A stretch of 31,774 nt of DNA, from IMG/VR virus record IMGVR_UViG_3300023196_000284, positions 1 to 31,774 of that record; one strand, 5' to 3'. Positions within the stretch are counted from its first letter, which is position 1. Each line of letters begins with the position of its first letter. Of the stretch, positions 1 through 31,774 are shown piece after piece. Under the pieces are notes generated by a model. It was given only the letters and a program-made list of their open reading frames with translations, made no database searches and was not told the DNA's origin. The DNA is from a virus. The position numbers were made by a program, and so were the translations under genes.

Positions 1-55
1 AAGCAGAAAGACTAGCTACCCATCCACCTGCGGCTTTAACCATCTCTGCTTGCTG
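1..55. repeat. Terminal direct repeat, left copy (exact 55-mer also at 31720-31774)
   Basis: Read directly: AAGCAGAAAGACTAGCTACCCATCCACCTGCGGCTTTAACCATCTCTGCTTGCTG occurs at both window ends. This is typical of the assembly overlap of a circular or circularly permuted phage genome. Confidence 0.95.
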
Positions 56-295
56 TGTAATGGCGTTATTAAAGGCATCCATCACACCTACGTCAATTGC
101 TGCCTCTCTTTGTGCGCCTATTTCTGCGAGTTTCTGTGCGCCTCTTTGAGCCTCTAAATCGCATTGGAACTTGAACATATTAAGTTCATGGGAACGCTCA
201 TTCTTTTTATCAAGCCACTTGAGGACTTCTGGGGCCATCCTAAAAATGCCACCAAAGATAGAGCCTAGTAAACCGCCAGAAAGAATATCAAGCAT
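1..295 (-). CDS. Holin-like membrane protein, 5' part. The ORF leaves the window at base 1 and resumes at 31719 once the 55-bp overlap is removed; the joined product is about 164 aa.
   Basis: ATG at 295 (ATGCTTGA overlaps the stop of ORF 288-530). My translation is MLDILSGGLLGSIFGGIFRMAPEVLKWLDKKNERSHELNMFKFQCDLEAQRGAQKLAEIGAQREAAIDVGVMDAFNNAITQQAE, followed by MVKAAGGW..., in frame with the track ORF 31520-31762. Confidence 0.75.
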   Translation of the reverse strand, partial: MLDILSGGLLGSIFGGIFRMAPEVLKWLDKKNERSHELNMFKFQCDLEAQRGAQKLAEIGAQREAAIDVGVMDAFNNAITQQAEMVKAAGGWVASLSA

Positions 296-530
296 CGCAA
301 TCCTTACATTTGTTTTTAGTTGACATTTTTACACCCGCCAGAACACCAACAGACGCACCGAGGATAGTCATTAGTGCGGGACTGAGCATCTTAAAAATTT
401 CCGAGTTCTCTACGGATTTTGAGAATAGTCCAACAAGCAAAGCAGCTATCATTGCAAGCAAGCAAATGCACAAAGTGACTGCTACCAAAATGGTAACAAT
501 AAATGTCAATCTTTCTTTCATGTCAGTCAT
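288..530 (-). CDS. Small two-TM membrane protein (holin/antiholin candidate)
   Basis: 80 aa; ATG 530 is preceded by an AAGGAT SD. Hydrophobic stretches are LTFIVTILVAVTLCICLLAMIAALLVGLF and LSPALMTILGASVGVLAGV, with a basic C-tail. It overlaps the downstream holin-like ORF by 8 nt. Confidence 0.7.
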   Translation of the reverse strand: MTDMKERLTFIVTILVAVTLCICLLAMIAALLVGLFSKSVENSEIFKMLSPALMTILGASVGVLAGVKMSTKNKCKDCDA

Positions 531-538
531 GCTTATCC

Positions 539-772
539 TTATGCGTACAAGTCAAGTTTTCGGTTAGTAAATATCTCAAGCCTAAGTTTGTTTTGCTCAT
601 GCGACTTTGTATATATCTCAAACGCAATATCTGCAATTTTATCTTGTACTTTCTTTTGCTCTAGACCTGCACGATATTCTTCATTGTGCTTTGCAATACG
701 TCTTTCAGTAGCATCTGTTTTGTCAGGATAACCAGAAGGGTGAACCATTGGGAAAAGTCGTATTGCATCCAT
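539..772 (-). CDS. Hypothetical soluble 77-aa protein in the lysis neighbourhood
   Basis: ATG 772 shares one base with the upstream TAA (TAATG). The sequence is charged and helical. No motif recognised. Confidence 0.6.
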   Translation of the reverse strand: MDAIRLFPMVHPSGYPDKTDATERRIAKHNEEYRAGLEQKKVQDKIADIAFEIYTKSHEQNKLRLEIFTNRKLDLYA

Positions 773-1176
773 TACTTTTTCTCCCTCTCAAGTGCTTCTT
801 TGTACCCATGAATCACCAATGCTCTTAACTGATGTGAGTCAGAGTTTCCACCCCATTCAGCTAAGTTATTCCAGATTACTTTAAAGTCGGTACTTCTACA
901 CAATTGTTGATGTTTTGTAAGCCACTCAACCATCTGTTTATGTCGCTCAGTAGGGTCATGAATTCCCCATGCAATAGAGTAAAACTCCCTCACGCTGCAC
1001 AAGTCTTTGCTTGTAGAGTGAAGTGCTAGAACTAAAACAAGTGCGGCTATCCATTTCACGGCATCGCCCAAAGAATTACATGACCACAAAACATGACAAA
1101 GCAAAACAAAAAGGCTAGAGCCACAATAGCTTCTAGCCAATCCATCATTTTTTAATCCATGTTTGCCAGATAGCAC
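772..1176 (-). CDS. Hypothetical protein, start uncertain. The track ATG at 1176 gives 134 aa; the in-frame GTG at 1059 gives 95 aa starting VKWIAALVLVLALH.
   Basis: The C-terminal two thirds look protein-like. The first 39 codons (MLSGKHGLKNDGLARSYCGSSLFVLLCHVLWSCNSLGDA) are Cys/Ser-rich and overlap a better-looking 30-aa ORF in another frame. Confidence 0.55.
   Translation of the reverse strand: MLSGKHGLKNDGLARSYCGSSLFVLLCHVLWSCNSLGDAVKWIAALVLVLALHSTSKDLCSVREFYSIAWGIHDPTERHKQMVEWLTKHQQLCRSTDFKVIWNNLAEWGGNSDSHQLRALVIHGYKEALEREKK
1056..1148 (-). CDS. Possible 30-aa hydrophobic peptide (MMDWLEAIVALAFLFCFVMFCGHVILWAMP), not in the ORF track
   Basis: My translation. Its ATG overlaps the upstream TGA (ATGA, 1145-1148). 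Its TGA (1056-1058) overlaps the GTG at 1057-1059 that could start the next protein (GTGA). Confidence 0.35.
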   Translation of the reverse strand: MMDWLEAIVALAFLFCFVMFCGHVILWAMP

Positions 1177-1372
1177 CAGCAGCCATAATTAAACCACCTA
1201 TCCATAGAATAGGCTTGGCAGCAGAGGCAACCCAACCCAAGACTTTAAAAGCCCCATCTAAAGCATTTATAGCCTCTACAAGACCTCGTGTGTTCTTGTC
1301 GATGGTATCTACCTTAGTCTCTACGGCAAGCAGTCTTTCGTAGATTTGGGAATGAGTAACTTCTTCTGTCAT
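1145..1372 (-). CDS. Small tail-anchored membrane protein (75 aa)
   Basis: ATG 1372. The N-terminus is helical (IYERLLAVETKVDTIDKNTRGLVEAINALDG) and there is one C-terminal TM (ILWIGGLIMAAGAIW). Confidence 0.65.
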   Translation of the reverse strand: MTEEVTHSQIYERLLAVETKVDTIDKNTRGLVEAINALDGAFKVLGWVASAAKPILWIGGLIMAAGAIWQTWIKK

Positions 1373-1373
1373 G

Positions 1374-1748
1374 TTATTTCAACTCCAACGCTTTAACTTT
1401 TTCCCAATAGCCTTCATTTCTTGCACTTGCAGATTCTGGGTCATGCTGTGGGCCAAATATTTCCATCACTTCACCATCAATGTCTCTTAGAGCATAAACA
1501 CAATAATAAACTGTTCCATCTGCCAACGCAGTTATTTTGTGTCGATGCTCTTTCCTGATGACAATAAATGTAGGCGCAGTAAACTCTTTAGTATCGCTTC
1601 CTTCTAACTCGACACTTACCTTGCCAGACACTAATAATGTTACATGGTCAAACTTATGTTCATGTCCATTAAAAGCCTCGCCAGCTAGTTCAAGCACATT
1701 TTGCTTGACCCAGATGTTGCCAAAGTAACCGAGTTCAAAAGTTTTCAC
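1374..1748 (-). CDS. Cupin-fold protein
   Basis: Cupin motif 1 is NGHEHKFDHVTLLVSGKV; a second His cluster is EHRHKI. The track start at 1778 is TTG. The GTG at 1748 overlaps the upstream TGA (GTGA), so I prefer the 124-aa form. Confidence 0.65.
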   Translation of the reverse strand: MKTFELGYFGNIWVKQNVLELAGEAFNGHEHKFDHVTLLVSGKVSVELEGSDTKEFTAPTFIVIRKEHRHKITALADGTVYYCVYALRDIDGEVMEIFGPQHDPESASARNEGYWEKVKALELK

Positions 1749-2170
1749 AGTTGGACTACCCTTGTGCTTGCAATCCAAGAAACAGATGGTTCATCCCAGT
1801 AATATTCTTTATCGTCTTGTGGATAAGGAGTTGGCGCATCCCATGTCATTGTTTCTTCGTTGCCAATCCAACTAGGATATGGCTTACGGGCTTCGTGTTC
1901 AGCAGTCTTTAATGCTTGGTATTCTTCAGCCGTATAAGTAGTCACCACACCAGAAACACTTAAATCAGCGTCATCATCACAAGTTCCAAAGAACAAGGGT
2001 TTTCTTGTATGTGCACCTTCAGCAGTTGTAGCAATAGGCCAAGTTGACTTGTCACACCAAACAATATTGCAGTTTTTAATCTGCGGGTACGATGGGCCTG
2101 TACGCATGGGTTCGGCTGTGCAAACAATGCCTGTAACTGCGTCAATTTGAGTAATTGATAAATAAATCAT
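1745..2170 (-). CDS. Hypothetical 141-aa protein downstream of the receptor-binding genes (chaperone or accessory candidate)
   Basis: ATG 2170 with an AAGGAAA SD. The C-terminus is Trp-rich: PSWIGNEETMTWDAPTPYPQDDKEYYWDEPSVSW. No enzymatic motif. Confidence 0.6.
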   Translation of the reverse strand: MIYLSITQIDAVTGIVCTAEPMRTGPSYPQIKNCNIVWCDKSTWPIATTAEGAHTRKPLFFGTCDDDADLSVSGVVTTYTAEEYQALKTAEHEARKPYPSWIGNEETMTWDAPTPYPQDDKEYYWDEPSVSWIASTRVVQL

Positions 2171-2181
2171 AATTTTCCTTT

Positions 2182-3120
2182 TTAGACTGCGACTCTGCGA
2201 ATAGCACGGGTGTATATGTGGGTAGTATCTATTTTATCGGTAGCTTGCCCGTTGCCGTTAACAAACTGAACAACGTAACCATTGTTGTTATTTTGTTCTG
2301 TGCTAGTCCAAATTAAATCATCTGGAAACTCTTGACTAGATGCACCTGTCCTAAAATTAGTTGCAGATGTTTGAGCAGGTGAGCCAGCGGTGTAATTTGT
2401 ACTTACGGGTTGGGGGGAAACAGCATTTGCATTTGAGCCAAAATAATCAACATTACTAACAGTGCCTGGCTTCAAGAAGTAATAGCAAACAGATAATTCA
2501 TTTAGTGATGGCAAATACCAATCTGTATAACCGCCTGTATTTAAACCTTCGCAGAATATTGCCGCTTCATAATTTGCACCCAAAGCCGCAAGAGATGCTG
2601 AGTTTGTTGGGCCGTTAATAACAGAAGTTATGCCTGTAGTAGTAGCAGTTGTTCCCCACTTTTTACCAAATATTTGACCAACTGTTTTATCTGCTACAAC
2701 TAGGTTATAAATTGTACTGCTAACATTTATTTGACCTGCAAAATAACCACCACCATAAGCATCACCTACTGCAAGAGATGGAGTCACACTATTACTAGCC
2801 GCACTTGCTGGGCCTGTGCCTGTGGCATTTGTAGCTCTTACTGTAAAAGTGTATGCTGTACCCGTAGTTAATCCTGTAACAGTAATTGGAGAAGATGCCC
2901 CAGTACCTGTCAAACCGCCAGGACTTGATGTAACTGTATAACCTGTGATGGGTGTGGGATAACCAGCATTTGCTGGGGCAGTAAAAGTAACCGAAACAGT
3001 TGTAGCCCCTGTAACTGTTGCTGTACCAATCGTAGGAGCGTTAGGAGGAGTAGGCCAGATGCCTTGACCTTTAGCTTGCGCTTGTTGATTGATTGTCCAA
3101 ATTCCAGAAAAATTAGGCAT
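2182..3120 (-). CDS. Receptor-binding / tail-fibre candidate, FN3 + DUF1566 (Lcl C-terminal-like) domains, paralogue 2
   Basis: The FN3 signature is TVSVTFTAPANAGYPTPITGYTV...GLTTGTAYTFTVRATNATG. The DUF1566-type core is GDAYGGGYFAG...GGYTDWYLPSLNEL. It is collinear with the 3129-4073 product. Confidence 0.75.
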   Translation of the reverse strand: MPNFSGIWTINQQAQAKGQGIWPTPPNAPTIGTATVTGATTVSVTFTAPANAGYPTPITGYTVTSSPGGLTGTGASSPITVTGLTTGTAYTFTVRATNATGTGPASAASNSVTPSLAVGDAYGGGYFAGQINVSSTIYNLVVADKTVGQIFGKKWGTTATTTGITSVINGPTNSASLAALGANYEAAIFCEGLNTGGYTDWYLPSLNELSVCYYFLKPGTVSNVDYFGSNANAVSPQPVSTNYTAGSPAQTSATNFRTGASSQEFPDDLIWTSTEQNNNNGYVVQFVNGNGQATDKIDTTHIYTRAIRRVAV

Positions 3121-3128
3121 AGGTTTCC

Positions 3129-4073
3129 TTAGACTGGGACTCTACGAATAGCACGGGTGTACATATCAGAGAATGAATTTTTGGTTTGGGCTGGTTGTCC
3201 ACCAGTAGTTGAGCGTTGACACCAAACAAGCTGTGATGTAAATCCGGGATATTGTGTACTAGTCCAATATTTACCTGTACCGGGAGACACCTCAAACTCT
3301 TGGCTTGATGCACCTGTTCTAAAAGAAGTAGCAGAAGTTTGTGCTGGAGAACCAGCGGTATAAACTGTGCTAACTGGTTGCGGTGATACCGCATAAGCGT
3401 TTGAGCCAAAGGCTGTGTCGTTAGAATCCGTACCCGGCTTCAAGAAGTAATACAAAACTTGTATTTCATCTTTTGCTGGTAAATACCAATCTGTGTAGCC
3501 ACCAATATTTAAATTCTCACAGAAAGTAGCGGCTTCGTAAGCAGACCCCAAAGCGGCTAAAGTTGCAGAGTTAGTTGGGCCATCAATAACAGAATTTGCA
3601 CTTGTTGATGTGCCATAAACGCCCCAAGTCTTTTGATACGCTTCTCCAACTGTTTTATCTGCAATCAATAAATAATATTGCGTTCCACTCACATTTATCT
3701 TGCCACCATAGTAACCACCGCCATACGCTTGCCCAATTACTGTCGGTGGTGCTTGAGGAGTTGTGCTGTTACTTGATGCACTTAAAGGGCTAGGGCCGTA
3801 AGCATTATTTGCAAATACTTTAAATGTGTAAGCCGTATCATTGGTTAAACCACTTACAGTAATAGGAGAACTTGTACCTGTTCCAGTAATACCACTTGGT
3901 GATGAAACGACTGTATATCCAGTAATAGCACCACCACCTACATTAGTTGGGGCAGTAAAAGCAACTGAAGCTGTTGCATTGCCACCTGTAGCTGTGCCAA
4001 TAGTAGGCGCATTAGCTACTAGCAATGGGTTATAAAACGATGAAATATATCCACCCAAATAACGATTTGACAT
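3129..4073 (-). CDS. Receptor-binding / tail-fibre candidate, FN3 + DUF1566 domains, paralogue 1
   Basis: The FN3 signature is ASVAFTAPTNVGGGAITGYTV...GLTNDTAYTFKVFANNAYG. The DUF1566-type core is GQAYGGGYYGG...GGYTDWYLPAKDEI. ATG 4073 has an AAGGAC SD. Confidence 0.75.
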   Translation of the reverse strand: MSNRYLGGYISSFYNPLLVANAPTIGTATGGNATASVAFTAPTNVGGGAITGYTVVSSPSGITGTGTSSPITVSGLTNDTAYTFKVFANNAYGPSPLSASSNSTTPQAPPTVIGQAYGGGYYGGKINVSGTQYYLLIADKTVGEAYQKTWGVYGTSTSANSVIDGPTNSATLAALGSAYEAATFCENLNIGGYTDWYLPAKDEIQVLYYFLKPGTDSNDTAFGSNAYAVSPQPVSTVYTAGSPAQTSATSFRTGASSQEFEVSPGTGKYWTSTQYPGFTSQLVWCQRSTTGGQPAQTKNSFSDMYTRAIRRVPV

Positions 4074-4082
4074 AAGAAGTCC

Positions 4083-4454
4083 TTATGTGATTTCTTCAAA
4101 ACTAATCGTAGCAACCAAGTCGCCAGCAGCACTAGCAATAGCACCAATAGATTGATTCTCTAGCAAATAAAATGCCGTGGCTTTATCACTCACAATCAAT
4201 GTCGCATCTGATGGGACAGAGATGGTTGAAGCTATAGCTGTTGCCGTTCCACCCAAAGCAGCCGCAGAGTAAATATTGACTGTTATATCAGCCGCTGCCG
4301 TTCCATCAATGTTGGCAATCAAGATTGAGTTAATCTTGAAAACCTTATTGCTTGATGCAGCGTTTGATGCCAGTTGCGTTGCACTTGTACCAACGGCAAC
4401 CGATAAGGTATTACCGATAATACTTGTGACGTTTACGATATTAGGATTTGCCAT
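4083..4454 (-). CDS. Small beta-rich virion-associated protein (123 aa), function unknown
   Basis: ATG 4454 with an AAGGAAA SD. The composition is Ala/Ser/Thr/Ile-rich. It sits between the long fibre and the FN3-DUF1566 genes. Confidence 0.6.
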   Translation of the reverse strand: MANPNIVNVTSIIGNTLSVAVGTSATQLASNAASSNKVFKINSILIANIDGTAAADITVNIYSAAALGGTATAIASTISVPSDATLIVSDKATAFYLLENQSIGAIASAAGDLVATISFEEIT

Positions 4455-4468
4455 AATATTTCCTTTGA

Positions 4469-6109
4469 TTAACCACCAAAAACCATTGCCATAGCAATAG
4501 CCTTACCTGTTGTTGCCACTCCAACTAAAGTGTTATTTGAAGCAGAAATAGTTTTTTTTGTCAGGGTTTCTGTACCTGTCAAGGTAGCAAAGCCAGAAGC
4601 AGTAAACGCTGCTTGCGTCCAAGTTGAGCCTGTCCACACATACAAAGTGCTTACTGCTGTATTCCAGTACAAAGCACCTGTGAGCAAAGCGTTTCCGTCA
4701 TTGTCCACAGAGGGCGCAGTTGACTTAGAGCCTAAATATCGGTCATCAAACTGGTCATAACTAGATGCTGCACTCGTAGCACTAGAAGCAGCAGCAGTAG
4801 CACTAGAAGACGCATTACCTGCGCTTGTAGAGGCATTGGATGCGCTTGTGGAAGCATTGGAGGCAGAAGTCGCAGCAGCAGCAGCACTTGTAGCAGCAGA
4901 AGTTGTCGAGCCAAACAGAGTATCAATCTGGGCAATCGTATAAGCGTCTGCAATACCAAACCCACTTAAAGTAGTAGGATTCGTTCCAGCAGTAATGCGC
5001 CCATAAGCGTCAGCAGTTACAGACTTGTAAGTTCCAACAGTTACGCCAGAAGTCGCCAAGTCGATATTGTCTGAGTTAACAACAATGCGCCCAGAAGACG
5101 CTGTTCCTACATTGAGTGTGTTACCTGTCTTTGTAAGACCATCACCTGCTGTAATCTGACCTGCGCCAGAGAATTGAGCAAAAGTAACTGCTGTAGTCCC
5201 TAAAGTACCGCCAGCAGTAATTGTCGAGATGTAACCATTGTTGGCTTGAGTCGTACCCTTCTCAACAAAGGTAAAGGCAGCAACCAACTCATCCCATGTA
5301 TTAGCGTCTGTTGTTCTAGTCCATGTACTAGCTGCACACAAATAAATACCATTGCCAGATTGAGTGGTCTGGTCTTTAACCAGCACTCGGTCACCAACTG
5401 ATACCGAAATGCCATCAATTGTTTGTGTGCCTGACAAAGTGATATTCGCAGTAGTCGCAACAACCACAGAGGCTTTAGCATCAATACCTTGGGCTAGTGC
5501 ATCTACATAACCCTTGTTGGCAGCGTCAGAATCGTTTACAGGATTCGCTAGACCAGTAATAGTGGCAGACGTACCAGAATCCATATCCAACGAACCAGAG
5601 ATGGTCACATTGTTGAATGTGGAAGTGCCAGAGGCAGCAGTAACATTACCTGTCACATTGCCCGTCAGGTTACCAGTTACATTACCTGTTACAGCACCTG
5701 TGTGTGTTCCTGTGGTATTACCTGTAACTGCACCTGTGAGTGCGCCTACAAAGCCTACACTAGCAGTTACTGTAGTTCCTGTGATTGCTTGGGCAGATGA
5801 ACCACCAATTACAGCACCATTGATTGTTCCACCAGTAGCTGTGATTGACGATGTGGTGATAGGGCCTGAGAAACCAGCAGTAGCCGTAACAGTTCCTGTT
5901 AAAGCAGAAGTGCCAGTAACAGATAAGTTACCGCCTACAGTTACGTTATCGCCAGCAGAACCATCTTGAAAGTTCTTCAACTGAGCCATCAATGTACGAA
6001 TAGCATTGTTGACCAAAGATGGGGCCATACCCTCCGCTAAGTTAATACTGTTAATGTCAGTATTGTTATTAGCGGTACTGCTGTATTCTGAAATCTTGGT
6101 CTTTGCCAT
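4469..6109 (-). CDS. Tail fibre protein
   Basis: The N-terminus EYSSTANNNTDINSINLAEGMAPSLVNNAIRTLMAQLKNF is a widespread fibre N-terminal module. It also has (GNVT)n and (SASNAST)n repeats and an ANKGYVD motif. 546 aa. Confidence 0.8.
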   Translation of the reverse strand: MAKTKISEYSSTANNNTDINSINLAEGMAPSLVNNAIRTLMAQLKNFQDGSAGDNVTVGGNLSVTGTSALTGTVTATAGFSGPITTSSITATGGTINGAVIGGSSAQAITGTTVTASVGFVGALTGAVTGNTTGTHTGAVTGNVTGNLTGNVTGNVTAASGTSTFNNVTISGSLDMDSGTSATITGLANPVNDSDAANKGYVDALAQGIDAKASVVVATTANITLSGTQTIDGISVSVGDRVLVKDQTTQSGNGIYLCAASTWTRTTDANTWDELVAAFTFVEKGTTQANNGYISTITAGGTLGTTAVTFAQFSGAGQITAGDGLTKTGNTLNVGTASSGRIVVNSDNIDLATSGVTVGTYKSVTADAYGRITAGTNPTTLSGFGIADAYTIAQIDTLFGSTTSAATSAAAAATSASNASTSASNASTSAGNASSSATAAASSATSAASSYDQFDDRYLGSKSTAPSVDNDGNALLTGALYWNTAVSTLYVWTGSTWTQAAFTASGFATLTGTETLTKKTISASNNTLVGVATTGKAIAMAMVFGG

Positions 6110-6117
6110 GTTAGTCC

Positions 6118-8124
6118 TTAGTCGGGGTTAGCCATACCAGTTAAATCTACTCGGTAAGGCTTTTCAGTATTTAGAAGACCTGTCATTGTAGATGCGCCTG
6201 TCAATCCAGCAGCTTTTTTAGCTTCTAGGTCTAGCAAGTATTTTTCATAAGCACTTAGACCTTGTAAAGTCTGAATGTTTGCTCTTGGGTCACCAAGTTT
6301 AAATAGCATTGGGCCAAGTTCCTCTGCTGTTTGACCAGCTACGCCTTGACCTTGTGCTTTCAAATAACCTAGCGTTCCTTTAAGTGGGCCTTGCTCAATG
6401 AGTTGACCAATAAAGCTAGGCTCTGCCTCTAAACCTTGACCAGCAATTTGTCTTTCAAATGTTGCAGAATTACCCAAGATTTTCTCTTGAGTCTTACGCA
6501 TCATTGATTCAGTCATCATGTCTTTTTCAAACTGTTTGAAAGTAGCATCATCAGGAAATAATGAAGAAACTCGTGAACGCTCTGCTGGTGAACCAAATAT
6601 GCGCTTACGAATGTCAGCAGTATCTTTAGCAGTTGTAATCTTTTCTTTTACAGCATCCAAAGCACCGACTTTATAAGCCTCTTGCTCAGATGGAGATAAC
6701 TTTGCAAATGTTCTGTTTGCTTCTGATGCTGTTTGTTTATAGAAGTCTTTACCCAACTTGGTAGCATCAAGAAGTTCTGCTTCACCTGCAAATGCTGCTC
6801 TAGCCCTACCAAAATCAGGAACGGCAGTATCTAACTCAGACAAGAATTCATTTTTCTTATTCTTATAGATGTTTCCTAATTTAGAAACTTTGCCAAATGC
6901 GTCTGTTTCGGCATCAATAAGAACATCAAGACCACGCTTAATGTTATCAAGAGTTTCAACAGTAGGACGAGACATATCAACTGTTCTACCTTCAGCAGCT
7001 AATAGTTCTTGTGCTTTCTTTGTCGCAGTCTTGAATTGTGGCAACTCAAGATACTTTAATACGCTAGGGTCAGTTACTTCACCATAAGAATATGCTTTTT
7101 GATAAAGTGGAGTTGAAACTTGTTTTTGTCTTTGAGCAATTGCAGTCGTGTATTCAAAGGGGTCTGTAAATCCACCTAAGTATTTAGAAATATCACCTTG
7201 GATACGCTCACCCTGACCTGCTGCTCGTTCTTCAAGAGCAGTCTTAGCTGTTTGTCTTGCTGTGCTTGGATATTTTTGAGCAACATCAGCAAGTGACCTA
7301 ACATTTTCACCAGCAATATCAACAAGTCCTACTGGCTTAGTAGCCGCAGCAATCATTTTTTCTAGGTCAGCAGGGCTTACCTTATCACGATACAAAGCCT
7401 CTAATAATTTAGCTTTTGCACGATTTGCATAGTCAATACTTTGACCAGTAGCTAATCCTACAGCCTTACCAACTTGCTGAACAACAGGAATACCACTTGT
7501 TACGTCAACAACCTTACCACCAGCCATCCCAACGCCTTTGGCAACAACAGGTGCAGCACCTCCTACAAGACCCCCAAGAATACCACCAGCTTGTGCGCCA
7601 GCCACACGCTCACCAACGCCCGCAGCACCAGCACCACCGAGTGCGCCAGTAAGTGCGCCTGTGACAGCAGATGCGCCAGCCGTAACTCCAGCACGAACCA
7701 ATGGTGCAGCGTCTTTAGCCATTTGTGCATATCTAGCCGTTCCTAAGAATGGTAATAATGCGTATGGCAATCCACCAGCAATTTCAGTTGCTATTGCAGT
7801 CTTAGGATTTTCCTGACCATACTTTTGTTTAGCAAGTTCAAGTGCAGCTAAGTTTTGCTCGTAACTACCTTGACCAGACAATGACTTCATCAATGATTCA
7901 AGTTCATCAGCAAAACCAAATGTTGCACCTTGAGCCAATGAACGCCCTGCACCATACTCAGCAGTTTTACCACCAGATTGTTTAACAAGGTCTAGTGCTT
8001 TGGTAAAAGTTTCTTGAGTAAATCCTTCTTCTTTTAGATACTTGTTAATATCATCAATAGGTGCGTTCTTATCAACCATTATGATAAGGTTTTTACGAAC
8101 TCGCTCAACATTCTCGTAAGCCAT
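6118..8124 (-). CDS. Ejection / internal virion protein candidate (668 aa, P22 gp16 position)
   Basis: Assigned by synteny: third of three large genes after the needle-position gene. It has a Gly/Ala zipper segment, GVTAGASAVTGALTGALGGAGAAGVG...GGILGGLVGGAAP. No enzymatic motif seen. Confidence 0.5.
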   Translation of the reverse strand: MAYENVERVRKNLIIMVDKNAPIDDINKYLKEEGFTQETFTKALDLVKQSGGKTAEYGAGRSLAQGATFGFADELESLMKSLSGQGSYEQNLAALELAKQKYGQENPKTAIATEIAGGLPYALLPFLGTARYAQMAKDAAPLVRAGVTAGASAVTGALTGALGGAGAAGVGERVAGAQAGGILGGLVGGAAPVVAKGVGMAGGKVVDVTSGIPVVQQVGKAVGLATGQSIDYANRAKAKLLEALYRDKVSPADLEKMIAAATKPVGLVDIAGENVRSLADVAQKYPSTARQTAKTALEERAAGQGERIQGDISKYLGGFTDPFEYTTAIAQRQKQVSTPLYQKAYSYGEVTDPSVLKYLELPQFKTATKKAQELLAAEGRTVDMSRPTVETLDNIKRGLDVLIDAETDAFGKVSKLGNIYKNKKNEFLSELDTAVPDFGRARAAFAGEAELLDATKLGKDFYKQTASEANRTFAKLSPSEQEAYKVGALDAVKEKITTAKDTADIRKRIFGSPAERSRVSSLFPDDATFKQFEKDMMTESMMRKTQEKILGNSATFERQIAGQGLEAEPSFIGQLIEQGPLKGTLGYLKAQGQGVAGQTAEELGPMLFKLGDPRANIQTLQGLSAYEKYLLDLEAKKAAGLTGASTMTGLLNTEKPYRVDLTGMANPD

Positions 8125-9503
8125 TATTGACCTCCACGCAATGAGTTGCTAAGTCTTGGACTTAACCCATATGAGTCAGTCATTGATGTTGGCACAGTCA
8201 TGCTTGGTGCTTTAAATGATTTACCAGCAGAATTAACCATATTTTGAGTCAAAATATTACGGAAAATTGCTTTCTGCTTAATTGTTTGCTCATCATCATT
8301 GTATTGAGGAAAGTAGTTAATAAACTCTTGTGTCCACTCATCAGCACCAATTGCTGCGCCTGATTCTTTACGCAAGTTAGCACGAATAAAGTTGTTAGCA
8401 GCTTGTAAGTATTGTCTACGCTCTGGAGACAAACCACCAACAGCTTGAGGAATAACCTCTGGAATTGCTTTACCAATTAAAGGAATAATACTTGTAATTG
8501 CTTCACCAAACTTAGGCGCATTACCTGTAGCTAGTTTTGATGTAATTGATTCTGCTGCAACCATGCGAGATGCAAATCCAGCAGCGTTAGTTTCGCCTTC
8601 AGTTGGCTTTCCAGACTTAGTTAAAGGCTTACCATCTTGACCCAATACTGGAGTCATTTGCATTGTCTTAGGATTAAATGCCATCAATCCTTGGTCTGTT
8701 TCAATAGCTTGGAAACTTACAGGGCCTTCTGGCGCACGTCCTTTAGGTATACGAGAAACTTCTTTGCCACTTGAATCTAATTGAACAATTGCATTTCCAA
8801 TATCTTGATACTGCAATGGCTTTTTAGATTTTTCAAAGTCTAAGAAACTACCTTCAAAACCTTGGCTTTTTGCTAAGTTGTATTGTGCAATCTCAGTAGG
8901 TACTGGCTCACGCTTTTGTGCGCCTTCAGCAACAGTTTCAACTTTTCCAGTAATAGGATTAACACGGATAAGTTTTGCACCCTCTGCCAATGAAGTAGTT
9001 TCACCAGCCATTGCTTTCTGAGAAGAAATCAACTCAGTCAGGGCTTTACGTCCTTCTGGAGAAGCCATCAATTGTGGCATTGCTTTTTGTAAATCAAATC
9101 CACCAGCAGTCATGCCTTGACCTACTTGCTGACCCATCATGTCCTCACCATAAATCTCTTGAGGCTTGGTTACAGCACCTTGGATAACACCTTGAATTCG
9201 TTGTTGTTCAGCTAATTGTTGTTGCTCTAACTGACGCTTACGAATCATGTCTTGCAATTGCACGTTTTGTAGTTGGCTTTGCAATGTGTCTTGCATACCG
9301 CCTTTATAGGCTTTCTGACCTAGTTGCAAGCCTTCAGCAATAGACTGTCCAGTATTTCCACCTTGGAATAATCTGCCAGCTAATGCGTAAAGGGCTTGTG
9401 CTTGTGCATCGTCACGATTACGAGCAATGTCCTCTGGAGACATACCCAGAAGACCCATAGTGCTTGAGCCACCAGTACCAAAAATGTCTAATAGTCCAGC
9501 CAT
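8124..9503 (-). CDS. Ejection / internal virion protein candidate (459 aa, P22 gp20 position)
   Basis: TAATG overlap with the downstream gene. It has a Gln-rich coiled region (QSQLQNVQLQDMIRKRQLEQQQLAEQQRIQ). Size and order mirror the P22 ejection proteins. Confidence 0.5.
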   Translation of the reverse strand: MAGLLDIFGTGGSSTMGLLGMSPEDIARNRDDAQAQALYALAGRLFQGGNTGQSIAEGLQLGQKAYKGGMQDTLQSQLQNVQLQDMIRKRQLEQQQLAEQQRIQGVIQGAVTKPQEIYGEDMMGQQVGQGMTAGGFDLQKAMPQLMASPEGRKALTELISSQKAMAGETTSLAEGAKLIRVNPITGKVETVAEGAQKREPVPTEIAQYNLAKSQGFEGSFLDFEKSKKPLQYQDIGNAIVQLDSSGKEVSRIPKGRAPEGPVSFQAIETDQGLMAFNPKTMQMTPVLGQDGKPLTKSGKPTEGETNAAGFASRMVAAESITSKLATGNAPKFGEAITSIIPLIGKAIPEVIPQAVGGLSPERRQYLQAANNFIRANLRKESGAAIGADEWTQEFINYFPQYNDDEQTIKQKAIFRNILTQNMVNSAGKSFKAPSMTVPTSMTDSYGLSPRLSNSLRGGQ

Positions 9504-9505
9504 GT

Positions 9506-10387
9506 TTAACCTACTTGAAAGTAAGGATTGATTACAGCATCAGCATTGGTATTTCCACTTAACCAATTAGTACCGCTATTCCACAAGTTGCCAATACCAG
9601 TAGAGCCACCTAGATTCTTGTACAAGCCACCACCAACAGCCGCTAAACCCAAAGCATTTTGTAGCATGGATGTGTCTTGTGTTCCGCTAGTTGTAGAAGA
9701 AGCTACTCGTCCTAATGGGTTTCCATAGACAAGTGATAGATAGTTTTGTAAGTTCTGCTGTGGTTGGTTTTGCAAGAAGTTGAACTTAGCCATGTCAGAC
9801 TGCATTTGCTGACCTTGGTAGCCTTCACGCAGTTGACCTGCTTGCAACATATTCTGAATATCTTGGTAGTCAGCTTGAGCCATTTGAGGCGCAGCCATCG
9901 TAGCGGCTTGTTGTCTTGCTCGCTCATCAGCATAGTTCTGATAAGCCAACTGTCCAGCCGTATTAGTCAATTGTTGACTAAACTGACCAGTAGCCCTGTC
10001 TTGCAAAGAACCCATAGCACCAGAACCATAACGCCCTGCTAGGCTTGATTTAGATGCAATATCTCCTAGAGTCGTTTTAAACTGAGTCTCAGCCGCTTGT
10101 GCAGCAGGTTGAAATGCACCTTGAAAGAATGGATTTCCACCCAAGAAGCCACCAGAAACTGTGTTTTGCAACTGATTCTGTGCAGACTGTAATAGTGGAT
10201 TACCCAAAGAAGCACGAGCCTCTAAAGCCTGTAATCCTGTCTGAGTGGTAGTGGAGGGTGCAACATAAGTTGGGCCACCATAGTATTGAGGGCCACCACC
10301 CTGATACAGTTGTTGCGCTTGTTGTAATCCATAACCTAAATAAGGTTGGATTGTTGGGTCAATTTGAGATGTGGTAGTAGTGGCCAT
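9506..10387 (-). CDS. Ejection / internal virion protein candidate (293 aa, Gln/Gly-rich)
   Basis: ATG 10387 is preceded by TAGGAGTAAAAG. The composition is low-complexity Q/G/Y. It is the first of the three-gene block. Confidence 0.5.
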   Translation of the reverse strand: MATTTTSQIDPTIQPYLGYGLQQAQQLYQGGGPQYYGGPTYVAPSTTTQTGLQALEARASLGNPLLQSAQNQLQNTVSGGFLGGNPFFQGAFQPAAQAAETQFKTTLGDIASKSSLAGRYGSGAMGSLQDRATGQFSQQLTNTAGQLAYQNYADERARQQAATMAAPQMAQADYQDIQNMLQAGQLREGYQGQQMQSDMAKFNFLQNQPQQNLQNYLSLVYGNPLGRVASSTTSGTQDTSMLQNALGLAAVGGGLYKNLGGSTGIGNLWNSGTNWLSGNTNADAVINPYFQVG

Positions 10388-10457
10388 CTTTTACTCCTAA
10401 AAGTTCGGATTCCGAGATGGGTCATCCACGGAAACCATTATACATAAATTATTAAAA
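10388..10457 (-). promoter_or_regulatory. Intergenic structured region: TTGGTT-17-TATAAT promoter-like box, imperfect 30-nt hairpin, strong SD
   Basis: The minus strand reads TGATTTTAATAATTTATGTATAATGGTTTCCGTGGATGACCCATCTCGGAATCCGAACTTTTAGGAGTAAAAGATG. TATAAT lies at 10437-10442 and the hairpin at 10407-10436. The two readings partly exclude each other. Confidence 0.3.
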
Positions 10458-11240
10458 TCAACCAATAATTGCATATCTATACGTCTTATTAGCCGTTGAA
10501 TTGGCAAAGTGGCTAATCGTAGCCGTACCCTGTCCTTGAGAACTAGCGTAAATGTTTGTTGAGGCAGCGAGTGACACTAAGTTAACAGTCGCTATTACAG
10601 ATGGCGTAGCTGGCCTAGTAGGACTTGTTCCAGCAACATAATGCTCAATAATTACACCAGTATCTGACGCTCTCCACATCAACTGAATGTAGTCATTAGC
10701 CGCCAAATCTACAAAGAAATTCATTGCCCCAATCAAGTGATATGGGTCACCAGATGCTTTTCTCTGGGCTAAACCAAATCTACTATTGGAAGCAGCTATA
10801 TCTGTTCCATTCTTTCTAAACCAAATATCAGCATCTTGTGAGTCATTGGTAGTATTTTTTAATTGAATACTAAATTGTATGTTATATAACCCTGCCGCTT
10901 TTACATTTAACCTAGAACTATTTGATAAAGTAACTCCATTAGAGAAGTCTGTTGTATCAAAAGTAATAGGATAGGCAGTCGTTGTATTAGCTACAGTCTG
11001 GTCTGTTCCATCTTGAAAAGAACCATAAGGAGAGTAATCAGCAAAAGCCGCAGCAGAAGCAGGAACAAAGACAATCACACTATCTGGGCCAATCCTTCGG
11101 TCTGTCAAAGTGGTAGTTAAAGCACCACCAGTTGCCAGAGTCAAAGTTCCTGTGTTATTGGTCTTTCCGTCCATGATGCCACGGACAACTTCAGAAACAG
11201 CCCTCTGGTCACCACCAAATGCGGGTAGGCTTCTAAACAT
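10458..11240 (-). CDS. Tail needle-position protein with a C1q/TNF-like C-terminal jelly-roll knob
   Basis: The C-terminal pattern is AGLYNIQFSIQL...DIWFRKNGTDIAASNSRF...GAMNFFVDLAANDYIQLMW, which is typical of the C1q/BclA-CTD fold. It occupies the P22 gp26 slot after the hub-like gene. Confidence 0.55.
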   Translation of the reverse strand: MFRSLPAFGGDQRAVSEVVRGIMDGKTNNTGTLTLATGGALTTTLTDRRIGPDSVIVFVPASAAAFADYSPYGSFQDGTDQTVANTTTAYPITFDTTDFSNGVTLSNSSRLNVKAAGLYNIQFSIQLKNTTNDSQDADIWFRKNGTDIAASNSRFGLAQRKASGDPYHLIGAMNFFVDLAANDYIQLMWRASDTGVIIEHYVAGTSPTRPATPSVIATVNLVSLAASTNIYASSQGQGTATISHFANSTANKTYRYAIIG

Positions 11241-12673
11241 CAGCGCACACCCTGACCAGTTACGTCTACATCAATGGCTACGGCATTAGTCCAGTTACCA
11301 GTAGGAACTAACTGAATCCTATGGTATCTACCAGAACTACGCAAAGAAACCCTGTTCTCTGAGTCAGCAGCCACGGCAGTACCAAAGGTAACATCTTGGC
11401 TTAACAGTTGCCTAGAGGCTACAGCAATGGTTGCTGAACCACTATCTACCTGTGGACGAGCCAAAGTAACAACCGATTGACCACCTAAATCAATGTCACC
11501 AGTAGCAATTTGACCTGTCGCACTAGAGCCTGTATAGGTATATACCTTTGCGCCTAGCGTACCTCCAAGGAAGTATTTACCACCAACATAAAGACGAGAA
11601 TCAAGACTTGTAGTCAATGCGTCAATAGATGAGTTAATACTATCCAGTTGTTCAAGTGTTACAGAAGTTGATGATGCTTCAGATAAGTAATCTGTACCTG
11701 CATCCGCATAAGTCCATCTCTTTGTAGCAAAGTTGTAAATCATCAGTTTACGATTTCCATCTGTAGCTACATAGTTCCAAATCACTAATTTACGGATAGG
11801 GTCAACAGCAGAAGACATAGTTCCATAGTCAGATTCAGATGCGTCATCAATAAAGAATCTATCAACCTTTTCGCTACCAATTGGCACGACTTGCTGACCA
11901 TCACACATATAGAAACCATCATCCGATAGGAAGAATGTTATTCCTTGGTACTGAGCAATAGAGCCAGCTACCATACATCCCTTATTACGAGAGATATTGT
12001 CAAACTGGAATATGAACGGAGTTCCTACATAGGTCATTCGGCTAATGGCTCTTTCTAAGAACACTAAGCCAAACTCACCACCACGGATTCCTACAATCTG
12101 TCCACCATCAGGAATATCTTGATAGTCAGACTGAGTGTTTACATTCTCTGTCCAATCTGTCTCATCATTGATAGCTGACCATCTAACACGATACTGTTGT
12201 TGCGTTGTTTCGAGCGTATTAGCAACTACAACAAAATCACGCACAACAGTAATGTATTTAGCAATAGGCGCAGTAGCACTTAAATCAGCAAATGCTGTAG
12301 ATGTGCCTAGCGTCCATGCTTGCAACTTATCAGCGTTATTAGTTGTAATAACAGATTTACCAAATTGGGTAAAACGCACCTTATCTGTAATTCCTGTAGT
12401 CATGCCTGACTTAACTAAAGTCAATGCGCCTACGCCACTTACTGTATAAATCTTAGATGCACCAGAAGTAAACAACTGAGTAGTGGAGTCTGGATTCTTT
12501 GCAGCGTATAAAGAAACTAAGTCTTCAGCCGCAGAAGCAGAAAATGATACAGCACTTGGAAATGGGCCGTAACCCACCGCCTGAGAAACTACATTCTTAG
12601 CATCAGTTAGCGCACCAGTAATACCTGACTGGTCAGGCATCCACTCACCAAGTTGTACTCTTTGTGTAGGCAT
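11240..12673 (-). CDS. Tail hub / tail tubular protein candidate (P22 gp10 position)
   Basis: 477 aa from ATG 12673 (MPTQRVQLGEWMPDQSG...), which lies 1 nt after the upstream TAA. The track start at 12730 would add 19 odd residues and a 56-nt overlap. Confidence 0.55.
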   Translation of the reverse strand: MPTQRVQLGEWMPDQSGITGALTDAKNVVSQAVGYGPFPSAVSFSASAAEDLVSLYAAKNPDSTTQLFTSGASKIYTVSGVGALTLVKSGMTTGITDKVRFTQFGKSVITTNNADKLQAWTLGTSTAFADLSATAPIAKYITVVRDFVVVANTLETTQQQYRVRWSAINDETDWTENVNTQSDYQDIPDGGQIVGIRGGEFGLVFLERAISRMTYVGTPFIFQFDNISRNKGCMVAGSIAQYQGITFFLSDDGFYMCDGQQVVPIGSEKVDRFFIDDASESDYGTMSSAVDPIRKLVIWNYVATDGNRKLMIYNFATKRWTYADAGTDYLSEASSTSVTLEQLDSINSSIDALTTSLDSRLYVGGKYFLGGTLGAKVYTYTGSSATGQIATGDIDLGGQSVVTLARPQVDSGSATIAVASRQLLSQDVTFGTAVAADSENRVSLRSSGRYHRIQLVPTGNWTNAVAIDVDVTGQGVR

Positions 12674-12674
12674 A

Positions 12675-13295
12675 TTAAATGTATGTTGTTTGCATTGCCA
12701 AAGGAACGCCAGAATACTGACCCTTCTCATCAGAGCGAGTCAAAGAACTCATAGCCCTATCAAACATAGTTCCCCATGTATTGATTCGAGCATCGTTCAT
12801 CAAGTAAGGCTCTGCCTCTAACAAAGACGCATACAAAAGTAAATCAGGACAAACAGTCAAGAATGTATTGCTTGTGTTTGATGTGCTCAAAAAAGGAGGG
12901 GCAATAGAATAAACCAAACTCAATGTGTAGTTACTATCTGGAATAGGTGCTAACTTAAATGTCGTAGCCAAAACTGTATAGTTCAATGGCTTACCAGCGT
13001 CCATACTTCTTGAGTTACGAGAAAACAAAGACGGAGATTCATAGTTCAATGGCATTACTGGATTACCAGTAACCACAAAATCTTTTACTTCTAAAAAGTC
13101 AGATGGAATCGTAACTGTAGCAGTTCCAGATGTGCAGGTTAGCGTTGTAGTTGATAACATCTGACGAATACGCAAGTCTCTGCGTAAACGAGTTTCTGCC
13201 AAACGGATAAAATCTGGAATCTGAGTAGTTAGGTCTGAACGAGCCAAGTACCCTGCGATAGTTGTCTGTAGTTCAGCATAGGTAGTAAAACTCAT
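12675..13295 (-). CDS. Head-tail adaptor / neck protein candidate
   Basis: ATG 13295 forms an ATGA overlap with the upstream stop; the track start at 13319 is 8 codons longer. The N-terminal motif YAELQTTIAGYLARSDLTTQIPDFIRLAETRLRRDL recurs in podovirus neck proteins as I recall. It sits in the P22 gp4 slot. Confidence 0.5.
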   Translation of the reverse strand: MSFTTYAELQTTIAGYLARSDLTTQIPDFIRLAETRLRRDLRIRQMLSTTTLTCTSGTATVTIPSDFLEVKDFVVTGNPVMPLNYESPSLFSRNSRSMDAGKPLNYTVLATTFKLAPIPDSNYTLSLVYSIAPPFLSTSNTSNTFLTVCPDLLLYASLLEAEPYLMNDARINTWGTMFDRAMSSLTRSDEKGQYSGVPLAMQTTYI

Positions 13296-13606
13296 ACAAC
13301 TCCTGTTCTTGTGCGCCATGCACGATTCATTGGGTCATTTAACCAAGCAGCAAAACGCTTTTCATCAAGAACAGCAAAGCCACGCATGATTCCAACTTTA
13401 TTTAAGTCATCAATGACTGTCATTGGAATAGATGCAACCTTGTTACCAAACAACTGGTCAGACCATCTTGCTCTCTCGTCATACGAGTTATATTCTTTTT
13501 TGTTCTGCTCAATAATGTCAGACACATCTTGACGAGTCTGAATAACGATACCGCCCTCACCATCAGCATGGACAGCAGTTTCACGGAAATTGTTAGGATT
13601 TTGCAT
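13292..13606 (-). CDS. Hypothetical 104-aa virion-module protein
   Basis: ATG 13606. It is the first gene after the capsid terminator. No motif recognised. Confidence 0.6.
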   Translation of the reverse strand: MQNPNNFRETAVHADGEGGIVIQTRQDVSDIIEQNKKEYNSYDERARWSDQLFGNKVASIPMTVIDDLNKVGIMRGFAVLDEKRFAAWLNDPMNRAWRTRTGVV

Positions 13607-13630
13607 AGCCTAATTCTATCAGTTTGAGTA

Positions 13631-13671
13631 GAAAAGAAAATGCCCCAGAGGTTTATGTCTGAGGCATTTTT
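13631..13671 (-). terminator. Rho-independent terminator after the capsid gene
   Basis: The minus-strand RNA has stem AUGCCUCAGA, an 8-nt loop, and AUGCCCCAGA-complement (10 bp including one G-U pair). It is followed by UUUUCUUUUC. Confidence 0.7.
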
Positions 13672-13686
13672 GAGGGTTACCTTAGA

Positions 13687-14637
13687 TTAAGGTGTAATGT
13701 CAGCAATGATGCCGTGTGCAGCTTGGTTTTTAACTTCCAAGGTGTACTCGCACAGCAATTGAGTGCTTTCATTGTCGCCAGTTACAGCCAACTCGTTGGT
13801 CTGGAAAGGACGCAAGTAAGCGATAGCAGCCATGTCAGGGTCAAGCACAAATGCTGTCTCATCACATGAGTTAGTGGAAGTCATAAAGCGGTTAGGAACA
13901 ATTGAAATTGCACCGAAATCGCTCAAATAAACATCCGCAGCAGAAATGATGGTTGTAGGCGCATTGCTAGGGGCCATGAAACGCTGTGCAGCAATACCTG
14001 TGAAGGCAGAAACCAACTGCTTGTGAGCAGGGTTAACCATCAACACTTTAGGATTGCCACCAGCAGAATAAACGCTCTTAACAACAGATTGCAACAAGGC
14101 TTCTGTGAAAGTGCGGTTAGTGCCGTTTACACGAGCAGTTGTACCCAAAGAACCAGCAACACCATCAGTACCGCCAGAGTAGTTTGTGTTCAACCATGCT
14201 TGCAGACCGCCCAATTTACGAGCAGTAGAAGAATCACCATTAGAAGCAATTTGATTGCTCAGAACAGAAGTCTCCATGTCACGCTTGATTTCGCTAGATG
14301 CTTTAGCCAACTGATAAGCCTTTTCAGACTTACGACCAGCTTTGTCAACTGATTGCAAAGTGCCAGAAATCTTAATAGTTTTCTGTGCAATCTGAGTGCG
14401 GTTACCTACACGAGTTGTAGGAGACATAGTAGCATCAGATGCCGTTGCACCCTCGACTGCAAAATTTGATAAAGATGCAGCCGCAAGCGAATCCAATTGC
14501 CACTCGTGCAGAACAGCAGTAGCTTTGGTTTTACCTACAGACGAAAAAAATGGTGTGTCTGTTGGTGAGATGTTATAGATAACATCCGAAAGGTCTTCAC
14601 GCATACCGATTGCGGTATATGTTTGATAGGTAGCCAT
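13687..14637 (-). CDS. Major capsid protein (HK97 fold, SU10/DUF5309-like type)
   Basis: The N-terminal motif is GMREDLSDVIYNISPTDTPFFSSVG...LHEWQLDSL. 316 aa. It lies directly after the acidic scaffold gene and is followed by a terminator. Confidence 0.85.
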   Translation of the reverse strand: MATYQTYTAIGMREDLSDVIYNISPTDTPFFSSVGKTKATAVLHEWQLDSLAAASLSNFAVEGATASDATMSPTTRVGNRTQIAQKTIKISGTLQSVDKAGRKSEKAYQLAKASSEIKRDMETSVLSNQIASNGDSSTARKLGGLQAWLNTNYSGGTDGVAGSLGTTARVNGTNRTFTEALLQSVVKSVYSAGGNPKVLMVNPAHKQLVSAFTGIAAQRFMAPSNAPTTIISAADVYLSDFGAISIVPNRFMTSTNSCDETAFVLDPDMAAIAYLRPFQTNELAVTGDNESTQLLCEYTLEVKNQAAHGIIADITP

Positions 14638-14655
14638 AATTTAATACTCCAAAAT

Positions 14656-15579
14656 TTAAAAGAATTGTTCAAATGCTTTTGCTGCGTCAGTAACTTTTCC
14701 AGTTTCACGCAACCTTTGCATAACCTGTTTATCTTGTGAAGACCTAGTAACTGGTGCTGAAGTACCAGAACGCATCATCTTAGGGGCAGACTGAAGTTTT
14801 TTATTCAACTCTGGTTTGCTCTTTTGAAGTTGCTCATACTTCATTGCCTTATACAAGGTTTGCACAGCACGACTGTCATACACGGAACTAAGTTCTTGGT
14901 CAGTCCAACCTACAGATTTCGCATAGTCACGGATTTGTTTCCGTACCGCATCACCCTGTGGTGTAGCTAACTCAGGAATCAGACTAATTAGCTTCTCAGA
15001 TTCTTGACGGAGATGGTTTTGCAGAGAGGCTTGTTGCTCGGCTTGTTGCTGTTGAGCAATGCGTTGCTGTTCATTCCTGACTACTGCTAACTGCTTCTCA
15101 CGTTGGCTCTGTTCAGCTACCGCTACCGCATAACCGATAGGGTCTGTTTCCTTTAAAACTTCTAAGTCCACACTCTGATGTTGCTGCGTAAGGAAGCTAT
15201 CCAAGGCTTGCAACTTCTGAGCGTATGCCTGTCGCTCTTGTTTAACATACTCTAAGTGACCACGTTCAGCTTCAATTGCCTTACGTTGTTCAGCTAGAGC
15301 CTGAGACTTTTTAGTGTAGTCCGTACCTTGTTGATAACCCTTGATAAGTTCGTCTAGTTCTACTTCGACTTCCTCACCAGATGCCTTGACTTTATATCTA
15401 GGCTTGGGTTGTTCTTCTTCTTCAGAATACTCAACTTCATCAGTCTCTTGAACTTCCTCTGACTGTTCCTCGGCTTGGCTGTTGTCAGCTTCCTCAGAAT
15501 CACCCATCAGACTTTCAAACGCTGAAGCGGCTTGGTTTACATTTAGGTTTTCACTCCCTTGTGGGTTGGTGTTTTCCAT
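14656..15579 (-). CDS. Scaffolding protein
   Basis: 307 aa. The N-terminus is very acidic (SEEADNSQAEEQSEEVQETDEVEYSEEEE), followed by long Gln/Glu-rich coiled coil. It sits immediately upstream of the capsid gene. Confidence 0.75.
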   Translation of the reverse strand: MENTNPQGSENLNVNQAASAFESLMGDSEEADNSQAEEQSEEVQETDEVEYSEEEEQPKPRYKVKASGEEVEVELDELIKGYQQGTDYTKKSQALAEQRKAIEAERGHLEYVKQERQAYAQKLQALDSFLTQQHQSVDLEVLKETDPIGYAVAVAEQSQREKQLAVVRNEQQRIAQQQQAEQQASLQNHLRQESEKLISLIPELATPQGDAVRKQIRDYAKSVGWTDQELSSVYDSRAVQTLYKAMKYEQLQKSKPELNKKLQSAPKMMRSGTSAPVTRSSQDKQVMQRLRETGKVTDAAKAFEQFF

Positions 15580-15632
15580 TTGTCATCTCAATAATCGCCA
15601 GAAACCTTCTGGACGGAGGTGTAGCCTAAAAG

Positions 15633-15872
15633 CTACAGAATTTTCCACTTCTTCTCTCTAATTACAGTTTCCGAGGCCAAGCCTTCAAGGTGTCCTGTAA
15701 TCAGTTCTAATGTCTTTATGTGCCTGTAAGCATCTTCACGCCTATCAGATTCTTCTGCACTTGTGTTAATTATTACACTAATCTGTTCGTTTTTCAAGTT
15801 ATTTAATACTTCTTTGAAAAAGTCATCATTTAGTAAGTTTTTAGCCCATTGTGCTAACAGGTGTTTGTCCAT
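15633..15872 (-). CDS. Hypothetical 79-aa protein between the portal-proximal gene and the scaffold
   Basis: ATG 15872. It overlaps the upstream gene by 32 nt. Helical; no motif. Confidence 0.55.
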   Translation of the reverse strand: MDKHLLAQWAKNLLNDDFFKEVLNNLKNEQISVIINTSAEESDRREDAYRHIKTLELITGHLEGLASETVIREKKWKIL

Positions 15873-17571
15873 ATTGGTTTTGTATTCCAGAAATAATATC
15901 GTTGATGCTTAGACTAGACCTAGATGGCATACCTTGCTTACTACCCAAGATACCCATCAAATCGTTATAACTCAAGTTAGATGGCTGTGAATATTGGATA
16001 GGCTCTGGCACTTGACCATAGTTAGGGTCTAAGAACTTCTCCCATTGCGTACCCATAAGAAGATTACGATTACCAAAATCAATTGGTGTTAAAGGTGTAA
16101 ATGGTGCGACACTAGGTGATGGAGGGTTAACAAAAGATTCGGGAATAGGAACTATATCAAATCCAGTTGGTGTAGGAGTATTAGACAAAACAGAACCAGC
16201 ACCAAGCAAACCAGCCGCAGCTAAAGCTAATTGAGCAATTTTTATTGGGTCAGTTTCTTTTGGTTTATCAGGAGTTGTAGTAGTTGTTGGAGTTATAGTA
16301 GTTGGAGTTAGTGTAGATGCAACAGTATTTATGACTTCTGGAGTTACAACTGGTTTAGTAGCAGTAATGGTTGTGGTTGGTATTGCTGTAGGCGTAACAA
16401 CTGGAACTACTGTTGTAATAGCCGCAATAACATCCGCTACTGTGACAGGTCTTCCACTTGTAATTACTTGTTCAGCAAGTGAAGCGGCTTGAACAGGAGT
16501 TACGTTAGGAAGTGTAGCTGTAATAGCGTTTATCACTTCTTGTTGTGTAGCAGGTTTTTCACCAGTAACTTGAACAGTCGGTGTAGTTGATGGTTTAGTT
16601 AAATTAGTATTTAGTTGACTTGTAACCGCATTTAAAGTTGCTTTGTCAACCTGTTTAGGTGCTGTAACAGTTACAGTAGGTGCAGCACCCGCAATTGTAT
16701 TGATTACGTTATTTAACGATGTTGGTACTTGACTTGTAATCGTAACTCCATCTGTAACTGGTGTACTTACAGCAGTAGCAGTAGGGCTAATAGCAGTTAA
16801 AGCCCTGTCAATAATTGCATCGTTATAGCCGCCAGAACTCATGGCATCTCTAATTTGAGATGCAGATAACCCTTGGTCTGCCAACTGTCTAGCGTCTTGA
16901 ATAGCAAACTGACGCTCTGTAATACCAACATCAGCAGCAGAACCTGTAGTTAGGTAGTTATTAAGAGCGTTACCACCATAAACTAAACCACCGCTAAGTA
17001 AGCCAAGTTTTAATGCGTCTTCAACATCTGCGCCACCAGCTAAAGCAGCACCGCCTTTAAATAGACCTGTACCAACTGCTTGTCCAGCAGCACCAGTTAA
17101 ACCTAATTGACTACCTAAGAATCCACCACCGCCTAAACCTAAGAAAACCGCTTGAACAACAGGGTCATTAAATGCTTCAGCTAGACCACCTAAAAATGAA
17201 CCTGCAACTTCTTGTTGTGCGCCAGTACGCTGTAATTCTCCAGTAGGGGTGTATTGTTGGTAAGAACCACCAGCTTGATTGTCACTAGCTTTATATGTAA
17301 TTACATTCTCAAGCCCACCAACTTGTTGGTTTTGACCAGAGCCTGTAACTGTATTAACAGATTGGACATAAGTATCACCAAGCAAAACAGCTTGATTAGG
17401 AGGAATAACCTCTGCTACACGAGCAGCAATTTCGCCAACAGGAATGTTAAATGTAGAAGAAACTTGCTCAGGACTAATCCCTCTTGTCTCCATCAAAGAA
17501 ACAATCTGTGAATCCGACATATTCGGATTTTCAAGGAAGATGTTAAACAACTCTTGATTAGTAACTGCCAT
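15841..17571 (-). CDS. 576-aa virion-module protein with a glycine-zipper segment and Thr/Pro/Val-rich tandem repeats (function unknown)
   Basis: The Gly-zipper is VFLGLGGGGFLGSQLGLTGAAGQAVGTGLFKGGAALAGG. About five degenerate repeats of roughly 30 aa carry xxVINxI...P.VTP (NNVINTIAGAAPTVTV, QEVINAITATLPNVTP, ADVIAAITTVVPVVTP, PEVINTVASTLTPTT). Confidence 0.6.
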   Translation of the reverse strand: MAVTNQELFNIFLENPNMSDSQIVSLMETRGISPEQVSSTFNIPVGEIAARVAEVIPPNQAVLLGDTYVQSVNTVTGSGQNQQVGGLENVITYKASDNQAGGSYQQYTPTGELQRTGAQQEVAGSFLGGLAEAFNDPVVQAVFLGLGGGGFLGSQLGLTGAAGQAVGTGLFKGGAALAGGADVEDALKLGLLSGGLVYGGNALNNYLTTGSAADVGITERQFAIQDARQLADQGLSASQIRDAMSSGGYNDAIIDRALTAISPTATAVSTPVTDGVTITSQVPTSLNNVINTIAGAAPTVTVTAPKQVDKATLNAVTSQLNTNLTKPSTTPTVQVTGEKPATQQEVINAITATLPNVTPVQAASLAEQVITSGRPVTVADVIAAITTVVPVVTPTAIPTTTITATKPVVTPEVINTVASTLTPTTITPTTTTTPDKPKETDPIKIAQLALAAAGLLGAGSVLSNTPTPTGFDIVPIPESFVNPPSPSVAPFTPLTPIDFGNRNLLMGTQWEKFLDPNYGQVPEPIQYSQPSNLSYNDLMGILGSKQGMPSRSSLSINDIISGIQNQYGQTPVSTMG

Positions 17572-17573
17572 GT

Positions 17574-19706
17574 TTAACCCCTAATCTCTACGTTAGATGT
17601 AATGCCAGCACCAATTTTCATTGCTTTCAATTGGGCTTCTGCTTCAAACTCTTGTTGCTTTAACGCAAAGTAAGCCTGTTGCTTTTCACGCTCTAATTGC
17701 AACTTAGCACCTTCCTTCTCACGCATCATCTGCATTTCAAGGTCAGCTTTCTGTTGTGCCATCTGCATATCAATTTGCTGCTTCTGTTGTTGCAGTTGCA
17801 TATCAGATTGTGCTTTAGCTTGGCTTGCTTGAATCTCTGCTTGTGTTCTAGCCATCAAAGCCTGTACTTCTGGGGGCATTTGTTGTTGCTGCGGAGGAGG
17901 ATTGCTTAACGCTTGGTCTTGCTCTGGCGTAATCGCTTTGTAGAACTCAGCAGAATCCTTAAATCCTGCAATTTCAACCATGCGTCCCAATGTGCCACGA
18001 TATTGGGCAGGTGAAACGTAAGGGTTAGCAGGGCCATACTGACCAATCAACTGCTCTTGTTTAGCAAGAACCATCGACAACATAGCCATCTGCTCTTGTC
18101 GGTTTCCAGCACCCAGACCAACATTGATAGAAACATCGTATTGGTTAGCCCATGTACGAGGGTCAAACTCTACGAATTCACCACGCATACGCACCAAACG
18201 AGGCTTGTCTTGGTACTTACAAAGCAAGTGAAGGATACCCTTGAACAAAGATTTAACACCTGTCTCAGCAAAGATTCGAGCCATTAACTCAATCTTACCT
18301 GCGCCAGCTTGTTGCATAGAGGCCACCGCAGCAGCAGTCACATTCTGCAAGATAGCAGGGTCTAATCCCTGTGAAGCATCAGATACGCCAGTACGCTTAG
18401 ACTGTACTGTATCTAAATACTGAAGCATTGGGAAAGCCTGAGATGCTACGTTCTGAACTACAAGTTGTTGAACAGCACCTTGGGACTTGGCACGAATAAC
18501 ACCACCAGCAGTAGATGTAAGCAAGTCGTCAAGGTTTACCTGCCCTTCGATAGCAACTACACGAGCATTGTTTGTCAGATATAAGTTATCTAACATTTGA
18601 CGAGTGATAGTGGTCTTAATCAGTTGTAAGTCTGTTGTCCTATCTGCCAACGAGTTACCAAAAAACTTGTGTGGGATAGGAATAGGACAGATTGAGTGGA
18701 AAGGAACATAGTCCACTTCCACAACCATTTCCTTACCCTTCTCGTCCTCAAGAATCTCATTAGAAGCGTAAAACACTTGAACCAATGAAGCAATGCCTTT
18801 GCCATCTATATCAGTTTTGACATAACATTCAAAGACCTCAATCTCTTGCATTGAAGGGTCATCAGTCTGAACTTGGTATGGTTGCTCACCTGCGGAATAA
18901 CGAGCCACTCGCTCTGGCGTATAAGCTAGAGCATCATCCATCTGCAAGCCTTCAATTTGCTTCTTGTTAAAACCCATAGCAACCAAGTCACTACGAGTCA
19001 ACATCTGCCTATGGGCTACAAATGGGCTATCAGCAATAGTTCTAGCTTTCTTGCTAATCAAGAACTCCTCTGGGGGAACATTCTCAATCGTGACTTTGCC
19101 TGATTTCTTTTTCTTTTGGGCTACGATATTGTGTGTCGCACCCATAACTGGCATACCCATAGGGTCAACAACTGGCTGTCCCATTGGGTCAAATATCGGA
19201 AATTCTGTCGTATCTTGCTCGACAATCTCCATAGTCTCATCACTCATCAGCATTGCCAACTCATCGTTAGACAAATCATAGTAACGCTCTTTGGTAATGT
19301 CTTCTTTATCTTCCCAATATGCTTTTAAGATGCCGTTCTTCTGCATCAAAGCGTCTTTAAACCAATCGTGAAGAATGGCTACGCCTTCGTTATCTCGTGA
19401 GAAAACCCAATTGCAGTAGTCTGTAGCTTGCTTGGCAGAGGCTTCATCTTGTGGGCCTTGTGGCTCAAAGACTACGATATTGTCTGAGCCTGTAAAGATA
19501 CGAACTAAGCTAGGCAGAGCACCATCAATTGCTTCTGCTACTTCGCCAGTAACGATTTGAGATTTACCCTCAACTTCATTACCATAGGGCTGTCGTAGAT
19601 AAGCCTCCAAAGCCTGTTTGCGCTGGTCAACAGTTTCTGTTTCAATGTAGCCAATTGCATCATCAATCTCCGCTTGAAGAATTGACTTCAGTTCGTTCTG
19701 TACCAT
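17574..19706 (-). CDS. Portal protein
   Basis: 710 aa, directly downstream of terL. The N-terminal pattern is RKQALEAYLRQPYGNEVEGKSQIVTGEVAEAIDGALPSLVRIF, typical of podovirus portals. The C-terminus is a Gln-rich coiled coil. Confidence 0.85.
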   Translation of the reverse strand: MVQNELKSILQAEIDDAIGYIETETVDQRKQALEAYLRQPYGNEVEGKSQIVTGEVAEAIDGALPSLVRIFTGSDNIVVFEPQGPQDEASAKQATDYCNWVFSRDNEGVAILHDWFKDALMQKNGILKAYWEDKEDITKERYYDLSNDELAMLMSDETMEIVEQDTTEFPIFDPMGQPVVDPMGMPVMGATHNIVAQKKKKSGKVTIENVPPEEFLISKKARTIADSPFVAHRQMLTRSDLVAMGFNKKQIEGLQMDDALAYTPERVARYSAGEQPYQVQTDDPSMQEIEVFECYVKTDIDGKGIASLVQVFYASNEILEDEKGKEMVVEVDYVPFHSICPIPIPHKFFGNSLADRTTDLQLIKTTITRQMLDNLYLTNNARVVAIEGQVNLDDLLTSTAGGVIRAKSQGAVQQLVVQNVASQAFPMLQYLDTVQSKRTGVSDASQGLDPAILQNVTAAAVASMQQAGAGKIELMARIFAETGVKSLFKGILHLLCKYQDKPRLVRMRGEFVEFDPRTWANQYDVSINVGLGAGNRQEQMAMLSMVLAKQEQLIGQYGPANPYVSPAQYRGTLGRMVEIAGFKDSAEFYKAITPEQDQALSNPPPQQQQMPPEVQALMARTQAEIQASQAKAQSDMQLQQQKQQIDMQMAQQKADLEMQMMREKEGAKLQLEREKQQAYFALKQQEFEAEAQLKAMKIGAGITSNVEIRG

Positions 19707-19854
19707 TTTTGTCCTTTGGAGGGCGACCCATTCGGGGTTTATCCAATTGTAATGCTTTTACCACATTTTCCAACATTTCGAGTCGCATTTCAAGTTCTTT
19801 TACCTTTGGGGCTAAATTTACCCCTTGACGCTCAATAAACATTACACAATCCAT
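19663..19854 (-). CDS. Small coiled-coil protein bridging terL and portal (59-63 aa)
   Basis: Track ORF. An alternative ATG at 19842 shares one base with the terL TAA. It has a heptad-like KVKELEMRLEMLENVVKALQL followed by RMGRPPKDK. Its 3' end overlaps the portal start by 44 nt. Confidence 0.45.
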   Translation of the reverse strand: MDCVMFIERQGVNLAPKVKELEMRLEMLENVVKALQLDKPRMGRPPKDKNGTERTEVNSSSGD

Positions 19855-21104
19855 TTCGGAGTTTGGTTAATCGGCTTATCCCACGTTGAATGTCCTTCAT
19901 CCAATCCAAGGGCTAAATAGCGAAAAGAATCAGAGCCATGACTTGACCAATCATGCAATGGTCTTTCAAAGAAAATCTTACGCTTCTCATCGTAGTCTCT
20001 GCGGTAGTTTCTTAGGCAGTTCAAGCCATTCTGTACCTGTGGGACATTAAACCAGCATCTTGGCAGCAACCTTCTTACCGCTTGGATGCCATCGTCTAGT
20101 CCCATTCTGGGTGCAATCTTGACCTGTAGTCCAGCTTCCTCAAGCATTTCTAGTCGGCTCTTACCTGTGCCTAACTCCCTAACCCTAACGTCATGTGGCA
20201 GAATATGCTCTGCTTTGAGATAGTCATTGTCCTTAATCCACTTAACGTAGTGGTCTAGTCCTACCCCATGATTCTCATAGTAGTCCAGTAATCTGACCTC
20301 AGAGCCTACCAGTTGAGCCACCCAGATAGACGTAGAGTCACCCATACCCAAGTCCCAAGCAGTAAAAGTTCTGCTGATTTCCTCTCTGGGAATCTCTTGC
20401 ATATGCTTTTTTTCTTCTAACTCGTTAAGCATTTGCCCATAGTAAGAACCCTCTACGGCAGCGTCAAAACTACACTCAAACTCTTGGCGGTACTTATCCT
20501 CGCCCATCTCATTCTTAGCAGCCTTCAGTTCTGTCTCATCTACTACCCCTGTCTCAGAGGCTTTGAACTCAAGCAGACCCCATCCTTCCTCTTTCTCTGC
20601 CCTATCTCGCAACTCTTTGAAGTGGTTGTGTCCTTTGGGTGTACCAATAAACAAACACCAGCCCTTTCTGTCTGTCAGAGCAGGTCTAACAATGTCTGTC
20701 CATATCTTAGGATTCTGGTCACCCACCTCATCAATGATTACCCCATCAAAAAATTGACCTCGGAGGGAATCAGGATTGTCTGAGCCATACAACTGGATTC
20801 GCCTACCCCAGAAGTCAACTCGTAACTCTGAGATGTTGTTAGTACCGCCTAGCGGAGTAGTGTATTTGACGAGGTAGTCCCAAGCTACCCTCTTAGCCTG
20901 TCCATAGGTAGGCGCAATGTAAGCGTATCTTGGTGTTTCTTTCTCGTTTAGCACCGCCTCACGGATTAAGTGGTTAAGTGCTGCAACAGTCTTACCAAAC
21001 CTTCGATGTGCCACTACAACAGCAAAGCGTTTGCCATCCAGTAACTCGTGAACCTTTAGTTGGTGTTCCCTTGGCTTATAGGGAATTTCTATTACTTCGC
21101 CCAT
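19842..21104 (-). CDS. terL: Terminase large subunit
   Basis: Walker A-like VVAHRRFGKT and Walker B-like GVIIDEVGD. The C-terminal nuclease-type motif is AWDLGMGDSTSIWV. 420 aa. It overlaps terS by 13 nt. Confidence 0.9.
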   Translation of the reverse strand: MGEVIEIPYKPREHQLKVHELLDGKRFAVVVAHRRFGKTVAALNHLIREAVLNEKETPRYAYIAPTYGQAKRVAWDYLVKYTTPLGGTNNISELRVDFWGRRIQLYGSDNPDSLRGQFFDGVIIDEVGDQNPKIWTDIVRPALTDRKGWCLFIGTPKGHNHFKELRDRAEKEEGWGLLEFKASETGVVDETELKAAKNEMGEDKYRQEFECSFDAAVEGSYYGQMLNELEEKKHMQEIPREEISRTFTAWDLGMGDSTSIWVAQLVGSEVRLLDYYENHGVGLDHYVKWIKDNDYLKAEHILPHDVRVRELGTGKSRLEMLEEAGLQVKIAPRMGLDDGIQAVRRLLPRCWFNVPQVQNGLNCLRNYRRDYDEKRKIFFERPLHDWSSHGSDSFRYLALGLDEGHSTWDKPINQTPKWIV

Positions 21105-21409
21105 GTAACGCTAATCTCAATGGGTTTATTGTCGCTACCTGTTAATTCTGTTCTCGCAAGTTTAGGTGTTGCGTATTCAGCTAACTTAGCAAGCATATCT
21201 AATGCTTTGTAAGGGTCTGGGCGAATCTCTTTAACTTCATCACCTTCCGCAACTAACGTAAGCCACTTAGAGACGTTATCAGCGTTATCCTCTAGTAGAC
21301 ACTTAACTGTCTCTCTAAACTCGCTAGTGACCCGATTAACCGCCCCTTTAGGTCTTCCTCTACCCTTATTGGTTAAATTCTCGGAATTTCCCGCCTCTAA
21401 TTTATTCAT
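21092..21409 (-). CDS. terS: Terminase small subunit
   Basis: 105 aa. It has a basic N-terminal GRGRPKG motif. Assigned from its position immediately upstream of and overlapping terL. Confidence 0.7.
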   Translation of the reverse strand: MNKLEAGNSENLTNKGRGRPKGAVNRVTSEFRETVKCLLEDNADNVSKWLTLVAEGDEVKEIRPDPYKALDMLAKLAEYATPKLARTELTGSDNKPIEISVTWAK

Positions 21410-21469
21410 TTTTGTTTGACTCCTCTAGGGTTGGTCAAGTTAGTACCTGCTCACAACGAGCAGACTTAG

Positions 21470-21643
21470 TTATTTCATTCTACCCATCTTTTTAGCGGCT
21501 TCTGAAATAGCGATAGCAATAGCTTGCTTGGGATTCTTAACGACTTTACCACCCTTACCAGAGTGCAGTTCGCCTTTGCCATATTCGTGCATTACAGCAC
21601 CCATCTTGGCTTTACCAACTTTGTTCATCTTAGGAGTTTTCAT
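21470..21643 (-). CDS. 57-aa conserved small protein of the KGELHSG...KQAIAIAISEA type (not in the ORF track)
   Basis: My translation is MKTPKMNKVGKAKMGAVMHEYGKGELHSGKGGKVVKNPKQAIAIAISEAAKKMGRMK. It forms an ATGA overlap with the upstream ORF. The motif matches a widespread uncharacterised bacterial/phage family, as I recall. Confidence 0.65.
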   Translation of the reverse strand: MKTPKMNKVGKAKMGAVMHEYGKGELHSGKGGKVVKNPKQAIAIAISEAAKKMGRMK

Positions 21644-21762
21644 TTTTTAGACTTCTTTGCTACGTTCTTTGCAGTACGCTCACCCCTTATAGGCATGGGT
21701 TTAGGCTTTTTCTGCAAATATTTTTGCATCATCTCTAACGCTTGTTGGTTAGTCGTTCCCAT
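21640..21762 (-). CDS. 40-aa very basic peptide
   Basis: ATG 21762 is preceded by GAAGGAGAAGACA, a strong SD. Product: MGTTNQQALEMMQKYLQKKPKPMPIRGERTAKNVAKKSKK. The longer track form (21822) starts at GTG, deep inside the upstream gene. Confidence 0.55.
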   Translation of the reverse strand: MGTTNQQALEMMQKYLQKKPKPMPIRGERTAKNVAKKSKK

Positions 21763-22240
21763 TGTCTTCTCCTTCAGACATATCACCTGACATTTTTTCG
21801 GAATCATCAGTAATCGGGCCACCAGTTACCCAAGCCGTACAAGTACGTTTAGCAGCACACTTAAAGTCCCAAATCTCGCAATAACCTAAGTCGCCAGCTT
21901 CAATGACTTCCCAAGCATCAGTCTCACCATCACCTGTAGCCAAGCCTGATTCAATGCAATCCATCATTTTTGTGGTTTGAATAAAGGCAGCGCAGTTTCC
22001 ACAACGAGACTTTTTAGCCTGTTCTGGAGAGTTTCGCCATACCTTTGAGACTTCACGCCAGTAACCAGCATTTGCCTCGTTAGGGTTCATTGGGCCATAG
22101 TTAGCCTTATCAATGCCCTTTTGACGATTCTCAAGATTGACAGATACGTCACCTGTGGCAACTGGACACGCTTCGCCATTTTTCTCTTGGTTTTGTATCT
22201 CAATCTCAATTTTTACGGAAGGCTCAAGTAAACCAGACAT
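21749..22240 (-). CDS. Cys-rich conserved phage protein (163 aa), first gene of the late operon
   Basis: Motifs are CPVATGD...NLENRQKGIDKANYGPMNPNE...YW and CGNCAAF...CIE...GYCEIWDFKCAAKRTC. I recall this family next to terminase genes in aquatic podoviruses. Function unknown. Confidence 0.65.
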   Translation of the reverse strand: MSGLLEPSVKIEIEIQNQEKNGEACPVATGDVSVNLENRQKGIDKANYGPMNPNEANAGYWREVSKVWRNSPEQAKKSRCGNCAAFIQTTKMMDCIESGLATGDGETDAWEVIEAGDLGYCEIWDFKCAAKRTCTAWVTGGPITDDSEKMSGDMSEGEDNGND

Positions 22241-22263
22241 GGTTATCCCTATGGAGTTTATTT

Positions 22264-22272
22264 ATTATCTCA
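22264..22272 (-). promoter_or_regulatory. Candidate late promoter, extended -10 (TGAGATAAT)
   Basis: The minus strand reads TTTTTTTTGTGAGATAATAAATAAACTCCATAGGGATAACCATG. The TGn + GATAAT box starts right after the terminator U-tract, 24 nt before ATG 22240. Confidence 0.35.
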
Positions 22273-22300
22273 CAAAAAAAAAGAGGGAACAAGTCCCTCT
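22273..22300 (-). terminator. Strong rho-independent terminator between the early and late operons
   Basis: The minus strand reads AGAGGGA-CTTGT-TCCCTCT (7-bp stem, 22282-22300), followed by eight to nine T residues. Confidence 0.8.
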
Positions 22301-22336
22301 AAAGTCTCAATGGCAACTGAGTGCGTACATTGTGCG

Positions 22337-22594
22337 CTAACCTAAAAGTTTTGCAAGCGTTAAATTTAAAACGCTCATTTCATCTAGTTTTTCTACTTTC
22401 CATATCCTAGCCTGTCCGTGTATGCCATTGAATGAACCCTGATGGCAGTCTTTACATAAAGGAATACATAAGTATTGGTTATGTTGGACAATATGGTGTG
22501 CATCACTTGGGCCAGAAGCATTACAAACCCCACAAGACATTTCTTTAATCTTTGCTAAGTGGAGTCTTTCCCTGTTATTGGGTCTGTTATTCAT
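22337..22594 (-). CDS. HNH-type nuclease resembling P1 Ref (RecA-dependent nuclease family)
   Basis: 85 aa. Pattern: CGVCNASGPSDAHHIVQHNQ...IPLCKDCHQGSFNGIHG (CxxC...HH...CxxCH). Confidence 0.6.
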   Translation of the reverse strand: MNNRPNNRERLHLAKIKEMSCGVCNASGPSDAHHIVQHNQYLCIPLCKDCHQGSFNGIHGQARIWKVEKLDEMSVLNLTLAKLLG

Positions 22595-22790
22595 GCTTCA
22601 TATCACGAACAAAAGTAGCAAAACTTTGTGACGTATTCCCAAAGGCTTTCATTTTGTCAAACTCCTTTGCTACTTCCTCAAGAGTGTCATTTCTGATTTT
22701 CTTGATTATTTCGTTTCTACCAACTTGACTTGTGACCATTTGACGCTTGCGCCAGCCCATTGCTTTTTCAAATAAATTTAGTTCAGTCAT
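22587..22790 (-). CDS. Hypothetical 67-aa early protein
   Basis: ATG 22790. It overlaps the downstream gene by 8 nt. No motif. Confidence 0.6.
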   Translation of the reverse strand: MTELNLFEKAMGWRKRQMVTSQVGRNEIIKKIRNDTLEEVAKEFDKMKAFGNTSQSFATFVRDMKHE

Positions 22791-22869
22791 ACCAAAACCT
22801 TAGTAAAACAAGGACTGCTGCCCAGAAAGTAGTCAGCCCTACAAGAATTAACTTCCACAACTTACTCAT
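22783..22869 (-). CDS. Possible 28-aa TM peptide (MSKLWKLILVGLTTFWAAVLVLLRFWYD), not in the ORF track
   Basis: It exactly fills the 71-nt gap between two genes. Its ATG overlaps the upstream stop (ATGAGTAA) and its TGA overlaps the downstream ATG region (TATGACTGA). Confidence 0.4.
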   Translation of the reverse strand: MSKLWKLILVGLTTFWAAVLVLLRFWYD

Positions 22870-23113
22870 GTTCGTAAGCAATAATCTTGGCATGGTCAGT
22901 TTCTGCAAGTAAATGGCTAGACAATCTCATTGTCCCTTCAATCTCTAATTCTTTAAATTGTGCATCAGTAAAGATGCCAATGACATTGCGTCCTTCAAAC
23001 CAGACTTCATCAATGTTCTCGTTGTAAGTACCTTCTTCATCTGTCTCGTATTCCATAACGACAGTAACGACTACAGAGCCTTCGCCAGTTGTTGTGTCAA
23101 ATTCGTATTTCAT
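22862..23113 (-). CDS. Highly acidic 83-aa early protein
   Basis: By my count 20 D/E against 5 K/R. AAGGAA SD. It lies directly downstream of the conserved hairpin module. Confidence 0.65.
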   Translation of the reverse strand: MKYEFDTTTGEGSVVVTVVMEYETDEEGTYNENIDEVWFEGRNVIGIFTDAQFKELEIEGTMRLSSHLLAETDHAKIIAYEHE

Positions 23114-23157
23114 TTTGTATTCCTTAAAAGTGGGGAACTAAGTCCCCTGTTGATTTA
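23111..23157 (-). promoter_or_regulatory. Conserved stop-hairpin-SD-start intercistronic module, copy A
   Basis: The minus strand reads TAAATCAACAGGGGACTTAGTTCCCCACTTTTAAGGAATACAAAATG. It is near-identical to the plus-strand copy at 27485-27530. Confidence 0.6.
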
Positions 23158-23376
23158 GTTAAGAATTAAGCGACCAGTTAAACCCATAGATTTCAAGCAA
23201 TCAATTGCATTTTGGATTGCTTCTCTACGAGAATGACCATAAAAAACTGGAGGTACATTCGTATCTGGCAAAGCACAATCAAACTCAACTACCCAAGCTG
23301 GAGGAACAGTAGCCCGAATTCTTGGGTTGTATTGTTCTTGTTGAAAATAGCAATCTGCATTAAATTTGTTTGACAT
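23155..23376 (-). CDS. Hypothetical 73-aa early protein, first gene after promoter P1
   Basis: ATG 23376 with an AAGGAT SD. No motif. Confidence 0.6.
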   Translation of the reverse strand: MSNKFNADCYFQQEQYNPRIRATVPPAWVVEFDCALPDTNVPPVFYGHSRREAIQNAIDCLKSMGLTGRLILN

Positions 23377-23416
23377 GACTTAATCCTTAAAAGTACCCTT
23401 GAGATTTTCTTGGGCT

Positions 23417-23475
23417 GAGTGAAGTATAGCAAACTAAACAGACTTGTTCAATTTATTTACTAGGTACTTTCCCTA
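23417..23475 (-). promoter_or_regulatory. Promoter P1: TTGAAC-17-TGCTATACT with an upstream TAGG-N7-CCTA dyad
   Basis: -35 at 23446-23451, -10 at 23423-23428, dyad at 23461-23475. About 60 nt is homologous to P2 at 27152-27210. Confidence 0.6.
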
Positions 23476-23805
23476 CTCTGTAGTTTTTACGCCAAGTCTT
23501 TCACTTGCTTGCTCACTTCTCCAAATGTCAGCTTTCATCTGGGCAGCAGTCAGCATCCATTTAAGGGTTTCTTCCTTCTCGATTGCCACCATAAGCCCTC
23601 TGAGTAAATCAGCATACTCAATGTGAGCATAGGCTTCACGCTCTTGAGCCGCCGCGCTTTCAAAGCCGATTTCCATTGCGTCTTTCATTAACAGGGCTTT
23701 TTTGCTTTTTCTAAATTCTTCTAGATAAATTCGTTCACTTTTGGCCTGTGCATACAGGGGTGCGTTTTCCAAAATAAACTCAATGGCTTTATACGGAGCT
23801 TTCAT
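23473..23805 (-). CDS. Hypothetical 110-aa early protein
   Basis: ATGA overlap with the upstream VRR-NUC gene. The conserved-looking segment is AKSERIYLEEFRKSKKALLMK...AAQEREAYAHIEYADLL. Function unknown. Confidence 0.65.
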   Translation of the reverse strand: MKAPYKAIEFILENAPLYAQAKSERIYLEEFRKSKKALLMKDAMEIGFESAAAQEREAYAHIEYADLLRGLMVAIEKEETLKWMLTAAQMKADIWRSEQASERLGVKTTE

Positions 23806-24092
23806 GACATTACCTTTAGCATACGAATGGCCGCTTCCGGCCCATCAACCACGGCAAGAGCGCCGCCATTCCAACGACCATGCCAAGTTACTTGGTCTTC
23901 TGTGAGCTTTCGCGCTGACGGGACTTTGCGCCCATCTTTGATTTCCATGAGCAATGTTTGTCGGTTGAATCCAACGAGCAAATCAGGACATCCATTCCCA
24001 ATCGCAGCTAAAGATTGGACAGTCGCGCCCGCCGCACGAAGCGCACTAACAATTTGCTCTTGATTAGCGTCAATTTTTGCGGCGCGTCTCAT
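23802..24092 (-). CDS. VRR-NUC / PD-(D/E)xK nuclease
   Basis: Pattern: DANQEQIVSALRAAGATV...GCPDLLVG...LLMEIKDG...LTEDQVTWHGRWNG. Confidence 0.75.
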   Translation of the reverse strand: MRRAAKIDANQEQIVSALRAAGATVQSLAAIGNGCPDLLVGFNRQTLLMEIKDGRKVPSARKLTEDQVTWHGRWNGGALAVVDGPEAAIRMLKVMS

Positions 24093-24276
24093 TTGTGAGC
24101 CTGTTCATGCGTTGCCTCAAATCGTCTGCCGCTTCTTGGCCACGGCGTTTCGCAATATCCGCTAGAGTCTTGTGCCACCACGCTAGAGCTTCCCCCTTGC
24201 CGTCTTCCAGTTGTCTTTTGCGATACCGCGCTATCCATTCCCGAGCTTCGCAATTTTTGAAATGTTCCATGTCCAT
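24070..24276 (-). CDS. Hypothetical 68-aa helical protein
   Basis: NCEAREWIARYRK...WWHKTLADIAKRRGQEAADDLRQRMN looks like a conserved small prophage protein. It overlaps the 24089-24379 ORF in another frame and the VRR-NUC start by 23 nt. Confidence 0.5.
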   Translation of the reverse strand: MDMEHFKNCEAREWIARYRKRQLEDGKGEALAWWHKTLADIAKRRGQEAADDLRQRMNRLTNETRRKN

Positions 24277-24379
24277 CTATGTCACCCGTCAATTCAAGCG
24301 CCTTGTTAATTGTGGCCAATGAATATTGCGCCCCTTCACGGATTTCATCTAACAAATTCTGTGCTTGGTAGTAATTCAA
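24089..24379 (-). CDS. ORF with a credible 35-aa N-terminus (NYYQAQNLLDEIREGAQYSLATINKALELTGD) and a dubious Ser/Gly/Arg-rich extension
   Basis: The TTG start at 24379 overlaps the upstream TGA (TTGA). The stop forms ATGA with the VRR-NUC start. The last 60 codons overlap the 68-aa ORF. Confidence 0.4.
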   Translation of the reverse strand: MNYYQAQNLLDEIREGAQYSLATINKALELTGDIDGHGTFQKLRSSGMDSAVSQKTTGRRQGGSSSVVAQDSSGYCETPWPRSGRRFEATHEQAHK

Positions 24380-24609
24380 AACTCATCCCTTTCGTACCAT
24401 TGGGACACCGTGCTTGGCTTTTCTTTCAACAGCACCGCAGGGTCACGCCGCACCGCCTTGTCTTTGCCCCATTGATGCTGTGAGCAACGGGGTTTGTCGC
24501 CTTCTACACGGACGGCCCACAATTTGTCGCACCCGTCTACAGAACAAAAACGCCTGTAGTCATCGTCAATTTTTGGTTTTTCTGCTTGGGGTTTAATAAA
24601 AAAGCTCAT
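24376..24609 (-). CDS. 77-aa Cys/His protein (putative zinc-binding)
   Basis: ATG 24609 forms an ATGA overlap; the track start at 24726 lies inside the upstream gene. Motif: FCSVDGCDKLWAV...PRCSQHQW. Confidence 0.6.
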   Translation of the reverse strand: MSFFIKPQAEKPKIDDDYRRFCSVDGCDKLWAVRVEGDKPRCSQHQWGKDKAVRRDPAVLLKEKPSTVSQWYERDEF

Positions 24610-24794
24610 TTTGTTGCTCCTTTTCGGTTTTGTCTTAAATTTTGTCCTGTGATTTTCTTTTGCCAACATGGTTGACATAGCCATTTTGCGTTTATTGCGA
24701 TTCCACCTTCCGGCGGCTTTTCGCATTCACAATAAAAACAGGCTTTTAGTTGGTGTGTCGGTTGCTTAGAACCAATGTCAATCGGTGGCATCAT
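24606..24794 (-). CDS. 62-aa zinc-ribbon protein
   Basis: CFYCEC...CQPC forms two CxxC-type pairs. ATGA overlap with the upstream gene. Confidence 0.6.
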   Translation of the reverse strand: MMPPIDIGSKQPTHQLKACFYCECEKPPEGGIAINAKWLCQPCWQKKITGQNLRQNRKGATK

Positions 24795-25501
24795 GCTTGT
24801 CCCCTTTGAATTACATAATCATGAAACACAATGCCTTTGGTTATGTCACCAACTTTGTGTGCTTTAACCCAACAAGTTTTACCCGTTTTAAGACGCCTTA
24901 AATGACCCCTGCGCTCGTGTAATCTAGGGCTTGCGTGTGTACCCCCTTGATGTTCATTTTTTGGCGTAGCAGGTTCAACAATTACCGTAGTCCAATCGTA
25001 AGTAGGCATTTTGCCTTCTTTAATTTTTCGTTGATTTGTAAATGTAGATTTTGTAAAAGGTTGATGCGCTTGTATTGATTGCGTTAACGATTCAAGCCAA
25101 ATACCGCAAAAAGAAAGCATTGTTTCTGCCATTTCTTTAGATATTTCTTTGCCATCGTCTATTGGCCCGTAACGCAACATATTGCCATCAACCAAATAAA
25201 CCATAGGCGGAAATTTAGTTGGCATACGCCCTGTTACACCTTTCCATGTAGATACCACAATGCCTTCTTCAGGGTTAGTACCAACCACCATAAAAATAGT
25301 GTCATAAGACGCATAAGTTTTGGTTTTACCGCGCCAAACCACAATGTTTTTTTCAAACGGCGGGCGGTACTTCATCAATGGTTCGGTAACGGCATGGCTT
25401 CTATCGTCAACATAACCCGACAAATCAAACCATTGCATTTCAGTAGGGTCTAAGCCGCCATCAAAAGCCATTTTTATGGTTTCACGAATTAACGGTGTCA
25501 T
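24791..25501 (-). CDS. Hypothetical 236-aa early protein
   Basis: ATGA overlap upstream. The C-terminal segment is basic: GGTHASPRLHERRGHLRRLKTGKTCWVKAHKVGD. No assignable fold. Confidence 0.65.
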   Translation of the reverse strand: MTPLIRETIKMAFDGGLDPTEMQWFDLSGYVDDRSHAVTEPLMKYRPPFEKNIVVWRGKTKTYASYDTIFMVVGTNPEEGIVVSTWKGVTGRMPTKFPPMVYLVDGNMLRYGPIDDGKEISKEMAETMLSFCGIWLESLTQSIQAHQPFTKSTFTNQRKIKEGKMPTYDWTTVIVEPATPKNEHQGGTHASPRLHERRGHLRRLKTGKTCWVKAHKVGDITKGIVFHDYVIQRGQA

Positions 25502-25722
25502 GCTTGTCCCCTTGCTCGGATGGCGTTAGCCGCTTCACAAGCAAACTTGTGCCAATCGTACGAAGGGTTTGATTCAACAATCTTTGCACACGCCTCACGC
25601 TCATGCTGTGCTATTAGCTTGGCAAAAGCTATCAATTTTTCTCTGTTAGTTTTAATTTCGCTTATTGGTAAATAATTTAATTCAGCGCGTCTAGCCATTT
25701 CAATAATTTCATCTTGCGTCAT
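25498..25722 (-). CDS. Hypothetical 74-aa early protein
   Basis: ATGA overlaps on both sides. It ends in AIRARGQA, a C-terminus common in small proteobacterial phage proteins, as I recall. Confidence 0.65.
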   Translation of the reverse strand: MTQDEIIEMARRAELNYLPISEIKTNREKLIAFAKLIAQHEREACAKIVESNPSYDWHKFACEAANAIRARGQA

Positions 25723-26480
25723 TTTGCGTATTTCCCGTCAATGATTTTTGCAAAGTTGTTGGCGTTAATAATCCATTCAAGGTCAGGCTTCCATGTTCGC
25801 CCGTTGGTTTCAAAGCCGCTTGCTAGGGTTGTATCGTTGGCAATGTAACCAAAGAAAGCGTCCCACCATTTAAGCCCTTCACCGCCCGTTCTGTAGCCCT
25901 CAGGACTGTATGCGGATGGTCGCGCCGCTTGCTTCCATCGTTGCCGCATAAATGTCTGCCGGTTACCCTCCCATGAACGGGGCTGTGTCAAATGCGGTAA
26001 ATGTTTTTTCCAAAGGGCCAAAATTTCCTTATGCGGACAAGGTGGAAACCCTGTTTCACCGGAAGATGCGTCAGCATCTATAAATAATGGTTCTTGGTTA
26101 TTGGTTATTGGTTCTTGGTTAGGGTTATTTGTGGGTTGCGTTTGGGTTTCCAGTAGCTTTTTAGGTCTACCGCCCAACTTGCCAATTTCCCTGTTTCGTT
26201 CTGCTTTAGCTTGGTAAGCCGTGATGGTTGCATCACATCTGCTGTGCCGCCATGTCGCTGTAGGTTCGTCCCATGTAAAAAATTCCTGTAGTACAGCAAT
26301 CACACAATGTTCGTGCATTGGCATCCGGATTTTGCGGGATACGCTTTGCGTGTTCAAGGGAATAGCTTGCTCTGTCGTGTAGTACAAGTCTAAAAGCCGC
26401 CGGTAGGCTATGTCTTCTTCAATGGTTAGGTGTGCCGTGTCAGCAATGTAATCGCTAACATGGAATGGGTAGTGGTACAT
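25719..26480 (-). CDS. Replication protein, DUF1376 (YdaU-like) N-domain plus a phage replication-protein-type C-domain
   Basis: The N-terminus is YHYPFHVSDYIADTAHLTIEEDIAYRRLLDLYY. The C-terminus is CPHKEILALWKKHLPHL...WWDAFFGYI...DLEWIINANNFAKIIDGKY. The linker is repetitive. Confidence 0.7.
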   Translation of the reverse strand: MYHYPFHVSDYIADTAHLTIEEDIAYRRLLDLYYTTEQAIPLNTQSVSRKIRMPMHEHCVIAVLQEFFTWDEPTATWRHSRCDATITAYQAKAERNREIGKLGGRPKKLLETQTQPTNNPNQEPITNNQEPLFIDADASSGETGFPPCPHKEILALWKKHLPHLTQPRSWEGNRQTFMRQRWKQAARPSAYSPEGYRTGGEGLKWWDAFFGYIANDTTLASGFETNGRTWKPDLEWIINANNFAKIIDGKYAK

Positions 26481-26508
26481 CTGTTTTGTTAACCTTTTTC
26501 AAGCACCT

Positions 26509-26570
26509 TTAAAAAGAAACAATGGCAGGGGAAGGTGTAACCCTTTTCAGCAGGGTAGCAACTCCCCGCC
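26509..26570 (-). terminator. Long hairpin plus U-rich tract (attenuator or terminator candidate) between the winged-helix gene and the replication gene
   Basis: The minus-strand outer stem is GGCGGGGA/UCCCC(U)GCC with one bulge, and the inner stem is UACCC/GGGUA. It is followed by AUUGUUUCUUUUU. Confidence 0.45.
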
Positions 26571-26593
26571 TAGCCGTGTTTCAAAACATTGTA

Positions 26594-26968
26594 CTATATT
26601 TTCTGATTATTTGTGATACCAGAAGTAAAGTATGGATTGCCCTTGTAGAACTGGTTAGCCTGTTGCTTCATTACTCGGTACTCAGTCGATGTAAAGATAC
26701 CCTTGGCATTACGAATGTCAAATGGGTTTAGCTTGTTGTAAGGCTCATCGTTAGCGGCTTTAGTAGCCTCAATCATGCGAGGCTCTAAGGTGTACTTGCA
26801 GACCCAAGAACGTCCAATCTTGATTTTCTCGTATGTAAGTTCTTTCTTGTTAAACATCTTTTTGCAAGCAGCCACGATTGAAGTGCGAGGGATACCAGTT
26901 AGGTTTTCCATCTCTTGTGCTGTAAGTGAGCCATTCTGCAAAGCCCGAATAATTACTTGTTGTGTCAT
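26594..26968 (-). CDS. Winged-helix DNA-binding protein (124 aa)
   Basis: ATG 26968 forms ATGA with the Cro-like stop; the track start at 26977 is GTG. wHTH-like segment: IIRALQNGSLTAQEMENLTGIPRTSIVAACKKMFNKKELTYEKI. Confidence 0.6.
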   Translation of the reverse strand: MTQQVIIRALQNGSLTAQEMENLTGIPRTSIVAACKKMFNKKELTYEKIKIGRSWVCKYTLEPRMIEATKAANDEPYNKLNPFDIRNAKGIFTSTEYRVMKQQANQFYKGNPYFTSGITNNQKI

Positions 26969-27117
26969 TTGAACCACTCTGGTCTGAGTTCTTTTAGTTG
27001 ATAAATGCGTAGTTTAGGGATTGTCTTCCAATGAAAGACAGCAGCCCTAGTTATGCCGAGGATTCTGGCAAGCTCACTCTGTGAGCCAGCAAGTGTGATA
27101 GCAGTTTGTTTTTCCAT
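26965..27117 (-). CDS. Cro / YdaS-like HTH regulator (50 aa), not in the ORF track
   Basis: My translation is MEKQTAITLAGSQSELARILGITRAAVFHWKTIPKLRIYQLKELRPEWFK. It is the first gene of the leftward operon. Confidence 0.75.
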   Translation of the reverse strand: MEKQTAITLAGSQSELARILGITRAAVFHWKTIPKLRIYQLKELRPEWFK

Positions 27118-27123
27118 CTTTCC

Positions 27124-27132
27124 AGTATAGCA
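27124..27132 (-). promoter_or_regulatory. Leftward early promoter candidate, extended -10 TGCTATACT only 6 nt from the Cro-like ATG
   Basis: The minus strand reads TTTGCTATACTGGAAAGATGG, the same TTTGCTATACT string as P1. The -35 is weak (GTGTTG at 27147-27152). Confidence 0.45.
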
Positions 27133-27151
27133 AAGTTAACAATAAACAACA

Positions 27152-27210
27152 CTAGGGAAAATACCTAGAAAATAATTGTTGACCTATCTGTTTAGTTTGA
27201 TATACTTCAC
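27152..27210 (+). promoter_or_regulatory. Promoter P2: TTGACC-16-TGATATACT with an upstream CTAGG-N7-CCTAG dyad
   Basis: -35 at 27179-27184, -10 at 27201-27206, dyad at 27152-27168. It drives the rightward operon, whose ATG is at 27254. Confidence 0.65.
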
Positions 27211-27253
27211 TTAACCCGCAACAATTCGTAAGCGGGCAATTAAGGAAAAGCAA

Positions 27254-27487
27254 ATGGCGACTATATTTGAACGTGAAGAACAAGCAGAAATTGCTTATCG
27301 CACAGCTAAACAGGCTTATCACATAGCCTTCAACAATGGTGTTGACATTGGTTATGACGCTGTTCACGCAGCCAAATCAATTCTTTGCGCTATTCGTGAC
27401 CAGATTCACGCAAGAGACTATGAAGGTCAACGCATGGCTAAATACGATGCAATTGAACGTAATAGCTTAATGTTAGATGACGCATAA
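27254..27487 (+). CDS. Hypothetical 77-aa early protein
   Basis: AAGGAAAAGCAA precedes the ATG. It is the first rightward gene. No motif. Confidence 0.65.
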   Translation: MATIFEREEQAEIAYRTAKQAYHIAFNNGVDIGYDAVHAAKSILCAIRDQIHARDYEGQRMAKYDAIERNSLMLDDA

Positions 27488-27530
27488 ATCAACAGGGGGC
27501 TTAGTCCCCCAATTAAAGGAGAACCAAATG
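27485..27530 (+). promoter_or_regulatory. Conserved stop-hairpin-SD-start intercistronic module, copy B
   Basis: The sequence is TAAATCAACAGGGGGCTTAGTCCCCCAATTAAAGGAGAACCAAATG. It differs from copy A in the stem only by a compensated A-T to G-C pair. Confidence 0.6.
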
Positions 27531-27620
27531 AAAAGTAAAATTATTCAGACGCTAGTTGAGTATGTGTTAGCCATCGTTATCTTTGGCGGCATTGGTGTAT
27601 TACTAGCTTGGAGAGGTTAA
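27528..27620 (+). CDS. 30-aa TM peptide (MKSKIIQTLVEYVLAIVIFGGIGVLLAWRG), not in the ORF track
   Basis: A strong SD (AAAGGAG) lies 7 nt upstream. It fills the gap between annotated ORFs. Confidence 0.6.
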   Translation: MKSKIIQTLVEYVLAIVIFGGIGVLLAWRG

Positions 27621-27622
27621 CC

Positions 27623-27808
27623 ATGATTGACCAACTAAAAGATTACTTCCGCTTGCCATCAGCCAAAGAACTGGCGGCTAAAGAACTTGAAATGGCACAA
27701 CGCAAGCTATTAGAGGCACTCAGCGCACAGGAATATGCCAAGCGCATGGGTGACTATCACGCAGACAGAATTAAACGTCTAACGGCTTATTTAAAGGAAG
27801 AAGCATGA
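27623..27808 (+). CDS. 61-aa coiled-coil protein
   Basis: ATG 27623 is preceded by GGAGAGG. The track start at 27608 is TTG, inside the peptide ORF. Confidence 0.65.
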   Translation: MIDQLKDYFRLPSAKELAAKELEMAQRKLLEALSAQEYAKRMGDYHADRIKRLTAYLKEEA

Positions 27809-27981
27809 CGAGAGAAGATGTAATCAAAGATTTGTCGCATGACGATTACTGCTGTTACTGCGCTGAAACTAAGGGTAGCAAATACACCTGCTGCCATGAA
27901 AACCACTTCGTACCTTTCGAGGATTTATACGAGGAAGACAAAGAAGCAATGATTCAAGAATATTTAAGTGAAGGAAAATGA
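27805..27981 (+). CDS. 58-aa Cys-rich protein (not in the ORF track)
   Basis: My translation is MTREDVIKDLSHDDYCCYCAETKGSKYTCCHENHFVPFEDLYEEDKEAMIQEYLSEGK. ATGA overlap with the upstream gene; AAGGAAG SD. Confidence 0.65.
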   Translation: MTREDVIKDLSHDDYCCYCAETKGSKYTCCHENHFVPFEDLYEEDKEAMIQEYLSEGK

Positions 27982-27982
27982 A

Positions 27983-28585
27983 ATGGTACATTTAAAGTTA
28001 ATGCGTTCAAGATTGATGTTGCAAGATAAACAACTCAAAAAATCAGGTCACAATAAGTTTGCTGGTTACAGCTACTTTGAACTTGGTGACTTTATCCCCA
28101 CGATTAACCAAATCTTTAATGAAGTTGGTTTGTGTGGCGTAGTGTCTTACGATACAGAGATAGCAAGTCTTACTATCACAGATACGGACGATAACACTAG
28201 CATTGTTATCACATCACCAATGGCAGAGGCTAACCTTAAAGGTTGCCATCCAATTCAGAACCTTGGTGCAGTCGAAACGTACACCAGACGCTACCTGTGG
28301 GTTACAGCAATGGAGATTGTTGAGCATGATGCTTTGGATTCCTCTGCGCCACTTAAAGAGCAAGTAATCATCACGCCAGCACAAGGCATACGAGATGAGT
28401 TACCTATTGAAATACTAAAGTATCTTGACGAGTTAGCAGTTGAATTGATTGCTACTTGTGAGAAAGACCCCAAGGCAGCTTGGGTAAGGTTGGAACAAGA
28501 AAACCTAGAGGCTGACCAGAAGGTAGCTTTATGGGGCTTGATGCCAAGTAATGTAAGAAGTGCAATTAAGAAAGCGAAAGGTTAA
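27983..28585 (+). CDS. ERF-family single-strand annealing protein
   Basis: NKFAGYSYFELGDFIPTINQIFNEVGL and LGAVETYTRRYLWVTAMEIVEHD fit the ERF pattern. I prefer the ATG at 27983 (AAGGAA SD) over the track GTG at 27968. Confidence 0.7.
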   Translation: MVHLKLMRSRLMLQDKQLKKSGHNKFAGYSYFELGDFIPTINQIFNEVGLCGVVSYDTEIASLTITDTDDNTSIVITSPMAEANLKGCHPIQNLGAVETYTRRYLWVTAMEIVEHDALDSSAPLKEQVIITPAQGIRDELPIEILKYLDELAVELIATCEKDPKAAWVRLEQENLEADQKVALWGLMPSNVRSAIKKAKG

Positions 28586-28586
28586 T

Positions 28587-28829
28587 ATGGAATACGACAA
28601 TACAAACCGAGGAAGTTTGTTTAAGAACGACAGGAAAGACGATGCCAAGTTTCCTGACTACAAAGGTAGTTTAAATGTAGATGGTGTGGAATTCTGGCTA
28701 TCTGCTTGGATTAAGATTAGCAAGGATGGACAGAAATTTATGTCTCTGTCTATCAAGAATAAGAACGCTGATGCTTCTTTGAATAAACCCAGTAAAAATG
28801 TTGTACATGAGGATGATGTACCATTCTGA
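28587..28829 (+). CDS. Small SSB-like / DUF736-like protein with an SSB-type acidic C-terminal tip
   Basis: 80 aa from ATG 28587. Pattern: NRGSLFKNDRKDDAKFPDYKGSLNVDGVEFWLSAWIKISKDGQKFMSLSI. It ends in HEDDVPF (compare the bacterial SSB DDDIPF). Confidence 0.6.
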   Translation: MEYDNTNRGSLFKNDRKDDAKFPDYKGSLNVDGVEFWLSAWIKISKDGQKFMSLSIKNKNADASLNKPSKNVVHEDDVPF

Positions 28830-28877
28830 TTACGAGGGGAAAGTTGTGCAAAGGCTTATCCAGCTTGCGGACGAGCA

Positions 28878-29258
28878 ATGAGTACCCTCACCACTATGAG
28901 AAATCAGTATGCAACTCATACTGACTTCCGTGATTTCCAAGGTTTGATTCCCGAAAATACGCATTTTTTGCCTAGTAACATAGACATGATTTGCGAAAGA
29001 AGGGGACACTTCCTAATCGGAGAGTGGAAAAAACCTAATGAAAATATGGCTACTGGTCAGCAATTGCTACTCAAGGCTTTTGCTCAAGTTCCTAAATTTA
29101 CTGTGTTAGTCATTATTGGTAACACAGACAACAAACAAACTGAAGTTGGAGATGTGTTCCAAGTTGTTCTAGGTAAGTGCGTCAAGATAGGAGAAGGTCT
29201 TGATTACCTAAAAGACTTCTACGTTATGTGGTACGAATTTGCAAACTCGAAAGGATAG
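28878..29258 (+). CDS. PD-(D/E)xK-like protein (VRR-NUC-like motif)
   Basis: NIDMICERRGHFLIGEWKK...TGQQLLLKAF gives a D...ExK...Q pattern. 126 aa. Confidence 0.45.
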   Translation: MSTLTTMRNQYATHTDFRDFQGLIPENTHFLPSNIDMICERRGHFLIGEWKKPNENMATGQQLLLKAFAQVPKFTVLVIIGNTDNKQTEVGDVFQVVLGKCVKIGEGLDYLKDFYVMWYEFANSKG

Positions 29259-29260
29259 AA

Positions 29261-29569
29261 ATGTCATACGCAAATATAGAGATGAAGATAATCCAATGGG
29301 CAGAGGCCAGAAAGATTATTCCTAACAGTAACCCAGAGTCTCAGCTACTCAAAGCAGTCTCGGAGATGGGCGAACTAGCTGATGCAACCATCAAGCACGA
29401 TAAGGAAGCAGTCATAGATGCAGTAGGGGATGTTATGGTCTGTCTTATAAATTATTGTGTGCTGCAAGACATAAACCTAGTAAACTGCATGGAAGTTGCG
29501 TATGACCAGATTAAGAATCGCAAGGGCATACTATTGCCTAACGGAGTCTTCCAACGAGATTCTACTTAG
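29261..29569 (+). CDS. mazG: MazG-like nucleotide pyrophosphohydrolase
   Basis: LLKAVSEMGELADATIKHDKEAVIDAVGDVMVCLINYCVLQDINLVNCMEVAYDQIKNRKG matches the all-alpha NTP-PPase pattern. I prefer the ATG at 29261 over the track start at 29228. Confidence 0.75.
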   Translation: MSYANIEMKIIQWAEARKIIPNSNPESQLLKAVSEMGELADATIKHDKEAVIDAVGDVMVCLINYCVLQDINLVNCMEVAYDQIKNRKGILLPNGVFQRDST

Positions 29570-29705
29570 CCAACAGGTAAAGACCAACATTTGAAAAAGC
29601 ATAACCTGCATACACAATCGCCATTTGTGGGTTATCTTTCCATAGCTGCTCACCAGCTATATAAGCGTAGATAGCACCAGTAACAATGATGAGCCATGCA
29701 CTCAA
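29562..29705 (-). CDS. Possible 47-aa two-helix membrane peptide (TTG start), not in the ORF track
   Basis: My translation is (M)SAWLIIVTGAIYAYIAGEQLWKDNPQMAIVYAGYAFSNVGLYLLAK. The TTG at 29705 overlaps the phosphoesterase TGA. It fills the convergent gap and competes with a hairpin at 29601-29635. Confidence 0.35.
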   Translation of the reverse strand: MSAWLIIVTGAIYAYIAGEQLWKDNPQMAIVYAGYAFSNVGLYLLAK

Positions 29706-30688
29706 AATGCACCTACATCAATCACTTCTCCACGGAATTGAATCTGGTCTTCATCAAACTTATGGACTAACTCAGGCCACAACAACTGACCATTAAAGAA
29801 GTTCAGTACCGCAAAACCAGACCTGTGATTGCTAGGATTTATCTCAGCATATGTAAACTGAGGCCCATCAGTCTCAGCCAGAGTCCCTGTATCCACTCCG
29901 TATCTAACCCCGTTATAGTCGCTAAAAGGGGTCACTTTTAGGCTATGTAAGTGTCCAGTAACTACTGACACACCAGCATTTACAGTATTGTTGTGAGTTG
30001 CATGGATACCACCTTTATATCGGTGCTTGATAATGACGTTATCTGTAGGCCAAACTGCCCAACAAAAGTCCCAATCTGGGATATGGTCTGTTAGCTTGAA
30101 ACCCTGTACCTCTTTAAATTGTGGTGCTTGCTGCGCTAAACGATTACCGAATCTAATATCATGATTTCCCCATGTAAACAGTAGCTTTACATTGTGCCTT
30201 GATGCTTTAGCGGCTTCCTCAATTTCACTCAACGCACCTTGACAAGCCTTTAGTTCTTGGATAACAGAAGTCTGTGGTTGGTCAGTTACATCATGTCTGG
30301 ATATAGACGCACCATCGAAAGCATCACCATTGCATATGATGGCTTTGGGTTTAAGCGTTTCTATCATGTATAGAAGCCCTTTAAACGCTGTTGTACGCTG
30401 TGCAGGGATAAAGTGTGCATCTGAGAACACAATAACTGTTCCGTCCAGTATGCCAAGTTCTACCTGTTTTAGCGGAGAAAAGGATTTAGGCTTGTTTTTA
30501 TCGTATTTAACACCACGATGGTCACTTGCATAAAGTGCCATGTTGTATTCTTTTTCAATCCACCTTCTGCGTAAATGAACTGCCCTGTTTGCAATGCCAA
30601 GATGGTCAGCTACTTTTTGAGCAGATTGAAGTTGCCCCCACAGTTGGATGAACTCGGTATCGGTACACGTTTCGTTAGCACTTCCCAT
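29702..30688 (-). CDS. Calcineurin-type metallophosphoesterase with an N-terminal HTH
   Basis: The motifs are FSDAHF, NGDAFDG, WGNHD and TGHLH. The N-terminal HTH is SAQKVADHLGIANRAVHLRRRWIE. 328 aa. Confidence 0.75.
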   Translation of the reverse strand: MGSANETCTDTEFIQLWGQLQSAQKVADHLGIANRAVHLRRRWIEKEYNMALYASDHRGVKYDKNKPKSFSPLKQVELGILDGTVIVFSDAHFIPAQRTTAFKGLLYMIETLKPKAIICNGDAFDGASISRHDVTDQPQTSVIQELKACQGALSEIEEAAKASRHNVKLLFTWGNHDIRFGNRLAQQAPQFKEVQGFKLTDHIPDWDFCWAVWPTDNVIIKHRYKGGIHATHNNTVNAGVSVVTGHLHSLKVTPFSDYNGVRYGVDTGTLAETDGPQFTYAEINPSNHRSGFAVLNFFNGQLLWPELVHKFDEDQIQFRGEVIDVGAF

Positions 30689-31049
30689 TGGAATCCTTAG
30701 AGAGTAAGTTTTCTAGCAAGTTAATAACTCTATGCTCTTGCATCTCTATTTCCTCATCAGAAGATTTAGGGTCTGTAGCTACACACATCAAGTCATACAA
30801 AAAGATATGAAGTAACTCGTGTAGCGCAGTCTTATCTAGCGAGTCTGGTGTAATCTTTTCAGCACCAAAGTCCCCAAGTCGATATGTAGCCAATCTAGCA
30901 GTCTGGTTAAACTCCACAGAGGCCATTGCTTCTTTAGCTGGTTTACTACCCTTCTCAATTCGCCAATCACCCAAACTCAGAACTTGTTGCCACTTTCTGA
31001 CACTTTGTGCAAAGAGTTGTGCGTCTTCTGGTGTAGGTATATTAGACAT
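30675..31049 (-). CDS. Small HExxH-motif protein (SprT/WLM-like zinc metallopeptidase candidate)
   Basis: ALHELLHIF with a downstream EMQEHRV. 124 aa. It overlaps the phosphoesterase gene by 14 nt. Confidence 0.5.
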   Translation of the reverse strand: MSNIPTPEDAQLFAQSVRKWQQVLSLGDWRIEKGSKPAKEAMASVEFNQTARLATYRLGDFGAEKITPDSLDKTALHELLHIFLYDLMCVATDPKSSDEEIEMQEHRVINLLENLLSKDSNGKC

Positions 31050-31079
31050 ATCAACACCTTATATGGATATTATGACATT

Positions 31080-31523
31080 TTAATTTAACAATGCACACTC
31101 AGCAACTCTGCGCTTGGTCAAGCCAGCTAGAACCTTACCACCGCCTTTGTTCCAAAGCATCAATTGTTCTTTAGCACCTTCCCAATCTTGGGCATTTATT
31201 TTTCGCTTTAGAGTAGAAGTCTGGAGTCTGCCAGTACCTAAGTTATAGCAAAAGTCCACAATAGCATTGCACTTGCGTTCATCCGTCATAAGTATGGGGC
31301 AATTCCTTAAAACACCCTGTAGGTAGGTATGCTCTAGTTCGTGCATTAGTAAGGCACTAGCAGTAGGCTCATCAATAGGGCTATCTTGAAGCGTTACCTT
31401 ACGCCCATCAGCATAATAGGTAGAGCCGTAACCAATCGTAGCTACGTTAGCAGGGCAAAGGTAGGGTTTACTTCTAAACCCCTCAAACTGCTTACATAAA
31501 GATGCAGCCAGTTCTAAGTTCAT
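31080..31523 (-). CDS. Endolysin, GH24 phage lysozyme
   Basis: FEGFRSKPYLCPANVATIGYGST is the catalytic Glu context. NAIVDFCYNLGTG and VLAGLTKRR are also present. ATGA overlap with the holin-like gene. Confidence 0.85.
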   Translation of the reverse strand: MNLELAASLCKQFEGFRSKPYLCPANVATIGYGSTYYADGRKVTLQDSPIDEPTASALLMHELEHTYLQGVLRNCPILMTDERKCNAIVDFCYNLGTGRLQTSTLKRKINAQDWEGAKEQLMLWNKGGGKVLAGLTKRRVAECALLN

Positions 31524-31774
31524 AAGCCACGCTTAGACAAAGTTCTATCAAGAAACCAGTAGTTAATAGTTCCTGAGAGCAAAGCAGAAAAGTCTGGAGT
31601 CATCATTGTTTTGAAGACTTCAGTAGCTGGCGCACCTGCTAACCATGCGTTCCATGCAAACCAGACATGGATAAATGACCATACGAATAGTACCCAATAT
31701 GTTACTACTGGACGTACAGAAGCAGAAAGACTAGCTACCCATCCACCTGCGGCTTTAACCATCTCTGCTTGCTG
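31520..31774 (-). CDS. Holin-like membrane protein, 3' part (continues from 1-295 across the circular junction); resembles GTA-type 3-TM holins
   Basis: The frame stays open to the window end. SASVRPVVTYWVLFVWSFIHVWFAWNAWLAG plus a further hydrophobic segment. It sits directly upstream of the lysozyme. Confidence 0.7.
   Translation of the reverse strand, partial: QQAEMVKAAGGWVASLSASVRPVVTYWVLFVWSFIHVWFAWNAWLAGAPATEVFKTMMTPDFSALLSGTINYWFLDRTLSKRGL
31720..31774. repeat. Terminal direct repeat, right copy
   Basis: Identical to 1-55. Confidence 0.95.

Follow-up and report, generated by a model that had tools for sequence, protein, structure and literature searches.

A putative small zincin, an HTH-metallophosphoesterase and a membrane peptide form a conserved module at the end of the late/lysis unit of a P22-like podovirus

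The window analyzed here, a stretch of 31,774 nucleotides of viral DNA (IMG/VR record IMGVR_UViG_3300023196_000284), carries an exact 55-bp terminal direct repeat and is the circular 31.7-kb genome (31,719 bp) of a P22-like podovirus. Since the genome is circular with a terminal repeat, one long minus-strand unit ends with the genes from the tail genes to ORF3, in the order tail genes, holin, lysozyme, ORF1, ORF2, ORF3. The placement of the cassette at the distal end of the late operon, proposed in an initial annotation of this DNA, is thereby borne out. The features of the region are as follows.

31520-31774, minus strand: 3' part of the holin gene (phrog_6637)
31080-31523, minus strand: GH24 phage lysozyme (PF00959, E 1.9e-34; phrog_7 endolysin), immediately upstream of the module
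31069-31077, minus strand: TGTCATAAT, an extended -10-like box; sequence present, promoter function not supported
30675-31049, minus strand: ORF1, 124 aa, predicted stand-alone minimal zincin, ATG start at 31049
29702-30688, minus strand: ORF2, whole gene, 328 aa, predicted HTH plus metallophosphoesterase (MPE), ATG start
30545-30661, minus strand: predicted three-helix HTH domain of ORF2 (aa 10-48), recognition helix NRAVHLRRRWIEKEY
29705-30442, minus strand: predicted MPE domain of ORF2 (aa 83-328), motifs SDAH, GDAFDG, GNHD, KHR/H229 and GHLH
29562-29705, minus strand: ORF3, 47 aa, TTG start, two-TM hairpin peptide

The three minus-strand ORFs that had been described after the lysozyme were reproduced with their coordinates and both overlapping junctions: ORF1 and ORF2 share 14 nt (30675-30688), and the TTGA at 29702-29705 is common to the ORF2 stop (TGA) and the ORF3 start (TTG). 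The Shine-Dalgarno sequence of ORF2, AAGGA, lies 5 nt upstream of its ATG, and a 30-nt gap separates the lysozyme stop (31080) from the ORF1 ATG (31049). The strings quoted earlier as motifs (ALHELLHIF, the EH pair, SAQKVADHLGIANRAVHLRRRWIE, FSDAHF, NGDAFDG, WGNHD and TGHLH) are all in the translations. Reconstruction across the terminal junction shows that the true holin is 164 aa long and runs across the ends of the window (minus strand, 31520..31774 joined to 56..295); an intact 164-aa homologue was found in another locus (L087).

The initial annotation had also noted the extended -10-like box in the lysozyme-ORF1 gap and suggested that the cassette might be a moron with its own promoter. 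The box is there, and its promoter role is not upheld. A two-hexamer promoter scan gave no site in the gap, and across the region promoter-like sites are as numerous as expected from shuffled sequence (6 vs 5.7). The exact TGTCATAAT is kept in just 16 of 81 relatives, where the consensus is TGTAATAAT, and the best-conserved stretch of the gap is the Shine-Dalgarno TATAAGGTGTTGA-ATG. We therefore set aside the idea of a separate promoter and of moron status. The overlapping start and stop junctions, together with the conserved position, point to co-transcription of the cassette with the lysis genes.

All three genes are under strong purifying selection, with dN/dS values against close relatives of 0.085 (ORF1), 0.078 (ORF2) and 0.067 (ORF3) at dS of about 1. 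The lineage is very abundant in the environment, with thousands of near-identical database entries. A genome-collection scan returned a single match, a 2.7-kb contig of a Burkholderiaceae MAG that is the phage itself, and this one contig is a weak hint of a Burkholderiaceae host.

ORF1 is predicted to be a minimal zincin with a SprT/selecase-like fold. Its AF2 model (pLDDT 96) has the topology H-EEE-H-H, the HExxH is H77-H81, and E105-H106 lie on the C-terminal helix. Across 90 homologues, down to 29% identity, H77, E78 and H106 never vary, and conservation of H81 and E105 is at least 90%. The top PDB match in Foldseek was the SprT domain of SPRTN (6mdx; prob 0.99, E 4e-3, TM 0.40, rmsd 7 A), with selecase (4qhi) as close to ORF1 as SPRTN (6mdx, 6mdw and 4qhi all at prob 0.98-0.99). 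Phage SprT-like proteins topped the BFVD list (E 1.6e-4), and CapP-like and IrrE-like proteases were among the weaker fold matches. These models agree with the SprT-like layout that had been read from the letters.

By sequence, ORF1 had no match in Pfam (E<=0.1), PHROG, NCBIfam or PADLOC, and nothing meaningful was found when it was compared, as a single sequence and as a profile, with all PDB chains. Long multi-stretch matches to ORF1 in P0377 and P0387 were rejected as repeat artefacts. The family is large (644 clusters at 50% identity). The Pfam SprT-like model (PF10263), for which ORF1 itself is below the gathering threshold, weakly matched 11 of 90 members, with a best E of 0.0028. When the ORF1 family was aligned with true SprT-like neighbours in hhalign, the HExxH helix alone aligned (prob 14%), and the two families are thus not shown to be homologous.

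ORF2 is predicted, from its motifs and its AF2 model (pLDDT 85), to be a three-helix HTH fused to a motif-complete MPE, as the initial annotation had read it. With 28.7 bits (E 2.2e-6) the MPE domain clears the cut-off of the Metallophos model (PF00149), which is 21.5 bits. Conservation of its metal ligands, one of the checks then proposed, is complete: all 61 homologues, the most distant at 35% identity, retain D90/H92, D122/D125, N175/H176, H222/H229 and H246/H248. The HTH helices in the model span residues 10-20, 23-30 and 34-48, and conservation reaches at least 90% at F13, W17, G31, R40 and R41. No Pfam HTH threshold was reached by the ORF2 of the window, and family members match HTH_23 (best E 6e-6), HTH_8, HTH_29 and HTH_24. 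A low-confidence linker (pLDDT 52-61 at residues 51-70) joins the two domains, and family members retain this architecture at a length of about 320-340 aa. Searches of the literature found no characterized HTH-MPE fusion, just as the first reading had known of none.

ORF2 had been described as closest to SbcD/Mre11-type nucleases or CpdA-type phosphodiesterases, and this can be refined. Foldseek gave 104 PDB matches at E<=1e-3, of which the top 50 listed are all MPE-fold with prob 1.0. Mre11/SbcD structures (3av0, 4tug, 4lty) have the best E-values, with TM-scores of 0.3-0.5. Since Mre11 (3av0, E 4.9e-7, the best), SbcD, LpxH (E 1.4e-6) and the class III cNMP phosphodiesterase Rv0805 (E 3e-6) score alike, the fold search cannot place the MPE in a subfamily. 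By sequence the nearest proteins are instead the MPEs of cluster A mycobacteriophages: residues 85-325 align with residues 5-256 of EagleEye gp58 in BLASTP (27% identity, E 5e-12), and residues 63-308 match phrog_221 (E 1.2e-26). A weak match to phrog_7339, 'DNA repair exonuclease', was also seen (E 1e-3), and homologues occur in Mycobacterium and Gordonia phages. No sequence-level match was found among all PDB chains with the single sequence or the profile. NCBIfam gave only a sub-threshold PdeM fragment, and PADLOC defence models matched none of ORF1-3. As for LpxH membership, no NCBIfam model for it matched, two homologues carry the name as a JGI label, and there is the fold similarity besides.

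ORF3 is a conserved two-TM hairpin, as had been noticed from its hydrophobicity, with a conserved GYAFxNxGLY motif. It had no match in Pfam, PHROG, NCBIfam or PADLOC; it is not a holin or spanin by family match, and its two TM segments come without a lipobox or periplasmic domain. Its start codon in relatives is TTG in 69 and ATG in 6. Directly behind the MPE, a homologue was present in 70/70 of the close loci, in 43/69 of the distant loci seeded with ORF1 and in 5/77 of the diverse loci seeded with the MPE.

The co-occurrence of the HExxH and MPE genes across phages, which had been put forward as a check, gave the main new result. The MPE directly follows the ORF1-family gene in 80/80 close loci. 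In one distant set an ORF2-type MPE was present in 60 of 65 ORF1 loci, and the five strong exceptions all carry another MPE in the same slot, which brings the total with any MPE to about 65/65. A sixth ORF1 locus without an MPE (L249) holds a weak ORF1 match only. In a second distant set a zincin was followed by an MPE in 71/71 loci. Four of the five exceptions have an HTH-fused phrog_704 protein, 'DNA repair exonuclease' (three were scanned, E down to 3e-124), and the ORF of this type is the same in L212 and L213; the fifth (L176) has an HTH plus phrog_221 protein behind an ORF1-like zincin. In 8 other loci the gene adjoining the MPE belongs to a different family, one that is truly SprT-like (PF10263, 29.5 bits). 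With three MPE architectures and a second SprT-like family in the slot, the pairing of a small zincin with an exonuclease-annotated MPE is thus kept while the sequences change.

These counts cover ORF1 relatives above about 30% identity. The most distant relatives lie on contigs of about 1 kb, and in one of these (L085) a 170-aa ORF, judged by eye to resemble an HNH endonuclease, follows in place of the MPE. The distant seeds P0348 and P0334 yielded nothing in two scans of viral sequences. In the other direction the linkage fails, a zincin being found in just 5-6 of about 80 MPE loci. The ORF1-family zincin is thus almost always linked to a downstream MPE, and the linkage is one-way. As most MPEs lack the zincin and ORF3, these partners are not needed for basic MPE activity.

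The module also recurs beside lysis genes, a placement that, like the near-obligate linkage of zincin and MPE, the initial annotation had missed. Lysis-gene homologues were found within 2.5 kb of the MPE on the same strand in 37/37 close, 34/48 diverse and 34/46 distant loci, and the endolysin beside the module varies in type (GH24, GH19, GH108, M15). In MW202674 the strand is the opposite one, and the MPE and a SprT-like gene have rusA as a neighbour in an early, nin-like region. The whole or partial set occurs at differing genomic positions in other phages, in line with the earlier statement that the cassette stands outside virion assembly. The literature searches found no paper connecting a phage MPE to SprT or to lysis cassettes.

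We tentatively favor, at just under an even chance, a conserved accessory module at the end of the late/lysis unit that combines a DNA-directed phosphodiesterase or nuclease, a protease dedicated to this enzyme and a membrane peptide, and that acts late in infection. From the domains and their linkage we infer DNA as the substrate, a protease activity, a membrane role for ORF3, the late timing and the purpose. The three translationally coupled genes would be transcribed together with the late and lysis genes, as the last part of that unit. ORF2 would bind DNA by its N-terminal HTH and cleave phosphodiester bonds like its HTH-less mycobacteriophage relatives. ORF1 would be a zinc metalloprotease dedicated to the MPE, either processing or regulating ORF2 or stripping proteins off the same DNA; the latter option would parallel the division of labor between SPRTN and MRE11 on DNA-protein adducts. 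The ORF3 hairpin probably keeps the pair at the inner membrane, either to position or to restrain it. The purpose may be a late attack on non-packaged DNA or DNA-protein complexes, of the host chromosome or of competitor DNA. Against this explanation stands the place of the module at the close of the late operon, when the destruction of host DNA would be oddly timed.

The cluster A MPE family, with its published DNase and phosphodiesterase activities, gives the nuclease reading a precedent. Gp48 of phage A10ZJ24, the one member for which phosphodiesterase/DNase activity tied to the motif residues is known, was shown to degrade host DNA in a counter-defence role; it is toxic and in vitro cuts phage DNA substrates too (PMC12287305). 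For D29 Gp66, another member of this phage MPE family, a 2',3'-cNMP phosphodiesterase activity is reported (Dutta 2014, cited in PMC10580990), and the substrate of ORF2 could therefore be a nucleotide. Between the nuclease and signal-nucleotide activities proposed side by side in the initial annotation, the first has gained a precedent through Gp48 and the second is less favored. We consider it quite improbable that the module erases immune signals, with ORF2 degrading the messengers of CBASS, Pycsar, Thoeris or type III CRISPR, or 2',3'-cyclic nucleotides, and ORF1 cutting an effector. The reported activity of Gp66, the place of Rv0805 among the top fold matches and the CapP-like and IrrE-like proteases among those of ORF1 fit such a role. 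However, the conserved HTH has no obvious use in a small-molecule hydrolase, the slot behind ORF1-like zincins elsewhere holds a phrog_704 'DNA repair exonuclease', and Gp48, the better-characterized relative, is a DNase. The end of the late operon is moreover late for it, and neither PADLOC nor any other family link connects the proteins to known anti-signalling enzymes.

It is very improbable, in our estimate, that the module is a lysis accessory or spanin stand-in, in which ORF3 would be a holin, antiholin or membrane disruptor, ORF2 an LpxH-like envelope phosphoesterase and ORF1 an envelope protease. Complete holin-endolysin-i/o-spanin sets occur alongside the module in L212/L213 and in Microcystis phage Mvi-Yong1342-1, and for this reason we rejected the idea of a spanin substitute. 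Homologues occur in phages of Mycobacterium and Gordonia, hosts without lipid A, the HTH is present, NCBIfam has no LpxH match, and in MW202674 the MPE and SprT-like gene are in an early region on the opposite strand. What speaks for a lysis role is the presence of lysis-gene homologues near the MPE at most loci, whatever the endolysin type, the strong fold match to LpxH (TM to target about 0.5), the LpxH name on some homologues, and the two TM segments of ORF3 where a spanin pair was not seen near the lysis genes of the window. Rather unlikely, too, is a toxin and its control, in which ORF2 would be an indiscriminate nuclease that endangers the phage, ORF1 would activate it, for instance by cutting the disordered linker at residues 49-75, or destroy it, and ORF3 would sequester it at the membrane until lysis, both partners being regulators. 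The one-way linkage (the zincin always with an MPE, the MPE usually without a zincin), the translational coupling of ORF1-3, the low-confidence linker and the toxicity of Gp48, with its cutting of phage DNA (PMC12287305), are all consistent with such control. Nothing contradicts it directly, but a SprT-family protease acting on DNA-bound proteins suits co-working enzymes equally well. This explanation and the DNA-directed late module that we favor overlap, and differ solely in what ORF1 cleaves.

A sharper form of the DNA-directed module, which we judge distinctly improbable, is a counterpart of SPRTN-MRE11: a DNA-dependent mini-protease and an HTH-guided, Mre11-like nuclease, held at the inner membrane by the hairpin peptide, that would strip and cut protein-capped or protein-bound DNA. 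Its targets may be the ends of superinfecting genomes, protected by pilot or terminal proteins, or nucleoid-bound host DNA at lysis. If true, phages that are very abundant in freshwater would commonly carry an exclusion or DNA-clearing system of a new, late-acting kind. Phage metallophosphoesterases are widespread, and it is a recent finding that one of them serves counter-defence by degrading host DNA. This locus adds to such enzymes a putative DNA-binding head, a predicted SprT-like protease as dedicated partner, and a membrane peptide. The near-obligate pairing of zincin and MPE makes a physical or functional partnership a testable prediction. Should the pair act on protein-bound DNA, it would be the first case in a bacterial virus where proteolysis and DNA cleavage are coupled to remove DNA-protein complexes; otherwise, a regulated nuclease module would be defined, and a large group of small zincins free of family annotation would gain a context.

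Among known systems, the cluster A mycobacteriophage MPEs (Gp48, Gp66, EagleEye gp58) are homologous to the MPE domain end-to-end, with all five motifs, and like ORF2 they are phage-encoded and non-structural. They differ in starting at motif I (D10), without the HTH, so that ORF2 has about 80 additional N-terminal residues. They are also early genes of a replication module with neither zincin nor membrane peptide beside them, EagleEye gp58 for example sitting among primase and RNR genes, whereas ORF2 is the second-to-last gene of a late operon, between ORF1 and ORF3. Mre11 and SbcD share with ORF2 the MPE fold and the SDxH, GDxFD, GNHD and GHxH flavors of its motifs, and give the best Foldseek E-values, but they lack any match to ORF2 at the sequence level, no capping domain can be made out in ORF2, and it presumably engages DNA via its predicted N-terminal HTH instead. 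No Rad50/SbcC-like partner was found among window ORFs of at least 80 aa, the largest of which are the portal (710 aa), a 668-aa ORF with an unknown-function PHROG only, a 576-aa ORF with no PHROG, and the tail fibre.

In phage lambda, NinH, a small Fis-like HTH protein, is encoded beside NinI, a Ser/Thr phosphatase of the MPE fold, in an accessory region near the lysis genes. An HTH and an MPE are likewise found together here, and some ORF2 relatives match the Fis-type HTH_8. NinH and NinI are, however, two separate proteins with delayed-early expression, and NinI has the PPP-type motifs GDxHG, GDxVDRG and GNHE where ORF2 has SDAH, GDAFDG and GNHD. Proteases of the SprT family typically depend on DNA and act on proteins bound to it. 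Compared with SPRTN and Wss1, ORF1 is short, at 124 aa, and has no Zn-ribbon or DNA-binding tail, and the TM-scores are about 0.4. As in SPRTN/Wss1 and the minimal zincins (selecase, minigluzincins), the HExxH in its model sits on an active-site helix after a three-stranded sheet, with a further His/Glu ligand on the next helix.

The main new result of our analysis is a linkage between two adjacent genes, a small zincin (an HExxH protein, ORF1) and a metallophosphoesterase (MPE) fused to a helix-turn-helix (HTH) domain (ORF2). Together with a membrane hairpin peptide (ORF3) they form a module downstream of the lysozyme gene. The initial annotation described three minus-strand genes with overlapping junctions, which the ORF list and the reverse-strand sequence confirmed, and all the motif strings that it quoted were found in the translations.

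31080-31523, minus strand, lysozyme (PF00959, E 1.9e-34)
30675-31049, minus strand, ORF1, 124 aa
29702-30688, minus strand, ORF2, 328 aa
29562-29705, minus strand, ORF3, 47 aa, TTG start

A 14-nt overlap joins ORF1 to ORF2, TTGA is common to the ORF2 stop and the ORF3 start, and good Shine-Dalgarno sequences precede all three genes (AAGGTG, AAGGA and AGGTG, in gene order). The 30-nt gap between lysozyme and ORF1 contains TGTCATAAT at 31069-31077, a -10-like box from which a promoter dedicated to the cassette had been proposed. That proposal was not borne out: a promoter scan reported no two-hexamer promoter there, the number of promoter-like sites around it matched the shuffled expectation, and the box is conserved in part only. 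No terminator was predicted after ORF3. The overlaps between the genes and the quality of their Shine-Dalgarno sequences are consistent with a cassette expressed from the late transcript upstream.

The same 55 bases form an exact direct repeat at the two ends of the window (1-55 and 31720-31774), and it is therefore a complete genome, circularly assembled (31,719 bp, 42.6% GC), in which genes can cross the window ends.

25719-26480, minus strand, O-like replication initiator (PHROG scan)
19842-21104, minus strand, large terminase (PHROG scan)
17574-19706, minus strand, P22-type portal (PHROG scan)
13687-14637, minus strand, major head protein (PHROG scan)
minus strand, scaffold, virion proteins and tail fibres (PHROG scan)
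31520..31774 joined to 56..295, minus strand, holin, 164 aa, spanning the window junction
288-530, 539-772 and 1145-1372, minus strand, small membrane/coiled-coil ORFs near the window start
28878-29258, plus strand, 126-aa ORF between the SSB-like gene and MazG in the Erf operon
29228-29569, plus strand, MazG-like gene converging with ORF3

The ORF list gives the holin as an 80-aa 'holin-like' ORF, which is the 3' part of the 164-aa gene; an intact homologue is present in the contig L087, and the N-terminus (GGxxGxxFRxAPEVLKWxDKKNE) resembles the GTA_holin_3TM type. Since the genome is circular and the holin spans the junction, the gene order reads tail genes, holin, lysozyme, ORF1, ORF2, ORF3, and the module was correctly placed at the distal end of the late operon. 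This minus-strand unit meets head-on the end of a plus-strand operon (Erf, SSB-like, unknown, MazG), with the 3' ends of ORF3 and the MazG-like gene overlapping by 8 nt (29562-29569) and no intrinsic terminator predicted on either strand at the convergence. The 126-aa ORF had no match in Pfam, PHROGs or PADLOC, and no integrase was seen among the ORFs scanned, which covered the small ORFs in part. L087 (RFQL01000170.1), a 2.7-kb contig binned in a Burkholderiaceae MAG, was the sole match in the genome collection and carries holin, lysozyme, ORF1 and ORF2 at ~95% identity; it is a phage fragment, and gives a weak hint of a betaproteobacterial host.

ORF1 had no match in Pfam, PHROGs, NCBIfam, PADLOC or PDB sequences, and an exhaustive HMMER search recovered a family of 644 clusters at 50% identity, all stand-alone proteins of ~120 aa. 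H77, E78 and H106 do not vary among the 90 members compared (identity down to 29%), and conservation is at least 90% at H81, E105, W20 and W29. In the very confident AlphaFold model (pLDDT 96), a first helix and a three-stranded sheet come before the HExxH helix, and the EH pair sits on a C-terminal helix. Its best Foldseek matches in the PDB were the SprT domain of SPRTN (6mdx, prob 0.99), selecase (4qhi), IrrE/PprI and CapP, and phage SprT-like proteins were returned from a viral structure library. The top match is in line with the SprT-like layout suggested initially, but TM-scores are modest (~0.4), and weak Pfam SprT-like matches were seen in only 11 of the 90 members. From the fold and the invariant residues, set against these modest scores and few matches, ORF1 is a minimal zincin with a SprT-like layout, though not a demonstrable member of PF10263, the Pfam SprT-like family.

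ORF2 passes Pfam Metallophos and matches phrog_221 'metallo-phosphoesterase' (E 1e-26). In two large searches its family members were all ~320-340 aa and covered the query end to end, so the HTH fusion is the architecture of the family. The metal ligands are all invariant, the N-terminal residues F13, W17, G31, R40 and R41 are conserved, and family members match HTH_23, HTH_29, HTH_8, HTH_24 and others. In the model (pLDDT 85), a low-confidence linker (aa ~50-75) joins three N-terminal helices to the MPE sandwich. These results agree with the HTH-MPE fusion first proposed. ORF3 has two hydrophobic segments with EQLWKDNPQ between them and no family match; its protein sequence is conserved (GYAFxNxGLY; dN/dS = 0.067), and it immediately follows the MPE in 70/70 close, 43/69 distant ORF1-seeded and 5/77 diverse MPE-seeded loci.

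Genomic co-occurrence analysis showed that the presence of the zincin near-obligately entails that of the MPE, and that the reverse is rare. An MPE was present in all 80 close relatives seeded with ORF1. In a first distant set (~40-50% identity to the seed, loci with room on both sides), an ORF2-type MPE overlaps or abuts the zincin in 60 of 65 ORF1-family loci. The exceptions are not real ones, because L212, L213, L168, L248 and L176 carry other HTH-fused MPEs and L249, which adjoins a portal gene, is only a weak ORF1 match. Full-length matches to phrog_704 'DNA repair exonuclease' (E down to 3e-124) were obtained for the proteins of L213, L168 and L248, the ORF of L212 is the same as that of L213, and the MPE motifs TDSH, GDF, GNHD and GHRHH were found by eye in all four; L176 has an HTH with a different phrog_221 domain (E 7.5e-53). 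With a second distant seed, an MPE was found in 71/71 loci (65 ORF2-type, 5 phrog_704-type and 1 HTH-less).

In the reverse direction, an ORF1-family gene was found in only 5-6 of 80 diverse MPE-seeded loci. Another small zincin, which passes Pfam SprT-like (29.5 bits), lies beside the MPE in 8 further loci and directly abuts it in seven, those in the neighbour cluster. Since the linkage is one-way and two zincin families occur beside the MPE, the MPE is the core, and the zincin a dedicated add-on recruited at least twice. Two other families of small genes, often overlapping the MPE gene, lie directly upstream in zincin-less loci (10 loci for the 88-aa family and 8 for the 65-aa family) and could be alternative partners.

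88-aa family: L125, L130, L131, L134, L144-L149 and others, weak phrog_25889 match
Cys-rich 65-aa family: L118, L119, L126-L129, L132, L139 and L141, weak HiPIP-like match

Two loci were unusual. The ORF matching the MPE profile in L173 (6341-8278) reaches 646 aa, roughly double the usual size, and the related contig L175 has a gene of normal length (327 aa); the cause is either fusion to the next gene downstream or a frameshift in the assembly. L085 (115-974), with the most distant ORF1-family member that has a readable downstream neighbour (29% identity), has next a 170-aa ORF that is HNH endonuclease-like by eye, and no MPE. The linkage may not extend to the most distant members, or a homing endonuclease has inserted at this locus.

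Lysis genes were the commonest same-strand neighbours of the MPE within 2.5 kb, counted over 85 loci (80 MPE-seeded, the window and L001-L004).

GTA_holin_3TM, 19 loci
GH108 endolysin, 14 loci
GH24 lysozyme, 12 loci
T7-type holin, 11 loci
GH19 endolysin, 9 loci

Counting only loci with 2 kb of sequence on either side, an endolysin homologue lay near the MPE in 37/37 of the close, 34/48 of the diverse and 34/46 of the distant ones. These figures speak for a lysis accessory as a rival explanation, and a late, lysis-linked role is still conceivable. Among the 37 close relatives (L005-L084) with enough flank, the endolysin upstream of the near-identical module is GH24 in 19 and GH19 in 18; one lysis enzyme has replaced another beside a module that did not move. 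However, in L212 and L213 the ORF1-MPE-ORF3 module is preceded by holin, lysozyme and an embedded i/o-spanin pair, a Microcystis phage has the MPE within a cassette with a SAR-type lysin and spanins, and MW202674 carries the MPE and a SprT-like gene on the opposite strand, beside rusA in an early region. These placements and that in mycobacteriophages indicate that the module is not tied to the lysis cassette, and we interpret the adjacency as reflecting a common late timing and a site permissive for insertion, not a function in lysis. No i-/o-spanin pair or u-spanin was recognizable near the window's holin and lysozyme; the small proteins upstream measure 75, 77 and 80 aa, the first with one TM segment at its C-terminus and the last with two. 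An LpxH-like enzyme, the other form of this rival, finds LpxH among the Foldseek matches of ORF2, with Mre11, Rv0805 and SbcD at similar scores, so the fold picks no subfamily; no solved structure was detectable by sequence.

ORF2 had been considered closest to SbcD/Mre11 or CpdA, and Mre11 and SbcD are indeed among its fold matches, but its closest annotated relatives are the MPEs of cluster A mycobacteriophages. EagleEye gp58 (aa 5-256) aligns with ORF2 aa 85-325 at 27% identity (E 5e-12), C-terminal beta region included. Phosphodiesterase activity has been published for A10ZJ24 Gp48, described in the same paper as very similar to the other MPEs of cluster A; this toxic, early-expressed protein breaks down DNA in linear, plasmid and genomic form and is needed against M. 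tuberculosis defences (PMC12287305). Because of that described similarity, we infer that gp58 is an orthologue of Gp48. The best-supported reading of the module is an HTH-guided DNA phosphodiesterase/nuclease, made late (ORF2), with a partner zinc protease that might regulate the nuclease or strip proteins from DNA (ORF1) and a membrane peptide (ORF3). DNA is suggested as the ORF2 substrate by the HTH, by the nearest characterized relative being a DNase, and by the 'DNA repair exonuclease'-type MPEs that replace ORF2 behind the same zincin. The same three points weigh against ORF2 as a signal-nucleotide eraser, a rival for which D29 Gp66 of the mycobacteriophage MPE family, reported as a 2',3'-cNMP phosphodiesterase in a reference cited in PMC10580990, speaks. 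A pure toxin-control pair is a further rival; the toxicity of Gp48 would suit it, and the DNA degradation by the same protein suits the nuclease reading.

The MPE family is already known, with one branch characterized; we found no description in the literature of the HTH fusion, the near-obligate SprT-like partner, the hairpin peptide or the late, lysis-adjacent placement. The module is well-defined, abundant and testable, and a phage nuclease is its plausible ordinary reading. Unlike ORF2, the cluster A mycobacteriophage MPEs begin at motif I, without an HTH, and their gene lies in the replication module.
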